Notes under the pieces: generated by a model
Database searches by the model: none
Seen by the model: only the letters and a program-made list of their open reading frames with translations
What the model was told of the DNA's origin: nothing
Part shown: positions 1 through 64,000 of the stretch, piece after piece
How the letters are laid out: each line of letters opens with the position of its first letter
How positions within the stretch are numbered: position 1 is the first letter of the stretch
Translations under genes and position numbers: made by a program
Origin: Paraphysomonas bandaiensis
Lineage: Eukaryota > Protista > Chrysophyceae
Assembly: GCA_965644295.1 (NCBI GenBank)
Contig: CBFFRP010000164.1
Span: 119,742-183,741, forward strand
DNA: 64,000 nt
Direction: 5' to 3'

Positions 1-3000
1 GACTCTTCCCGACTTGGAGATTTCACATCGTAATCACTACGGAACTCTGTGAAATTTTCAACTGGAGTGGACTGGCCGATACACCCGAAAAAAAGGGACC
101 CGCTAGACTCCTGGCGAACCGGCGATGACTCAGTATATGTGGTCTCACGGGCCACTGAACTAAACCAACTCACAAGCTCGTGGTCACCATTCTTGGACGC
201 GATAGATAGTCCTGTGTAGCCGTACTCGTCCCTGGCGTTGGGATTGGCGCCAACACCAAACAGATATTTGCACATTTCAATGCGACCCTTGAAAGCAGCA
301 TAATGAAGAGGTGTGCGCTTGACATCAGACTCCGCATTCACCCTAGCACCACCCATCACAAGAAATTGAGCTAGTTCTATGTGACCCGATGCGGCGACAT
401 AGTGAAGCGGGGTAGTGCCATAAGGAAGTTGGACGGAGTCTGAGTAACTGTTTATCATCCTCTCCAAAATTCGTTTGGCGTCGGAAAAATTATTCGAGCT
501 TAGAGCTTCCTCCAGGCATTCAACATTGACACCAAGCTCATTTCCAGTACTGCCAAACTTGCTAAGATAGTGCTCAACAGCAGGTTTTCCAGCAGCTCGG
601 GAAAAATCACTTGGAGATGCACCTTTCTCATTCAAAGCACAGGGATCAAGGTGCAAGTCTTCCACCAACCACTGCACGAGGTCAACATTACCATTTTGGG
701 CTGCCAAGTGCACAGGGGTGTTAAGCTTATCGTAACTGCCCCCAGTAACGTGATAATTGGCCCCTGCACTTACTAGCCACTGTGCTACTTCCAAATGCCC
801 ACCACAACAAGCATACATAAATGCTGTCTTCCCATTTTTATCAGCATGATTAACTGAAGATCCTTTCGAGAACAAATACTGGACGACACTTAAGTGTCCC
901 TCTGCACATGCCAAATGAAAGCCTGTGACGCCATTCTTATCACATGCATTTATATCAGCACCTGCAACCACAAGAGCCATTAACGTCTCCATTTGCCCGG
1001 CATGTGCTGCTTCCATGAGGGCAGTGGTATCATACTGCCCCTTTACTTCCTTGTCAACCTCATCGCGCATGAGCCACATCACTATATTTACGTGACCATT
1101 AACTGCAGCGAGGTGGAGAGGAGGTGTAGCAAGATCTCCAGACTCAGAGAAATGGAGAGAGAAGTCGATACACTTCAAACTGTGGAGCCAAGTACAGATG
1201 TCAATATGTCCAGCAATACAGGCGCAATCTAGTGGGGCAACCCCAGCCGCATTTAGATGATTCGGATTCGCACCCCGCTCATACAACGCTTTCGCGACAT
1301 CAACATTGCCATTCATACAGACGAAGTGCATAGCAGTGGACTTGTTTTCGTTTTCGACATTGGGATCAACACCTAGCTCATCCACATAATGGATTACATC
1401 TTCCACTGTATTACATGACTTCAGAAACTCGGCTGCAAGCTCGGGTGCCACTGGGACACCTCGCGGACGATAGGCTCGGTCAGGTAGGGTGTTGTCACCT
1501 GGTAGAGACTTTTCAGGCGAATCACTAGTTAAAGATGTGCTCTCCTTCACTTCATCACTACCAGCATTCTCCTCTGATTCCGAAGGCAAAGTTTCTTGCT
1601 CTACGATATCCTTGGAGACTGGTTCTGTATTTAACTCTTGCGGAATAAATTTCGGGGGACCCCTTACAAAAGGTACATTTGAGGTATGAACAGCAAATGA
1701 CATGTCGAATCCATTCTTAAAGGTACTACTGTAAAGTTTCCAAAATTTTTCAGCACAAGAAACAGCAGGGCTTAGTTCATCAAGCTCTTTATCGACAAGA
1801 ATTAGGCGTGTAATAGACTTCGGCTGTTCAAGGGCAAAGGCTTCTAGTATGGCCTCACATATATCGTCCCAAGATGAGTTCAACAATACATGCACTGTGG
1901 CACGTGTCTTAGAGCTATTGGCCAGTAGAAGAGGGATGTGTTCCGCGGCGGCCATGAAGGCGGCGTGGGCTTGATCTTTTCTTGTCTTTTCAATGGCATC
2001 TGCACTAAGAAACACATGGTATATTTTCGGGTCATCAAAGTTATATGTTCCTGCTACTTTCCAGAACAAAGTTGTGTTATCGATAGGCTTCGACAAAACA
2101 TCGCCCTCACAATCATAAAGTACAATATAATCCACCCATTTCGGATCATCCAATGAAAATGTAGTGGTGATTGTGTCCACGATATCGTGCCACAGGCAGT
2201 TTGGAGCAACCATTAAATCACCTTCCGTAGAGACCCCTGTTTCAGGGTTCCGCACGCACACCTTGAATTGTCGAGCGGATTTTCGAAACTCCTCTTCAGC
2301 TTTTGCTTTACTTGCAGCATTTATTTTTTCCTCGTTCAGCTTGACCACAAACACCATCGATTCCTCAATGCGATACATCGGGAGTACACCCCAAAATTTA
2401 TCCGCAGTGTCGAGGGCAGGACTCAGTTGGTCACCGTCCACATCATACAACACAATGTGATCGATCCACTCAGGCTCAACCTCTCTCTTACTGAGTGATT
2501 CGGCGATAGATTGTGCTATATGCTCCCAAGATCCACCCGAGTGAATAAGTGTTTCGTCGGGCTTGTCCTCTACAGAAAGGGATACATGAATCAGCGACAT
2601 GGACTGCTTCAATGCCATTTCCGCTCTCTTCTTAACGACAATAGTACGGTAGGAGTGATTCACATGGACTTCAAACAATGAACCATTAGATATATCAAGG
2701 TTAGTGGCAAATTTCCAAAACATTTTTGATGTGCTGATGGGAACACTTAAGTCAAGACCATTTGAGTCCACGAGCTTTAAGTGGTCCACAAACTCTTCTT
2801 CTATACTTCCAGCAGATGAGATGGCCGCTAGAATCTCTGACCATCCGCAGTGAAGACTAACACTGATTTCAAAAGGATCGCATGCCGTGTCTGTATTATC
2901 ACAAATTCTACAGTGGAAGGTACGTTTCGATGCGAGCTCAGCTGCTAACCTCTCCTCCTCTCGCGCTTTCTCCACTTGTTGCTGTTTTACTCTCTCCGCT

Positions 3001-5060
3001 ATTACGCGTGCCATCATGGCTTCGTCTTCATGCACAACAAAAGACGATGTGCCACCATGTTTCTTGTAAAATCGCCAGAACTTCTCTGCTGTCATAATGG
3101 CGGGGCTGAGCACATCACCGTCCTCACTATCCACAAGAACCATATGAGACACCCATTCTGCAGAGTCCAGCACGAGGGCATCGGCAGTGCGCTGGCATAT
3201 ATCATCCCAAGAACTATCGGGTAGTACATGCACTAACCCTTTCCTACTGGGATCTGCGTTCCAGCGAACAGTGAAGGGGCATGCATTGGCCATGAAAGCC
3301 TCCTCTTCAACAATACGATTGGCGTCTGGCTTCAAGTGAATATATATCGTCATATCGTCGTCGTCGCTAAGCTTATTTCCCAGCTTCCAGAACTTGGCAG
3401 CAGTATTTAGTGGGGGACTTAAGGGATCCCCTTCGCCATCTAGGAGAATGAAGTAGTCAATCCACGATGCCTCAGACAGGCCCATGAAGGATGCAACACC
3501 GGAGGTGAGGTCCTCCCAGTTGCAGTCATGAGGAACATATATATCGGTAGCTTGGCCATTTCGGTTGGTCGCCATACATACCTTGAAATGCTTCGCTGAC
3601 GCGCGAAAAGCAGCATCTGCAAGCTCTTCTTCGTATTTCCTTATCAGCCGTTGCTCCAAGAACACGTAGAAAGTCATTCCTGCTTCGGGGTCATATGTGT
3701 TCATGACCTTCCAAAATATGAGATCCCCATCAATAGGGGGAGAGAGATCGTCTCCATCAGAGTCCACAAGCACCAAACGAGAGATCCATTCCTCACGCTT
3801 CACGCATTCAGGGACTGCCAATGCGATGTGATGTCTGATGTCTCCCCAGGAGGCACCCCGCGGGATCAATGCGAATTCCTTTGATGACGAATAGGGCATA
3901 TCCTCGGGCGCCTGCACCTGTACGCAAACCTTTTGGCATGTCGCCAAAAAGGCTTCTCTCTCCCTGCATTTCTTATCTTCCTGGATACGCTCATGGTCTA
4001 AAGAGAACACAAACACGTCCCCATTGTGAGTAGAAGCTGACCGACCAAATCGCCAGAACTTTTCAGCAGTGTTGAGTGGAGGACTTATCTCATCGCCATC
4101 AGCGTCCTCCACTATGATATGTTTAATCCACTGCGGTTCCACATTAACAAATTCTTCTGCAATTGCAGTACTTATTTCCTCCCACGTGCAGCTGCGGGGA
4201 ATATACACGTGCCGCTCCTCCCCATTGTCTGCGCTTCGTACAAAAAGTCGGAGAGCGAGAGCGCGGAATTCTTCTAAGGCCTTTGCCTTGGCATGCTTTT
4301 CTTCCTCCACTACATCTACCACTACGCTAAAAGCCATACCTTCCTCGTAGTTGGCCCATATCTTAAAGAACTTGCTAGCATTGGTAATATGAGGACTTAA
4401 TACATCGCCTGCTGAGTCAATAAGGACCAGGGTCTTCACAGATGTGTGTGCAAACAACTTTAAACGCTTCGCAATAGCCTCTGTGAGAACATCCCAACTG
4501 GCGTTGGCAGGAACCCACACATCCAGATGTTGGAAGGTGGTGTCATTAGACATAACAATAGAAAATATTAAGTGGCCGGGTGGAATATCAAAGCCGTTAC
4601 TCTTCTGGACATTATCAACAACTGCATCAACGTCACCGACGTCGCCATTGGAGGCCTGATTACCACAATAGACTGTGTCAGATAATGAGTGTATCGGCTC
4701 CTCAATATTAGAAGATGCATAATAACTATCCTCGCAGCCAACAGAGGGAACTAAATCATTGCTATCAATGGAAGCTGGAGTGGCCGGCTTGACCACATGC
4801 GATCCCTCTGGGGGTCGATTTGAAAGATTCAATTCTTTCTGTAATGTATCACTTAATTCATTTTCATCCTTTAAAGTGACTCTATCACGTGATTCTTTTT
4901 TTTCCATACTAACAGAAGGGCTCGTATTTTTATCAGGTCTCAGTGATGGTTTGAGTGGACTGCTTTCTCGTGGTTTCCATGTCTGTTTTGATTTAGCGCC
5001 GATTTCTAACCTCGCTTGTTCAACAGCTTTACGAATTGCTTCACTTTTATCTTGAGGCAT
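1..5060 (-). CDS. Large protein with nine tandem ~100-aa PB1/ubiquitin-like repeats followed by C-terminal ankyrin repeats (3' end runs off the window)
   Basis: Minus-strand frame open from ATG at 5060 (MPQDKSEAIRKAVEQARLEIGAK...) toward the window edge. It is absent from the ORF track, presumably because no stop falls inside the window. Ankyrin motifs lie in ~150-1400 (KSTAMHFVCMNG, GVTGFHLACAEGHL, TTPLHYVAASGH, KRTPLHYAAFKG). A repeated SW..I...I and D.DGD.LSP...FWK motif occupies ~1700-4550. Confidence 0.85.
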   Translation of the reverse strand, partial: MPQDKSEAIRKAVEQARLEIGAKSKQTWKPRESSPLKPSLRPDKNTSPSVSMEKKESRDRVTLKDENELSDTLQKELNLSNRPPEGSHVVKPATPASIDSNDLVPSVGCEDSYYASSNIEEPIHSLSDTVYCGNQASNGDVGDVDAVVDNVQKSNGFDIPPGHLIFSIVMSNDTTFQHLDVWVPANASWDVLTEAIAKRLKLFAHTSVKTLVLIDSAGDVLSPHITNASKFFKIWANYEEGMAFSVVVDVVEEEKHAKAKALEEFRALALRLFVRSADNGEERHVYIPRSCTWEEISTAIAEEFVNVEPQWIKHIIVEDADGDEISPPLNTAEKFWRFGRSASTHNGDVFVFSLDHERIQEDKKCREREAFLATCQKVCVQVQAPEDMPYSSSKEFALIPRGASWGDIRHHIALAVPECVKREEWISRLVLVDSDGDDLSPPIDGDLIFWKVMNTYDPEAGMTFYVFLEQRLIRKYEEELADAAFRASAKHFKVCMATNRNGQATDIYVPHDCNWEDLTSGVASFMGLSEASWIDYFILLDGEGDPLSPPLNTAAKFWKLGNKLSDDDDMTIYIHLKPDANRIVEEEAFMANACPFTVRWNADPSRKGLVHVLPDSSWDDICQRTADALVLDSAEWVSHMVLVDSEDGDVLSPAIMTAEKFWRFYKKHGGTSSFVVHEDEAMMARVIAERVKQQQVEKAREEERLAAELASKRTFHCRICDNTDTACDPFEISVSLHCGWSEILAAISSAGSIEEEFVDHLKLVDSNGLDLSVPISTSKMFWKFATNLDISNGSLFEVHVNHSYRTIVVKKRAEMALKQSMSLIHVSLSVEDKPDETLIHSGGSWEHIAQSIAESLSKREVEPEWIDHIVLYDVDGDQLSPALDTADKFWGVLPMYRIEESMVFVVKLNEEKINAASKAKAEEEFRKSARQFKVCVRNPETGVSTEGDLMVAPNCLWHDIVDTITTTFSLDDPKWVDYIVLYDCEGDVLSKPIDNTTLFWKVAGTYNFDDPKIYHVFLSADAIEKTRKDQAHAAFMAAAEHIPLLLANSSKTRATVHVLLNSSWDDICEAILEAFALEQPKSITRLILVDKELDELSPAVSCAEKFWKLYSSTFKNGFDMSFAVHTSNVPFVRGPPKFIPQELNTEPVSKDIVEQETLPSESEENAGSDEVKESTSLTSDSPEKSLPGDNTLPDRAYRPRGVPVAPELAAEFLKSCNTVEDVIHYVDELGVDPNVENENKSTAMHFVCMNGNVDVAKALYERGANPNHLNAAGVAPLDCACIAGHIDICTWLHSLKCIDFSLHFSESGDLATPPLHLAAVNGHVNIVMWLMRDEVDKEVKGQYDTTALMEAAHAGQMETLMALVVAGADINACDKNGVTGFHLACAEGHLSVVQYLFSKGSSVNHADKNGKTAFMYACCGGHLEVAQWLVSAGANYHVTGGSYDKLNTPVHLAAQNGNVDLVQWLVEDLHLDPCALNEKGASPSDFSRAAGKPAVEHYLSKFGSTGNELGVNVECLEEALSSNNFSDAKRILERMINSYSDSVQLPYGTTPLHYVAASGHIELAQFLVMGGARVNAESDVKRTPLHYAAFKGRIEMCKYLFGVGANPNARDEYGYTGLSIASKNGDHELVSWFSSVARETTYTESSPVRQESSGSLFFGCIGQSTPVENFTEFRSDYDVKSPSREE

Positions 5061-5273
5061 GATGATCCCTAGTATCTTCTATGGGATAAAGTGCTTTACA
5101 TATACCTTCAGCTGATTGAGGATGAAGTGAGTATTATCTTTTCTTTAGAGTTGCATATTTACCACGAGATTTGCATTCAGGTACGAAGTACCCAGCCACA
5201 AAAAAATTGAAATTTAGATTGAAATTTTCACTCTTTTTTTACAATCCACATCGTCTGTTGACGATGACGTTAG

Positions 5274-5396
5274 TAGGGTAAAAAAGTAGGGGGTTTTCTA
5301 CATTTTCTACCCACTTTTTACCATAGTGTAGACAGTATATTGCCAAAAACAGCAGCCATTTCCTACATTTTTTTACTCATTTTATTTTTTACCCTA
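5274..5396. mobile_element. Putative MITE with 12-bp terminal inverted repeats
   Basis: TAGGGTAAAAAA at 5274 and TTTTTTACCCTA ending at 5396, with internal CTACATTTT repeats. No target-site duplication is visible. Confidence 0.4.
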
Positions 5397-5665
5397 GCCA
5401 AAAAAGAAAAGGGGGATACAACTGGCACATAAAAAGACTGATGGAGAGTACGAGGAGTACAGCGATTTTTTATGGTATGTCATGTGTGATTACGGGGAGT
5501 GTTGTGGTTTGCTTGATATTTGGTGCAAAGAGTTATAAGCAATAACTAAATAAGCAATAAAGTCATTTAGAAGTGGTAAGCTTTGCTCTTCTATTTGCCC
5601 TAATTAGTCATTTCAAATCGAACTACTCAGTAAAACAGAACCTGTTTATTTTGTTAAGAGACAGT

Positions 5666-6024
5666 ATGGCATCTTATAGTGATTTGGATGGAGTCTTGCC
5701 TCCTGAGAAGCCCAAAATGAAAGTTTCGTGGGAAACGATGAAGGAAAATCACGTTCCTCTCCACCTCCGCGACTTTTGCGCCCATGATTTGATCCCATTA
5801 AATGAGTATGCAATTCTTACAGGTTGTTTTATGTCTAATTCTCCTGATATAGATGTCGACGGAAAGAAGGACCATGGCCCTGGACTTGCCATCACGAGAA
5901 ACATGCATATGAAGTGTGCCAGTACGAACAATACATGTACAGGAAAGCACTCAAAGAATATCTTGTAAAATCTGGACAGTGGAACAAAGGTCGTTTTCCT
6001 GATCCGGCGCCTGTATCAAAGTAG
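5666..6024 (+). CDS. NDUFB7: NADH:ubiquinone oxidoreductase B18 subunit, 2 exons
   Basis: MASYSD...VPLHLRDFCAHDLIPLNE joined through a GT-AG intron (5806-5852) to CRRKEGPWPWTCHHEKHAYEVCQYEQYMYR. This gives the twin CX9C-type B18 signature. Stop TAG at 6022-6024. Confidence 0.92.
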
Positions 6025-7029
6025 TTTGCCCACGGCAGTATTGGCTTGCTCATATTTATTGTTTTCCTGTCGTTCTCGATAACTGTGTCCTCATTGTAGC
6101 TAATGACAATAAAAAATCGTATTATTAATCTAATTTGGATGCCATATAAATTTGGTTGTGGGTCTCTTCCGTTTTGGAAGAGAGAACGTTAGTGTACACC
6201 AGACGAATCCACTCTCCTAAGTATCATACTGCTACTTAACTTAATCTGCTGATATGTATTTCTGGGCTTGTGTCTTGTTGTACAATAATCAGTTATCCCC
6301 GTTTTGTCTCAAGAAAAGCTTCTTTTTTGACCTGATTTTGTCTCAACAGGGGCTCATAGCTAGCACTGGGCAAATATAGACATTCAACTTCAATATTCGG
6401 CTCAACAGAAGCTCACTTCTATCCTAAGTATGATAATGACAGTCATATGTATGTGATTTCATTATAGTCCACACAATTATACAGAAACCACAATCATGAG
6501 TTAAACCATTAGACACTCCAAGTTATATTCCATCCTTCGACTGTTGTATAAGGTATAAGATATAAGATCACAACGATGCCAGCAGTGCAAGTGATCTGTC
6601 TTCATATCCAGGACTTCGAAGCAACTTCAAGAACATTACAGGAGAGTTTAAGTACCGTATATGATGCTATATAGGTGGTTAGGATCAGTGGCACCCAGTT
6701 CTTTCAGGTTTGAGCCATATCGTGCTTCTCATGATATTCTTGTGTACCTCATATCATACACATATCATTCGATCAGGTGCACTTGCAGAGGTGAAGCCTG
6801 CTGTATATAAATGTGATGATGATGCTAATCAAGGGAATAAGAAGCCTCTCTTTTACCTTTAACTGTTCTGTTCACATTCATCATCACACTTACAGTATAC
6901 ATATCATTGATTTGAAACTATATGACCGTTAAGGGCTATCTCCTTGCGGCTCATAAGGATGACGATAGCAGTGGCGATGATGAAACGGGGGAAACAGGAG
7001 GATTTGCTGTGGATATATAGAGAGAAGCT

Positions 7030-7532
7030 GTGGCAAAAAAGGCAAAGAACAGCAGGAGAGCCACTAAATATCGCTCCATGAATCATTTGGTGACGACTTC
7101 CAATATTGTTGAGCGATTATTTAGCAGAGCAAAACTTATTATGAGAGACCAGCGCAAGCTAATGGAAACCCAACATTTGGAGCTGCTACTCTTTTTGCGC
7201 TGCAACAAATTCTTATGGAACGAAGTTACCATTGATGATATTATAGTTGCTGATGATGTTTAAGAATATTGTTCGCATTAGCTATCTGACCTGACTGTAA
7301 CATGGGAACGAACTGCTCATCATTGCTGTTAAATAGCTAGTACTTAGTCTAATTATTAACACTTTCCATTTACTTCTTTCTAAAGCAATAAAGCAATAGT
7401 AATCAAACCATAAATGGTCCATTAATGGCCATTAATGGTCATAAAAATGGTGGGATTTTTAAAATTAATGGCCATAAAAATGGGGGAAGCAATGCGTCGC
7501 CATTAATGGCCTTTAATGGTTACGCAAGCCTG
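7030..7532 (+). mobile_element. hAT-like DNA transposon 3' remnant (C-terminal dimerisation domain plus right end)
   Basis: TSNIVERLFSRAKLIMRDQRKLMETQHLELLLFLRCNKFLW matches the hATC-type motif. It is followed by CCATTAATGG subterminal repeats and an end (GGTTACGCAAGCCTG) resembling the TIR of the MITE at 16712. Confidence 0.75.
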
Positions 7533-9456
7533 GCTTTGATGAATAAACAGCATTCTTAGGACTGAATAGTAGGATATCAGAGTTAATTGCAGACTTGGAA
7601 ACGTCTATTGCTAATAAAATAAGACATTCACTTTGATAACCTTGACACTATAGGGTATACCAGTACAGAAAGAGCTATGGAGATATCTAGATTAAAGGCA
7701 TTTTAATGTTTATGAAAGACTGAATCACAGTATTGGCAATAACGCAGTGAAATCTATTTTTCACAGCTGCCAACCCAACATTCGTTAATACGGACTGGGG
7801 TGGGTGTAGCAGGTGCAGGAGTTTATCATCAATCAGCACATCACGAAACTAGTGACCCTTGTCGTGACATATGACCGAATAAGGTAGAAAACAATTGTGA
7901 TAACTGCGGCCAATTCCAGGAAGCTTGGTCACCATGTTATTTGGAAAACTCTAACTTCTCTTCATGCCTTCTCAGCTAATGTGCCATCTTTGGCAGTATA
8001 TATCATTAGTTGGCTTGTAGCAAAGGAACAAATATCAATTGTGTTGTATTTAGACTGAATAATCGTTAGAAACCCAACCTCTGCTTTGATCGACACAACC
8101 GTAACTGATTCTAAAATAGGTCTCAAGTAGTGTTCATGGCTCCCCATCCATGGATATATTCCAATTACCACCCTTGTACTACCAAACATCACCAGTATTC
8201 TTGTCATTGGCCATATCCACGGGTATACAGACACCTATATGGCCAGTTTCTCCCTCCCATGCAACTACCTCATCTTCTTTGATCGTGTTTAGTTGAACCA
8301 TTACTTCACAATGAGAACTGCGCTCTTTTCAATACTTAGCATCGGTATATCGTCCAACATAAAGGTTACTGTCGATGATGATAAAATACCGAGCGCGATA
8401 CTGAATCGAAAATTCAAGTCATGCAAGCGAAGACGCACGAACCTCTCAAGTTTAACTGGTGTTCTTTTCAATGCCTCCATATTTCATCAAAAGGGAGGCG
8501 GCAAGAAGCGTATATTTGTCAAAAGATATGTCATACGTGGTACACAGTTAACACTGCACCCAAAGGTCCATCATCAGAGACATAGAGGACACCCTGGTCA
8601 ACTAGGTTGTTTACGACATAACTAGATTTATGTTGCCCTATTCCGCCAATACATCTTCTACTTTATTCTTATAAGGTGGAAGGGTATGCATACACAGTCC
8701 GTGGGTTCGCCTTCCACACAGAAATAGCAGCAGCCATTAGATTCGCGACGTAGTAATGAACAAAGCGTCCAATTCCACCAGTGGATATTCGCATCGCACA
8801 GATCTCAGAGTGTGCACATTCCTGGAGTGGGTGTGCAGGAGCATAATACCGCTGAGATAGGGAGGAATAGAGGATCGTGACCGCCTGGAACGAAATTGAA
8901 GTCGAATAGGACCCGCTGTAGAAAAGAGAAGACATTATGCAGCTCTTCTAATGATTGCTATATATATATAAGTACAATTAAGTAGTTTGGCTATCGTATT
9001 ACGGATCAACGGGGCAGCATGATATTGAAGTGTCGGACTGAATGTGTATTTTTGGGTAAATGAGCCTAAAATCCTAAAAACACACAGTTTTCCTATAAAA
9101 GGGGGAGTTTTCATGTCACAATATTATGGGTAGGAATCGTATGTTTATTGGTTTTGGACCGTACTTCAACACAATCGAAGACCAAATATTCTACCAACAC
9201 TCAAAACTACAGAACTGTTATGAGTTTTTACGTAATTTCCCATATTGAAAAAATAACATTGTAAACTAACTACAGTATAGAGTTTTCAAGAGAATCAGGT
9301 AGCTATTATGGAATAGTGGACATAATAAGTATGTTGACACGCTTCATTAGTCAGCGCGTCTCATAGTATTAAGACAGCATGCGATGCATTGCTTATCTTT
9401 CGATGCAGTAAGCTAATATTAGTGATACACTGTATTGTCAGTGGTAGTGAGTAGTT

Positions 9457-12400
9457 ATGCCACAGGAAAAGAAAGTCCCTTGTGAGGAATCACCCTCTAT
9501 AAGTACGAGTATTGAAGAGCTATTTTCAGATAAAGGAGTGTTCGGGTCGGTTGAGTTTCCTCCTGTTAACTCGACAAAGGAATTAAACTGGGTTACAGTT
9601 GGTGCTCTTCAAGCGATTGCTTGTATTGGAATAATTGTCTTTCAATATGTTCAAGGATCATATCACATTGTCAACTCAGTTGTGATATGTATTGCGCTTG
9701 TATTGGTTCCAGGTATTGAACTTCTTGCAAACTTTACTGAGCCCTCGAATTTAAAATCGACTATCACGGCGTTTGTGTTGGTGATGTTTGTCGACTTTGT
9801 AGTCGCATACATGTCGTGGACATCTACCTTCTCGACACTCTATATATCCTTATTCATTGTATTTAGACTTTTTATTAACGGGCTTGCGGCAACTAATTTC
9901 CTTGTCATTATTCTCTATCTTAATTGGTCCTGTAATAGAGGGTCGCTGTCACATGTCGATGTAGTTTTGGTGTGTTCGATGTTTGCCGTCGCGTTTGTAT
10001 TAAGTCAATTTCTCCGTCGGTCTCGAAAACGGTATGTGTACAAATTGTTTTTTTTTTTCATTTTCATTATACTGTGGGCAGGTTCAAGGAAAATATTCGA
10101 TACTTGCTTCGCTTGAGGAGAAAGATTGTTTTGGAGAAACACTTCACAAATATACTTGTATCAAGCTCTCTAGGCTGGAGACACTGCTCAGATGGTGCCA
10201 GCTTTGATGACACCCCCGCGAGTCGAATTGAGACCCTTTTCGGGGGACAAACTACGGAAGGGGGTTTTGGAGTCTCGGTTGGTGCAGATACAGAAAGAAA
10301 GTCATCAGAAGGACCTCGACGACGCACGAATCGCCTCGTCGACTCGTGTTTATCGAAAGAGATTCTCTCCTCTCGAGGCAAACCGATGGGAACTGTTCAG
10401 ACTATGATGCACTTCAGGAACGTATGTAGAAAGGTGTGCACTCTCATTGCCATCCGGCCGCTGCTAGCGGGATTTGGTGAGTGCCAGGTGGAGGACTCTT
10501 TGCAGAGTAAGCGTATATGGAGGCTTCTGCATCGGATTGCTGAGCACCATAAAGTCACACTCGTTCGCAAGTTTGGTGACGTATGGGTGGGATGTATTGG
10601 TTTTTTTGAGGAGTGTTGGGACTCAAAGGAAGTAAACGCTATCCACGCTGTGCAAATGGCCTGTGACGTTCTAAACTCTTCTGAACAGCTAGACATTGCA
10701 TTCACATGTGCTATAGATCATGGTAGAGTTGTTGGTGGTTTTGTCAACGGGATATTTACTTTCGATGTGTTTGGTCCGGAGATTCTGTGGGTGCTGTCTG
10801 TGTGTGAGGCTTGCAGCAAGCGTAAAATAATCGTCAGTCGTAGCACTAGGTCTCTTATTAACAAGAATTCTCTCGAGAAGTCGTTCTCGTATGAGCCTTG
10901 CGCAGTGCTTCTTCCCGATGGACGGGACCCAGAGAGAGCATGGGCGGTGGTGAAAGTAGCGAATGAGGCAAAATGTTCGATTGCGTGTAACTCATCGTCA
11001 TATTCTTCGTCTCCTCGAGAGGGTGAGGATAGCAATGTGCTTCCATGGTTTATGATTGAGCACGTATTCGATAGTGACCTGGCATACAACGGGGGCAACC
11101 TTGGCACCTGGACTTCCGATGATACATCACCCGCCGCGCAAAGCTTGGCGATGGAGCTTCAGTATGTTCCGGCCTGTATTCGCTCCATTATTGCCGCAAT
11201 AACAGCTGCGAGCCCAAATGTGAATCTTGATCACGAGACAAGTGGGCGCCGAATCTCTGGGTCAGATTGTCTAGATCCAGCACGGACTGATGCACAGAAA
11301 GCGCAGGAGGAGGGTATAGTGAGGGCTCTTCATCACTTAATGCTTACAAGGGTGCTACCGGATACTTTGCTGCTTTTTTATTTACCAGATTACTTGATAT
11401 CTTCTAAATCAAAGTCGCCGGTTCGTTGTGATAAAAATGAAAGTCTCTCCAGTCTTCCAGGGAAAACTGCCGAAGAATCTGATATCGACTATGTGGTGAA
11501 TAACTCTTTCCCTCCCCCGCTTCATTATGAATACAACAGAGTAAAAGCCTTTATTCACTTTCTCCGAACTGATTTTGTTGTTATTGTAAGGCAGTATGTC
11601 TTGAATATAACAACTTTTTTGTACTCGAGACGCAAAGGACGGAAGTCGCTTGATTCCCGACGCGTGTATTGCTATGAAGAAGAGAACTCAGATGTTAATC
11701 GGGAAGGTGATTCCTTCGTCGATAACAGAGGCTTAAATCCAGAAAATGACTTGCCTCCTCAGGAAAGTACTTTCCCCACAACAGGTTATGGAAATAGTAT
11801 GGAAATGAATCCAATAAAGTCCTCGTGTTCAAGAGATGAACCCATAATTGATTCCTCGGATATATTTCGGCCGTCGCAGGACTGGGAAGAGTTTCACCGG
11901 TCCTGCCATTCCGCTCATTACCGATTTTTGGATGTGGTTATGTGCATTGCATTATCCGCAGTTAGTATATATGTCTGTGTAGATCATGACAATAGTCTCG
12001 ATTTCTCGAATGAGATAACTTTGTGCGCTCACTTGATAGCACCTGCGGCTACGATTTGGTCGACACTTGTTTTTGAGAAGCGTGAATACCCTGTGGCTAT
12101 ATATATCATGGTGAGTTGTTTCCATTTAAAAAATCATAATTCATTGGTATTGCTTGCAGATGACTCTGCTCCGAGTAGTGGCAATTAATTTCTTCCCGGT
12201 GTCAGGGAAAGACTCTGCCACGAAACTTCTCGTTTATTTCTTAGGATGGATATACTTTAGCTTTAATCAACGAGTGAAGTACTTTATGTTTGATGTTATC
12301 GTCATTGCTCTTCAACTTCAACATATGAGTGGAGTGCATGACACTGCAGTGCTAGGTGGTTCCGACGTAATCGGTATTTTGCTGGGGTTGTTCTTCTTTG

Positions 12401-15351
12401 TCGTATGTTTTGTTATCGCGGAATATTACACTTTTTTGTGCTATATAGTCGATCATATTCTCGTTCCCTACGAAAAGGAAGTCTATGAGGCCGAAAGGGA
12501 AGTTGCGTTGACTGTCTGCGGCGGCTACCTTCCACACACTAAGACCGGTATATCGAGGGACCTTCTTGCCCCTCGTTGTTATCGCAACTGTGCTGTCTTG
12601 GCCTTTCATATAAAGGCCGCGGAAAGTATTCCTGCGGTCGCTGATGTCCCTGACGTTGCATCGTTAATCGATTATCTCTACAAGTTCATGGACGGCTGTG
12701 TGAAAAAATTTGGATTTCTAAGTAATTTTGGCTGAGTTTTAACTTCTGCATATCTAAAATTGTGTTTACAGGCGTCTGTCATTTCTCTGGTATTCATATA
12801 TCTGCAATATGCGAAGATGAAGAGTTCAAAAAGCTTGTATCTTCCTCGAAATCATCTGTGTCTTCCGCACCTTATATTCCCCGAGCTGTAGCGTGTGTTC
12901 GATATATGCAGAAGACATTGATGGAGTTCAATACCCAGAATAGTATGAATATCACATTGGGTGTCAGTTTGAGTCATGGAAACGCCTTGATTGGGTTGAA
13001 TGGTAGTGTCTGTAATGCCTGCTTTGATATCTGCGGTAGAGCACGTGACCAGGCATTTTATATGTGTGCCCGCCAAACCAACAGGGTAGTCATATCTTCC
13101 GCCTACATAGAAGAGATTAAGCGACTTCGCCATGTTTCTGAGGCATTGTATTATCCGGTTGACTCGAAGCTGCCTTTTTTTCAGGGTTGCCAGCAATGGT
13201 ACACTCTTCAACTGCACGGTGGATACTTTGGGGCATGCTCCAGAGAGCTTAAGGACTACTTATATATAGGGTTCTTGGGCGAAGGGGGTAATGGATCTGT
13301 ACACCTGCTGCGAGACAAGATAAACAGGGTTCAAGTAGCTGTGAAGGGTATACGATGGAGCATGGGAAGGACTTCTAGTATACACCACATCAGACGGGAA
13401 CTAATCATCTTGCAACAACTTCAACATCCTAACATCGTAAACTTCAAATTCTGTATCATTAAGCGCGCGAAGATATATATAGTTATGGAGTACATTAGAG
13501 GCGGTACACTGAGGCAGATTGTTGAAGAGCATAAGCCCAATTTACACGACTTACGGGTCTGGTTTGCTCAGCTGGTGCTTGCTCTCGGGTATCTTCACCA
13601 CCAGGGAATTATGCACCGCGACGTCAAGCCGAGCAATTGCATGATTGATACTTTCGGCCACTTGAAGCTGACGGACTTCGGGCTAGCCATCAAGGATGAT
13701 GATATGACAAGTGGTGGTAGCTGGAGCGCTGTCGCGGATACGAACCATGAGAGCACCCACCCTCATCCCTGTCAGGACGAACACACTGTGGTGCGCATGA
13801 AGTTTTATTACCTTTACCTTTGTCAACGTTTTTCTTCAGGGAGGCGCCTTAAGTCGGTCCACTCAATCTTTAATGCAGAATATATTCCCTATACGAGAAA
13901 ATCTGGATTTGGATAGGAAAATTAAACATAATGAAAGTATTTTGGTTGTAGATAGCGTAAAAGCAAGGCTGCGCCGAAACGTGAAGCTGTTAAAGCAAGG
14001 ATTTACGGTCTGGCAGGCCAATAACGACGATGAGGCCATGGACTTGCTGTACCACAGGGAAACGCACAAGGTTGATCTAATAATACTAGATCTTGACACC
14101 AGCGATGACAGAACCGGAGGGTGGGGCTTTTTATCAGTGCTCTGGGAGCACAGCGAGTGGAGGCATATTCCTGTGGTAGTAATGACTGTGTCTCATGACT
14201 TGGACTTCTCGTCGCCGTGCTGGGAGGTAAGCACTCTTTGTGGGGTCGCTATTTTTTCCTGATGTTGTTTCTGCATATACAGAAGCGATTGCCGGATATC
14301 AAAGTTCGTCCGAAACAAATTTTGTCGCATCCATTAAATTACGAAGCAACGAAGTAAGAAGGAAATGTTTAATGTGAATTGATATAAGTGCTGTTGTAGG
14401 AATTACTTCGAAATGCTCTGTCGGCTAGAGTCGTCCTGGGGTGCACAGCAAACCCCCAGTAAAGGCACCAATAGCTCATCAAATAAATTGCGAGTCCTTC
14501 GTGGCTCCGTCTTTGACAACAGATTCGATGAAGTGTACCGTAAATATCATCATGATCATGCTTATTGTGATGAGACATCATCCCCACCTCAAAATAAAGC
14601 TCGAAGGCGTCTCAATATAAGAGGTTACGGGCTGGTTGGCACTGTACAGTATATGGCACCTGAAATGCTTGCACGGGAACCGTATGATGAGTCCGTAGAC
14701 TGGTGGTCCTGCGGTGTTCTTTTCTTCGAGTGTGTTATGCGTAGAAGGCTCTTTGATGGTTTTGGAAATACCCTTTTAGCTCAAGATATTTTGCATTGCA
14801 ACATAGAAAATCGACTAGAATCATTTCGGCAGCTTCCAGCTTCCCTAAAGGATCTTTTACTCCACATGTTGGATAGAGATATTAACAATAGGTACGATGA
14901 GCAGCTCATAAAGGAGCATTCATTTTTCAACGACCCTGAGACTCCTGTTGAGCCCTATGTTGTGGGGAAGCAGTACGAGCCCATTGGGTTTGTTGGGAAG
15001 GGCAAGCGTCCTGTAGTGGAAAAGTCATGCGACGGATCTCTACCGGGAAGCGCATCTTTCGATGACCTTGTCAGTTTCTCGTCTCAGTTCAAACCTCAAC
15101 CAGTAGCTCTTAATATAGTGAGCGATGAATTGCGGGAGCGTCAAAAGAAAGAATTTTTCAACTCAGGTAGCTTATCAGATTCCTCACGGAACATTAAACC
15201 GAAGCCGAAGGAAGGAAGTAGCAAGGGAAAGAAAGGGAAAGATTCGAATACGTCATACTTGCCTAAGGTTTTGGAAGATAGGGAGAATTCGAATAGCGGA
15301 GATGACGTATCACTCGATGATCGTGAAAATGAAACTACATCTGCGTGGTGA
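9457..15351 (+). CDS. Multidomain membrane protein: TM block - class III cyclase-like domain - TM block - second cyclase-like domain - AGC Ser/Thr kinase interrupted by a receiver (REC) domain; 7 exons
   Basis: Six frame-preserving GT-AG introns (10032-10081, 12111-12159, 12722-12771, 13791-13839, 14227-14282, 14354-14399) join the track ORFs at 9457, 9972, 12154, 12762, 13873 and 14413. Kinase motifs: GEGGNG, VAVK, HRDVKPSN, DFG, GTVQYMAPE, DWWSCG. Cyclase-like motifs: KFGDVWVG, HGRVVGGF, FDVFG. REC motifs: ILVVD, DLIILD, IPVVVMT. Confidence 0.82.
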
Positions 15352-16177
15352 GTAGTAATGTTTGAAATTATTTGCAATATATTATTTTTTTATTGGCGGT
15401 TCAGTAGTTGATATCTACATATATCATACTGTATATTGATCGAATGAATTCCAATTTGATTTGTTTCTGAACTACGCTTTATGTCGCAAGTACTAATTTT
15501 ATAAAGTCATTGTACCAGTAGACGTTGATCATGTTTTAAAATAACGTTATTTCCATTGTATTGACGCAGTTCTGATTTTATTCTGCCAATTATTTCTATA
15601 TGTACTTGCCCCTACGCCCCTACACTGTGTAAAAAGAGACCACCAATAGCCAGTGGTATGTATAGCTATATTTGTAAGATATGCAATTAAGAGCTGTATT
15701 TTAAGTATATGAAGTATGACCGTTACTTAAAGAATACTGTAGTAGTGCATGTGAGTACTGATTACTAGCAATAGGCGTGTAAAATTAGAACTAATGTGGC
15801 AAAACGATTTAACTAACTAGTGCTATTGTAAGGCAATAGCAAGCCACAAGTTGATAGTAGCGATAGTGTTATTAACTTGTTTTATCAGGGTTATCTGTGA
15901 TAATAATGACGAGCATTCCAATCTGTCTTCTATCACAGACTACACCTACAGCTCACACCTTGGACATATATATGCCCTTACTCTACACCAATCCACTGTA
16001 CATATTGGACTGTACATATCCTACACCGTATTGTCATCATACACCGTATAACGGTATACCGTTATCCTACTGTATACTGTAGCTGGCTGTCTTCACTACA
16101 CTGTATATATCCTGTATACTACCAAGCCAAGCTCACATTCCAACGACAGTCAATCTCCTATACGGGGATGACAACAA

Positions 16178-16503
16178 GTGCTTAACTATGATATCCTACT
16201 ATTTAGCGCTACGAAAGCTGCTTGTGCGTCACCGCAAACCAAGGTGCAACCACTTTCGCTCTATCACTCAAAGCAAACGCAGTAAGCAAGCAGAATGTTG
16301 ATATTTGATATATACCTGACATCTGCTGACTTCAGGATTTTTGAGTTCTTAGGGTAAACTGCCCGGATGCTTGACTTCAGCAGGCAGCCCAATACCCAAT
16401 ACCCAATACCCCTGTTACCCTTGAGGTGGGCCCTGTCCCGAAAATCTCTCCGGTACTTATCCCCCAGAGCATCACGAAAAGATGAGTCCGACTTTGTTGA
16501 GGG
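16178..16503 (-). repeat. Dispersed repeat family R1, copy A (opposite orientation to the other copies; a separated terminal fragment lies at ~15762-15824)
   Basis: Its reverse complement matches 32061-32370/33235-33460, 39178-39910, 57081-57425 and 58262-58652 (e.g. GGGCTGCCTGCTGAAGTCAAGCATCCGG, CCTGAAGTCAGCAGATGTCAGGTATA, ATTCTGCTTGCTTACTGCGTTTGCTTTGAGTGATAGAGCGAAAG). Confidence 0.9.
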
Positions 16504-16711
16504 TAGAATCTTGAGATATACAGCTTACGTGACAAAGAAATATTTGAGACACTTTAGATATCAACCTAGAATCAGGTCAAGTATGCTTTTGGTTAAACGT
16601 TAAATTCAAATGCATTACTTCAGGAGACTTTACGAAGTTAAGCTTATAGTTTTGTATCAGAATCTTTTCTTTTCTTCCAGGAATTTTGGGAATCTCCCTG
16701 GTGATATATTT

Positions 16712-16833
16712 CAGGGCCTGGTAACCGTTAATGGTAATGCCATTGTAATTGCCGGGACATTTTTCATTAATGCCATTATAATTGCTGGGAACTGGACTAC
16801 CATTAATGGGCCATTAATGGTTACCAGGCCCTG
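16712..16833. mobile_element. 122-bp hAT-type MITE with intact TIRs and 8-bp TSD
   Basis: TIR CAGGGCCTGGTAACC ... GGTTACCAGGCCCTG, flanked by identical ATATATTT at 16704-16711 and 16834-16841. Its internal CCATTAATGG motifs are shared with the hAT end at ~7410-7532. Confidence 0.9.
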
Positions 16834-17128
16834 ATATATTTACTACTCTGTTGAGTTTTTCCGTTCGAAAGCATGACTTTTGAGATATTTAGATAATGCC
16901 AATCATAGTAGTGAAACTGAAGTATATTCACAGATTGACAGTATAAGATGATAAGATCGTGTCTATAAAAGAACATATGGAAATGATAAGATAAGATATG
17001 TAGTTAAGATAACCTGAATTTGGTAAATGCCAATGAATGATAAGTATTAGGATTCAGTTTAATACATGATTGTTTCTGTGAGTTATAATGTTCAATGAAA
17101 TATATCATGAACTGAATTAGAGAGTATC

Positions 17129-17275
17129 TGTCGAAGATACATGATTGTCATCATAACGTCGTCATTATCAGTTACACTTCTTACTACTCCGTTGTGCATG
17201 ATAGTTATGTTCTATATTATTATTCATAATTTTCACTCTATCGTGTTCATTACTTATACTCTAATAATCACAACA
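17129..17275 (+). repeat. ~145-bp TG...CA repeat (LTR-like), copy 1; copy 2 at 21260-21399
   Basis: Both copies start AGTATC|TGT(C/T)GAAGATAC, share CGTCATT..CAGTTA, TCCGTTGTG and GTGTTCAT, and end ATCACAACA. Confidence 0.55.
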
Positions 17276-17538
17276 TTGTTTTACTATTATAAAGATCAAT
17301 TCTTTGTTATAAGTGATATCGATCGTAATTTATAATACCAGCATTGTGTATACTACGTTCTGTTATTTAAGTCTTATCACCTAAAAATGTCAAATCCTGA
17401 CACGCCCATTGTAAGCACACGCATCACATGACTGGATATAAACTTCTATTACTATCAAGTGTAAAATGAAATAACTATGGATGACACACAGCTACATGGT
17501 TATTTAATAAAGTGCAAATGTTCAAATTTTAAAAATAT

Positions 17539-19826
17539 TCACAACTTCTTTTTCTTTGCACCTTTCTTCTTTGATACATCTTGCTTCTTAATTGGCTTGA
17601 TAGGTGGAAGGGCCTTTATTGTTATGTCGCTCCCAATCAATAACCTTCCAAAATCTGTTCGCATCGGAATACTCTCCCTCACACTCTGGCTATTGACAAT
17701 GGTTTGGCTTCGTTTAGCTTTTTCACAGTTCTTAGATGCAACTACTGATCGAGGATGACGAGAACCAAGGCTTTCGCAGAATACATCTCGTGCCCGTTCA
17801 AAGAGCACCCTTGCTGCGCCTCTGCGACTGAGGCTATACAAGCAACATGCCTGATTGTTCCAAGCTGTCGCGGTATCTGCACTACGGAAACCGTATTCCA
17901 TTTCTCGGAATCGTCCGACTTTGGTAAAACATTTTAGTGCTAGTTCATAATGCAAATTATAGTATGCTAAAAGACCGACTGAGTTAATGAAAACTGTTTC
18001 CCAATCTCCATGTAACTCCGTAGTAGCAATCTCCCATCCCAATATATAATGCAGGAGTGACTGCTCATCGTCGCCGCAACTTTGATACACATTGCCTTTG
18101 CAGGCTAATATATAAAACTTTGATTCCGCTGGTAGAACGATTTCACTGTCATCAACCTCAATCGCTGCAGGAAATACAGGAGGCGCTGGGGATGCAACAG
18201 GTGATGACGAGGCTGGAGGTGGATCAGTTCCGTCTGCGGGTTTTTCAGTCGTAGAGACGCAACTCTTTCGGCGATCTTGCTTCTTTCTCGCTATTATCTT
18301 CATTCGCTCACTCTCTATGAGCTGCATCTTCGCAGTTTCAAGGTACTTTAAGGCTTCTTCAAAACTGCCAAGATTGTGGTGAGCAAGAGCCGCCTCCAAA
18401 GACTACAGCATAAAATAAACATTAGACTCTGATAAAAAATAGTCACTGTCACATACATGCTGTACATGTGAAGGGCAACTAAGTGGTAGTGGGACAGTGT
18501 CTCCTATTACAACAGGCTTGTTTATTTGCTTCGCCCGCCGTTCCACAGACTCGTCTCCATCTGTAGGAAATTGCTCGAGGTAGGTTTCGATACCATCAAT
18601 GTCAGCCATGCTATCAACACGAGCAACCACCTCATCAAAAAGCTTTTCCATTCGTATTATTATCGCCTCTCTATTGTTATTCGACTGACGAGAGTATAAG
18701 TCATCCGGTTTTTTGCTTGCAGGAAGCACGACAGTGCCTGGCTCTTCAAAGGAAGAGGCTACTTTCTTCAGCTCACGCGAAACGGTGGTGGCACTGGGCT
18801 GTTGCACACACACCGTATCACCCACTGTGGGATGAGCAGATACAGCAGTGTTGATTCCAATAGTCTGGAGAAGATCCGTTAGAATCTTATGCAGCGGAGG
18901 GGGGGGGCTTTCTAAGGAAGTAGTAATCTGCCGTGAAAGACCTCGTCCGAAAGCCACCACTGGCTTGTCCCCAGATGTGGCAGTCATAGAAACAGTGTCC
19001 ACCACAACAACTGCAGTGAAACAAAGAAGCAACTGAAACTGGAAACATAGTACCCTCAGTACCGCTATACAGTTAAGCAGAATGAGCATAGAGTACCTGC
19101 GGATAAAGAAGTGTAGAGCTAAGAGTCAGAGAAGATTTCAGCAAGGGGTGGCGCTCCAAAACGTCGCGGGCAAGTGACGTACATTGCTTATAATAAAAAC
19201 ACAGTTACTGAACTGTAAATGCAGTCAATCTATTGTTACCTGTAGTGTCAAGTGTGTCGGAATTAAAGAAACAGCTCCAGCGAATGAGATAAATCCTTCT
19301 ATCTAGAAAAACAGTAGCGCATTATATGCGTATACATAGTTAGGTCATTTCTTCTGCTCACATCCATTCCAACTTCCATTCTTTTGACTTCATCCCATGT
19401 TAATCCGCCCCCAACTTTGACACCTCTTCCAGCGAATGCACTGAATAATCTTCGCAATGGGATATCATACTTTAACAGCACCCTGATTACATGTGTGTCC
19501 ATAGCTTGGGTGAAAGTAGAATTATCACAGTTGTACTTCAAAGATCGCGCATTGATAAGATCTTCAACAAGCTTATCTAAGTGATTTTCATCATCAGGAT
19601 ACTTCACTCCGGAGAGGTTGTCAAGAAAAGTGGTGAATACAGTAAAATCTAAATGGTCTAGGCCTTTAGAATTAGCCACTGTAAATGCGCCAGAGAGGTC
19701 ACATAGAGTAAGATTATTGTCCAATACTGGCCAAAAATTCTTTGCTATTTCAGGGAAATGCACTACACTGTTGGTTCCTAGAGTGCACAGGGCAAATATT
19801 TCCTCCAACTTCTCTTGAATGCTCAT
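17539..19826 (-). CDS. Multi-exon protein with an N-terminal p25alpha/TPPP-like helical region and C-terminal TPR repeats
   Basis: Co-directional ORFs 19299-19826, 18403-19089 and 17539-18399 are separated by short intron-like gaps. TPR-type segments: AALAHHNLGSFEEALKYLETA, KGNVYQSCGDDEQSL, TATAWNNQACCLYSL...LGSRHP. N-terminal AFTVANSKGLDHLDFTVFTTFLDNLSGVKYP resembles p25alpha. Internal exon borders are not fully resolved. Confidence 0.7.
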
Positions 19827-20047
19827 TAGAAATGTTTTAGGGAGCTATTGCGATAAGATGGAATAGACTTCAATATACATACTCTAAATGCAAGAAATCA
19901 ATGCCGATGTCGGAAATAGCTGAAATATGAAGTCGCTGAGTGCATATATCGCTCTTACTATAAGAGAGAGTGTCCAGTTAGTTTGGCAGTTACCTTCATC
20001 CCACGGCAGTATACGCATGTATGCATACAGTTGGCATATATATACGG

Positions 20048-20168
20048 CGGTATAGAAGTACAGCACTCCAAGTACTTTTGTACTGGTGTGTCGCTGTACG
20101 CTGTACTACGGTATAGAAGTACAGTACTCCAAGTAGTTTTGTACTGGTGTGTCGCTGTACGCTGTACT
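20048..20168. repeat. Tandem duplication of a 61-bp unit in a divergent promoter region
   Basis: CGGTATAGAAGTACAG(C/T)ACTCCAAGTA(C/G)TTTTGTACTGGTGTGTCGCTGTACGCTGTACT starts at 20048 and again at 20109. Confidence 0.9.
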
Positions 20169-20307
20169 GTGTATCATGCATGAGTGATATTTTTGTAGTG
20201 TGGTATCAGGTACTCTGTATGTGAATATACTTGCAGACAGATTTACATTTAGTATAGTGTAGGCATTTATAGTAGAGTAGGAATTATCCTAATATTCATT
20301 GTATTTC

Positions 20308-21003
20308 ATGTCAGACTCCACTCTACCTTCGTGGTTAAATGAGGATTTGCCGTCCACTTCGTCGGAGTCCAAAACACAGCCACAGACCATCCATAAACCA
20401 CAACCTCATAGCACTTCACAAAGTGTTCAACATCCTGGATCTAATGCTCAGGAATCACAGCCACTGCCATTATCGCTAAGAAAGAAACGGGAGGCTGTGT
20501 TTTGGGGATGTAAAATCGCAACTGTGTTTCTCTGCTGTCTTATGGCCGTAACAGCATGCATGGGCGTTGCCAGTGTTGACGGCATTGATGATTCTGGAGA
20601 GATAATGGTTGCTATTTATATGATAATATTTGCTGCTATTCTAGCTTTGTTTGAAGTTATTCAAATCAAACCCTGCGAGTCAATAGATCACGTATATCGT
20701 AGAAATTTTGGTTTCCTCTACGGCACAAAGGTATGTGAAGTACTCTCTTCTCCGTAATTTTATTGAATGACTATGTATGGAACAGGGAAAAGCATTTTTC
20801 ATTATATTGTAAGTGTTTATAGTATCATAGTTGTAGTATGCTAATACTCTTTGCCTGCGTGTAGTGTTGCTTTTCTGAGTTTTGGCTTGAAGGAGCCGGC
20901 CAACCTCTGTCTGATGACTGGGATTAGCGTTGCAGTATTTGGAGTATTTGAGCTAGGACTTTACTTGAAGTACCCCGAACTTTTTGAGGATGAAATACGC
21001 TAA
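20308..21003 (+). CDS. COPI-associated / TVP15-family Golgi membrane protein, 3 exons
   Basis: Hydrophobic helices plus RNFGFLYGTK|GKAFFII|FVAFLSFG after removing introns 20731-20785 and 20809-20864. Stop TAA at 21001-21003. Confidence 0.8.
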
Positions 21004-21259
21004 TTTAGGGACTATATTAACCGGCTTGTGTCAGTGTATTTAGTTCTTGTAGGAATGCATTTGAACTGGTATTGTAGTTCGTGTGATGCTTGTATAAGTG
21101 AATACACATGAGTATGCAACAGCAGTGTCTTAATGGATTTAATTATTTATCAATTATCCGGCATACTCCTATCAGAACAACTACATTTCGTTGATTGCTA
21201 TCGCGTTTTTTCCTATAAGGATTCATCTTATTAAAAGACAGTATATCAATGGAAGTATC

Positions 21260-21399
21260 TGTTGAAGATACTTGATCGTCATTGCCAGTTATACTTTTAA
21301 CTACTATTCCGTTGTGTGGCTGTGATATTTATTTTCTGCATTGTTATGAACTTTTCTACATTACTGTGTTCATCACTTCACATTCTAAATATCACAACA
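21260..21399 (+). repeat. ~140-bp TG...CA repeat (LTR-like), copy 2
   Basis: TGTTGAAGATAC...ATCACAACA, similar to 17129-17275. Confidence 0.55.
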
Positions 21400-22562
21400 T
21401 TCTTCTAACTATACCTAAGCTTAAATCTGCGTATCTCCTACTAATTTCAGAGCCGAAGTGCTGTACAAAATCTATATGGTATTGGCAAATGAACACAACC
21501 TATATTGATATTTATTATTATACAAAAAGAGTATATTATCGCATACACTAGCTAGTTTAATATCAAGTAATGAATTACTTTTGATCTTTTGATTGGATTA
21601 CTAGCCACGCATTTCCTTACTTTTCGTAATTTTTCCCATGCAGTTAAAGATTATTATATCAATTAAAAGCATATACGCGATATTAATTGATATATACCAT
21701 TTTTCTGTGCGTGAGATAGTTATAACAATCAAGTATCTAATCACTAATCACATCTGCCAGTCACACACCCTCCACTAAAGGTGATATTCGTATACTTAAC
21801 ACTACTTGATTCCTTTTGTTTCTGTGTTTGGGAAGAGATAATTAATAACGTGATATTCTAATATATATATCGCGCATAACTCTCACCACGAAAAAGGAAT
21901 TATACCACCTTGAAGATGGCGAAATTATACTATCGTGGTCAATAACAATTTTGTAATTGAAAAAGAGATCGATTACTGGAGATTGTTGATGTTATCTTGT
22001 ATCATAAAATCTTTCAAATTCGTAGAATATCAAATGCTTTAAAGGACAGACAGGATTACAGCTAACAGATGGACCTAAGTTTGGCCACGTTAACGTCGGT
22101 ACTATGCTTCTGAAACAGTTTCCATGGCAGTTCTGATACTGGGAATGTAAATAATTATCGCAGCTGACACATTTATATCACACACAGAATTGATGAGATA
22201 TACATGTACATGGTGTATGCATCCATCTGGATATATGCGCACAGTGGTGGAAAAGTATGCAAATATACAAATATACCCATAAAATACAAACGAAAACTGT
22301 ACATTTTGATATCTCCTTCACAAATTTATGATTAAAAATTGCCGAAAGGGAACGGGCACAAACGGACACCGATCATACCACCATCTGACATCTGACACAT
22401 GGTACTCGACCAGGACTGGACATGTGCAAATGGATATGTGGGGTGGGCGGGATGGTGTTGCTAACCTGCTGCATAGAATAGTATTCATTTCACTGTTTAA
22501 GCACCAGTTCAGACGATTCCTCAGAGCTTATATTGAATGGATGTAGGCCTCTCGTTAAGAGG

Positions 22563-23804
22563 ATGATGATGACTATCAAGGAGCCTGCAATGGATTCTGC
22601 TTATCGTAGCTCTGACAATGCTACTGTGGCTAATCCGACACTTGTTAACGAAAGTTGTGAGGAAAAGACGAACCACATGGTCTTATCGTCCTTCTGGATA
22701 GACAAGCCGGCAATATTCGCCCCCACGTATCACTATGAGACTAACCGCTACAAGAACCAGCTTGAGAAGTGGCCTTTGCGAGTTCTATGGAGTAATATGA
22801 ACGATGCATGCTTTAGTACTTTCGAAACTCCTCAGAGGTTGAAAGCTATGCGAAAATCTGCTGCGGACGAGACAATATCTATTCTTCGCACAGGTGTCTA
22901 CAAGAACGAGAACGGTGAACAGGTCGATATTCTAAAGGATATTCAGAATTCCATTGCCTCAAGCATATGCTACGGTCCAGATGCCGTTATTTTTTCGACA
23001 GCTGAAATTAAACCGCTTTATAAAACTACCCAAATAGAAGTGCGAAATGTGAGCACCCTCGAAGCCTGTCGGGACCTCTGGACTCAATGCAGAGGAGAGG
23101 TTGGATGTCTTTGTTTTGCCTCTGGCAAGAATCCTGGTGGGGCTTTCTTGGGAGGATCAGATGGGCAGGAGGAAAGTATTGCGCGGTCGTCATCTTACTA
23201 TCACTGTGTTATCCGGGACCCGTCGCTTTATGAATTCAACCGTATTAACAAAGATCCCTTCCAAAGCGACCACATGATAGTTGCACCACATATGCCAGTT
23301 TTTCGACGAGATACATCACCATATAGCTTAATTGATCCCTGGTATTTGACTGCCATTTCCGCTCCTGCTGTTAATGCAACTTTGGTGAGGGAGCGCCATG
23401 TGTCTGAGGGCGAGGAACGCATTCGGCAACGCATGCGTGCTAGAGTTCGACGCATTCTGACAGCTGCTTATGCACATGGTATTCGGAACCTCGTCCTTGG
23501 GGAGTATGGGTGCGGATCCCTCGGCAATGATCCGAAAGAGGTGTGCTACTACATGGTCTCTATCTCATAGCTGATATAATGTTAATAGGTTGCCGATATA
23601 TTCCGTGATGAGCTGATGCTTCCGAATTCACCTTTCAGATGTGCCTTCGGGCATGTCGTATTTGCAATTCATGATACGCCTACCACCACGATAGGTGGTG
23701 GACGACCTAAGATTCGCTGTCTTCCGGCGTTTGCAGATGTGATTTGTCCTCTGGGTCGAGTTATCATTACAAGTGCTGATGGGTCGGGACCTCGTTACAT
23801 ATGA
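22563..23804 (+). CDS. Bacterial-type poly(ADP-ribose) glycohydrolase (TIGR02452/DUF2263 macrodomain), 2 exons
   Basis: LCFASGKNPGGAFLGGSDGQEESIARSS (PARG catalytic loop with QEE), AISAPAVN and LVLGEYGCGSLGNDP. Intron at 23541-23589. The start codon is uncertain. Confidence 0.85.
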
Positions 23805-24514
23805 TATTACTTACTTCTCCTCCACCGAGAGAACATGGCGTTGCGATGTGTACAAAGAGACGAAGTTTAAGTTAAGCTCATAAAGATAACATTTATATCT
23901 AAATTAGCGATCATCGTATACTACGTAGCAGTGCGTGATATCATTTATATTTGAATTGAGATGCTTATGATTGTAATGTGGTTATTTAATTACTATTTTC
24001 TGTCAGTGTTGCATGTTGCGGAATATCTCATTTTATCCAAATAGGTACTTATACCTTGATCATTGATAATTAATATGATTTACGCATTCTTTATAATAAA
24101 TCAAAGTTCAATGTGATATCATATAGTGGTATTATTGTATATGAAAATCACAGCAGCTATATACATTCATTTCGACAACAGTCAAATTACACACCACGGC
24201 GTCTAAACGAATATATTTCAATGTTCGAAACTTCCAATAGGATGGTGTAAATTTAACAACTGAACCTTAACCTTACTCAGTAATCAATTCATTAAAATCC
24301 TGTATACTTCAATTAACGGCCCTAATTCATATACCCTAGAACTACAGCTTTTAATTGCTTACAATTAAAATTCAACATGCAAGACGAATAAAAAACTTGA
24401 GTAACGACTACAAAATAGAATAGACAGGTGCTATGAAAAAAAATATTTTCCCTTTCAGAAAATACTACCAATTGACAGAAAAAAACAAATAAAAAGATTA
24501 ACTATCAATGACTG

Positions 24515-25810
24515 CTAGTAATTTTGCTTTCGCAGATGGTTCAGATAATGTGGTGATTCATATGAATATTCGTTGATAATATTCTGTATTTCAGCGGGTA
24601 ACTTTCTTGCAACAAATGATGAATGTGATGATCTTATAGTGCTCCTCTCATCGAAGTGCTTCAGTTCAAGACAAGCTCTTGTAACATTGACATCTACATG
24701 CAAAGGTGATCTAATTCGTTTGTAGAGTAGGTCATCCCAGTTGAAAACACTAAAAAATGGATGGCGTTGTAGCTCTTCGCGGTTCGATCTAGCACCTAAT
24801 CTCTGCGGTATTCGTACATCCATAAATCCTCGAATAATAGAGACAAAATTGTAAGATACTTTTTTCCCAGAGTATGTCATGAGTGGTATTCGCATCACCA
24901 AGTGCTTGGGAAGCGGTACATTCAATACATGCTTTCGACCCTCATCTACCATATCAGTGGATTGATTATCACTTGCACTACAAGAAAACTCATCTATACT
25001 CGTCTTTGTCGAGTAAGTTGAATAGGACAAATCTCTCACAGTAGGACTATCCACCGGAAAATGTTGGTATGTAGACTCGACAAATGCTGTGAATGATGCT
25101 GGGCAGTTTTTGTCAAATGGTCGCGCGCCGAAAAGTAGCTCAAACATTACAACACCTAAAGCCCAGAAATCCACTTCCATACTATGTGAGTGTGACTGAG
25201 TTAGTACTTCTGGAGCTAAATATCCAACTGTCCCACTGCACAAACTGCAGACAGATCCCGCAGATGTATTGTAAGATATTCCAAAGTCGGTAAGTCTGGG
25301 GTATCCTTGCTCATCAAGTACAATATTTTCGGGCTTCACATCTGAAACATGTGAGAAACAAGTGAGAACATGTCATGATAGGTCATTACAACTCATACCT
25401 CTATGAATTATCCCGTGATTATGAATATGAGATAGTGCAGACACCATACATGCACCTATGAAAGCAACATCGAACTCTGTGAATTCAATACAATCATTTA
25501 AGTGATATCGGAGATCACCCCCTTCCAAGAGATCTAATATCAATGCACAGTTTTTGTTATCATGATAAGAATAATACAAGTTACATATGAAACCATTAAA
25601 TGAGAGTTTTTTCAATGATAAAATCTCTTGTTTCAATACAACAGTCCCTCCTGTTCGTGATATACAATTATCAATACTGATGATCTTAATGGCAAATAGC
25701 TTTTTAGTTGATATATGTGTTGCACGCCGTATGATACCATATGATCCCTCACCAATTTTGGGGCCCAGTGCAAAAGATCCACAGGTTCTACTTGATGAAC
25801 CTGAACCCAT
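24515..25810 (-). CDS. AGC-family Ser/Thr protein kinase, 2 exons, possibly N-myristoylated
   Basis: MGSGSS start; GEGSYG, FAIK, GGDLRYHL, IIHR|DVKPEN across a short intron, DFG, GTVGYLAPE and DFWALG. Confidence 0.9.
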
Positions 25811-27206
25811 TGTATCAGGAAGAAACTTATATAATCAATGGTCTTGTGTAGAACTATTAATCACATTCTCAATAGCAAAACGTAATTGTTGGATGGGTTG
25901 ACCACTGACTGCATCCACATCAATATGGCATCTAACTGTAGGAACGAATATGAAGTCGTCACTTTGGGAACAGTGCATATCGTAGGTCTATTTCTTCATC
26001 ATATGGACCAATCATATGTCTTTTCACACTATTCAACGATGTTTATTCGTCAATATTTTTTTTATAATCTCATTTCCATGTGGGATGGATCATCACGACA
26101 GGATGACGATAGATAAAGTATGATGTTGCATGATAGAAGTGGTCCCATATATATATTATCTGTATATCCGTATCTAGATCTCCATATGAAGGGATGAAGG
26201 GGTGTAAAAGCACTTGCATTACAATCAGGTTTTGGATATAGTTGCTTACACACATCTGATACATATATACATGCTATACACCACTACACCCTCCTTATGA
26301 TTTATGGGGTGTTGTTTTCATCGGTTCAATTAGCAACGATAGTGAAGGGGTTGATAACTGGATGATACACCTCTGAGGTATGGGCTGAAGTAGTCGCCAT
26401 GGGCTCATATGATGGCAGGCCACTCAACGAGATGACAGGGGTTTATAGTCTTATGGTACCATGAATCCTATGACGCCAATCATATTGCGGGTATGACATG
26501 CTCAGTCGTGTTCTATTATTGAAAGTCTTATGAAATTCCAGTCCTAATAGTCTAAGATACTTGAGTTAGTTTGAGCTTGCGATTCGCAGGTCATTCAGGG
26601 CAGAGTATCAGACCTTAAGCCTCACAGTTCAATCTACAGTTACTGGTATTGTTCAATTTATTAGGTTTTTTGTAATAGTAAATTTCTTCTACTGATTAAC
26701 GTCAGACTGATTCTAATTTTTGTGCATTCTTCCCGCACTGGCGAATATAGATACATGAAGTCTATGAATTTAGAAACTAGAAGTGAGTGATTATATTAAA
26801 TACTCAATCACTAATCTAATTTGCTGGATTAGTCGACTGTGCGCTACACGTACTCCACATTTTTAAGCCACTGCTTAAGTAGTACTTTACTACTCAAGCT
26901 TATTTAATTCACAATGCGACCATATTGTAGGGTCCGTCACAGCTGTTTGTTACGCATATAGCACTAAAACTATTTCCTGGATCTTCAAAACCATGCACCC
27001 GAGTGTCAACACGATCAAATTGCTTAAGGCAATCTGCATCCAAAGCCCTTTGGAGTGTTTAGAAGGAATCCTATATACATAAAAAGTAATTAGAGTTTCT
27101 GACACACATCTAATTCATCAGTAAAGTAAAACGCTGTATTTTTTGTGGAAATATCATGTTGCACAACTTTAAGTATGTCCAACTCAAGCCATGCTCGTTC
27201 TACTCA

Positions 27207-27320
27207 TACTTCTATTCACACTTAGTACTTAGTAACACTTACTTCTATTCACACTTAGTAACACTATCACACTTATATTTTCATTTACTGTTTAGTAACA
27301 CTATCACACTTATAACTTAT
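27207..27320. repeat. Degenerate minisatellite
   Basis: Repeated TACTTCTATTCACACTTAGTA and TAGTAACACTATCACACTTATA units. Confidence 0.7.
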
Positions 27321-27791
27321 ATACATTTTCTGTTATATGTCATAGCGATATTTTCCTGTGCTGGTTGAGGAGATGGAACTGCTCAAGAAGCTGTGCTCAA
27401 TCCATTTGCTTTTGATCTAATAGAATCGACTAAGGAAAAAAGTCATATGTTCTCTCTCTGTCGAATATCTTTTAACTTTTCCTACCAACACTTGAGGCAA
27501 AATGAAAACAGACCTATGCTGATATATCACCAACTCAATGGCGTGACAACTTCGATATGGTAGGACTTACGTTCACTTCTGGGTTTCACAACCCAGCGCT
27601 AAGTGGAACCGAAATAACTATGACTAGCATAGTCGCATAGTCCTAAACCCTACATACCACGATAAAACTCAGTTATGGCTTGCAGGAGAAAGGAAAAACA
27701 TGTTGATCGAACAAATTAAATCCTTTTTACACTTGTACATTTACGAGACTGATATTGCTACAATTTTTTCACAAAACAAATATAACAAGAA

Positions 27792-30616
27792 CTACCCTGA
27801 ATTCGTCGAGTCGTCAAAACCAGAGCTATCTGTACCACTAGTTTGATACGCTTTAGACACAATAGGACTGATGACACCTTCAACTAACTTGCGCCTCTCA
27901 TCGAATTCCTCTTTGGTGGTCATTGCGTTGGCATCTAACCATTGCAAGCCCTCATCTACTGTACTAGAAATAGTATTACATTCTTCATCTGAAAGTTTAT
28001 CCTTCACCCCTTCCAGAGAGGAACGCGCACTGTATAAATATGCTTCTAACTGGTTCTTTGCCTCGACGCGTTCCCTACTCTTTCTGTCTTCCTCTGCATA
28101 TTCTTCAGCTTCCTTCACCATTCTTTCTATTTCGTCCTCTCCAAGGCGTCCCTTGTCAGACTTAATGGTTACCTTATCGCTCTTTCCTGATGCTTTGTCT
28201 TCAGCGGAAACCTGCATTAAAGTGTAAGATGTCTAAATCTTCTAATATATATGTGCACTCTATGGTTATCTCTTTACCAAGCAGTGCTCACGAGGAGCGC
28301 TTGCAAAAAGTGGGAATATAGAGTGAAGGGAGTGCGGAATCGCCCGAAAGCAACTCAACGCACCCCCACGACGGTCACACAAAGGACTCAGTCGGTTCAA
28401 TATAGGGTTGTCTGCTTGCACCTATACCTCAGGATCAGCGCCCGAAAGCGCCTCGGCGTGCAGTGCAGTGTGGGTCTGGCGTCGCACTGTGAAACAACGC
28501 CAAACCCACCAACCCAAAAACACATATACTTCAATATATATTCTAAGGTGTGTGTTACCTGCAGGATTCCATTGGCATCCACGTCGAAAGACACTTCTAT
28601 CTGTGGCACTCCCCGTGGTGCAGGTGGGAGACCATTAAGCTGAAATTGGCCCAGAACACGGTTATCCTTCGTCATAGCGCGTTCTCCCTCATAAACTTGA
28701 ATTAGAACCCCGGGCTGGTTGTCTGCGTATGTGGAGAATATTTGGGTTTTTTTGGTAGGAATAGTTGTACCCCTCTCGATAAGTTTCGTCATCACTCCAC
28801 CTGCCGTTTCTATTCCTAAAGAGAGCGGGGCTACATCCAATAAGAGGATATCCTTTGTCCTATCACTCGTATCACCAGCAAGAACTGCTCCCTGTACCGC
28901 GGCTCCGTATGCAACAGCTTCATCAGGGTTAATGGATTTGCTCAACTCTTTTCCACCAAAGAATTCCGATAGCATTTCCTGGACCTTTGGGATGCGAGTT
29001 GAGCCACCGACAAGGACTACTTGATGCACATCTTTCTTCTTCATCCCAGCATCGGACAAAACTCGTTGGACTGGGGATAAAGTTTTTTTAAATAAATCAG
29101 CATTTAGTTCTTCGAACTTAGCGCGCGAAATCGTTAGAGAGAAATCGATACCCTGGTGAAGAGACTCAACCTGAAGAATAGCATTAGAAGTGTAAGATGT
29201 CTAAATCTTCTAATATATATGTGCACTCTATGGTTATCTCTTTACCAAGCAGTGCTCACGAGGAGCGCTTGCAAAAAGTGGGAATATAGAGTGAAGGGAG
29301 TGCGGAATCGCCCGAAAGCAACTCAACGCACCCCCACGACGGTCACACAAAGGACTCAGTCGGTTCAATATAGGGTTGTCTGCTTGCACCTATACCTCAG
29401 GATCAGCGCCCGAAAGCGCCTCGGCGTGCAGTGCAGTGTGGGTCTGGCGTCGCACTGTGAAACAACGCCAAACCCACCAACCCAAAGACATATACGTACA
29501 AGAACAACATCCAACTAGACAAGAGAAAGTGTGCACTTACATCAATACGGGCAGCCGTTTGTGACGACAAAGTTCGTTTAGCAGTTTCACACTGCCTACG
29601 TAGACGTGCGATTGCCTTCTTGTCATTTGAGATATCGAACTTATGTTTTCGCTTAAACTGATCGAGACAGTGATCAAGTAGTCGCTGGTCAAAGTCTTCT
29701 CCACCTAAGTGGGTATCTCCTGCGGTAGCCTTGACTTCGAACACACCTCCATCAATTGTTAGAAGTGTCACGTCGAATGTTCCTCCCCCCAAATCAAACA
29801 CTAGAATATTTTCTTCTTTGCCCTCTTTTTGGTCCATCCCGTAAGCAAGAGCAGCGGCTGTCGGTTCATTGAGCACTCGCTCAACAGAGAGACCAGCAAT
29901 TGTACCAGCATCCTTAGTTGCCTGGCGTTGAGCATCATTGAAGTATGCCGGTACTGTAACAACAGCATGAGAAACTTCCTGTCCAAGGAACGCTTCAGCG
30001 GTCTCCTTCATCTTCCGTAACACAGAAGCACTAATCTCTTCTGGTGTGAAATGTTTGGTCTCAGAGCCGACACGAGCGTCGACCACTGGTTTATCGCCAG
30101 CAGCCTTAGTAACTGCAATTATAAAAACATCATAACAAAAATGCGCTAAAGTATCGACAAACCTTTGAAAGGGAAGAGCTTAATATCTTTTTGTACAGTG
30201 GGGTCGGAATACTTGCGACCAATAAGACGCTTTACATCGAATATAGTATTCGTTGGGTTGCTTGCGGCTTGGTTCTTTGCTGCATCACCAACGATTCGCT
30301 GACCATCACTATCCCAGGCGACGTACGATGGTGTAATTCTATTGCCCATATCGTTCGGGCATATCTCAACCCTTCCATTCTTCCACACAGCCACACAGCT
30401 ATAGGTGGTACCGAGATCAATTCCAATACATGGTCCTTTAATACCAGCACCATTGGAGGCACCGGTATCCCCTCCTCGACACCCCAGGACTCTGTCCACA
30501 GCAGAGGGCACGGGAGATGCCTTGCTCAGCCATCTGCTATATCCGGACAAACCCGATGACACGAGGATACAATTCGATACCAGAACAGCTAGAAATAGGT
30601 AAACATGTCTAACCAT
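27792..30616 (-). CDS. HSP70: Hsp70 chaperone with N-terminal signal plus transit-like leader (probably periplastid-compartment type), 4 exons
   Basis: [55 protein letters not shown] and [14 protein letters not shown]. Introns at 30113-30162 (50 nt), 29171-29540 (370 nt) and 28212-28558 (347 nt). The C-terminus [12 protein letters not shown] lacks EEVD and H/KDEL. Confidence 0.95.
28249..28515 (-). ncRNA. Intronic H/ACA snoRNA, U17/snR30 (SNORA73) type, copy in Hsp70 intron 3
   Basis: Read on the minus strand: 15-bp 5' hairpin, UUCG-capped hairpin, H box AGACAA (28408-28413), second UUCG hairpin, then a 3' hairpin CACUCU...AGAGUG. That hairpin carries m1 AUAUUCCCA (28311-28319) and m2 UAACCAU (28262-28268), 7 nt before ACA (28252-28254). 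The 5' end is approximate. Confidence 0.85.
29217..29483 (-). ncRNA. Intronic H/ACA snoRNA, U17/snR30 type, copy in Hsp70 intron 2
   Basis: Identical to the 28249-28515 copy at an offset of 968 nt, with the same H box, m1, m2 and ACA motifs. Confidence 0.85.
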
Positions 30617-32060
30617 TGTCGAGGTGTGCTCCCGATGCGCATGACGGAAATTATGATTCTATTTGTGGTTCATATCTACACATACCATACAATGAATGTT
30701 CTCGATGAAGCCACTTTGTTTGAGGAGAGTATCTTCAAACGACATCAGTACCAAAACCTGAAATTGGATTTTGTGGTGCAAATCCTTCTGCCATATGCTG
30801 GTATACGAATACTACAAGAACAGTGAACTACAACGTATGATGAAGGTATACGGTATACCAGCAGCCTGCTCTGTGGAGTACAGGAGTGCAGTGTGCTTTG
30901 GATTGTTGCAGAGAATAGACGCATATTCGCTTATTCGCTGCTTCATATAGGAATATATTCGTAAATCTCTCCAATATTCGTCATACCATCTGTGCAGCTA
31001 CAATGACCGACTCAATGTTGGATAATTCCTTTCTGCCGCGTTGGTTTCAGAAAATGCCACAGCATATTCAGTTTTGTATTATAGGCTTCGTTGTGCTTCA
31101 TGTTGTTGCCATTGCAGTCTCTTTAATCTATTACTCAATGAAGAAGTGGAAGCCCGAGTTCAACAAAAAGCTGAAGTGAAGCATATGAGCCTGTTTCATG
31201 ACCCATCAAAAATATCTAATAGATGTTGATATGACTATATTTAATCGCTTAAGAATAATTATATATATTGCATGCAGCTCTCACGCTGTTTTGGTTTAAT
31301 AGAAATACGAAATGCCATTGGATGACCACGTCGTAGCGACAGTGCTCACTAACTTAAAACTGTACACAGTGCCATTTTAAGACTAGTAGTTTGGTGAAAT
31401 TGTTTGTTATAATTTTACTAATTTTCTATTGTTTCAGTCGATATAACTTCACTTAAAATTTGGATAGGGGACGGTACTCCTTATCCCAAGGTTAAATTGT
31501 AGATTATCCCGTGGAAACCTAATAAATCTAGAATGTGTAGCTGTTTGTATCATGATTTTGAAAGTTGACTCGTCATTGAGTCTACCATAAATTGTTTACT
31601 ATAATGAAGTCACTTTCAAATGACTGTCAATATCATAATTATGAGAGAAGATAGTTTATATTGAACCAAATATAAAAGTAGAATATTTAGATTTTCCCTG
31701 TGCTAATATTCGATTAGGGTTATGAGCGTTCTGTTCGACCCAATTGAGGTCAAAAATACACATTTCTTGAGACGAAATGGTGATAATGGATTCATAAAAC
31801 TAAAATAAACATATATGGCTGTTTATTTTCATCCACAACATTGCTATTGTTACTACTAGCAATCTATAGTACTTCCATCTTAGATAGACACGATCTTATA
31901 CAGTCAATGTAATTCAGTATAGCTAAGCTACTTAATAGCACATAATAACTGCATTGAAAACTGACTTTATATACAGCATTCTTCAAGTAGCGGCTAAAAC
32001 TCAAAACCTTTGAAATAGAGCTTTTAATTGCTTGCCAACAAGCTAATTACAACAAAAATA

Positions 32061-33460
32061 CCCTCAATTAAGTCGGACTCACACCATTGGGTTCTGGGGG
32101 ATGAGTACCGGACATATTTCTCCGAGAAACTAACGTGAGCCGCAAACATCGTCAGCAGATAATATTCTGCCCACTCATTATTATATTAGCCGAATAATTG
32201 TGTAGACGTCTCTGAGCCCTGACGAATATAGAATATACATGCATCCGGGAATGGGCCCACCTCAAGGGCATCCAGGATCCAGGGTATCGGGCTGCCTGCT
32301 GAAGTAAAGCATCCGGGATGTTCATCTTAAGGACTCAAAAATCCTTAAGTCAGCAGATGACAGGTATATCGAGAGAAAAATGTCTGATTATTACATGAGA
32401 ACGGTTGTATCTATAATTTGCAATGTAGCTATGGACTTAATAATATCAGTCGCTATTTAGTCTCGGGACTGCTTGTGTATTGCTGCAAGCACACTTGGTG
32501 CAACCAACCCTTGTATTGGAGTTAGTCCGGGGGTCTACCTTTGGGAAGTGTTTCTGGTGTTTCAGTGCCGCACGTTACTTGAGGAGTGGAGTGAATGATA
32601 TGTATGTGGGAGTGAAGGTCGGTTACGGAATGTCTGCTAGCCCTTGTATTAGCAGTGCTGTCTATGGCAAGTAGCAGTTGTTTCCGGAGTGGATGTACAG
32701 ACCTGGGCTGGGGTCGGGTTCGGGTAGGGGGTATGATTCTGGGAGTGGATGTTGCTCGGAGTAGCCGGAGTAGTTTCGGAGTGGGTCGCTCCTCTGGGTG
32801 TGTGGTGTATTGCGTCGGGGAATGTGGGGAGCTGTATCGCATAAGCTCTTTGCGTCGAGCACCATGTGTAGACAGGGCTACATGGCTCATATGGCATGGA
32901 ACACAGCGGTTCCGAGGTTGGACAATGAGGATGTCGTGGATGGAATGTATTGGACGAGGGTAACAGTGGCGCGTAGGTTCTCTGCGTTGAACACCAACAA
33001 GTGTAGACAAGGTTGTATGGCTCAAGTAGCCACAGCGGCTTCGAAATGGGACGGTATGTGTGTGTGTGTTGAGTGGAATAGAGTGGACGGAGGTAACGGT
33101 GAAATGGAGGTTCTCTGCGGTCGGCACCATGTACAGACTAGACGACTAGACTGTATCGCGACGAAAATAAGGCATGGACAGGTCGATATGGCTTATGGGT
33201 AATAAAGAGTTGTGTGTGTGTATTGTTAATGTGTATGACAGGTATATCAAATATCAACATTCTGCTTGCTTACTGCGTTTGCTTTGAGTGATAGAGCGAA
33301 AGTAGTTGCACCTTCTTGGTTCTTGCGATGACGCACAAGCAGTTTTTCGTAGCGCTAAATAGTAGGAAATCAGAGTTAAGCACAAGTTAGTTAAATTGTT
33401 TTGCTAAATTATTTCTGACTTTTAAACACCTATTTCTATTAATAAGACATTCACTTCAAC
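32061..33460 (+). repeat. Dispersed repeat R1 copy B, split by an 864-bp insertion (32371-33234) with a 14-bp target duplication
   Basis: R1 left part 32061-32370 and right part 33235-33460. ATGACAGGTATATC occurs at both 32357-32370 and 33235-33248. Confidence 0.9.
32371..33234 (-). mobile_element. Inserted fragment related to the repetitive element at ~61300-64000
   Basis: The reverse complement of ~32830-33234 matches 61935-62200 (AGCCATATCGACCTGTCC, ATGGTGCCGACCGCAGAGAACCTCC, GTGCTCGACGCAAAGA). It is flanked by a 14-bp direct repeat. Confidence 0.75.
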
Positions 33461-33771
33461 AGAAATATACTATTCCCTTCGGTACGTAGTTTACGTGTAA
33501 TACATAGATATATAGTACTTCGATACGAATCTACAGTAGCGTAAAAAGCGGCTTTATCTGCTCAAGGAACTAGATACCCATTACAGCAATAGTTTTATGT
33601 CGCGAGAACTACCAGTGGTATCTACATTAATAAATCGACACGAACTTGTAGTCAATAGTATTTTAAAGTGACAGATATAACGCCGCCCACATACGGATAC
33701 CACAGTTAGAATGATAAAATTATATACACGATCCATCAAAAGCTATATATCGGAGTTTCAACCACAACACA

Positions 33772-35025
33772 CTACACTCCAACTATAAGATCTTCCTCAT
33801 CGTAGTTGCTCACTTCAACTGTCTCTTGCATGTATAGATCCAGTCGAGGGGCAGAAGGAGTAGGTAACAGTCGGGATGCAAGCCTACTTAAACACGTGGT
33901 TGATTCTCTGTTCAGATCTGTTTGAATAGTCGCTAGGGAGAGCATGACAGATAACAACTCACGGGACCGTTCTGCTTTATATCTATCAAAGTCGCAGAGA
34001 AGTCGCTCAGATGCCTCTCTATGCTGTTCTTCGTATATCTCCACATCATTTCTAAGAGACTCTGAATCCTTTCGCTCTCTAGCAGCAACGGATGCGAGAT
34101 AGTATCTTCGTCTCTCCTGTTGATGGGCGAGAGACACAGAAAGCGCCGTGACAGTATCCGCATGCCTGCGCATTGGTTCTTTGACTTGTATATCCATATC
34201 TCGGGCAGCTCCCCGCATCAATAATGACAGGTCCCCCATACCAGTGCTGAACTCTCTCTCAGATCGCCCTTCCTTCGTCGCTGAAGAGGTGTCATCCCCA
34301 ACTTCACTGAGACTCAGCAAAGATGCGCTTTGAGCATCCACCTCACGGGCACATCGATAAGTTGCAGCTGTTAGATCAGATGTGCGGTCCGCAGCCCGTT
34401 TCACACGGTCCAAATTCAAATCCAGATGAGTTTTAATTGGCTCAACGCGTGAGTCCATGTCCGCTGTCAAGGCGGAGTTAATACGCTACAACATATTTTA
34501 TTATGGCCAATATGGATAATATGGCTGACCTGGTCACTGTTAAGTGTGAGACTATTGACTCGTGACTTCAACCAGCGGACTGTATCACCTTTAGCAGACC
34601 GTCTCCTCCTGTATTCCTCAAAACAGCGGCGAGCTTGCTTTATATCGCCTGTTTGCAGAAAAGTAAGTAGATAGGGCTCGGATTGCAGCACAGGATGGTT
34701 AAGTGCTCGATTTAAAAAATCTTGCAGTCCTCTCATCCGCGCTTCTAAAAAATCTTCATGAAATCTACCCAGGTATTTCTTCTTTGGCAGTGGTGGAACA
34801 ACCACTCCAGTGCATAGTGTTACGAACGAACCATGCAGCCACAAAAAATCATTAAATCGACGGTGCACAGTGTATGTTGTAGAATCAGTAGAATCATATG
34901 TTGTTAGTGTATAGCTATAGACAAAAATTACATATGCAGATAATAGTGCTCGTCACTGCATTCTACCTAGTGTAATTTGCAAGCATATCCCTCTTCTTTA
35001 TCGGGTTCGTTACCGACGCTTCCAT
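33772..35025 (-). CDS. Sorting nexin (PX domain plus BAR/Vps5-like coiled coil), 3 exons
   Basis: ATG at 35025 (MEASVTNPIKK). PX motifs VHRRFNDFLWLH, VPPLPKK and FLEARMRGLQDFL, followed by a helical C-terminal exon 33772-34470. Confidence 0.88.
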
Positions 35026-35606
35026 TTCTCGTACAATCACAGTAATTTCAACTTAATCAATGTACTGAAACACTCTATATAACCTTATTAATGTTAAATA
35101 CGCCAGCAAGTTTTCGAAATGATATAAGTCAATGAGATATTGTTGCAAGGTGATACTCACTATCAGTATATCGTCCTGCTTAGCATATGCTATTTCTTAT
35201 TACTGAATAGGTTACGTAGATTGACAGCATCACAAGCAATCTATTGTGTTTAAAGTGATACTAAGCTGATTGTTTCTATTCTGATACATAACGTCTAATA
35301 TATCCTATAGATAATATACAACACCACGATCCAGATCTCACCTCTAGCACCAGCATGTACTGTACCATGGTGTACGTGGGAGTGCGTAGATAGGTTGTAG
35401 GTACATAGGTACGTGTATGTATACATACAGAGTACTGTGCTACGGTACATATGATCTGGATACAGCAATGTAGTGTGCCTGTGTATATGTTGTGTGGGTC
35501 AACAATTTTAGCTACTTTGTACGCATGTTTTATGGATGTGGAATTAAGCCAATTCTATTGATTGCGTTTGCGGTAAATACAATTCGATTTTAATACCCAG
35601 TCGAAA

Positions 35607-37639
35607 ATGGAGCAAACCCTTCTTGATAGAGATAGTCGACCTAATGAGGATGAAGAGAGTGAGGAAGAGGACCTCAGTAGCGAGGAAGATGAGGACGGAA
35701 ACTTTATGCGACGACGCACATTTCCACGCACCTTAACTGACCCTCTAGCACACGTTATTGACTATGTGACAGGTTATTCATTTCATATCAGTTCCATTAT
35801 ATGATACTTGAGTAACATGTATGACTCTGGTGTAGATACTGATGGTGAGTGGACCCGACAACTGCTTGAGAACTATGGAAGACTAGACGACAAGGGTCAC
35901 GACGGAGATGTTCCTGAACAGCCCGCGTTTGCGAAAGATGTGACGTTCTGGGTAATGGTTGCGTTTTCGCTCGTCATGGGGGTAGTTCTGGGCTTGTCGG
36001 GTCTAGTTTTTATGAACATTATTGATGAGGTAGAAGCGAAATATTTTCTTACTTGGCATTATGATCTGTTGATTCTGAAGGTCCCGGAGAAATGGGTGCG
36101 CGCTGATGATTTTGAAGATCCTGATGATGGCGATTATTATAGCGGCAAGGTTCATACGTCTGCTATATGCCAGATAATTTTGTAACTTGAGGGGCAGAAA
36201 TACTGGATCCTGGTGACCACTGGTGCTGGATTTGCTGTTGGTGTAATTCGTTACTTTATGAAATATCCCGACGACCTCCCTGGCTTTTTCAAGGAAGTCA
36301 ACTCGTGTCACGTAGACCCCACATGGGCACCACACACTGTACTTCTCTCGGCCATCTCCATTGCCGGCGGAGCCAACCTGGGACCGGAGCAGGCCATGGT
36401 ATACCTGTCTTTCCTGGAATATGCCCGCTTTTTATGCAACTTTTTTCACTCTCTGCTATTTACCTTGTATGCATACAGGGAAATCTTGGCGGGGGCCTGG
36501 CGACTATCATCAATGACTACATGAAGTTCGAAGAAAAAGACAATCAGAATCTAATGGTGTTGACGGGCATGTCTGGAGCTATGGGTGCTCTCTTTCCCAC
36601 CCCAGTTCTTGGCGTTTTGATGATTCATGAACTTGGTGACCCACCAAAGTGGGTACCACGTTCGTATTAATAGCTGGCGTGCATGTTTTTTGTACATTAT
36701 AGCTTCTGTTAATATATGCGATTAATACGAAATGCTTTGCAGATCCTTCATGGAAGCTACTCTGCTTATGTCTGTTTCGGCTATCCTATCTTTTATTATG
36801 TTCTACCAGCTTGAAGATGAGACCTGGCTAGAGCGCCTCACACCGAACTACACCTTGTCTATGAACTGGGAGTTTGAAATGTGGCACTGTGGTTCTGCTG
36901 TAGTAATTGGACTGGTGGCGTCCGGCAGTTCTTTGTGCATCCTTATCGCTGTTGGTATCGTTAAGCAGATTTTGATGCGTATACAGGAACGTTGTGATTC
37001 AACAAAATTTATTAACGGCATGATTTTTGTGTCAACTCTAGGAGGATTTGTTATTGGTATGCGGCATTTTAAAGCTGTAGTATTAAGTGTTTCATGTCCT
37101 TTCTCACAGGTATTATCGGATACTGTCTTCCCCTCAGTTTGGGAAATGGTCATATGTCAACGACTTCCATCATTCGGAATGTAAACAACTACTCTACTAA
37201 CCTTCTTTTATCTACGGCATTCGCCCGGACATTCACACTTGCTATAAGCATGAACTGCGGTTTCATTGGCGGTTTTGTATTTCCTGTTTTGGCAATTGGT
37301 GTAATCGCTGGAGTAATAGCCCACCAGCAGTACGAGGAACTGCCACTGGGCATGTCTGTGGCATGTTTTCTTGCAGCAATGCCCAGTGGCATTTGCCCCA
37401 TGCCCTTCACTTTATTGGGAATTGCGTGCTTCATGTTCTTTCTTGGTCTGCAGCAGACTGTTCCAGTGTTCATCGCTTGTGTTACTGCGTATTTGATGTT
37501 CACAGGAATTGGAGTAATGGGGATTCTACAAGACCGTGCGAAGAAATCTGAACGTAAAAAGAAAAAGGCTAAGGCCAAGAAGCAAATGAATGAAAATCTG
37601 GAAGCGTACAAACAGAAGAAGACCAACAGATTTGAGTAG
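35607..37639 (+). CDS. CLC-family chloride channel/transporter (short, prokaryote-like, no CBS domains), multi-exon
   Basis: Many TM helices with GGANLGPEQA (gating-Glu segment), GAMGALFPTPVLG and GFIGGFVFP. Several ~50-nt GT-AG introns link the ORFs from 35607 to 37639. Confidence 0.82.
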
Positions 37640-39177
37640 AAGTAGCCGGGTTAGCACAAGAATCACAGTGTCCATTCGTATATCACGAAATCCTGATATT
37701 AATGGTTGCATTGTAACTGGGATGTAATTGCATTGTGCGTTTCAGTCAAGCCTTTATGCAGACATGTTCTAGATTAGCATTGCTCTTGGAAGAAATGTCT
37801 ATTAGTATCTTCGTCTGCTGGTGAGAAATTTATAATATATTAGGGACCTAAATTCTAATGTTAAGATAATTTCTCGTATTTACCTGTACCAATATTCGTA
37901 GTGTACATGCTGATACCTTACATATGAGTATTTAGTCTGATATGATGACTTCGTACAAGGAAAGCGAGAGGAACAATTCAGAAAGACTTCATAGTATTTA
38001 CCTCAACACTAAATGCCAAAGCATGATGGCATAGTCCACTTAAGTGTTCTATATCAAGTACTACAAGTGTAAATATTTGATGCTGATGAGAAGGAAGATA
38101 TATCTGATATCTGTGTCATTATTTTCCTTATATATTACAGTTTCAAGGCTTCATGTGATTATGCTTTCTAAGTGAATGTGATTGTATACTAGCTAGGCGC
38201 AGGGTGTATCAGTGTCTGACTGCACTGGTTGTGTGATGGCTAAGTTGTACCGTTGTGCTGAATTGAGGATATAGAGATAGATAGTGTACGTCGTGTACTG
38301 ATTGTGTGGTAGCTATACTGAGAGATGTGTTTGAGAGCAATAGAAGTTGTAGCTCTAAGGTATTTAAAAAATAATCATTACTTGAAGAATACAGAAGTAA
38401 TGTAGAGATTAACAGTATTACATGAACTATTGAGATTATAGGAATAACCACTGAAATAATATATTGACTGTGTGCAAAATTGTTTATATCTAAGATTTTA
38501 TGCAAACGATAGATATTTGAGATAAAATAATGAATTCGGCGAATGATAATGAATGGAAACCAAGATTGATTATAATTTATAATTCAAGCATTGAGTGTAC
38601 AGTATAGTATACATATATATTACGTTTAGTTAATTAAGTTTAAACCATCCAAATATGTCTAATCTTGATAGTGTACTCTGGTTGTGTGACGAGTATGTCG
38701 TATTGTTGTATTACTAGTGTATGCGCCTGCACAAAGTAGATGTCGTTGAAGTAATCCGAATTATTACATGGAATCGGATTGTAGCGATGACTAGAGGTAG
38801 GAGCAATATGATGCAGTGAGCGAAGTGGAATACAGTTAAAGCTGGGCGAGAAATATTGATGGCCTCATGTAGTTTGGCGTGTTTCTGCAGCGAATGGAAA
38901 GTTATGTGACGTGCGGTATATTAATGGTCGTGCTGAAAGACATAATAGTGTAGCTACGAGTAGGGCAATATCTGCTGGCAGCTACACTTATGTTGCTCAC
39001 GACGATCAATGGGTTGGCAGTGGTAGTATAATGGCAAAAATGTGGTAACTGGGAAGCAGAAACTTGCATATATTACATCCTATAAAAGTTTCAATATCAA
39101 TCAAATTAATATCATTTATTGTCTTTCTGTGTTGTAATAGAGCGACATTAACTTTAGTACTCATTTACTAACCACCT

Positions 39178-39910
39178 CCCTCAACTAAGTCGGACACGCA
39201 CGTTATAGGAAGAGATTTTTTCAGAAAACTAATGTGAGCCGCAAACATATTGACAGAGAGGAGAACATTTTGCCCACTCATAGCCAAATACTTACGTAGT
39301 CGTCTTTAGGCTTTGACGAATATACAGACATCCGGGAATAGGCCCACCTCAAGGGCACCCAGGATCCAGGATATTGGGCTGCCTATACGGAAGTCAAGCA
39401 TCCAGGATGTTTACCTTAAAGACTCAAAAAACCTGAAGTTGGCAGATGTCAGGTATAGGGATCTATTTTTCGACCTAGTCAATTTGGTGGAATTTCCTAG
39501 TCACACCAAAATTGGAGTAAGAACCTAGTCAAAAGGTTGAAAAACCTAGTCATTAAATAATTAGATTTTTAACTTTACAATGACTAGGTTGACTAGGTGG
39601 AATAGGGTATTCACCTAGTCAAACGTGGGAGCATACTCTACAAATATTGCATGCATGCAATATGCAATGTGCATCATATGTCAGGTATATCAAATATCGA
39701 ATATCAACATTCTGCTTGCTTACTGCTTTTGCTTTGAGTGATAGAGCGAAAGTGGTTGCACGTTGCACCTTGGTTCTTGCGGTGACGCACAAGCAGATTT
39801 CGTAGCGCAAAATAGTATAGGATGTCAGAGTTAAGCACAAGTTAGTTAAATTGTTTTGATACATTATTTCTGATTTTTTAACGCCTATTGCAATTCAGAA
39901 GACCTTCACT
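39178..39910 (+). repeat. Dispersed repeat R1 copy C, split by a 220-bp insertion (39458-39677) with a 12-bp target duplication
   Basis: ATGTCAGGTATA at 39446-39457 and 39678-39689. The insert is rich in CCTAGTC/GACTAGG motifs. Confidence 0.88.
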
Positions 39911-40232
39911 ACTACTAAATGCCCGTAAGATCTCAATTTTCCTGCAATATAGTAAAATTCTCACGATTACAAAATATCTACTTATTGCACTTCGAAATCA
40001 AATATTTTATATACTTCATCATAAATATGATCAGATATCAGTAAGACTAGGCTTTGCTCAGTGCTTCGACAGTCATACGCCAGTATTCAACATTAGAGTG
40101 ACGCTCAATAACATAAAAAACATGTATATCATCTAAAAAGAGCGACCACTACTGTGATTAGAAGAAAACCATACTCATATTTCATATTATTACAAGTAAA
40201 CTAATCCTGGCGCACGTCTTCATATGAAATAA

Positions 40233-43200
40233 CTATGTACTTCTTCTTTTCATAACAACAGGAGCTTGTTCACGCCGGAGCCTTTTCTTCTTCTGTATAT
40301 AACGAAAGTAGAGCCAGTCCGCTATAAATAGTCTAAACCGAGTATATATTAAACAAATGAAACAAATAAAAATAGTAACCTTTGAGAATTCTTTTCTATG
40401 TACTCGCTTCTGAGCTTATCCACATAAGAAACGAAAAGTTGAGTGTGAACTACCACGTCTTGAAATTCCAAAATGGAGCGTTGGTGGTCGAGAAACCACT
40501 GTGGATAGAAATCAAAGTCACCTGTGGACGGATCATAGGTGCTACGAAAAAAATGTCAAATTAGAAAAGATATGTATGTAGGGTATACTACAACTAACCC
40601 GTATTTACGCCACCCATCTGCGACGAACAGATCGCCGCAGAACAACTGGTTGTGTTGCTCAATGGCTTCCCGCACCTCTTTCAGCAAAGTTTTCTCCGCA
40701 TCAGTGATGTCAGTCAGAAACGTAGCCAGCTGAAGGTTACTTCTGTCGTCCGGTAAACGAGATGAAAGTTCCTTGGCGGCGTTATTGAGAGTTGCTCTCA
40801 ACTCTTGGTCAAGTGGCATCATCACCTTTATGTCAGGCATAGTTAATGCCTTGTCGAATTTCGAACGTGTTTCGTTCGAATCCAAAATTCTATCCAGATT
40901 AAGAACCGCAGCTGAAGTTGCTATACTGGACAAATCGAATTCACAGCATGTCCCTACGACAAAGGGAACAGGAGCTTGAAGGATTTCAACAGCATTTGCT
41001 GGCACCAGCGGAATGAAAACCCCTTGCCACTGGAATGGTTCCAGGTACCCAATGACAGCGGTTGTCACTGCAGACACCATGCTGGCATTTGATCCGAATA
41101 CTATTAGTGACTTCTCAAGAACAAGTAGGTTTAGTACGCTGATGATAATAGAAGGGTTTACAATAGATAGCACCACAGCACTTGCCCATTCCTGTACACA
41201 AAACGATTTAATAATAGCAATACAATATCAGGTAAATACCTCCATGGTAACAGGTTGTGCAGGCAGAATAATTTTTTGATCAATATACGAAGGAAACGAA
41301 AGTCTGATCTCATTGGTATTCACAATACTAGGAGTCATTGGGTGCCGCTGAACGTATTCCAGAAATTTTCCGCGAAGCTCTCTGTGCTCTTGAGTAAAAG
41401 ACTCACCCCCAACACCATAATCTGGCCCTTGGGAGAGTTCCAACAAAGACACTGTCGTTGTGCTAGATGACTGACGTTGCAAACATTTCCCATCTCCTTC
41501 CTCGGTCACTGTTGAAAGAGTGTTCCCACGTCCTTCTGTGTCCATCGAAGACAAACCTTTGGCCAATCCATCACAGTTTAGTCGGGAATCGATATAGTCC
41601 TCTGCCCATAAAACAGCGTTGCATTGCTTTTTCTCTCGCCTGGATATTTCCTCCAATATCTGTATATTTTGTTATCAGAAAAATACATTACCTGCAGAGG
41701 GCTGTGATACCTGAAAGAGTGCAGAATGCATAGGCTGTGCACTTAGAATACAGTACGCACGTTGGGTTACCACATACTGAACGGCAGGTTTGCGATGCCG
41801 CTTTTGAGGCTTTACAGGAGTAGCTCGTGCATGACTTGCAGAGTTCGAATTAGGCAGTGATGTATCTGATTCATTACCGCTGTCGTCATGTAGATTATCA
41901 AACACATCTCCAAGACATTCCAGTGCCTTCTGCGACGCCTTCTGCGAACTGCTGGTGAGCCACGGGGGTCTGTCAGAACCACTACGGGGTCGCTCGGGAG
42001 TACTGTACCCTGTTGCATTTCGAGGAGAATGGTGTGTTCCTTTGTTCAGCCTCGATTTCACTGTGTTTTTAAGCTTCGATAGAGAAGCCCCAATCTTGGC
42101 ACTCTTCGTATGTTCCATTGCGCCTTGTCTTCCGTGCGAGGAAGAGTCCTCTGTGCTCGTGGTGCCACTAGGAACCGGTTTCACTGAAACATACCCCACA
42201 ACCATACCAGCCTTGTTTGTTATTTCGCGCCGATACATGGCGTGACTCTTGCGCACGGCATACCGCATAAAGCGCTTCACTACGTACGCACAACGTTCCA
42301 GTCGCTCCAAGTATGCTAGAGCTGCAATCGTCTTTGCGTGGCGTTTGTTATGCAATGGTACTGCATCTGTCACTACTAGGCAACAAGCATACGTGGGGGT
42401 ACCAAATGAATCTGAAAATTGAAGCACTGTATATTGATCCCGCCGCTGCTTGCATAATATTTCGGCATATCGCTTCGAATCTGTCATATGCAAGAATACA
42501 CCACTTGGGAACGCAAAATCAGATATACACTCAATGAATGGTTGGTTCTGCTTCGGAAAGTTATCCAATATAGCAGCTGGTTGAATTGATCCCATTTCAG
42601 GTTTATCTTCTCCTGTAAGCACTTTCCGTTTTACCCCAACCACGCAGAACTCCAGAAAGTTACAATTCACATCAGATTCTTGCAGTGGCTGGTTGATACT
42701 AAGTCTCATCGAATTGATTGCTATATCGATGCTCTGTCTATGAGGACCTCTGTAAATGTCATACGCTGGAGGAAGAAAGCTACGTCGAGACCCGTCCTTA
42801 TCTGCCCAGTCAAGGGAAAAACGATTGGCCAGAGAAAACCGGCTTGTTCCAACAGTTCGACGCGTCATCCTGCGAGTAGCTTGTGTCGATAACAACGAAT
42901 TGTCGCCAAACGATGGACGCCTTTTTGACGATCGTCGCCTATGGGCGCCATTCTCTTCTGCTATTCGTTGCGGATTTTGTGAAAACGAAGAATCGATCTC
43001 GCCATTGATCTCCAAATACAGGTTAACATCACCAATTCTTTGAATATCCTGTGAACTTTTAGCAGTGTCAAGAAGTACTTTATTTTGTTTCTCAAGTTCA
43101 AGAATTCTTTCATTCAAAGTATCGCTATTTAACTGGCCTAAACATTTTCTAATCTTGAGATTTTGCATCTCCAGAGCACATATACGTGACAGCAGTGCTT

Positions 43201-43294
43201 CTGTACTCTTCTCTTCTCCAGAAGATTCAGATTGATGATAAGCATCTGTTTCATAATTCGATTCCGAAGAAATATTTACCTCAGAAGCACTCAT
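40233..43294 (-). CDS. DENN-domain protein (putative Rab GEF), multi-exon
   Basis: uDENN FLEFCVVG...DFAFPSGV and YACCL; cDENN LLVLEKSLIVFGSN, LEPFQWQGVFIPLVP and LQAPVPFVVG; dDENN-like VHTQLFVSYVD. Start and stop were inferred manually. Confidence 0.88.
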
Positions 43295-43841
43295 TCTATT
43301 GGTGGATGTTTCCCTGAAGCGGATGAGCACCTCAACAGCTTACCACCCCTTATAGACCAGCCTTACTCATCAAACAAACAGGAAATGTATACAAGTCAAT
43401 GTATTGATATGATCCAAATTATAGACAGGACTGTAATCTCGGGTTGCGCTGTCAGCAGAATGATGACAGTTGTATTATATAAGGGGGATAACTGCAGCGA
43501 CTCTATACTATCCACTCCACTGGAATATTTATTGAAGATGGTGTATGTAAAAATACAGACATAGCATACACCAGTAAGTGCATACTACGTACGAGTAGTA
43601 CCATATCCATATAGCGTATGTATTCTTGTGTGGGAACGTATTCTGTATTCCTTTATATTCAGTTTGTCGTTTCTTTCCTTCAAAGTCGACCAATGAACAG
43701 TTATTTATATTCCAACAAGTCATTAAATATCCCCTCAATGAGAATCGACTGCATTGTATTGTGTTGATTGCATTTCTTGTATTTTAGTACATTCTGAATC
43801 CTGTACTTTGATTGAGCTTGATATATTATTTAATTCTGGTT

Positions 43842-45927
43842 ATGAGTCGAGCGTCTCTGCTCAATCAGAGTGAAATAGAATCTGCGGCTTGGAGCAATGC
43901 ACGCGAAGAGCTTGATAATAATTCCTTCTATCTTTTGCAACGAACTGGTCCCACTGTATTCAAGTTATTGGAATCGGATGAAGTGTACCGTGTTGTTATC
44001 GGCAGTCCTCATACATGTTCATGCAAAGCTAAAACTATATGCATGCACATCTTATTCGTCATTTTGAAAGTACTACGGGTACCAGAAACGAATGCATTAT
44101 GTAAGAAAATAAATCTTACTGACGCAGAAATCGATATCGTACTATCTGGTAATTTTGGTGAGCGGGTACGTGCCCCTCGTGTCAAGAAAGAGAGGAAAGT
44201 GAAGCCGAAACCTGGAATAACTGAAACTCCAGGTGATGACTTCGTTGAGAGACAACCTATGGATGATGCGAGTCCGGATGTATGCCCTATTTGCCAAGAT
44301 GATATGACCAAAGATGATGCACTGACATGGTGTCGGAAGGGCTGTGGCAACAACATTCACGCAAAATGTATTCAGTATTGAATTTGCTAAAATTACGATC
44401 TGATAATGTGTGGTAGGTATGAAGCTATACGTACAGTACAAGAAATCTTCATCCACGGAGATACCGTGTCCTCTTTGTAGGGAGGACTGGGGCCCAGGTG
44501 CTCTTCAGGTGCTGGCTGAGGACTGCAGGGGGAAGTCGTCATTGAGACAGTCGTGTGCGACCGTGATATGTACGTCTTGTACATTTCAGATACGTGGTGA
44601 GTTTTTTCGATGCTTGGAGTGCTCGATTTCTCGCGGTAGACAACGCAAAGAGCGAGTGGCTGGTTCAGATGACACTTCTCCTCTTCCTCCCCTCACACCT
44701 GTGGATTTTTGTCAACGGTGCTTCAATAACTTAAGTCGGGAACATTCTAAACATCATTTTGTCTCCTCCTCTAGCTCAGCCATGTACTCAGAATTTATAT
44801 GGACAACTGCCAAAAACCCCCGGTCTCCTCAGACCCTTCTTGATATACAGCAGCTGCGTGCTCTGCAGAATCGAGATTTAGGAGACGATGACTATGATTT
44901 TCTACTTAGCCTTGACAGACCGACGGTCCCACCTTTGCAGCGTACGCTACTAGACGCTCTTCCTCTGGTATCAACAGAAGATATTACACCCAATGACTAT
45001 GAAGGGCAATGCTGGTGCTCTTCACGAGAAGGATCAGGCGAAATGCGTAAGCTACCTTGCAGGCACAATGTGCATGGAGCATGTTTATCGGTGCTATTGG
45101 ATGAGGCCCTGGACGAGGGATGCTTCAAGTTAGATGATATCAAATGTAGACGTATTAGCTGTGGGCAACGTGTTTTCGGTGCTCTGAGTAGACGGCGGCG
45201 ACGTCGAAAGCCATTAGAAGAGGTAAATACGAATGATAAGGGGCAGTCCAGTTCCCCAAATCCCCAGCAAGGTATCGCTGTGCTGGGTGTCTGCGGTCTG
45301 GGTGTTGGTGGAAGAGGATCTGTCCCGGTTGAACCGCAACCGAATGTGTCTCGTAGCTCTGCTTCAGTGTCCAGGCGAGCAGCTAGAACTTCTCGGCAGT
45401 CAACACACCGGCTACTTCCTTCTGCCCGTCGTGGTCTCGTGCTCTCTGGCAGTGGTAGGGTACAGCAGGGGACACAGGGTGGCGAGCTGGACATACGCCG
45501 GACCAACAGCTTCTGTGGGGATGATGGGAGGAGTATCAGCAGGGGACATAGTCCTGCCCGTAGTCAGTCAGCTTCTCGGGTCACGACACAGAGTCAGCAG
45601 CAGATAGCATTTGGTTCTTCATCATACGGCTCCTCATCAGTGTCGAGGTCCCCTTCTGCACCTGAGGAAGGGTCTATGCAAGGACTGTGCGTACAGCATA
45701 GAGGCCTAGGGGGATTTTCTGAAAGTGAGGAAAAATATTCCAGAGGGATATCAGTAGGTCTGGTTGATAGGTTTAGCGAAGGTGCGTCCAATGGCGGTCG
45801 AGGTCGGCCTCCACTCCGCCCAGTGCCAAGAAGGGTGAGAGGTGCTAGTGGGAGACTCTCGTCTGGGGGGACTGTTCCGGCTGGAGATCTTGGAGCTTGT
45901 TTAAACATTCGACATAGTGAAGTATAG
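43842..45927 (+). CDS. ZSWIM2: SWIM-RING-ZZ-RING E3 ubiquitin ligase (ZSWIM2/MEX-like), 2 exons
   Basis: SWIM HTCSC...CMHILFVILKVL; RING CPICQDDM...WCRKGCGNNIHAKC...CPLCR across intron 44368-44417; ZZ CTSC...FRCLEC...DFCQRCF...H; second RING LPCRHNVHGACL. Confidence 0.82.
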
Positions 45928-46351
45928 CTCACCTATGAATAGTGTTTTAGGGATATACTTGACTGCTTTATATGTAGCTGTAGTGGATCGAGTCATATAT
46001 TTCTAGATCAGATGTAATTAATGTATATTTGTTATGTGTAGAGGTGATGTATCTACTACCTCGGGTAACCCTTATCTTCCCCTTAGCAATAATAATATGA
46101 TGTAGGATTCATCCTCTGACTGCAACTAATAAATGCCTGCTTATTTAGCAATAGGCGTTATATAGGAATGTCTGATTATTAAATGAGAACGGTTGTGCTA
46201 TAGGCGTTAAAGAGTCAGAACCAGATTAGTAGCTACATGGACAAACTAGTCAAGCTAGATAAGCATCTACCATTTACTAATTATAATTTATAACGTGTGG
46301 TAGACATGTATGCCGCAGTGCGCATATAAACCATGGCTAGTAGGAACAGGA

Positions 46352-47121
46352 TAGGGAACAATATATTGCAATACTATTGTTAGGTAGCGTTTCATCAATA
46401 GTATTGATGGAGTTTTTAAACCGGCCCTACAATACTATTTCAATATATTGCAATATATTAGTATGACTAATCAGTAAGTAAACACATCCGTAGTTTCCAT
46501 TTTTAGTACTTGCCATTTTAAGATCTCAGGTCACTTTGATAATCAAACCCACTACTCTTAACTAATTAAAAGTTTCCTCATACTCATTCTCTGAGCCATC
46601 ATCGCTCGGTGACATCATCATCATCATATTCATTCAATATTGATTGAAATATGCTTGCATCTGGCCACAACTGTCGGTTAGCTTTCAGAAACAACAGCAT
46701 ATTAAGATATTAAGTGTAGTAGGATGCATACGTTTGCGCACCACTGATATAATCAGTTTTGCTGCGCTGAACAGGCGTTCACATGTATTGGAAGTACATA
46801 CTACATGACTCGTGCACCTGTACTTAGATATTTCAACTTTTCATATCACAACGTATTAGTAGGAACTAATATGTTGTGATATGTAATACTACTTTTAGAT
46901 ACTTACAGAGCGTCCCATCAATAATATTAACCGGCCCAACAATACTATTGCATATTGCAATATATCGACAATATATTGTAATAATTAAATAGCAATTAAA
47001 CAAGTTGGTAGATACCATTCTTAGTAGTAGTCATTAAGATCACATGATACCCAAACCCACTATGCTAGCATGCAAAACGCAAAAACTATTTGCGTTCTGC
47101 AATACAATATATTGTTCCCTA
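46352..47121 (-). mobile_element. Non-autonomous hAT-like element (internal deletion derivative)
   Basis: 17-bp TIRs TAGGGAACAATATATTG ... CAATATATTGTTCCCTA and CAATA(C/T)TATTG subterminal repeats. A minus-strand remnant KYRCTSHVVCTSNTCERLFSAAKLIISVVRKRMHP lies at ~46715-46825. No TSD is visible. Confidence 0.8.
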
Positions 47122-48092
47122 GCATTCCAGTCTGCTCTACCAAGCTGCTTGGTGTAATAAACTTATTAAGTATCAAAAAATCAAAATTTAAAATATGAAC
47201 GTTCAGGAATACATTCTTACTTCAGGGAACTTATAAGAGACCATTCTGTAGTAAAATTGGGTCCCCAAGTCGCGTCAATTCGATTATCATAATATAGCTC
47301 TCAACAGCCGTTTTCGATGATATATATACTAAACTCTAGATAAAATGTTGGCCTAAAACGAGAGTGATGTGCATTGACATAAAAATTCAGTGTAGCACGC
47401 ATCTATAGTTTGATGAAATCATTACAAATGCAGGCAATACACAACATCTAATGTATCATAATCACTTGGTCCGTGTCTGTGTATCTCTTTAATCGCACAC
47501 GTTGCTGCCATCTCACAGTTACAAGTTTTCACATTACTACCAAAATGCAATACGAATTTCAGCTGACCTTCAAGAAAGTTTCTCATCAGCAGATAGTGTG
47601 GATGGAGAGAGTAGGATGTCGTCATAAAACATGTTTGTTTACTGCTGTTACATGCGCATGACATTGATCCCAATTTTCGAAGATATCAGTTGAAAAAGAA
47701 CATCCTGTGAACAAAGAAGTTGTCGTGTGTCGTGTAGATCTTTCACTCCCTACAAGCCAATGCCAATTCTATATCAGAGAAGATCAAGGACAGAGAAAAT
47801 CACCCATCGCCTCTGTTGGTACTACATCAGCTGGTTCATCATCTTATATTCCAAGTACAACTTCTATCACAAGCACACCATAAAAAATATGACTGTAGTT
47901 TTCAACACATTCTTCTATTATGTCTGGACAGCAGTATCCACTTTACACAAAAATGACTCAAACATATCTTCGTATACCATGGTATACCCAAACTATTCGA
48001 TTAGGGTTAGGGTTAGGGTTTGGTATATAGCAGCATACTGTAATGTCTAAATATCGTGTCTTGTACATAATGTGGATTCAGCAAAAAAAGAA

Positions 48093-48166
48093 CGATCTAC
48101 CCAGGACTCGAACCTGGAACCTCCTGATCCGTAGTCAGGTGCGCTATCCAATTACGCCAGCAGACC
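48093..48166 (-). tRNA. tRNA-Arg(ACG)
   Basis: Exact reverse complement of 48282-48355. Confidence 0.95.
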
Positions 48167-48281
48167 TTAGATGCTACTGACCCCGTAATTTGTATAATAT
48201 ATATTAATTGTATTCAGGCTACATAAAAGTACTATTAATATATATATATATTATACAAATTACGGGGTCAGTAGCATCTAA

Positions 48282-48355
48282 GGTCTGCTGGCGTAATTGG
48301 ATAGCGCACCTGACTACGGATCAGGAGGTTCCAGGTTCGAGTCCTGGGTAGATCG
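48282..48355 (+). tRNA. tRNA-Arg(ACG)
   Basis: GGTCTGC/GTAGATC acceptor stem, anticodon arm CCTGA-CTACGGA-TCAGG, T arm CCAGG-TTCGAGT-CCTGG, and a downstream T7 Pol III terminator. Confidence 0.95.
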
Positions 48356-48698
48356 TTCTTTTTTTGCTGAATCCACATTATGTACAAGACACGATATTTA
48401 GACATTACAGTATGCTGCTATATACGAAGATATGTTTGAGTCATTTTTGTGTAAAGTGGATACTGCTGTCCAGACACAACAATATGGAAGAACGATATTT
48501 TCCTTTTGCAACTGTTGCTGTTGAACTTCATTGACTTCACTTCGTTTTGTACTGTATAGTGAATACTGTAGTGCACTTGTTAGATACGCGAATTAAGCTG
48601 ATATGTGAGGTTTATGTGTGCTATCTCCAATATTTCTATCAATGGTAGCTATGGTATCACTGTGTTGTTGTTGGACTATAGTAAGATCAGTATAGACG

Positions 48699-51600
48699 AT
48701 GTTGCCTCTCCGTTATTTTGTACTCTCAGTAAGTGCTCTTGCGATGTGTCATTCAATGATAAGTGGGTCCTCTGATGGTTTTTTCCACTCACAGAGAGAT
48801 TTGGCTGCTGTGAGTATTCATGACTGTTCTTCATTACGTTTTAACCATCACAAAGCATGACTTAACCTCCCATGACGTTGACAGTCTTATTATGGAAGAA
48901 ATGAAGAGGTTGTCATCGACTGTGCATGATAGTACTGCTTCTGCGTATTTCGTGTGTGGAAATGTTAGTACTTCAGGTTAATCATATGCAGCTATTTAAC
49001 ATAGCTAAATTCCTTTGTGATCAGTTCACTTTGAATACCCAGTTGCATATTCGTATGGTCCCAATGTGTGCTACGTTATTGAAAATACATATTTTCAATA
49101 TATTCAACGTCAGAGCGAATCGAAACTGGTTGTTTCGGTAGTGGCACCCATGCTTAAGATTCATCACTCGGTATTGTCATACCTCTATGACAACCATAAA
49201 CATTTGGATGATTACAAATCTGAGGAATTGATGATGCTTGCGATTGATTTACCATTACATCGCACCAACGATAGCAGTGTAAGGTGGGAGTATCTATCGC
49301 TTTCGATTTCATGCCTAATACTTTAAATGGAGCAGGAAAATTACTCGTGAGATTCTCTCTCTTAAGCATATAGATTGCATTACCAGTTCTCTTTCTCGGC
49401 CATGGCAAACTCTTCTTCATTCTTCAGTTTCCACTCTCTCTGTGTCTTTATGTGATTCACCAGATAGAATGGAAACTGTTGATGAGAGGAGGGCAAGCAT
49501 ATTAGAGAGATGTCCAGTGCTGCCTTATCTCATCTCTTCATTTAGCCTATCACGACATGAGCGCTTGGCTAGCAGCTTTCATACTAAACTTCCTGTGCTT
49601 GATGAGCACGGCAACACGCTGAAAATCATCGACATAGCAGCTATCTCTCGGGCATGCCTTGTGCAGTTGATTCACTCAGCGGTCCAGCACCCTGCTGTGG
49701 TCACTGTTTCGGTGGGACATGCGCCTCGATTCGTAAATTATGATGGTAGTGGGGTGATGCAAAGTGGTAGTCCTATGCATCGGCCATTTCATGATATGGG
49801 TCTCAAAGGAGATGGGCAGGTGTGTGGTGTTGCAGACTCTGGGGTAAACGATGTGTCCTGCTTCTTCAGAGATGACTCTCAATTGTACTCTTCTCCTACT
49901 ACGATCCGCTCGTTCACTCTCGAGTCAGAAAGGCGCAAAATTATACAGTATGTGCCCTATGCAGATGCTGTCGACAATGAAGGTGGACATGGAACACACA
50001 CCGTGGGAACTCTTGCAGGGTGTTCTTCCCCGTCGTCGCTTTTCTCAGACATGGATGGGGTGGCACCTAACGCCAAAGTGTCATTTTTCGACATAGGGTT
50101 AACTATGCTCCCGTACTTAATGATTCCCCGTATGTTGCATACTGTTTTACCTACCGCATATGCCTCTGGGGCGCGAGTGCACAGTAATAGCTGGGCGGGT
50201 GGAAGCCCAATGTATGGACAGTATGCATACGACATCGATGCATTTCTATATGAGCACCAAGATTTCCTTGTAGTACTGGCAGCAGGAAACGGAGGGATCA
50301 GAGGAATAGGTAGCATAGGTACTCCTGCTAATGCTAAGAATAGTCTTTGTGTGGGATCCACTCAATTGCGAGATCAACTTGAGGACTCTATAATGTCTAA
50401 GCGTACAGTTTCTCTGACATCCTCCCGAGGTCCCACACTTGATGGGAGGTTGAAGCCTGATGTTCTTGCCACAGGCGATTTTCTTATGTCTGCGTACTCA
50501 TCTTCTGTGAATGACCAGTATAATGCGCTTCACATTCGGTGTGTAACTTTTTGTTAACATAGCATCTTCATTGTTGTATTAGTTTGGTGAGTGATGAGAC
50601 GAAGAGGGGCACACTGTGGAGCAATCTGTCTAGTTGCGCAGTACATGAAATGTCTGGTACTTCAATGGCTACACCAGTGGTTGCTGGAGCAGCTCTGTTG
50701 GTGCGACAGTTTTTCATGTATCCTTCGTTCTGGGCATCCTTATGCAACGTAAGGTATCTATGAACCCTGTTTCTGGTAAAATTTCTGACTGTGTGCCAGA
50801 GATATGTGGTGCAAGGCGTTTGAGCCCTCTGGATACCTTGTAAAGGCTGTAATACTGCACTCTGGACAAGCTGTGTCCCTCTCCTCCGATCCTGCGCTTT
50901 CACGAATGAAGGTATCATCGCAGCATCTCTCACTCCCTCCGGATATGCATCAGGGATACGGTGCAGTGGATTTGGCCGGAGTACTTCCACTCTCTTCTGG
51001 AAGCGGCTTACCCTCACCTTTGCAGTTGACAGTATTCGACAGACTAAATATGGTCGAACATCAAACTATTATTTTTAATATTTCATTAAGTCATCCCATA
51101 TTGCCTATTAAAATAACAATGGCGTGGTTTGACCCACCATCACCCGTAGGACGGGCTACACGACTTCTTATTCATGATCTGGATCTTCTTCTAGTTGCAC
51201 CTGATGGAACACAGCATTGGGGTAACAGAAAAACAGGTGGGGACGACAGGAATCCTAATGAACAAGTAAATGTTGAGCCGATATGTCCGATTGAAGATAC
51301 ATGCGTATATACTTGCCTTGTACACGCATATTCGTTCCCTTCTAGACGATTAGGTAGCCCGCCTGTAATCTCTCCTGAACAGAGAATTGGAATGGTATTT
51401 ACTCTCAATGGTACATGTAACGTTGTTTACGAAGCGCTACGTGTGGTAAGTCTGCGTTTTTATATTAGGTGATATAAATGGACCAGAAGAATATTCAGAG
51501 TGGCCACCGGATTCACCGGGGAGTTCCGACCTACCCGGAGATCCGGAGGATGTTTCTCACGCAGGATATATGCTATCTGCAGAAGCTGTACTTAGCCTAT

Positions 51601-52924
51601 ATGCAAACCAGTCCCTTGCTTCTGCCCCAGTAACACTTTCTAGCCTTTCAAACGCGGTGCTCGTTCGACTTCAAATCTTGAAGGTTGTTTGTAATGGTCA
51701 CGGTTGCTGCAGCGATGTTGGAGGAGTAACAGTGAGGCTGCTGGACAGCAGAGGCAATACTCGAATTATTGTTGGCGAGCTAGAAGAAGCGGACAACGTT
51801 ATGGAGCGGGACGGCCTGTTTTGTGCGTGGAATTTTTCGGATGGCGAATTGAGGATGACTGATATCACACTTGGAGCAGAGGGGCTCTTGGGTGGTCGAA
51901 CATGGATTGTCACTGCCACACGATTTTATGATGGTGACTCGTCCAATGTAGATTGTAGTGTAAGTGTTCTTTTTAACTACTCTGTCATCAAATCGATTGA
52001 ATATTCGCGAAAAACTGTACAGAACTACGAAAAAAATTTAGATAGTAGCACTAACTTATCTTACGCTGTCTCGTATGGTAGCAATGATACTGCTACGAAA
52101 GGAAGTAAGAAAGTAGATTTTCCTTTCATACTTTCTATCAGAGATTCACAACAATTGAACTCTTTTCAGTGCGATGGTATAAGGTAGTCATGCATCTATC
52201 TAACAAGTGGTTAAAATTGTGGCCGTATAGGCACGCTACATGCTGTGGAGCTTCAGCTGAGCAACGTTCAGGTTAGATACAGGCATTGAGGGTTAATGTC
52301 TAACTTTAGATAGCAGGAGCAGGAAGCTCCGTCAACAGGAATCTCTGGACTGGACGCCTATCTGCTTGGATTGACAATTACGGACCCTACTGGGGTGTCC
52401 GTCGTGGTATGACAGTTGCTATTAAGCCTTGGATGATGTTCTGAGTTGTTGTATATTAGGTTGGAGGTGGTGTTCGTCGTCGAACAGTTCAAGATAAGTT
52501 TTTCTACCGCTCTTGGCCTATATTATGGCTCGTATCTACGAAATGGCGAGCTATCCGTGATGTATCCGCCGCTCGACTGGGTGAGAGACGGAAACCTATA
52601 AGAGGATGGTGGAATGTGTCGCTAGCCGGTGCTAAAACTGGGGAAGCAAGAATGTACTCCGGGACTGTAACTCTATATTTCCTACCCGAACGTAGCACCA
52701 CTTCTATCGGTACGGAGGATTCATTCTCAATGAACATTGCGGAAACCTTTGTGCTGATTGTGGTCTGTCTAGCTTTGGCTGGAATACTGCTCCTCTTTTG
52801 TTTCCGTGCATTTAATATCATGACGGTAACTTCTGATGAGGGTAGACGTCTTATTGAAAGCGGAGCATCATTTCGTAACACTAGGAAGTGTGTTGTGAGA
52901 GATTATCGTAGCATTATTGTGTAA
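48699..52924 (+). CDS. Subtilisin-like S8 serine protease (TagC/KP-43-like) with signal peptide and C-terminal TM helix, multi-exon
   Basis: Catalytic VADSG, HGTHTVGT, LAAGN and SGTSMATPVVAG; RGPTLDGRLKPDV, QGYG and ITMAWFDPP...DLDL. TM segment in 52616-52924. The 5' exons are approximate. Confidence 0.88.
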
Positions 52925-54151
52925 AAACGTCAGACATTTAATTAGGTCGCATGCTATTTACTTAAGACATTGTAACGTCGTTTTAAGTACCTTATTTTTA
53001 TCATGTTCATGAAAAATGGCGTCTGCACTCCAGGAACGATATCGTAATGCTAGAATGATTATGAACAATTGCATGGTGATTGCGTTACTTTAAAAGAATA
53101 AACTGTTTCTGTTTATCTTATTGTAAGAAACTTCAATTTGTTGCCAGTACATCATTCAGTGTTATAGTAATGCATATTGGCGCATAGAAGTATGTCAACT
53201 CCGATAAAACATAACACTGCCATCGTTCATTGCAATGTGTTACATTGTTTGGTTTCACTATTATAATGTCAGATTATTTCAATTTGTCTATATATATTTC
53301 ATAGTATTTTATTAAATTTATATAATACAGTATTTAACTATCAAATTGAAAAATGAAACCACAACAGTAGTTAATTGCTCCAGAATCTAGAAGAAAAACT
53401 CAACCTATATTTATTTACTATCATTATATTATATCTACCGTTCATTTACCTGTGGTGAATGATATTATTTACTTATTTGGCAAGTCTGTCTGCGCTCATC
53501 GCGCAATATATCACTCTAAAAGTTCTATACGTATAAAAAAGATTTCTTATTTACTAATCACTTTGAAATATAAAACTATGGGACTTAAAAGCTACATTAA
53601 AATAGATTTTTTTTCTTTATAGTTTTTACATTTTTTATCATGATATAGCTATATTTAGGGACTTATTTCTATAGGTTAAATTTTAGCTTATACTCATGAT
53701 GTTGACACCTAGTTTATCTAGTATTTAGATTGTATAGCTATTTATAGGTTGCTTATTTTTTGGAGGAATAGGTAGGGAACTATGTGTTTTTCAAGCAACA
53801 GTTGTAATTGAAAACCTTCAAATTCAGCTTTTCATTACTTAAAGATAAGCAAAACTCAACAGCTGCAAGTACAATTTCTGTCCCCTCAGTAGAATTAAAA
53901 GTGGCACTGTTGAGCCTCTAGACAGAGCAGTTTAGCGAAGACATTCAATTTGGATGAGAATTTAATTAATATGCTTTATTGTGACCGTAGTCTAATATCA
54001 CATATTGACGAATTACGTCTGCTATAGCCAATCAAGCTACTACGATCATAATGTGTCACAAAGCATAGGAAATAGTTAATTCACTTTCAATGGCTATTTA
54101 GTAAATAGGAATAGCAATAACTGTCCATTTTATGGCACCACGGGGGTGAGT

Positions 54152-55860
54152 TTACAATGCCGGAAAGTTCATTCGAATTTCCTCATCCATAAGAGGAAGG
54201 AAAAAATCACATTCTTCTTTCTTTAAGTCACTGACTAGCTCAATATCATCTGCATTAATAAGAGTTTGTGAAAAGTCGGATTGCCCGTATGCTGGCCAAT
54301 TAGGAACATCCTTAACACCCACAACACCACTGCTGGGGTCGTGATTAGGGTCAACAATAAAGTTTCCCCAGTATGATGTCATCACATCCGCCATGCGCTG
54401 GTCTTCCTCATTTCTCATGATGTACTCCCAGTGGAACACAAACGGAACCTCAGAAAAGTGTGCTACATAATTCATATTGGTTCTCCGATGATCAAAAAAA
54501 TAGAGGTATACAGGGCTGGTGTGATCTCGAAGTGAAGACAACTGTCTGCTAGCGTAATTCGCTGGACACGACATAACGTCATCTCCTGTCGATCGTTCGG
54601 CCGCATACCAATACTTCGAGGCTCCATCGGGATAAGATTTTCCATCAACATAAAGTTCGTTGAGAGTATTAATTTGATATTCAGAGTAACCCTGAGCAGT
54701 CCAGTAGGCCTCCAACTGTTGGTGATCCATATCCTTTGGAAGTTCGATGCAAAACATTGAACCCTCATCAGAGTTAGTTCCGTGCATGATAGTAACATCG
54801 GCCACGGCACCTACAGAAAGTGCGATGTAGGGATGAGACATCATCTCTACGCCATCAACAGCAGGGTAGTAAGGACTATCATAAACAGACGGGTCTGGTG
54901 AGTGGACTTTTAGAGAGGCCGTGAAGATATCCTCGGTGGGCATATCCAACAGACACGACAGAGAACCACAACCCGCAGCGGAGAGAAGGTTGTTATAAGT
55001 CGCCTCCGCATTGGACATATTATTAGCCGCCCAATGTGTGAATGAGCCAGACTCTAGGACCGCACTCGAGAATAATCCCCATGAGCGCTGCATGGCCAGA
55101 TGACATGATATGGAGCCAGCACCGGCTGATTCGCCAAATATCATAACGTTATTTCCGTCGCCGCCAAATGCCTCTACAATATAAAATATTACGAACGCTT
55201 CAACAATATTAAACATTGATACATAACGCACCGATGTTACTTTTTACCCACTGCATGGCTAGACGCTGATCCTGCAGACCGTAGACACCTGTCGACCCTG
55301 ACTCAGAATCTTGCGAGCGCAACTCTGCAGATCCAATAAACCCGAACACCTGTTCAAACATTAGCACCGACACCACACATACAAAAACATAGACTTGCAT
55401 TGAGGCGATAGTTAATAGTAACTATTATGCCTTGGCCATTGAAAAATTTTACCATGTCGGACCCTCGATACATGTTCCCCGTGCCGGTTCTATACGATCC
55501 TCCATGAAAAAAAAGTCCCACAGGAAGACTAGTGTTGTTACCCGCTGTGGTCGGAACGTAAATGTTTAAGAAGAGACAGTCCTCGCTGCCGTGCATAGAC
55601 GTGAACCCCTGCACACACGCGGATCCGTATTTGGTGGCATCTACCACAGTAGTTGGGTCGGAATTGATCCATGGTTTAGGAGGGGACCAGCGTAGATCCC
55701 CTATAGGGGGTTGGGCATATGGAATTCCTTTAAACATGACAATATCATCGTATATTTTTCCTCGTATTACGGTCCCATCAGATAGATAGGCTGTATCATC
55801 AATAGCCATAACACAACATAACAACAGATGAAACGGTAACCATCCTGCTCTGAATATCAT
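54152..55860 (-). CDS. Secreted type-B carboxylesterase (alpha/beta hydrolase), 3 exons
   Basis: FKGIPYAQPPIGDLRW, SEDCLFLNIY, FFHGGSY, NYRL, GLQDQRLAMQWV, FGESAG, GTNSDEG and AHFSEVPFVF. Confidence 0.93.
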
Positions 55861-57080
55861 ATAGAAGACCAAGGAATGGAGTCAGATGACAGATGAAGAA
55901 TAAGAGGCAGATATTTTGGTGTCTCTGATCAGTGGTAAGATTGATATCAATCTATGGACTCGTTCTATTGCTTATATCCTTGTGCAGGAGGATTTGTATA
56001 CTTTAGGAAATGCGATGTTTAGATGTTGTTACTGCTGCCGCATGTGATACTGCAGGATATATTCCGTATGATAGTTGTAGTTTCGTATACTGGTTATTCG
56101 TACCCGTATACCGGTACCAGTATACAGCGGTGTGGAGTTGGTGCATCTTTTTTTGCATGTGTACCCCAGATATGGGCTAAAAGCACTTGACTGTGCCTGA
56201 ACGGAGGGCCCGCAATGCCGTCCATGACTAGAGTGAGGGCTCTAGTTGAAGCCATGCGCAAGTGTCTTTAAGTGGAACTTTCCGCTGTGCATCGGAAGTA
56301 CACAATTGAAGAGTATAAAGTGCGTATATCAATTCTAATAAGCGTATGCGTTGTAATACTGATATGGGTATATACCATACCTCCTTGCTGGAGGGAATAA
56401 CAAGCTCAGCAAGAAGACATATTTGGTAGGCTACTTGCCTGACATTGATATCATCCCCACCGTGGGGCCACTAATGTAAACACTCAGATCAAAATCTCTT
56501 CAATGTAGGTCACTGACTTTGCCGAGCAACAGCGGCTAGTAAAAGCGCACAAGAGCCACTTCAGAAGAGCGGCAGGTGACTGTAGAAGTTGTTGCGTATA
56601 TCGCGAGACAAAGTGTATTCTCCGGAAAGTACCAAGCGAAAACTCAGAAAAGTCCTGTCTACTGGCCAAAAGCGTGAAATCATTATCATCAACAGAGTTA
56701 ATTGGTTACGGCCCGTAAAATCTAGCGTGCTATGTGGTAATTCTCAAAGACCAATGTCCGCTACGCTACAATAAGACCGAGACGACTGTCTGATTAGTTA
56801 TTATACTTTGTTATTTCGCATCGAGTTGTTTATTAAGCTCGAATTTTCGATTATGTAAAATAATTATTCTATCTAGCCCTTAGAAATCATATATAACTAG
56901 CTAGGTATCACCAACTAAGCTAATTGAGCTCGTGGCAGTAGCCCTGTGTATTTAAGTTATAGTCGTGGTTGATTGATGTTACTCATTGAAACTTACCTGG
57001 TATCACTTTTAAATTGGTTGCCAGTTTGGTATAAATATTTCAGGGTTTCGAACGATTAGTATTAGACATGATGACCTTTT

Positions 57081-57425
57081 TAGTGGTGTTCAGAGGGAAT
57101 AAGTGCCGGAGAGACTTTCTCAGGGAATTATGAGCCCAAAGTTTGTGTAGTGCAAAGGACACAAATAAGTGTAGCATACGTCTTTGTCACTTGACGAATA
57201 AACAGACATCCGGGAATGGGCACACCTCAAGGTTAGCTGGGGTTTTTGAGCTGCCTGCTGAAGTCAGAAGTCTGAAGTCAGGTATCCACAATGAGTTCAA
57301 TTAAAGAACTCAAAACCCTGAAGTCTGCATAGGTCAGGTATGTCAGCATTCTACTTGCACAAATCGCATGTTTTAAGTGATTGATAGTGAGAATGGTTGC
57401 ACCTTGGTGCTTGAGGTGACGCGCT
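57081..57425 (+). repeat. Dispersed repeat R1 copy D (diverged)
   Basis: GACGAATAAACAGACATCCGGGAATGGGC, CTGCCTGCTGAAGTC, CCTGAAGTCTGCATAGGTCAGGTA and GGTTGCACCTTGGT. Confidence 0.8.
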
Positions 57426-58261
57426 AATAGTTCACCCAGAAGTGCAGTACTTTACAAATCTACGACTGAGTACATTGTGTTAGCAGCGTGAGGATCGCTT
57501 ACTGGCATCAATTTACAGGTTGCAGTTTCGACATATCTATTTAAGTGAGTACCAATGATGTATGCCTGGATGAAATAACGGGTGTGGTTGTTGTCCAAGC
57601 TACAAGCTATAACAGCTTTGAAGTAAACTCACTCTTCCTGGACAGTCAATGTACGCCAAAGATGATATTTACCTCCATACAGAATTCAATGTCAAACTCT
57701 GTTACGTTTTGATTTTTCTTGGTTGTGGTTTGTATTGGAAATTGCTCATTTTAAGCTAGATCACAGAGAGAATTTGTCGTAAGACTAGATAGATTTATTA
57801 ATATCGTTTACACGAAGTTGTGATAACCAACACTAACTCATTTTAATCCACGCATAATATCCTACATATGCGAACCTCTCGTTACTGAACATATCTTGAA
57901 AGATCAAACTATTTCAGTTTCTCAATATCATCATAGCATTTGTACATCACTACGCTTCACTGTATTCTCGTACATTGTCTTCAAGTGACATACTGAATAT
58001 ACTAGAATTAGATCCATATTCTAATACTCCCACTCAATGTAGAATGCAGTGAGATAAAACAACAGTGATCACAATAATCTGATAATCTATGACTATATCT
58101 AGTCCCATAGGTAAAATAGATGTGAAATCTTTTAAAGATACATATATAACTAGCAGTCAACTAGATATACAGTTATGTAGAATTTTCACCCACTAAAACA
58201 CACCTTTAATCTCTTCGGGGTCGTTTCTTCTGCTGCTCCTCCACTCTGTTAGACACACTCC

Positions 58262-58652
58262 TCCCTCAACAAAGTCGGACTCGCACCTTTTCGTGGTGTT
58301 CTGGGGGATAAGTACCGGAGAGATTCTCTCTGGGAAACTAACGTGAGCCGCAAACATAGTCAGCAGATATTGTTCTGCCCACTCATAGCCAAATGCTTGT
58401 GTGGTACAAGGGACACTAATAAGTGTCACTTGTGTAGACGTCTTTGGGCCCTGACGAATAAACAGGCATCCGGGAATGGGCCCACCTCAAGGGCATCCGG
58501 GACAGGGCCCACCAGAAGGGTAACCGGGGTATTGGGCTGCCTGCTGAAGTTAAGCATCCGGGATGTTCACCTTAAGAACTCAAAACACCTGAAGTCAGCA
58601 GATGTCAGGTATATCAACATTCTGCTTGCTCCCTGCGTTTGCTTTGAGTGAT
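58262..58652 (+). repeat. Dispersed repeat R1 copy E (uninterrupted, truncated on the right)
   Basis: CCCTCAACAAAGTCGGACTC ... GCAGATGTCAGGTATATCAACATTCTGCTTGCT...TTTGAGTGAT. Confidence 0.9.
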
Positions 58653-59465
58653 TGATGCTGAGTATGAGTTCACATTATTCGGTATCTGTGTGGCCAATGA
58701 CCGAGGTAATGCGTCAAACTTTCCTCATGGATGCATGGCAATGGCAATGATGTGATTAGACCTGTCATGTCTTCTCACACGTCTACTGTCTAGTCTTGGT
58801 TTCTCCTGACCCAGGTCATTGAGATTATATCAAGGCTCTGGCACTGTTCTCCAAGCAGTGTCAGGTACATTTGTGGTGCTTTTATGTTATTCTTGCTTAG
58901 TAGGTTTTCATCCGAGCGGGGAAGGTGCACGGTTTCCTACTTGTGTAAGTCACTCGGGAGAAGAGTGCAAGGTGGATGCATGTGCTGGACGAGTGCACAC
59001 AATGGAGGGAAGACATTGGAGTCAGCTTGAATTTGTAACAGATTTTGGTAGATGTCTGTTTCATGCGTCAGTGTGCAAAATTGCACCAGTGAGACCGCTT
59101 CGTGACCGTGGGAGGACCCGGCGCTATAGAGCTACTTTATTCTCCCTTCCAGACTACCTGCTGCTGTGAACACCACCTTGAAGAGGGCCCTAAAGATCTG
59201 CCGCATATACAGGAGACATATGCCGAAGACACCGACCGCAAGTTGTTTGTGTTAGGACAAGTAGATTGGGCAGGAGCGTATGATCCGGCTTAAACACGCA
59301 ACTCGTCGTATGCCCATGTAGCTAACTAAATCGTGTTGTATAGTTGAGCACTTGTCGGTGCATGCAATAGTAACTAGATGAGAGTCATGTTATGCATAGT
59401 GTCGCGCGAGTTGTTAGGTTGGTCGCGGCAATGCACAAGCTTGCGCTTCTTAATAATCAGATTTT

Positions 59466-61110
59466 CTATTTAGACACACTCCTCTTAACCCCGGTAATCG
59501 TAATCGTTTTCTCATGACGGCTGAAGATCTTCGTGGACAATGCCTTTGTAAAAATATCGGCCGCCATATCATCCGTAGATACATGAATCAACTTTGCTGT
59601 AGGAAATTTTCCGTTTACATGTTCTCTTATCCAGTGATACTTGATGTCAATATGCTTCGACCTCTTATGATACAATGGAATCTCTGAAAGATCCTTTGCA
59701 CTGTTACTATCCATAAAGAATGGAGTCGACTTCGCTACCAAGAGTCCGAGCTCCTTGAACACCCCCCGAAGCCACACCAGTTCTTGCATAATAGCCGCAT
59801 ACTCCGCCATATATTCAAATTCCATGCTTGAAGTCGCAACTGTGGTCTGAAGCTTTGACTGCCAGGCCAAAGCGCCCGCACATAAAAACACTATGTATCC
59901 TGTTGTGGACCGCCGAGTCATCCTATCACCAGCCCAGTCTGAATCACTGAATACATGTAAATCAAATTCTCTCCCTCTGAATCTGATGCCCTTATCAACT
60001 GTACCACGTAAATATTTCAACAAATGAATAGCTAATCTGCAAGAAGCCGCGTATGTTGGAGAAGTACTAAATCGAGCCAATAACCCCACAGCATAAGCCA
60101 GATTGGGTCTAGTATGAATCGCCAAATGCAACACCGCTCCAATAATTTCTCTATAAGGAAATGATTCAACCCATTGCTTCTGCTCCTCCGTCAGCTCTTT
60201 GTTCTTACTGCTCTTTCCCATAAACGAACTGAATTTCTAACATGTACCAGTCTTCACCTCTGATCGTGCATTTCAATCGTTTCGCAGAACCTACGTTTAA
60301 CACTTTCTAAGTAGGTGAGATCAGCAGATGCAATGATAATATCATCAACATATATCAGTAATAAGTGCAATTGACCATTACTCCATCGTATATATAAAAG
60401 CATGTATCTAAAATGCAAGCAGTAAAATGTAACGATTTGATAAACTTGTCAATGTGTTTGTTCCACTGCCTTGGTGATGGAAACACCACCCCGCTGGCAA
60501 TTCTTCATCAGGTGGAGGTGCCACATAAACATCCTCCTCAAGATTGGCATATAACAAAACGCTGATGATACATACGTCCAGCTGATGTACATGCATATGC
60601 AACATAAAAGCAATTGCGAGGACCAGTCGAATGGTTATTCTTTTGACCACTGGAGCAAACGTGGACTGTTCCTCCTCCGTTTTTTCTTGTAAATTTCCTA
60701 ATGCAACCAGCCGCGCCTTATATTTGACTACATTCCCCAGAAGAAGGTCTCTCTTCACCGTGTGTGTGAACATACTTTGCTCGCACCAATTTCACTCCCC
60801 GTGGAGTCCGCACAATCTTTAAGACACGTCTCTTCAGTAGTGAAGTTTTCTCCACCGTCCGAGCTTGTCGCCACTTCTTATACTGTGGAGATCTCTCCGC
60901 TTCGGCATACGAGTCTGGTTTTTATAATGTCCTCTTGTTTCAACTCTGCATGTTGTAAATTAGCAGTGTATGCATCTGGTACTACCTCAACCATATTTAT
61001 ATCTCTCCACTTTTTCCTAGCTTTAGGAAGCTACAGGCACCATTTAAGAAAACTTCTTATTACAAGCTCTACCTCGGTCCACATGACCACATCCACCTCA
61101 CGGTGACCAC
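59466..61110 (-). mobile_element. Degenerate Ty1/copia LTR retrotransposon pol (RT-RNase H), frameshifted
   Basis: YKARLVALG, TFAPVV, HQLDV, YVDDIII (~60330-60355), FSDSDWAGD...RRSTTGY, KRSKHIDIKYHWIRE and ADIFTKAL. A purine tract AAGAGGAGTG followed by TG sits at the ORF end. Confidence 0.92.
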
Positions 61111-61279
61111 ACTACAACTACAAATTGTCCCATGCACCACAACTACCAAACACCTACATAATATGCTTAGTCTGTAGCCTATTGGATTCAGTTAAATCCC
61201 ATATTTTTGGTGTTTTGCGCATGTGTGAAATTTTGTTCTCATTATGTTAATGATGCACACATATAACTCCCTGGATGGA

Positions 61280-64000
61280 CGCCCAACAAACACCCAATAA
61301 CAAATTACAAATAGAGCCTACACACACTCCAGTGCAGGGATGCAGCCCTGGCAGTGTTGCTCTGACCCACAGCATGACCTCCCCCAGTGCCATCCTCGCA
61401 GTCTGCATATCCGACAGGGTCCCCATTCTGCGGGTTTACTCAACAACCAATTTCGCCCCCATCAGCTCATTGCAACAGCTGAAAACGCTGCTCCAAGCTT
61501 ACTGGCCTATCCCACAACACCCGAAACCACCCTGGAGGCACCTACTTGCACCGAACACGCCCTCTGTGGAATATTAAGGGTACCAGAGCTCCATCACAAA
61601 CCTCGTCTACGGTGTTTTCATACTTTACACTCCTCCGTCACACCCACTCCAACATCATCACACACACCACCGATACTCAGTCGTATACACGCAACCTACA
61701 CCACTGGAATACACCGTATATTACACTGTATATTGTGCAGAGTACACACAATCCACCGCCTCCCGCCTCTACACATGAAGAGTACTACAGCCCTTATACG
61801 CTCTTCCTTACCACTCCAGTATTCTGATGTATACCAGGTATACGCCATCCTGGTTCCACACCGACACACTCCACCCCCACTGCATCTACTCCCTCCTACA
61901 CTATGCCACTATACCTTTTTACATCACACCCCATACATTAACAACAAACACACACAACTCCTTATCTTCCATATGAGCCATATCGACCTGTCCGTGCCTT
62001 ATTTTCGTCGCGATACAATCTAGTCTACACATGGTGCCGACCGCAGAGAACCTCCGTTTCACCGTTACCTCCGCCCACTCTATTCCACTCAACACACACA
62101 CACCGTCCCATTTCGAACCCGCTGTGTTCAACGCCATATGAGCCATGTAGCCATGTATGCACATTGTGCTCGACGCAAAGACCATATGCGATACAGCTCA
62201 CGAGATGCCCAGAGCGGACTGTGGAGATGCTGTGCATGCACCTCGCGTGCCTGTTCACAGCCCATATGGTACTGCTCACCTGCATCAAACCACCCACATC
62301 CACCTCCCCTCCCGTGCCCGTCCAATAGCACACCACCACCTACATCCTCCAACTCACGCTCTCACAGGATGCACAGAGCGGACTGTAGAAACGCTGTGCA
62401 TGCACCAGGTGTGCATGTTCACAGCCCATGGTACTGTTCACCTGCATCAAAACACCCACATCCACCTCCCCTCCTGTTCCCGTGCCCGTCCAATAGCACA
62501 CCACCACCTACATCCTCCAACTCACGCTCTCACAGGATGCACAGAGCGGACTGTGGAAATGCTGTGCATGCACCAGGCGTGCCTGTTCACAGCCCATGGT
62601 ACTGTTCACCAGCATCAAAACACCCACATCCACCTCCCCTCCTGTTCCCGTCCCCCAGCACACCATCACAAACACCCACTGACGCAGAGCAAAGAGAAAC
62701 AAAATCCACCCAGACCACGCCAGTTTGGACCCGGCTACAGTAGCGACGACAGCGGCGATGGCCCGCGCAAGCGACGACCACACAAACCCCCTAACGCGCC
62801 TCAACCACCCATAACCCCAGGACACACTCATAAACCCGATGCCCACACCAAGACACCCGCTCCAGACACCACACGGCAACCTCCCGGACGGCATCGTCAC
62901 AGCCTGACGCTTGCTGACTATTTTCCGCCCATCCCGCCACCCAAGTCTGACGCCCGGAGCACACCCGCGGATCAACCAACACTCTCGCCCGCAGAACAAA
63001 CCCCGATCGAAAACACTCTGGACATTCCCCTATCCCAAGACCGGCCAACCCCATGTGTGTCACCATCCCCCCCGACACTGCTACCCCAGCCCGCTCGGCG
63101 GGAAGCGCCTCCGTTCACCAGTTCACTTACCAACGCCTGGACCGCATACGACAACACACATCGAGTTGCAGTCTCCCTACGCGAAGACCTGCTACGCCAC
63201 ATACACAACACCGTCATGGCAGGCACGACTGACTGGAGTCAGCTTTTTCAAATTATACACGAAGACGCAAACTACATCCAAGTCGCCAACTTCGATTGGG
63301 AGGCTGACTACAGAGCCACAATAGAACGCGGCCTAGACGCCCTTGCAACCACATACCAAATTCATACCGCTCCCTCGCCTGGACACTACCCTAAAGTCCC
63401 TCTACAAACTGCTGACGATGCAAAAGAACTGCATAAGTTCATCGCCCATTTACAACGACTTTGCCTTGCCTCCGGACAGGCTCACACAAGCCGACTGCTC
63501 CGCACCCTCCAATGCGCGCACAAGGCTCTAACCACCATGCCCCCTCAGCGATGCGCACTCTCTGCAGATCATCACATGGAGATCACTGACGTCCAGACAT
63601 TGCTCCAGCTTCTTCGTACCAACTTCCGACTATGGAAAGGAACCTCAGGCTCCCTATCTAGCGGCTGGGTAATGCTACACAACCACCAAAACCACGACCC
63701 CAAAAGACTGCGACCACACACAACGTCGCTGTAACCAACAAACATTACTTCCTCCTACGAATACCGGACATCGGATCCAAGCTCGACGAGGCGCACTGCA
63801 GAGCCAAGTCGGCACTCTCCCACTTCCTCCATCACGCAGCACAGAGGACCCCACAGCCACACCCTCGAGAGGAGCATCAACCCCAATCAGCCCTGCCAAG
63901 GCCCACGTCACTAACGATCCCCGCAGGTCACCTCACCCTTATAGCACCACACAGCGGGGTGCCCGAGCCATAACCGCGCGCCTAGCCGAACCGGGCAACC
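61280..64000 (+). mobile_element. C/A-rich repetitive element with a long Pro/His-rich ORF; possibly the 5' part/ORF1 of a retroelement (incomplete)
   Basis: Strong C+A strand skew, no introns evident, ORF 62157-63734, and a second partial copy inserted with a TSD at 32371-33234. No RT or endonuclease motif is visible in the window. Confidence 0.5.
62210..62670 (+). repeat. Tandem repeat of ~163-169 bp, about 2.7 copies
   Basis: CAGAGCGGACTGT unit starts at 62210, 62373 and 62542. Confidence 0.9.

Follow-up and report, generated by a model that had tools for sequence, protein, structure and literature searches.

Membrane adenylyl cyclases such as AC1-AC9 of animals and ACA of Dictyostelium are built of six transmembrane (TM) helices, a first cyclase domain (C1), six further helices and a second cyclase domain (C2), with the class III fold. 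All active class III cyclases use two metal-binding Asp residues and a transition-state Asn and Arg. In receptor guanylyl cyclases of the GC-A type, a kinase fold and a cyclase fold share one single-pass membrane protein, the dead kinase preceding the live cyclase. Alveolates and stramenopiles have P4-ATPase-guanylyl cyclases, which join an N-terminal flippase to an active C1-TM-C2 cyclase (PMC13466520). In Dictyostelium ACR, a single protein unites membrane segments and receiver domains with a class III cyclase domain (PMC3009899), and algal two-component cyclase opsins also bring these elements together. In the AGC-type kinases Rim15 and Greatwall (MASTL), DFG and APE are separated by a large insert, and Rim15 is described as carrying a receiver domain (PMC8510515).

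Here we describe a gene of the marine protist Paraphysomonas bandaiensis, located in a window of 64,000 nucleotides, whose product reads in order: about six TM helices, C1, a linker of about 330 aa, six TM helices, C2 and a Ser/Thr kinase. This fusion protein has the 6TM-C1-6TM-C2 layout and class III fold of AC1-AC9 and ACA, but neither of its cyclase domains retains the catalytic Asp pair or Asn/Arg, and it has an extra Ser/Thr kinase with a receiver-like insert, as well as the long linker between C1 and the second TM block. As in GC-A, a single membrane protein contains both a kinase fold and a cyclase fold; one is a pseudo-enzyme and presumably serves to regulate the other. The roles appear to be exchanged, however: judging by the residues, dead cyclase domains on a 12-TM base are followed by an intact kinase. 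With its reversed order, two TM blocks, degenerate cyclases and intact-looking kinase, the protein does not belong with the receptor guanylyl cyclases. The P4-ATPase-guanylyl cyclases are likewise protist proteins with a multi-pass C1-TM-C2 part joined to another enzyme, but the partner is a flippase, the cyclase is active and there is no kinase. The fusion protein resembles ACR and the cyclase opsins in combining membrane segments and a class III cyclase domain with, in its case, a receiver-like domain; those proteins have an active cyclase as output and a histidine kinase, whereas here the output would be a Ser/Thr kinase and the cyclase is degenerate. Rim15 and Greatwall are AGC-type kinases with a large insert, like the fusion kinase, but they are soluble proteins lacking any cyclase-like part. 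The receiver domain of Rim15 comes after the kinase; the receiver-like domain of the fusion protein lies inside the activation-segment insert. Bacterial Ser/Thr kinase-cyclase fusions (Atlas clusters) hold Pkinase and Guanylate_cyc together as well, but with the kinase first, one cyclase domain, about 690 aa and no 12-TM layout; at a feature similarity of 0.87, this comparison is a lead only.

Gene structure and RNA support

The gene has seven exons (9457-10031, 10082-12110, 12160-12721, 12772-13790, 13840-14226, 14283-14353 and 14400-15351) separated by six introns, all GT..AG and 46-56 nt long (Table 1). The frame is closed upstream of the ATG by an in-frame TGA (9448-9450), and splicing leaves one open frame whose sole stop is terminal. 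The product of 1,864 aa agrees with an earlier note on this DNA, which had read six short frame-preserving introns and a single protein of about 1,850 aa from one gene. That note had also proposed RNA across the six junctions as a check. Indeed, when public runs were aligned to the window, all six splice joints (6/6) were present in RNA-derived contigs: introns 1-4 are spliced out in run X3, and introns 4-6 in run X5, a polyA marine metatranscriptome that matches the window at an identity of at least 99%. An equally in-frame donor for intron 4, at 13788, was rejected since the RNA puts the donor at 13791, which adds one Val.

Exon 4 encodes the second half of C2 together with the kinase N-lobe, without a break in the frame (ORF 12762-13916), so cyclase and kinase are joined independently of any splicing. 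Overlapping RNA contigs follow the transcript from 9458 to 14869, with about the last 380 nt of the gene outside any contig. The overlapping contigs, together with exon 4, argue for continuity of the gene. We considered that a cyclase-like membrane protein gene and a neighboring kinase gene might have been wrongly joined in the model, given that the whole gene is not spanned by any single RNA contig. This is extremely unlikely, because no stop separates C2 from the kinase N-lobe within their common exon, all junctions are confirmed in RNA, and the same order recurs in one protein in at least 20 relatives, many of them on contigs of transcript size.

Table 1. Positions in the window of the fusion gene, its introns and the parts of its product
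Feature	Position	Strand	Details
Coding region	9457-15351	+	ATG 9457; 7 exons, 1,864 codons plus stop 15349-15351; spliced translation
TM block 1	9583-10020	+	aa ~43-188; five to six hydrophobic segments (hydropathy scan)
Intron 1	10032-10081	+	50 nt, GT..AG; skipped in X3 contig
C1 cyclase-homology domain	10404-10916	+	aa ~300-470; catalytically degenerate
C1-TM2 linker	10917-11906	+	aa ~471-800
TM block 2	11919-12453	+	aa ~805-966, spans intron 2; hydropathy scan
Intron 2	12111-12159	+	49 nt, GT..AG, within TM block 2; skipped in X3 record 6, shorter side 255 nt
C2 cyclase-homology domain	12568-13145	+	aa ~1005-1180, spans intron 3; catalytically degenerate
Intron 3	12722-12771	+	50 nt, GT..AG, splits C2; skipped in X3 contig
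Kinase N-lobe and catalytic loop up to DFG	13248-13682	+	aa ~1215-1359; Pfam Pkinase 7e-37, profile positions 5-147
Activation-segment insert	13683-14637	+	268 aa between DFG and GTxxYMAPE; spans introns 4-6
Intron 4	13791-13839	+	49 nt, GT..AG, within kinase insert; skipped in X3 and polyA run X5
Receiver-like (CheY-fold) domain in insert	13927-14353	+	aa ~1425-1547; Pfam PF00072
Intron 5	14227-14282	+	56 nt, GT..AG, within receiver-like domain; skipped in X5 record 12
Intron 6	14354-14399	+	46 nt, GT..AG; skipped in X5 record 12
Kinase C-lobe, GTVQYMAPE to HSFF	14638-14928	+	Pfam Pkinase 4e-17, profile positions 157-263
C-terminal tail	14929-15348	+	Ser/Lys-rich; poorly conserved in family alignment

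A degenerate cyclase chassis

The order of TM block, C1, linker, TM block, C2 and kinase that the earlier note had given is correct, and the fold searches uphold its comparison of TM-C1-TM-C2 with membrane adenylyl cyclases: a cyclase-homology domain follows each of the two TM blocks, which have about six helices apiece. TM block 1 aligns with the N-termini of the relatives P0017, P0009, P0045 and P0046. Pfam found no domain in the linker or the C-terminal tail, and no cyclic-nucleotide-binding domain in any piece of the protein.

C1 scores 25.9 bits against Pfam Guanylate_cyc (PF00211; cut-off, 21.9), and the family profile built for it, A1, matches class III cyclases in the PDB at 1.3e-8. 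An AF2 model of C1 from the window protein has a pLDDT of 86, and all of its top 50 Foldseek matches in the PDB (50/50) are class III cyclases; it superposes on 3r5g with an rmsd of 2.4 over 166 columns and on the C1 domain of AC5 (1cjk_A) with an rmsd of 2.9 over 160 columns. C2 gave no Pfam match in its separate exon pieces. In the genome, however, both pieces are matched by the family profile A2 (1e-30 and 3e-14), which in the PDB matches AC9 at 5.5e-15 and AC8 at 6.5e-13. For the fold of C2 and the chassis as a whole we used a model of P0003, the closest relative, 40% identical to the window protein over 1,169 columns. This model matches full-length AC9, AC5 and AC8 (Foldseek E down to 6.8e-15, Z 22-28), and the match runs through C1, TM7-12 and C2 in order, with a Z of 28 against residues 305-1248 of AC9. 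Its part equivalent to TM block 2 has six helices that align with TM7-12 of AC9; the part equivalent to the linker has a pLDDT below 50. Since the multi-domain superposition on AC9 has an rmsd of 12-14 Å, the model does not establish the relative placement of the domains. The earlier note had made its reading depend on class III folds in the N-terminal domains: C1 of the window protein has this fold, and C2 has it as judged through P0003 only.

We then mapped the catalytic positions through HMM alignments of the family profiles, with 21 C2 and 42 C1 relatives. In C2 of the window gene, the metal-Asp positions are occupied by His1018 and Gly1062, and those of the catalytic Asn and Arg by Asp1148 and Tyr1152. 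In C1, a hydrophobic residue stands at the first Asp position, and aa 303-323 are without any acidic residue; the second Asp is kept (D357), and the Asn/Arg positions hold Leu427 and Ser431. Thus, neither domain of the window gene has the metal-Asp pair, which no relative has in full either, and the Asn/Arg pair is missing from both. The 21 C2 and 42 C1 relatives have these losses in common. Among the C2 domains, the first Asp is replaced by His in 15/21, the second by Gly in 21/21 and Asn by Asp in 17/21; Asn is kept in one (1/21) and Arg in none (0/21). Among the C1 domains, Ile, Phe or Val takes the place of the first Asp, and the Asn position holds Arg in 32/42.

Since C1 and C2 lack the Asp pair and Asn/Arg in the gene and across the family, synthesis of cAMP or cGMP by the fusion protein is unlikely, although pseudo-enzyme calls made from sequence are wrong on occasion. 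An active cyclase module making a cyclic nucleotide beside its own kinase, with messenger and kinase output hard-wired, would fit a layout and fold that are those of real membrane cyclases, and C1 does retain one metal Asp, D357. We consider this very unlikely: neither domain has the Asp pair, the Asn/Arg pair is missing from both, the same losses recur in 21/21 C2 and 42/42 C1 relatives, and the protein has no cyclic-nucleotide-binding domain. To our knowledge, AGC catalytic domains themselves are not receptors of cyclic nucleotides, which also speaks against it. A second-messenger-type input hard-wired to the kinase, as the earlier note had suggested, was therefore not borne out.

The residues that replace the catalytic ones are themselves conserved in the family: His, an invariant Gly and Asp in C2, and in most C1 domains Arg at the Asn position. 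It follows that the cyclase-like module is under selection for a role other than cyclization. Some nucleotide binding by the degenerate domains may persist, since D357 is retained in C1, as is the Asp of a YDIWG-type motif in C2. The conserved replacement residues, together with the motifs WxGCxGFF and FDxFGxEVRW, also suggest that a pocket or an interface has been retained. The degenerate C1-C2 pocket could then bind a nucleotide or other small molecule without turnover, and this binding, not the membrane bundle, would control the kinase. There is precedent for such a site: real membrane cyclases already carry one degenerate, ligand-binding pseudo-site, and in animal cyclases the forskolin site binds its ligand without turnover. 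However, no ligand is predicted, and a dimer interface alone could equally explain the conservation, so we regard control by a bound ligand as a minor possibility.

The kinase, its insert and a proposed function

The kinase starts about 40 residues after C2. Pfam Pkinase matches it in two parts, up to DFG in exon 4 and from APE onward in exon 7, with Response_reg between them. All catalytic motifs are complete in the spliced product: GEGGNG (GxGxxG), VAVK, HRDVKPSN, DFG and GTVQYMAPE. As the earlier note had it, an intact-looking kinase follows C2. Its assignment as an AGC kinase also holds, as AGC-like at the family level by profile comparison: the top 60 PDB matches of the family C-lobe profile are all AGC kinases (RSK, Akt, Cbk1, PKC, S6K, PKN and PKA; E down to 1.5e-31), and with the C-lobe of the window gene alone, Akt-like kinases, PKC and PKA rank first. 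PDB matches of the N-lobe are mixed. Pfam did not find the AGC C-terminal tail (PF00433) in the window or in 22 relatives; the start of this tail, HxFFxxIDW...P(F/Y)KP, is present in relatives and shortened in the window gene. The activation-loop Ser/Thr of AGC kinases is Gly in the window gene (YGLVGT) and Ser in many relatives (HSAVGT).

Inserts in the relatives are 238-430 aa long, with one of 94 aa. The receiver-like domain within the insert of the window gene, absent from the architecture given in the earlier note, scores 28.5-28.8 bits against PF00072 (cut-off, 30.2) with a query cut by intron 5; that of the relative P0012 reaches 32.5 bits. PF00072 passes E 0.001 in 2/22 relatives, and a receiver-like domain was detected in 8/14 inserts. 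In the window gene, the phospho-acceptor Asp (D1479) and Thr are kept, the second acidic residue is Ser and Lys is Arg. Four of eight relatives (P0017, P0067, P0068 and P0018) have Asn in place of the acceptor Asp. Given the loss of the second acidic residue and Lys and the change of Asp to Asn in these four, a phosphorelay input appears doubtful for the family.

These observations bear on the idea that the cyclase-like chassis serves only for anchoring, targeting or dimerization, for example at the flagellar or plasma membrane, and that the receiver-like insert controls the kinase by His-Asp phosphorelay. A receiver-like domain that lies within the activation segment and retains its phospho-acceptor Asp would suit this, and so would a genome rich in histidine kinases: besides at least 64 HisKA loci, it has at least 51 receiver loci and 2 HPt loci. 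This idea is nonetheless unlikely: the receiver is missing both the second acidic residue and Lys, it was found in only some of the inserts and often with Asn for Asp, and a mere anchor needs no strong conservation of both cyclase-homology domains.

On balance, we lean toward a membrane-anchored Ser/Thr kinase on a 12-TM adenylyl cyclase chassis, that is, a pseudo-cyclase receptor kinase. An old cyclase chassis seems to have been reused as the scaffold of a receptor kinase. C1 and C2 would still pair as a pseudo-dimer beneath the membrane, as in real cyclases, and act as a conformational relay or a ligand-binding regulator. A signal sensed by the TM bundle would pass through the pseudo-dimer to the kinase, probably the sole catalytic output. 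The receiver-like domain in the activation segment might provide a second input, via D1479, and the HisKA, receiver and HPt loci of the genome could feed it. Such a protein would mirror the receptor guanylyl cyclases, where regulation runs from a dead kinase to a live cyclase.

More tentatively, it is possible that the family forms an undescribed protist class of receptor kinases in which a pseudo-enzyme 12-TM sensor and transducer drives an AGC kinase, and in which a receiver in the activation loop would let His-Asp phosphorelay and a membrane signal converge on a single Ser/Thr kinase. If true, this class would mirror the receptor guanylyl cyclases in function. The architecture is unusual: the earlier note had not recognized it, and we found no description of a TM-cyclase-like-kinase protein in the searchable literature. 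In our homologue survey of 63 representatives, at least 20 distinct long protist clusters share C1, C2 and the kinase. One of these comes from the chrysophyte Mallomonas annulata, and the fusion gene is present as a single copy in the P. bandaiensis genome.

Gene model, transcripts and relatives

An ORF scan found six open frames on the + strand between 9457 and 15351, lying consecutively in shifting frames. With six short GT..AG intervals removed, the frames merge into a 5,595-nt coding sequence that runs for 1,864 codons and meets its only stop at the end, and an in-frame TGA at 9448-9450, directly upstream of the ATG at 9457, closes the frame. We compared contigs from four public sequencing runs with this stretch. 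The contigs tile 9458-14869, and each of the six introns is skipped in contigs of run X3, which is only presumed to be RNA, or of run X5, a polyA marine metatranscriptome. This bears out the earlier note's proposal of one gene with six short frame-preserving introns. No contig among the four runs covers the entire gene, and the last ~380 nt have no match. Since the polyA metatranscriptome contigs match at an identity of at least 99%, the gene is expressed in the sea. Exon 4 (12772-13790) alone holds the back half of the second cyclase-homology domain (C2) and the kinase N-lobe in one frame, so the fusion of cyclase and kinase is independent of any splice; that the gene model is an artefact is scarcely credible.

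Introns of the studied gene, in window coordinates
Feature	Position	Strand	Length (nt)	Ends	Skipped in run
Intron 1	10032-10081	+	50	GT..AG	X3
Intron 2	12111-12159	+	49	GT..AG	X3
Intron 3	12722-12771	+	50	GT..AG	X3
Intron 4	13791-13839	+	49	GT..AG	X3, X5
Intron 5	14227-14282	+	56	GT..AG	X5
Intron 6	14354-14399	+	46	GT..AG	X5

The RNA contigs fix the donor of intron 4 at 13791, against an alternative at 13788. Other reading frames of exon 6, by eye more receiver-like, were discarded because the splice sites they require are non-canonical and the RNA contigs back the canonical ones. Two single-base differences, 9674 A>G against an X3 contig and 14760 T>C against an X5 contig, are most simply read as strain variation.

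An exhaustive HMMER search with exon 2 returned 63 cluster representatives. In local alignments with the spliced product, at least 20 long relatives of 1.5-2.6 kaa match the first cyclase-homology domain (C1), then TM block 2, C2 and the kinase N-lobe, and then the C-lobe. The architecture, which the earlier note had not recognised, thus recurs in these relatives, including one from Mallomonas annulata (EukProt); the taxonomic range of the family rests on that species and on environmental sequences. Among 22 long relatives, Pfam finds Pkinase in 20, Guanylate_cyc in 13 and Response_reg in two. The closest relative, P0003, shares 40% identity over 1,169 columns, and a homologue search with region 40-1060 of another relative, P0017, gave only four proteins. 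A feature search of the ESM Atlas turned up nothing beyond bacterial kinase-cyclase clusters that fell below its threshold. The family member P0046 (NCBI RYH20361.1) was deposited as 'MAG: serine/threonine-protein kinase [archaeon]'. Its sister metagenome contigs, which bear relatives and have few introns, hold plainly eukaryotic genes (IFT122-like WD40, TTL, BART, Got1), so the archaeal label probably stems from faulty binning. On one JGI metagenome contig (L018, 10001-16545) the gene of one relative is annotated in two parts, 1,621 aa and then, 60 nt later, a 539-aa Pkinase protein; the break falls inside the kinase insert and points either to a short intron or to a split by the gene caller, the contig being eukaryotic and intron-poor.

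Fold and catalytic residues of the cyclase-homology domains

On exon pieces, Pfam recognises Guanylate_cyc in C1 (25.9 bits; cut-off 21.9) and gives nothing useful for the two C2 pieces, the linker or TM block 2. By hydropathy, five to six hydrophobic stretches lie within aa 43-188 and another six within aa 805-966. Searched against the PDB as a single sequence, the window C1 found only a chance antibody match, and the family profile was required. Profile A1 (C1; 42 sequences, the window first) finds class III cyclases (best 1.3e-8). Profile A2 (C2; 21 sequences) finds AC9 (5.5e-15) and AC8 (6.5e-13), and C2 is therefore seen with the family profile, though not by Pfam in its two exon pieces. 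Folded with A1, the window C1 has a mean pLDDT of 86 and a pTM of 0.76. All of its top 50 Foldseek matches are class III cyclase domains, and it superposes on CyaB 3r5g with an rmsd of 2.4 over 166 columns and on the AC5 C1 domain (1cjk_A) with 2.9 over 160.

C2 and the whole chassis were modelled on P0003, the 40% identical relative. In this model, made with the family alignment, C1, six TM helices, C2 and the kinase N-lobe are all confident. Its six best Foldseek matches are the full-length membrane cyclases AC9 and AC5 (~1,000 columns), and VIA-align gives Z of 22-28 to AC9, AC5 and AC8, with model residues 26-969 against AC9 305-1248. Because these multi-domain fits have an rmsd of 12-14 A, the model supports domain order and folds and not exact packing. 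A complex prediction of P0003 C1+C2, folded without alignments, scored 0.01, which speaks neither for nor against pairing. Failure of the N-terminal domains to model as class III cyclases, which would have counted against the earlier note, was not observed.

We mapped the canonical catalytic positions through HMM alignments to RhGC, AC9 and AC8 and tabulated them for the window and the family.

Residues at canonical cyclase positions
Domain	Position	Window	Family
C2	First metal Asp	His1018	His 15/21
C2	Second metal Asp	Gly1062	Gly 21/21
C2	Transition-state Asn	Asp1148	Asp 17/21
C2	Transition-state Arg	Tyr1152	Arg 0/21
C1	First metal Asp	Hydrophobic, no acidic residue aa 303-323	Ile/Phe/Val
C1	Second metal Asp	D357	Asp 18/42
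C1	Transition-state Asn	Leu427	Arg 32/42
C1	Transition-state Arg	Ser431	Variable

No family member (42 C1, 21 C2) has an Asp pair in C1 or C2, nor one paired with Asn/Arg of the partner domain, so both potential sites of the pseudo-dimer are degenerate. Judged from these alignments, C1 and C2 are almost certainly not working cyclases. As cyclases they have the fold and the layout and fail on the catalytic residues, and the active cyclase implied by the first reading is very unlikely. Its second-messenger-type input from the cyclase module is likewise not supported. The replacement residues are themselves conserved among family members, as are the motifs WxGCxGFF and FDxFGxEVRW in C1 and AIHIKA and FSG in C2, which points to a retained non-catalytic role. 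Pfam on pieces of the gene product found no cyclic-nucleotide-binding domain. A pocket that still binds a ligand, with the ligand controlling the kinase, is an unlikely arrangement. By our confidence it leads the alternatives, followed by a chassis that only anchors, an active cyclase and a gene-model artefact.

The kinase and its receiver-like insert

Pfam detects Pkinase in two halves, exon 4 covering profile positions 5-147 and exon 7 positions 157-263, with Response_reg between them at 28.5-28.8 bits (cut-off 30.2; the query is interrupted by intron 5). The catalytic motifs are complete: GEGGNG, VAVK, HRDVKPSN, DFG and GTVQYMAPE. Against the PDB, the window N-lobe alone gives a mixed list and the C-lobe alone ranks Akt-like kinases, PKC, PKA and RSK first. 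With family profile A5 (C-lobe and tail), the top 60 matches are all AGC kinases (E down to 1.5e-31), and the alignments extend into the AGC tail start HxFFxxIDW...PFKP. Against this, neither PF00433 nor a hydrophobic motif was found in the window or 22 long relatives; the window protein has a shortened tail start, and Gly stands at its activation-loop Ser position. On these comparisons the term AGC-like is justified for the family, and this gene is a possible full member of the AGC group. For the intact-looking AGC kinase that had been proposed after C2, the motifs and the family-level likeness are borne out.

Between DFG and GTxxYxAPE the window protein carries an insert of 268 residues (238-430 in relatives, 94 in one), and 8 of 14 such inserts contain a recognisable receiver-like domain. 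In the alignment, the window's domain has retained its first acidic residue, its Thr and, as D1479, the phospho-acceptor Asp, with Ser at the second acidic position and Arg at the Lys position; the acceptor position is Asn in four relatives. The gene's own genome has at least 64 HisKA, at least 51 receiver (110 candidates) and 2 HPt matches, a two-component repertoire very large for a eukaryote, with only 2 HPt. Because D1479 is kept in a genome with HisKA, receiver and HPt matches, phosphorelay input to this kinase is possible, though not family-wide. That the chassis is merely an anchor and the kinase is controlled via the receiver strikes us as improbable, somewhat more so than a ligand pocket.

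Proposed function and genomic setting

From its layout and folds, its missing cyclase residues and its complete set of kinase motifs, the gene product is best read as a receptor kinase in the membrane that uses a cyclase chassis. Sensing and transduction would fall to the 12-TM bundle together with the two dead cyclase-homology domains, which are presumably paired and may respond to a ligand, and the signal would run from there to the AGC-like kinase, ~40 residues past C2, as output. The receiver-like insert may be a second input. In working, the protein is closest to an inverted receptor guanylyl cyclase: in those receptors the kinase is dead and regulates a live cyclase, whereas here dead cyclase domains precede a predicted live kinase. 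In looks, it is closest to an animal-type membrane adenylyl cyclase. Partial parallels are Rim15 and Greatwall, kinases with large activation-segment inserts, and Dictyostelium ACR (PMC3009899), in which receivers are combined with a cyclase. Each part belongs to a known family, and what looks new is their combination together with the role reversal. The full-text literature searched, kinome papers included, holds no description of a TM-C1-TM-C2-kinase architecture, which is not proof of novelty, since most subscription journals lie outside its coverage.

What the twelve membrane helices of membrane adenylyl cyclases are for is still under debate. In the present family, the cyclase chassis has long outlived its cyclase chemistry, in no fewer than 20 divergent protist lineages and with the kinase as presumed sole output, which argues that the membrane bundle and the presumed C1-C2 dimer are a signalling device in their own right. 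The gene product offers a system for studying the chassis with a phosphorylation read-out and, set against receptor guanylyl cyclases, is a clear case of role reversal in a pseudo-enzyme.

The gene is solitary, with no obvious cluster. The flanks 4600-9450 and 15352-17500 contain no ORF of at least 120 aa except 5573-5968, upstream of the gene; a neighbour gene lies ~2 kb downstream on the - strand (17539-19826). The gene is single copy in its 62.5-Mb genome: neither exons 2 and 5 nor profiles A1 and A2 picked up a paralogue there, and the genome has 42 other cyclase-domain matches. On the same contig, ~70 kb upstream of the window (G000:C164:49227-50450, - strand), a single open frame of 2,293 aa contains two Guanylate_cyc matches; profiles A1 and A2 ruled out this large gene as a paralogue. 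Two further loci, L011 (G000:C123:7198-10437) and L012 (G000:C296:339972-343478), have ~1,000-aa frames with two cyclase domains and then a P-loop NTPase-like region and, read only by eye from the translations, resemble soluble adenylyl cyclase with a STAND-type tail.

Follow-up and report, generated by a model that had tools for sequence, protein, structure and literature searches.

Activation-segment inserts and receiver domains in known systems

Protein kinases are controlled mainly through their activation segments. To our knowledge, most inserts described at this place are disordered or form short helices. In the AGC kinases Greatwall/MASTL and fungal Rim15, DFG and APE are separated by a large insert, which is long and has no recognised folded domain. 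Rim15 also bears a receiver domain, located C-terminal to the kinase. NDR/LATS kinases have a shorter insert of 30-60 aa, a basic autoinhibitory segment that precedes the activation loop. Besides, some proteins contain pseudo-receivers (plant PRR/TOC1, the KaiA N-terminal domain and the FrzS receiver), which retain the CheY fold, lack catalytic residues and work independently of Asp phosphorylation. In the cases we know of (PRR/TOC1, KaiA, FrzS), these domains are terminal or stand-alone, none being nested in a protein kinase catalytic domain. Likewise, fusions of bacterial Ser/Thr kinases and receivers are known with the domains in tandem and are not known to be nested.

The gene analysed here lies in the window, i.e., the whole 64,000-nucleotide stretch of Paraphysomonas bandaiensis DNA under study. 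Like Greatwall/MASTL and Rim15, its kinase has a large insert at the same activation-segment site (274 aa between DFG and APE). However, this insert holds a folded domain, a receiver (REC), and the protein is predicted to be membrane-anchored with cyclase-like domains. Rim15, an AGC-type kinase, also combines kinase and receiver-like domain in one protein, its own receiver following the kinase whereas that of the window protein is inside it. Neither the 60 best PDB matches of the N-lobe nor the 27 of the C-lobe included MASTL, which is a weak test of kinship. The insertion site is also that of NDR/LATS, with a basic patch that similarly comes shortly before the P+1 region. In contrast to NDR/LATS, the window insert extends about 245 aa beyond a normal loop and includes a folded domain, the kinase lacks an activating Ser/Thr where one is usually found, and neither a hydrophobic motif nor an AGC tail was detected. 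A Myxococcota cluster with Pkinase and Response_reg domains likewise joins a Hanks-type kinase and a receiver in one polypeptide, its ESM Atlas score of 0.81 making it a lead only. No description of a receiver within a kinase activation loop was found by full-text searches of open-access papers, and a receiver inside the kinase domain is not mentioned in the Phytophthora kinome paper (PMC3019232).

Gene structure and expression

The gene model was drawn from spliced RNA contigs, as follows (all positions are those of the window):

9457-15351, + strand, whole gene, 7 exons, 1864 aa, from RNA joints and a single open frame
9457-10031, 10082-12110, 12160-12721 and 12772-13790, + strand, exons 1 to 4
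13840-14226, 14283-14353 and 14400-15351, + strand, exons 5 to 7
13791-13839, + strand, intron 4, which interrupts linker 1
14227-14282, + strand, intron 5, 56 nt, GT..AG, a joint in X1, X2 and X4, position kept in all relatives, whose ORFs each stop right after "CW[EQK]"
14354-14399, + strand, intron 6, 46 nt, GT..AG, an RNA joint, kept in relatives

All six introns are of 46-56 nt with GT..AG ends, and each corresponds to a joint in the spliced RNA contigs of runs X1, X2 and X4, which come from three studies. The contigs of X2 cover all six joints, two contigs of X4 cover the three joints around the REC exons, and those of X1 cover the joints after exons 5 and 6; in the DNA run X18 the gene is unspliced. 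The three coding differences observed in the gene between strains are all synonymous. The exon region guessed at 13840-14353 in the initial annotation was right, as it consists of exons 5 and 6, both joined in RNA contigs.

A constant skipping of these exons in mRNA is contradicted by the spliced contigs of X1, X2 and X4 that retain both. More broadly, the insert could stem from a wrong gene model: with the receiver exons part of another transcript or normally skipped, the activation loop of the kinase would be an ordinary one. The joints of the REC exons are nonetheless spanned by contigs from three studies, and in the relative L001 the kinase N-lobe, the linker and the receiver form a single uninterrupted ORF (P0001). 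Losing exons 5 and 6 together (458 nt) would shift the frame, whereas the loss of exon 5 only (387 nt) would keep it, and rare isoforms are compatible with evidence at the contig level. Such an artefact is largely refuted and, in our opinion, highly improbable: a folded receiver sits within the kinase activation segment and stays in the mRNA.

Protein layout

From its N-terminus, the protein comprises a transmembrane block, a weak cyclase-homology domain, a second transmembrane block, a degenerate cyclase-like region, and the kinase with its REC insert, the transmembrane blocks being predicted from hydrophobic segments of the 1864-aa protein. The first cyclase-homology domain matches PF00211 (26 bits, E 8.3e-6, gathering score 21.9) and has no sequence match in the PDB. 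The second cyclase-like region is very degenerate, its sole PDB cyclase match (E 1.1) not being meaningful. The kinase is best explained as the C-terminal module, on the cytoplasmic side, of a large membrane protein that is polytopic and whose cyclase-homology domains are very degenerate. Its C-terminal part is arranged as follows:

13257-13682, + strand, kinase N-lobe and catalytic loop to DFG, aa 1218-1359 (Pkinase E 5.6e-37, profile 5-147)
13683-13935, + strand, linker 1, aa 1360-1427, of variable length and sequence among relatives (AlphaFold pLDDT <65)
13936-14226, + strand, REC from beta1 to alpha4, aa 1428-1524 (Pfam, phmmer, AlphaFold, Foldseek)
14283-14353, + strand, exon 6, end of alpha4 and beta5 (RLPDIKVRPKQILSHP), aa 1525-1548 (profile alignment)
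14400-14436, + strand, first part of exon 7, putative REC alpha5 (NYFEMLCRLESS), aa 1549-1560 (hhalign)
14437-14637, + strand, linker 2, aa 1561-1627, variable, predicted helix (pLDDT <50)
14638-14928, + strand, kinase P+1 loop and C-lobe, GTVQYMAPE...DWWSCG...HSFF, aa 1628-1724 (Pkinase E 4.1e-17, profile 157-263)

A kinase split at its activation loop

The Pkinase (PF00069) match breaks off at profile position 147 and resumes at 157, the gap falling exactly on the activation loop. DFG (13674-13682) and GTVQYMAPE (14638-14664) were found as first claimed, together with all other motifs quoted at the time. In the spliced model, 274 residues separate DFG (aa 1357-1359) from APE (aa 1634-1636) and 268 separate DFG from GTV, in agreement with the insert of about 270 aa initially proposed. 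The spliced protein has the full set of G-loop (GEGGNG), VAIK Lys (Lys1247), alphaC Glu (Glu1265), HRD (1337-1339), Asn1344, DFG and APE. Where the relatives could be read, the N-lobe is intact in P0001 and the HRD-DFG and C-lobe motifs are present in others. From these residues, the Ser/Thr kinase looks catalytically intact. AlphaFold models of exon 7, made with seven sequences, gave the C-lobe a pLDDT of 75-93.

PDB sequence searches placed Akt-like kinases, PKC and PKA nearest to the C-lobe, while the best solved relatives of the N-lobe are mixed (GCN2, EGFR, CIPK, PKA, SGK, S6K). Among solved structures, AGC kinases come closest to the window kinase, but no AGC C-terminal domain was detected (no PF00433 match at E<=1 on exon 7) and the activation-loop Thr is missing. 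No hydrophobic motif FxxF[ST][FY] was seen by eye in the spliced protein either. Altogether, AGC membership is weakly supported. At the usual position of the activating phospho-Thr, which we take to be that of PKA Thr197, the window protein has a Gly of G-L-V-G-T, as do the six relatives that keep this motif; the group-3 relatives L006 and L013 have [ND/ES]-V-A-G-T instead.

The insert contains a receiver fold

The receiver fold claimed for the insert was corroborated by several approaches. Exon 5 alone matched Response_reg (PF00072) with an E of 1.8e-6 and 28.5 bits, slightly below the gathering score of 30.2, this exon spanning only profile positions 1-82 of 111. PF00072 is also on record for the relatives P0005, P0004 and P0151. 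Using phmmer, matches to RR468/CheY-type regulators were obtained in the PDB (E 6.5e-6), and 806 proteins were retrieved at E<=1e-3 from a library of 1.84 billion. The best canonical match, P0008, is a bacterial hybrid histidine kinase (E 1.7e-15, 33% identity); the similarity of the window REC to receivers of this type is significant in both sequence and fold. AlphaFold predicted the REC core with a pLDDT >90 and the order b1-a1-b2-a2-b3-a3-b4. Receiver-domain entries, FrzS receiver structures among them, accounted for 49 of the top 50 Foldseek matches in the PDB (TM 0.47-0.63).

The whole domain covers residues ~1428-1560 of the insert. Profile-profile alignment, which provides weaker support, suggests that the alpha4-beta5-alpha5 part completes the fold. 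Indeed, when the stitched family was aligned with canonical receivers by hhalign, the probability was 99.6% through beta5, and the global alignment covered template positions 1-122 of 128; since the members of the canonical profile were picked by similarity to exon 5, these scores are inflated. A home-made receiver HMM, aligned to model position 87 of 129 only and circular, was used for the residue register alone. In the putative alpha5 segment, Tyr, Met and Cys are invariant across relatives. NNDDEA and GWGFL were also considered as special motifs and rejected, as they are the ordinary receiver N-G-x-E-A-L and D-G-F-x-F-L.

A family of nested receivers under selection

Nine related loci were collected from marine metagenomes and sequencing runs (L001, L004, L006, L007 and L009-L013), L013 being the only one added by a metagenome scan with family patterns. 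All nine have the layout N-lobe, REC, C-lobe. The genes flanking the window locus (a TPR protein and PARG) are unlike the flanks of L002, L007 and L008. An ESM Atlas search with P0001 returned generic kinase clusters only, all with scores <0.9. Within groups, pN was 0.06-0.17 versus a pS of 0.54-0.92, and dN/dS was 0.07-0.14 in the comparisons with unsaturated dS. These values indicate that the receiver is under strong purifying selection, including in lineages without the acceptor Asp.

A degenerate receiver active site

The window REC has Asp1433 (13951-13953), followed by Ser1434, at the end of beta1, Asp1479 (14089-14091) at the acceptor position, aligned to the canonical acceptor at the end of beta3, and Thr1511 (14185-14187) at the end of beta4. 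At the place of the conserved Lys-Pro are His1540 (14328-14330) and Pro1541, which hhalign pairs with the canonical K-P; similarly, the "HPFD" of relatives corresponds to "KPFD". None of the ten sequences (window and nine relatives) retains the conserved Lys; all have His instead, as His-Pro in seven and His-Thr in three. Hence, the initial reading of LSHP in place of KP was correct as to the loss of Lys, the replacement itself being His (S-H-P) and not Ser.

The acidic pair at the end of beta1 reads D-S in the window protein and six relatives, which puts Ser at the Mg-binding position of CheY Asp13 in 7/10 sequences, and D-D-D in three group-3 relatives only. The acceptor position is occupied by Asp in four sequences (window, L001, L010 and L012), by Asn in three and by Ser in three; L007 and L009 have N-L-N there and no Asp within two residues. 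The Thr ending beta4 is found in 8/10 sequences, Ala replacing it in L006 and L013. Moreover, the beta3-alpha3 loop is longer than the canonical one and does not have the usual M-P..D-G spacing. The family thus differs from hybrid histidine kinase receivers by His for Lys, Ser for the second acidic residue, a longer beta3-alpha3 loop and a variable acceptor, and the phosphorylation chemistry of the REC has probably been lost in part.

Conserved motifs in variable linkers

Both linkers are of ~65 aa, low-complexity and variable, with low pLDDT. An invariant exception in linker 1 is LMQNIFP (13870-13890), of which Q13, N14, F16 and P17 are unchanged in the family. Linker 2 keeps [VI]FDxxFDxxY (14509-14538), with F38, D39, F42 and Y46 invariant, and its basic patch directly precedes GLVGT. 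In the exon 7 models, the insert part had a pLDDT <50 and was uninformative on the docking of the FD motif or alpha5.

Possible roles of the nested receiver

The gene model, RNA contigs, fold, insertion site, conservation and active-site degeneracy show an expressed and conserved CheY-like receiver, degenerate in its active site, between DFG and APE of a Ser/Thr kinase that is AGC-like and looks active. The inferred part of our reading, which as a whole is held with moderate confidence, is that this domain acts as a pseudo-receiver, independent of phosphorylation, and controls the order of the activation segment. Having kept its fold and lost part of its phosphorylation chemistry, the receiver most likely serves as a regulatory or interaction module independent of phosphorylation. 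It would be tethered by two flexible linkers, each holding a short conserved stretch, LMQNIFP ahead of the receiver and FDxxFDxxY, with the basic patch, behind it. By docking or dimerisation, receiver and linker motifs could set the ordering of the activation segment, a control that would be needed because this is an RD kinase with Gly where the activating phospho-Thr is usually found. Between the two mechanisms first put forward, the degeneracy of the active site (Lys, acidic pair, acceptor) favours an allosteric pseudo-receiver over a His-Asp relay. A phosphorelay as a general requirement fits poorly with the His substitution throughout the family, Ser at the Mg site in most members, Asn or Ser at the acceptor in 6/10 and the purifying selection. 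However, the retention of Asp1433, Asp1479 and Thr1511 in the window protein leaves room for phosphorylation in this species, and with linkers of such length the receiver could simply loop out, which counts against control of the activation segment.

The latter point leads to a reading that we consider rather doubtful, although worth weighing, in which the receiver is a passive module, a platform for docking, dimerisation or localisation looped out of a permissive site without acting on the activation segment. In the receiver fold, both termini lie near each other on the side away from the active site, so that a loop can accommodate the domain without strain. The variable, low-complexity and poorly predicted linkers on either side would suit this arrangement, and the same kinase site accepts large inserts in other kinases, e.g., Greatwall/Rim15 and plant AGCVIII. 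A passive module accounts less well for the invariant short motifs of both linkers and the basic patch right before the P+1 loop; besides, the missing activation-loop phospho-site suggests the need for another ordering mechanism. Alternatively, the receiver could be a genuine phospho-acceptor, a relay of HK and HPt proteins phosphorylating Asp1479 in the window species and its three closest relatives and thereby switching the kinase, the Asn/Ser lineages having secondarily lost this input. The three residues retained by the window protein are kept in L001, L010 and L012 as well, and Asp is the ancestral state of the acceptor because it is present in all canonical relatives. Such chemistry is nevertheless unlikely given the replacement of the invariant Lys in every member, the Ser at the Mg-binding position, the unusual beta3-alpha3 loop, and sister lineages devoid of the Asp in which the receiver is under equally strong constraint. 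More speculatively, in the Asp-keeping lineages including the window species, the receiver could be phosphorylated by a relay, and a phospho-Asp pocket or a conformational change would replace the activation-loop phospho-Thr. This would mean that two-component signalling is hard-wired to switch a eukaryotic Ser/Thr kinase from within its own activation segment, which we regard as a long shot.

Under the pseudo-receiver reading, the locus would offer a natural case of control of a kinase by domain insertion, relevant to engineered switchable kinases, and a case study of how two-component parts may be reused by eukaryotes after the loss of phosphotransfer. It is a complete, recognisable signalling domain nested at the control point of a kinase, under selection and expressed in the sea, and the protein that carries it is a candidate environmental signalling receptor of a marine protist.

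Gene structure and expression

Short GT..AG introns had first been suggested by the ORF list and by reading of the sequence, and public contigs were aligned to positions 9800-15700 of the window. From sequence, ORF list and contigs together, the host gene of the activation-loop insert is eukaryotic and intron-containing. Six splice joints were seen in transcript contigs from runs of three studies (X1, X2 and X4, the last being a poly-A marine metatranscriptome); a single 5873-nt transcript contig of X2 spanned the whole stretch, while the DNA run X18 was colinear with the window. Starting from the ATG at 9457, the six joints lead to one open frame of 1864 aa.

Introns (joints in RNA contigs) and exons with receiver-like sequence (RNA contigs)
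10032-10081, + strand: intron 1
12111-12159, + strand: intron 2
12722-12771, + strand: intron 3
13791-13839, + strand: intron 4
13840-14226, + strand: exon 5, receiver-like sequence
14227-14282, + strand: intron 5
14283-14353, + strand: exon 6, receiver-like sequence
14354-14399, + strand: intron 6

Exons 5 and 6 are not always skipped, since every transcript contig spanning them keeps both and their joint loss (458 nt) shifts the frame of the kinase C-lobe; this evidence consists of contigs, and rare isoforms are beyond its reach. Three coding differences distinguish the window from other strains or runs (X2, X4, X18), at 12044, 14202 and 14760, and reading of the codons showed all three to be synonymous. 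Because the runs containing the gene are marine and include poly-A metatranscriptomes of several studies, the gene is expressed in natural communities.

Kinase and insertion site

The Pkinase profile of Pfam was matched in two parts, positions 5-147 by the last part of exon 4 (E 5.6e-37) and positions 157-263 by exon 7 (E 4.1e-17), the activation loop being the sole part of the profile without a match in these exons. The initial annotation had proposed an insert of about 270 aa within the activation segment. This is borne out by a DFG-to-APE spacing of 274 residues, versus roughly 20-35 in ordinary kinases, and by the break of the profile at this place. The catalytic signatures are complete (GEGGNG, Lys1247, Glu1265, HRD 1337-1339, Asn1344, DFG 1357-1359, APE 1634-1636 and DWWSCG). 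AGC kinases predominate among the nearest solved relatives, those of the C-lobe being Akt-like, PKC and PKA and those of the N-lobe being mixed, with PKA, SGK and S6K among them, but no AGC C-terminal domain was detected with Pfam, and a Gly occupies the position of the activating Thr of PKA, both in the window protein and in the six relatives retaining G-L-V-G-T. Hence, the kinase is classed as AGC-like, unclassified.

Greatwall/Rim15, NDR/LATS and plant AGCVIII kinases are known to carry large inserts in the same place. Tandem kinase-receiver fusions exist in bacteria, whereas the receiver is here nested in the activation segment; no description of such nesting was found in open-access full texts, including a kinome paper, an absence that is not proof.

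Elsewhere in the window, the ORF at 24515-25339 (-) encodes the C-terminal half of a second protein kinase; as its residues 1-195 span only Pkinase positions 124-262, it may contain an insert of about 55 aa too. The ORF at 22533-23570 (+) encodes a microbial-type poly(ADP-ribose) glycohydrolase catalytic domain (PF10021, E 1.9e-38). Towards the window's end, at 60001-64000, composition shifts sharply (GC up to 0.57; GC skew down to -0.30, then -0.35; AT skew up to +0.23). This stretch, whose 525-aa ORF (62157-63734) had no Pfam match, may be coding sequence of low complexity or rich in repeats.

Receiver fold of the insert

The insert contains a receiver fold, as initially proposed, and several independent tests concur on this point (Pfam, PDB, HMMER and AlphaFold/Foldseek). 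Exon 5 alone reached E 1.8e-6 and 28.5 bits against Pfam Response_reg (gathering score 30.2), covering only positions 1-82 of the 111 of the profile, and matched the solved regulators RR468, CheY-type and Spo0F, with E values as low as 6.5e-6. Among 1.84 billion representatives searched exhaustively with HMMER, 806 proteins reached E<=1e-3. The top canonical match (E 1.7e-15) is bacterial judging from its gene neighbourhood. Ten canonical matches were checked, P0008-P0014 with Pfam and P0008-P0012 by source name, and all are proteins of response-regulator type, hybrid histidine kinases among them. The AlphaFold model of exon 5, built on a 44-sequence alignment, had a mean pLDDT of 80, with a core above 90, and followed the correct order b1-a1-b2-a2-b3-a3-b4. 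When this model was compared with the PDB by Foldseek, the top 50 matches were 49 receiver-domain entries and one ubiquitin protease (probability 1.0, TM 0.47-0.63, rmsd 2.2-3.8 A, 84-107 alignment columns).

The final quarter of the domain, encoded by exons 6 and 7, was not detected with a single-sequence profile. Exon pieces of ten family members were stitched, each junction being marked by X, and then compared by hhalign with an alignment of canonical receivers. The probability was 99.6%, the overall score being inflated by the choice of the canonical set on exon 5 similarity; the C-terminal register, which is independent of this choice, extended through beta5 and placed the His-Pro of the family on the canonical Lys-Pro.

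Related loci

Close relatives in the same search were few (P0001-P0007 and P0151), all being ORF fragments of metagenome or run assemblies, and no full-length annotated protein was found in this library. Retrieval of their contigs and a metagenome pattern scan, which contributed L013, resulted in nine distinct related loci. The layout, in every contig of sufficient length, runs from the kinase N-lobe with DFG through linker and receiver to the C-lobe with APE, and for L001 and L004 the alignment also takes in the membrane and cyclase-like part upstream. In L001, N-lobe, linker and receiver form one unbroken ORF (P0001, the only protein with a kinase adjoining the receiver among the 151 library matches listed), so that the nesting is independent of the splicing model. 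Both introns within the receiver (after 'CW[EQK]', inside alpha5) are position-conserved in all relatives. The intron at the boundary of the kinase and receiver exons (13791-13839) is absent from L001, and L004 has an apparent extra intron within the HRD region.

Receiver active site and selection

Active-site residues of the receiver in the window protein and related loci
Group 1 (window, L001, L010, L012): end of beta1 D-S; acceptor position Asp
Group 2 (L004, L007, L009): end of beta1 D-S; acceptor position Asn
Group 3 (L006, L011, L013): end of beta1 D-D-D; acceptor position Ser, Asp two residues later

In L007 and L009 the acceptor region reads N-L-N, with no Asp within two residues. In group 3 the acceptor site may have shifted, or else the Ser at the acceptor position might be phosphorylated by the surrounding kinase. 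The beta4 Thr is present in eight of the ten sequences.

Judged from substitution patterns, the receiver domain is strongly constrained despite its degenerate active site. Within groups, nonsynonymous differences per site were 0.06-0.17 versus 0.54-0.92 for synonymous ones, and dN/dS was 0.07 (L006/L011) and 0.14 (L010/L012) for the pairs with unsaturated dS. The Asp-less pair L007/L009 gave a pN of 0.076 versus a pS of 0.82. Since constraint extends to domains devoid of the acceptor Asp, the family-wide role of the receiver is independent of a canonical Asp at this position.

The initial annotation had offered two mechanisms, a His-Asp phosphorelay and an allosteric pseudo-receiver. A family-wide relay is disfavoured, given the replacement of the conserved Lys by His in 10/10 sequences and the loss of the acceptor Asp in groups 2 and 3. 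The pseudo-receiver reading is favoured, because the Asp is not required across the family and Lys-dependent chemistry had been lost by the time of the common ancestor. Pseudo-receivers are known from PRR/TOC1, KaiA and FrzS. The window protein retains Asp1433, Asp1479 and Thr1511, and may still undergo residual phosphorylation.

Cyclase-like region and proposed control of the kinase

The N-terminal two thirds (window 9457-13250) resemble a membrane adenylyl-cyclase layout, i.e., transmembrane block, cyclase-like, transmembrane block, cyclase-like. Two hydrophobic blocks lie upstream of the kinase (aa ~43-182 and ~807-955). After the first comes a weak match to PF00211 (cyclase homology, 26 bits) that narrowly passes Pfam, and after the second an almost unrecognisable region with a mere trace of cyclase similarity. 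Neither cyclase-like domain matched a solved cyclase in PDB sequence searches, and this part is probably degenerate too, a pseudo-cyclase scaffold.

In the CheY fold, the N- and C-termini are near each other and away from the active site, on the opposite face, and a receiver can thus be accommodated in a loop without strain. The linkers on both of its flanks vary in length and composition and are of low confidence in the models, the exon 7 model being uninformative on its insert part. An invariant short motif, LMQNIFP, lies before the receiver, and an invariant [VI]FDxxFDxxY after it, with a basic patch directly before G-L-V-G-T. The kinase is of the RD type and lacks the customary phosphorylation site for activation. 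In the proposed model, the receiver and the two linker motifs could supply contacts ordering or blocking the activation segment, possibly through dimerisation.

Follow-up and report, generated by a model that had tools for sequence, protein, structure and literature searches.

A probable U17/snR30 box H/ACA RNA in two introns of an Hsp70 gene of Paraphysomonas bandaiensis

Introduction

Ribosome assembly depends on a single essential H/ACA RNA, U17/snR30, whose functional family was reportedly defined by Atzorn in 2004 and Fayet-Lebaron in 2009. To our knowledge, U17/snR30 is poorly catalogued outside animals, fungi, a ciliate and trypanosomes. Genes of the Hsp70 family are already familiar as hosts of another RNA of this pathway, the introns of vertebrate hsc70 harbouring U14, a snoRNA needed for 18S processing. 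The parallel with the locus described here extends to the family of the host gene, the use of several introns and the (here probable) involvement of the snoRNA in 18S processing; however, U14 is a box C/D RNA residing in a cytosolic hsc70 and is evolutionarily unrelated to the RNA described below. In a 2021 survey, U17/snR30 could not be identified in Arabidopsis (PMC8351944), and our literature search found no paper on U17/snR30 in diatoms.

Vertebrate U17/E1 (SNORA73; human U17a and U17b) is, like the RNA of this study, a box H/ACA RNA, with a size of ~200-220 nt in vertebrates, a two-stem 5' domain, an internal hairpin and a 3' hairpin whose basal m1 and m2 motifs lie 7 nt from the ACA. Two introns of one gene likewise encode it, and it is freed from them by splicing plus trimming (PMC7601244), but that gene is the non-coding U17HG, whereas an Hsp70 gene coding for protein serves as host here. 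The motifs also differ, m1 AUAUUCCUA and m2 AAACCAU of vertebrates being replaced by AUAUUCCCA and UAACCAU. Furthermore, unlike in vertebrate U17, an extra closing stem encloses the two 5' stems, and the Rfam score falls far under the threshold. Closer in its arrangement is the U17 of Xenopus laevis, near-identical copies of which are found in successive introns of one protein-coding gene (PMC7601244), although these fill all six introns of the gene for ribosomal protein S8, as opposed to the one or two copies in a chaperone gene seen here.

The snR30 of yeast shares with the present RNA an internal hairpin, a 5' domain without a usable pseudouridylation pocket, and 18S partners that flank an rRNA helix so as to give a three-way junction (PMC2664660, PMC12095548), which would form here as well. 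The 18S coordinates are nearly the same (rm1 at ~802-807 and rm2 at 836-841 in yeast, 801-806 and 834-839 here), but yeast snR30 is 606 nt long, independently transcribed and capped, with an m2 pairing of 6 bp, whereas the RNA described here is intronic, ~268 nt long and could pair through m2 over 5 bp. Another protist member of the family, the U17 of Tetrahymena thermophila, resembles the present RNA in that it contacts rm2 over 5 nt (U815-U819), the length predicted here, and in that the last base of its m1 deviates (PMC2664660; PMC7601244 Table 1), yet it retains the canonical AAACCAU in place of UAACCAU.

An earlier note on this DNA proposed that two introns of an Hsp70 gene contain U17/snR30-type H/ACA RNAs. 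The motifs, the fold, the complementarity to expansion segment 6 (ES6) of 18S rRNA, the homologues in relatives and the RNA contigs presented below bear this out, and the unit is very probably the U17/snR30 of this lineage, present as two copies in Hsp70 introns. Being a member of a known family, the RNA therefore fills an annotation gap and does not constitute a new kind of system.

Results and Discussion

Host gene and organization of the RNA

The window is the whole stretch of 64,000 nucleotides that was analysed, and positions refer to it unless 18S numbering is indicated. The host gene is organized as follows:

27792..30616, minus strand: host Hsp70 gene, delineated by six-frame translation, splice sites and the spliced contigs of RNA runs X2 and X5
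30616-30163, 30112-29541, 29170-28559 and 28211-27792, minus strand: exons of the host Hsp70 gene
30162..30113, minus strand: intron 1, 50 nt
29171..29540, minus strand: intron 2, 370 nt, GT..AG, with snoRNA copy B inside
28212..28558, minus strand: intron 3, 347 nt, GT..AG, with snoRNA copy A inside

The splice-site reading thus reproduces exactly the lengths of 370 and 347 nt that the earlier note had given for introns 2 and 3. Splicing of intron 3 is documented by the joint 28209/28557 (cut +2) in contigs of both X2 and X5. The N-terminus of the Hsp70 has a signal-peptide-like extension and its C-terminus ends without an HDEL or EEVD tail; a periplastid location of the protein is plausible, and the functional tie of ribosome biogenesis to plastid import that the earlier note drew from this pairing is a hypothetical one. 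PF00012 was matched in all relatives of the third exon. For annotation purposes, it is of value that the two oversized introns are explained by their snoRNA content.

The ends of the RNA were predicted from the base of the 5' stem (5' end) and from the ACA plus 3 nt (3' end). The two copies and, for copy A, the elements of the 5' and central parts are:

28249..28516, minus strand: U17/snR30-like H/ACA RNA, copy A, predicted length 268 nt, supported by the fold, covariance model R1 and RNA contigs
29217..29484, minus strand: U17/snR30-like H/ACA RNA, copy B, with the same sequence as copy A
28510..28515, minus strand: GGGUUG, 5' strand of the stem that closes the 5' domain, paired with CAACCC at 28410-28405
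28470..28509, minus strand: hairpin 1 in the 5' domain, whose apical loop UUUCACAG (28494-28487) is conserved in relatives
28412..28468, minus strand: hairpin 2 in the 5' domain, capped by UUCG and bearing the conserved element CUGAGGUAUAGGUGCA on its 3' strand
28398..28403, minus strand: hinge (H) box AUAUUG, located by comparative alignment
28328..28367, minus strand: internal hairpin that follows the hinge and precedes the 3' hairpin, a 9-bp stem around conserved GUUG.AG and (G)A(C/U)UCC

The sense strand folds with -115.4 kcal/mol (z = -5.2, none of 200 shuffles being as good), the antisense strand with -92.4 kcal/mol (z = -2.2). In its layout, the 5' domain has the shape of a Y and is followed by a hinge, by internal hairpins and by the 3' hairpin, and two UUCG-capped stems are present on the sense strand. 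Instead of the one extra-long 5' hairpin described in the earlier note, the 5' part is thus a Y of two hairpins, the closing stem of which (GGGUUG/CAACCC) covaries, with GC, AU, UA and CG types at 5 of its 6 pairs. The AGACAA formerly read as the H box does occur on the sense strand (28413-28408), but it was rejected because its last three bases sit in this covarying closing stem; the real hinge box, AUAUUG, lies 4 nt further 3'. Among the relatives this box reads ANANNA in 13 of 20 sequences and ANANNG followed by A in the other 7, including this genome, and the A residues at positions 1 and 3 are invariant. In the stem of the internal hairpin, double changes were detected at all 9 pairs. Fold and covariation back all helices of a box H/ACA layout, the 3' end being a predicted one.

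The m1 and m2 motifs and predicted pairing with 18S rRNA

The conserved elements of the 3' hairpin are the following:

28311..28319 (copy A) and 29279-29287 (copy B), minus strand: m1-like motif AUAUUCCCA
28262..28268 (copy A) and 29230-29236 (copy B), minus strand: m2-like motif UAACCAU
28252..28254 (copy A) and 29220-29222 (copy B), minus strand: ACA box, invariant in all homologues

The two motifs make up the 3' hairpin's internal loop directly on top of a 6-bp lower stem (28325-28320 paired with 28261-28256), and 15 nt separate the ACA from the base of the upper stem. From the end of m2 to the ACA there are exactly 7 nt, both in the two copies and in all eight positive loci that were found without the motif; the 7-nt rule and the canonical motifs have been published (PMC2664660; Table 1 of PMC7601244). 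Both motifs are placed as in U17/snR30 and carry one substitution each: relative to the published consensus, U is replaced by C at position 8 of m1 and A by U at position 1 of m2, positions otherwise invariant in the published table.

The 18S rRNA was found via a conserved 18S word and full-length rDNA copies were used for the pairing analysis; rDNA locus L003 was set aside, its 18S copy being truncated at the 5' end. The 18S rRNA (1793 nt) contains a single GGAAUA (801-806) and a single UGGUUU (834-839), both in ES6, and the rDNA copies (7 of 7) agree across the pairing region. In accordance with the ES6 complementarity suggested earlier, the m1 core UAUUCC could form 6 bp with GGAAUA and the AACCA of m2 could form 5 bp with the UGGUU of UGGUUU. 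The two sites are separated by a hairpin-forming spacer of 27 nt and are arranged as in yeast. The compensatory UGGUUA that had been predicted from the m2 variant is absent from ES6 and occurs only at 18S position 1302, outside this segment. Since the 18S rRNA retains UGGUUU and the change in m2 is uncompensated, m2 would pair over 5 bp, a contact of the length published for Tetrahymena (PMC2664660), and the RNA is a natural experiment on the smallest number of m2 pairs that is sufficient. It must be borne in mind that the match of m1 and m2 to 18S rRNA is not independent of their likeness to the family motifs, given the conservation of rm1 and rm2 among eukaryotes.

At gathering thresholds, the Rfam search of the window returned two tRNAs only, and the whole-genome search with RF00045 (SNORA73) gave no match. 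The Infernal comparison with the SNORA73 model, a check proposed in the earlier note, turned out unfavourably, the scores amounting to 11-16 bits only (11.4 bits in context, 15.7 bits for the isolated 3' hairpin) against a gathering score of 74. When the 92-nt 3' hairpin alone was searched, SNORA73 ranked at the top of 4227 Rfam families (E = 0.02) and the alignment was collinear across stem, m1, upper stem, m2, stem and ACA, extending as far as the final position of the model. The sub-threshold score weakens, but does not exclude, membership of the U17/snR30 family, because the 74-bit threshold serves as an operational limit for a single curated model and is not a biological property of U17/snR30.

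In pseudouridylation guides, distal pocket sequences flank the unpaired uridine that is targeted, which lies ~14-15 nt from the box. Were the RNA a true intronic H/ACA snoRNA but of this ordinary type, or an orphan one, with a pocket that resembles m1 and m2 by chance, this would be in keeping with the low SNORA73 score, the deviation in each motif and the m2 pairing of only 5 bp. However, the conserved bases are found in the basal and not in the distal half of the pocket, their rRNA partners are non-contiguous and lie 27 nt apart, and the covarying upper stem closes directly above the conserved bases, so that a guide would lack the space to pair on both sides of a target uridine. In addition, the loop has stayed constant while the stems diverged to 53-74% identity, U17/snR30 is matched in the 7-nt spacing, in the internal hairpin and in the geometry of the ES6 target, and the genome is without any other U17/snR30 candidate. 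A chance resemblance of this kind is therefore considered improbable, and assignment to U17/snR30 is preferred.

Hairpin 1 of the 5' domain might provide one more contact with rRNA. The sole perfect 18S complement of its invariant apical loop UUUCACAG is CUGUGAAA at nt 79-86, and in this genome the match reaches 10 Watson-Crick pairs (18S 78-87). With G-U pairs allowed, no segment of the RNA beat shuffles in the search for extra rRNA complementarity; in the scan restricted to Watson-Crick pairs the hairpin-1 loop alone stood out, a result that is suggestive and not significant after correction. The 18S stretch concerned presumably adjoins or overlaps the U14 domain-A site. A lineage-specific role of the loop in docking at a second place on pre-18S rRNA seems unlikely; if it were true, this U17 would connect the 5' domain with the ES6/platform region in early folding and not act on ES6 alone.

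Homologues in relatives

The orthologous Hsp70 introns of relatives, which the earlier note had recommended for inspection, carry the same RNA in the same intron(s) in 8 of 9 loci fetched by protein similarity alone, and 27 further loci with the same RNA were obtained by a motif scan of metagenomes. Covariance model (CM) scores over all loci searched together ranged from 72 to 130 bits. Of the Hsp70 loci tested, L059 is the most distant, at 75% identity; it contains no unit and is probably a paralogue. Across the homologues, including those fetched by protein alone, the m1/m2 loop is identical except for the last base of m1 and one 2-nt insertion before m2. Double changes support 32 of 44 pairs of the alifold structure. 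Within the 3' domain they are found at 15 of 20 pairs, and 95.2% of the cells are paired, as against 44-65% with the partners slid; the observed values were reached by none of 500 shuffles.

The identity of the RNA across lineages goes down to 53-74% with the two-intron arrangement retained. The choice of host is thus unusually persistent, the same Hsp70 gene being used while the RNA differs by up to 47%. Diatoms and their relatives hereby gain a well-supported U17 that is missed by the Rfam model, and the covariance model, together with an alignment of ~35 natural variants showing which positions tolerate change, may serve as a resource.

Accumulation and proposed maturation of the RNA

Expression was read from assembled contigs only. 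The random-primed metatranscriptome X20 contains a 242-nt contig (28258-28499) and no contig of the exons of this gene, while in X19, also random-primed, a 286-nt contig spans 28220-28505, and the unit is found on a contig with a depth of 25 compared with 2.7-4.5 for exon contigs. An X19 contig links the start of the next exon, the 17-nt tail of intron 2 and the snoRNA unit. In the poly(A) data (X2, X5) spliced mRNA is seen, the intron-bearing form being minor. The stable RNA of predicted extent that had been called for is thus seen in the RNA assemblies, in contigs confined to the unit, and an RNA of ~250-290 nt matching the unit accumulates independently of the mRNA.

These data also bear on the idea that the unit is a structured intron element acting in cis on the splicing or expression of Hsp70 and not a trans-acting RNA. 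Such a role would suit an RNA that is hosted almost always by this one gene, often on both sides of the same exon. On the other hand, the RNA was assembled without exons in random-primed libraries, some lineages have it with no Hsp70 nearby (in one of them within a 1227-nt tandem repeat), and in others a different intron of Hsp70 is used (L045). We know of no cis role for the H/ACA features that the unit displays, and a cis-acting element appears very improbable.

If the U17/snR30 described here behaves as the yeast and vertebrate members of the family do, the introns, once spliced out, would be trimmed by exonucleases down to the RNA, which would be protected by Cbf5/dyskerin, Nop10, Nhp2 and Gar1. 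On binding of m1 and m2, the 27-nt rRNA hairpin between the two sites would form a three-way junction, which may keep ES6 from premature folding and permit the early cuts by which 18S rRNA is set free; pseudouridine would not be produced. Two loci of the Fcf1/Utp23 family are present in the genome.

Copy number and identity of the two units

The 300-nt units at 28220-28519 and 29188-29487 are 100% identical between introns 2 and 3, and BLAST, the motif pattern and the CM agree that the 62.5-Mb assembly holds these 2 copies only. Model R1, which represents the 3' domain and not the full-length RNA, scores copy A at 132.5 bits. The pattern ATATTCC-gap-AACCAT-7 nt-ACA has 5 matches in the genome versus 1 for the reversed control; the remaining matches (L007, L010, L011) lack the structure, failed the CM and were taken as chance matches. 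Metagenomic matches L037, L038 and L044, in which the structure is absent, were likewise treated as chance; the last two fail the CM outright and L037 scores 21.6 bits (E = 0.005).

The insertion into both introns of a repeat or mobile element duplicated in recent times, to which the 100% identity of copies only 968 nt apart might point, has a negligible probability and was rejected, as the unit is not dispersed like a transposon (wide dispersal being an outcome that the earlier note had named as fatal to its proposal), the aligned flanks are without terminal repeats or target duplications, and the two-intron arrangement with compensatory changes recurs in the diverged lineages. The identity of copies A and B would be kept by gene conversion or by very recent re-duplication, and the unit clearly exemplifies concerted evolution among copies of an intronic snoRNA.

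Host gene and intronic unit

The Hsp70 gene of the window is interrupted by three introns, two of which carry a predicted U17/snR30-type H/ACA RNA (copies at 28249..28516 and 29217..29484, minus strand):

30616 to 27792, (-): Hsp70 coding sequence, four exons and three introns
30162..30113, (-): intron 1, 50 nt, GT..AG
29540..29171, (-): intron 2, 370 nt, GT..AG
28558..28212, (-): intron 3, 347 nt, GT..AG

The Hsp70 N-terminus is a hydrophobic, signal-peptide-like extension, and the C-terminus lacks HDEL or EEVD; a periplastid Hsp70 is known from diatoms, and silicon-transporter genes are numerous in the present genome. Introns 2 and 3 share a 300-nt stretch at 100% identity (28220-28519 and 29188-29487), for which whole-assembly BLAST revealed these two copies only in the 62.5-Mb assembly, and the same two were the only matches of the covariance model in the genome. 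The sequence elements listed in the earlier note, which assigned the unit to U17/snR30, were all found at the positions claimed.

The stretch downstream of the Hsp70 stop codon contains short, imperfect direct repeats of 33-36 nt with 73-78% identity (27204-27336). Elsewhere in the window, two identical tRNA genes at 48093-48166 (-) and 48282-48355 (+) are divergently oriented at a distance of 116 nt; the anticodon loop of both reads ACG, so they would be specific for Arg.

Structure and covariation of the RNA

A fold of -115.4 kcal/mol (z = -5.2) was predicted for the sense strand (28516..28249, 268 nt), while the antisense strand reaches z = -2.2 only. The predicted elements, from 5' to 3', are as follows:

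28515-28510 with 28410-28405, (-): closing stem of 6 bp around two 5' hairpins
3' of the closing stem, (-): hinge, then a variable hairpin, then a conserved internal hairpin
3' hairpin, (-): 6-bp lower stem, internal loop, upper stem
28319-28311, (-): m1-like motif AUAUUCCCA, one side of the internal loop
ending at 28262, (-): m2-like motif AUAACCAU, other side of the internal loop
28254-28252, (-): ACA box, 7 nt beyond the internal loop

The base of the upper stem lies 15 nt from ACA, which fits the 14-16 nt rule of H/ACA RNAs (PMC7601244). The H box proposed earlier, AGACAA, had to be abandoned: it is partly within the covarying closing stem and does not conform to ANANNA in several relatives. 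The box was consequently shifted to the hinge directly after this stem, where, among the relatives compared, A is invariant at positions 1 and 3 and position 6 is A or G.

RNAalifold analysis of 20 diverse full-length sequences, which is independent of the covariance model, yielded 44 pairs, 32 of them with double compensatory changes extending to the closing stem and both 5' hairpins. Among 35 distinct 3' domains, 95.2% of cells were paired as against 44-65% with slid partners, and double changes occurred at 15 of 20 pairs, values matched by none of 500 shuffles, in an alignment that, being model-fitted, is biased towards structure.

In hairpin 2 (28412-28468), opposed CCGAGG/CUGAGG strands followed by an AUAG bulge are conserved; the strands resemble a kink-turn-like protein site with its tandem sheared G-A pairs.

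Relationship to U17/snR30 and the predicted 18S partner

U17/snR30 RNAs are defined by m1 (AUAUUCCUA) and m2 (AAACCAU), located invariantly 7 nt upstream of ACA and pairing with rm1 and rm2 of 18S ES6 (PMC2664660; PMC7601244 Table 1). The motifs described here keep this position and spacing, and each carries one substitution. A relative (L055:2328-2395) has an m1 ending in U (AUAUUCCCU) and AU inserted before AUAACCAU; position 9 of m1 is thus variable, as in published U17s, and positions 1-8 are constant.

At curated thresholds Rfam did not recognise the unit, although for the isolated 92-nt 3' hairpin SNORA73, the family suggested by the earlier note, ranked first of 4227 families (15.7 bits, E = 0.02). 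In this collinear alignment the lower stem is followed by m1, the upper stem, m2 and ACA, and the final position of the model is reached.

All seven rDNA copies agree across the 330 nt after the 530 loop, ES6 included, and pairing was examined in the full-length 18S (1793 nt). GGAAUA and UGGUUU each occur once, at 801-806 and 834-839, almost the coordinates of yeast rm1/rm2, and the intervening 27 nt can form a hairpin, an arrangement matching the three-way junction that cryo-EM has revealed (PMC12095548). By sequence complementarity m1 can form 6 bp and m2 5 bp, the latter limited because its first base is a U opposite U839; five pairs at rm2 are likewise published for Tetrahymena (PMC2664660). 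The expected ES6 complementarity was therefore present, but the predicted compensatory UGGUUA occurs only at 1302, outside ES6.

The apical loop of hairpin 1, UUUCACAG (28487-28494 and 29455-29462), is conserved in most homologues. Its sole perfect 18S complement lies at 79-86, extending in this genome to 10 Watson-Crick pairs (78-87, 18S of L051); with ~0.03 matches expected per 8-mer and several motifs tested, this complementarity is suggestive only. One rDNA copy (L003, G000:C68:175025-178053) starts about 390 nt into the 18S, next to unrelated sequence, and is either truncated rDNA lying apart from the main array or the product of an assembly join.

Human U17HG and Xenopus S8 are already described as host genes with repeated U17 copies in successive introns, resembling the Hsp70 case; no publication on U17/snR30 in diatoms turned up in our literature search, and in Arabidopsis the RNA reportedly could not be identified (PMC8351944). 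We therefore class the unit as a U17/snR30 family member with lineage-specific motif variants, an addition to a known family, and class as new its 5' architecture and its persistent host gene, Hsp70.

Expression

Expression was assessed from assembled contigs, which indicate presence, not level, and from which mature ends cannot be read. Both run X2 (RNA from a culture) and run X5 (a poly(A) metatranscriptome) show the 347-nt intron spliced out; a separate contig, the minor one, bears the intron. In the random-primed metatranscriptome X20 the sole contig of the locus (242 nt, 28258-28499) lies within the predicted RNA, with no contig of the exons of this gene, and in run X19 the unit-bearing contig has a depth of 25 versus 2.7-4.5 for exon contigs. 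Contaminating DNA would span exons and intron flanks equally. The observed contigs are those to be expected from a stable, non-polyadenylated product of the intron, and on contig evidence the stable RNA anticipated earlier is borne out.

Conservation in relatives

Inspection of orthologous introns, proposed in the earlier note, was carried out motif-free, taking as query the protein encoded by the exon that the two large introns flank and fetching the contigs of nine matches. The RNA was present in the orthologous intron(s) at eight loci, with a copy on either side of the exon in five; in the other three the upstream intron alone has one. It was absent from the most distant match (75% identity), which is probably a paralogue.

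A metagenome motif scan gave 30 loci, 27 of them real homologues, and covariance-model scores across all loci searched together were 72-130 bits. The metagenomic homologues mostly adjoin Hsp70 exons, and a few lineages without the downstream intron have one copy. At L045:3300-5650 the exon that lies between the snoRNA introns in the window is broken by extra introns and the second copy resides in another intron of the same Hsp70 gene; what is conserved is the host gene, not the intron position.

Copies inside one genome are 98-100% identical, while between lineages the RNA differs by 26-47%, which implies concerted evolution of the intronic copies, most simply by gene conversion; copy-to-copy identity generally ends close to the RNA termini.

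Five lineages have no Hsp70 near the unit. In one of them (L046:1-1350 and L032) the unit lies in a 1227-nt tandem repeat: the contig begins and ends with the same 123 nt, spaced by 1227 nt, a layout that independent genes in a tandem array would produce.
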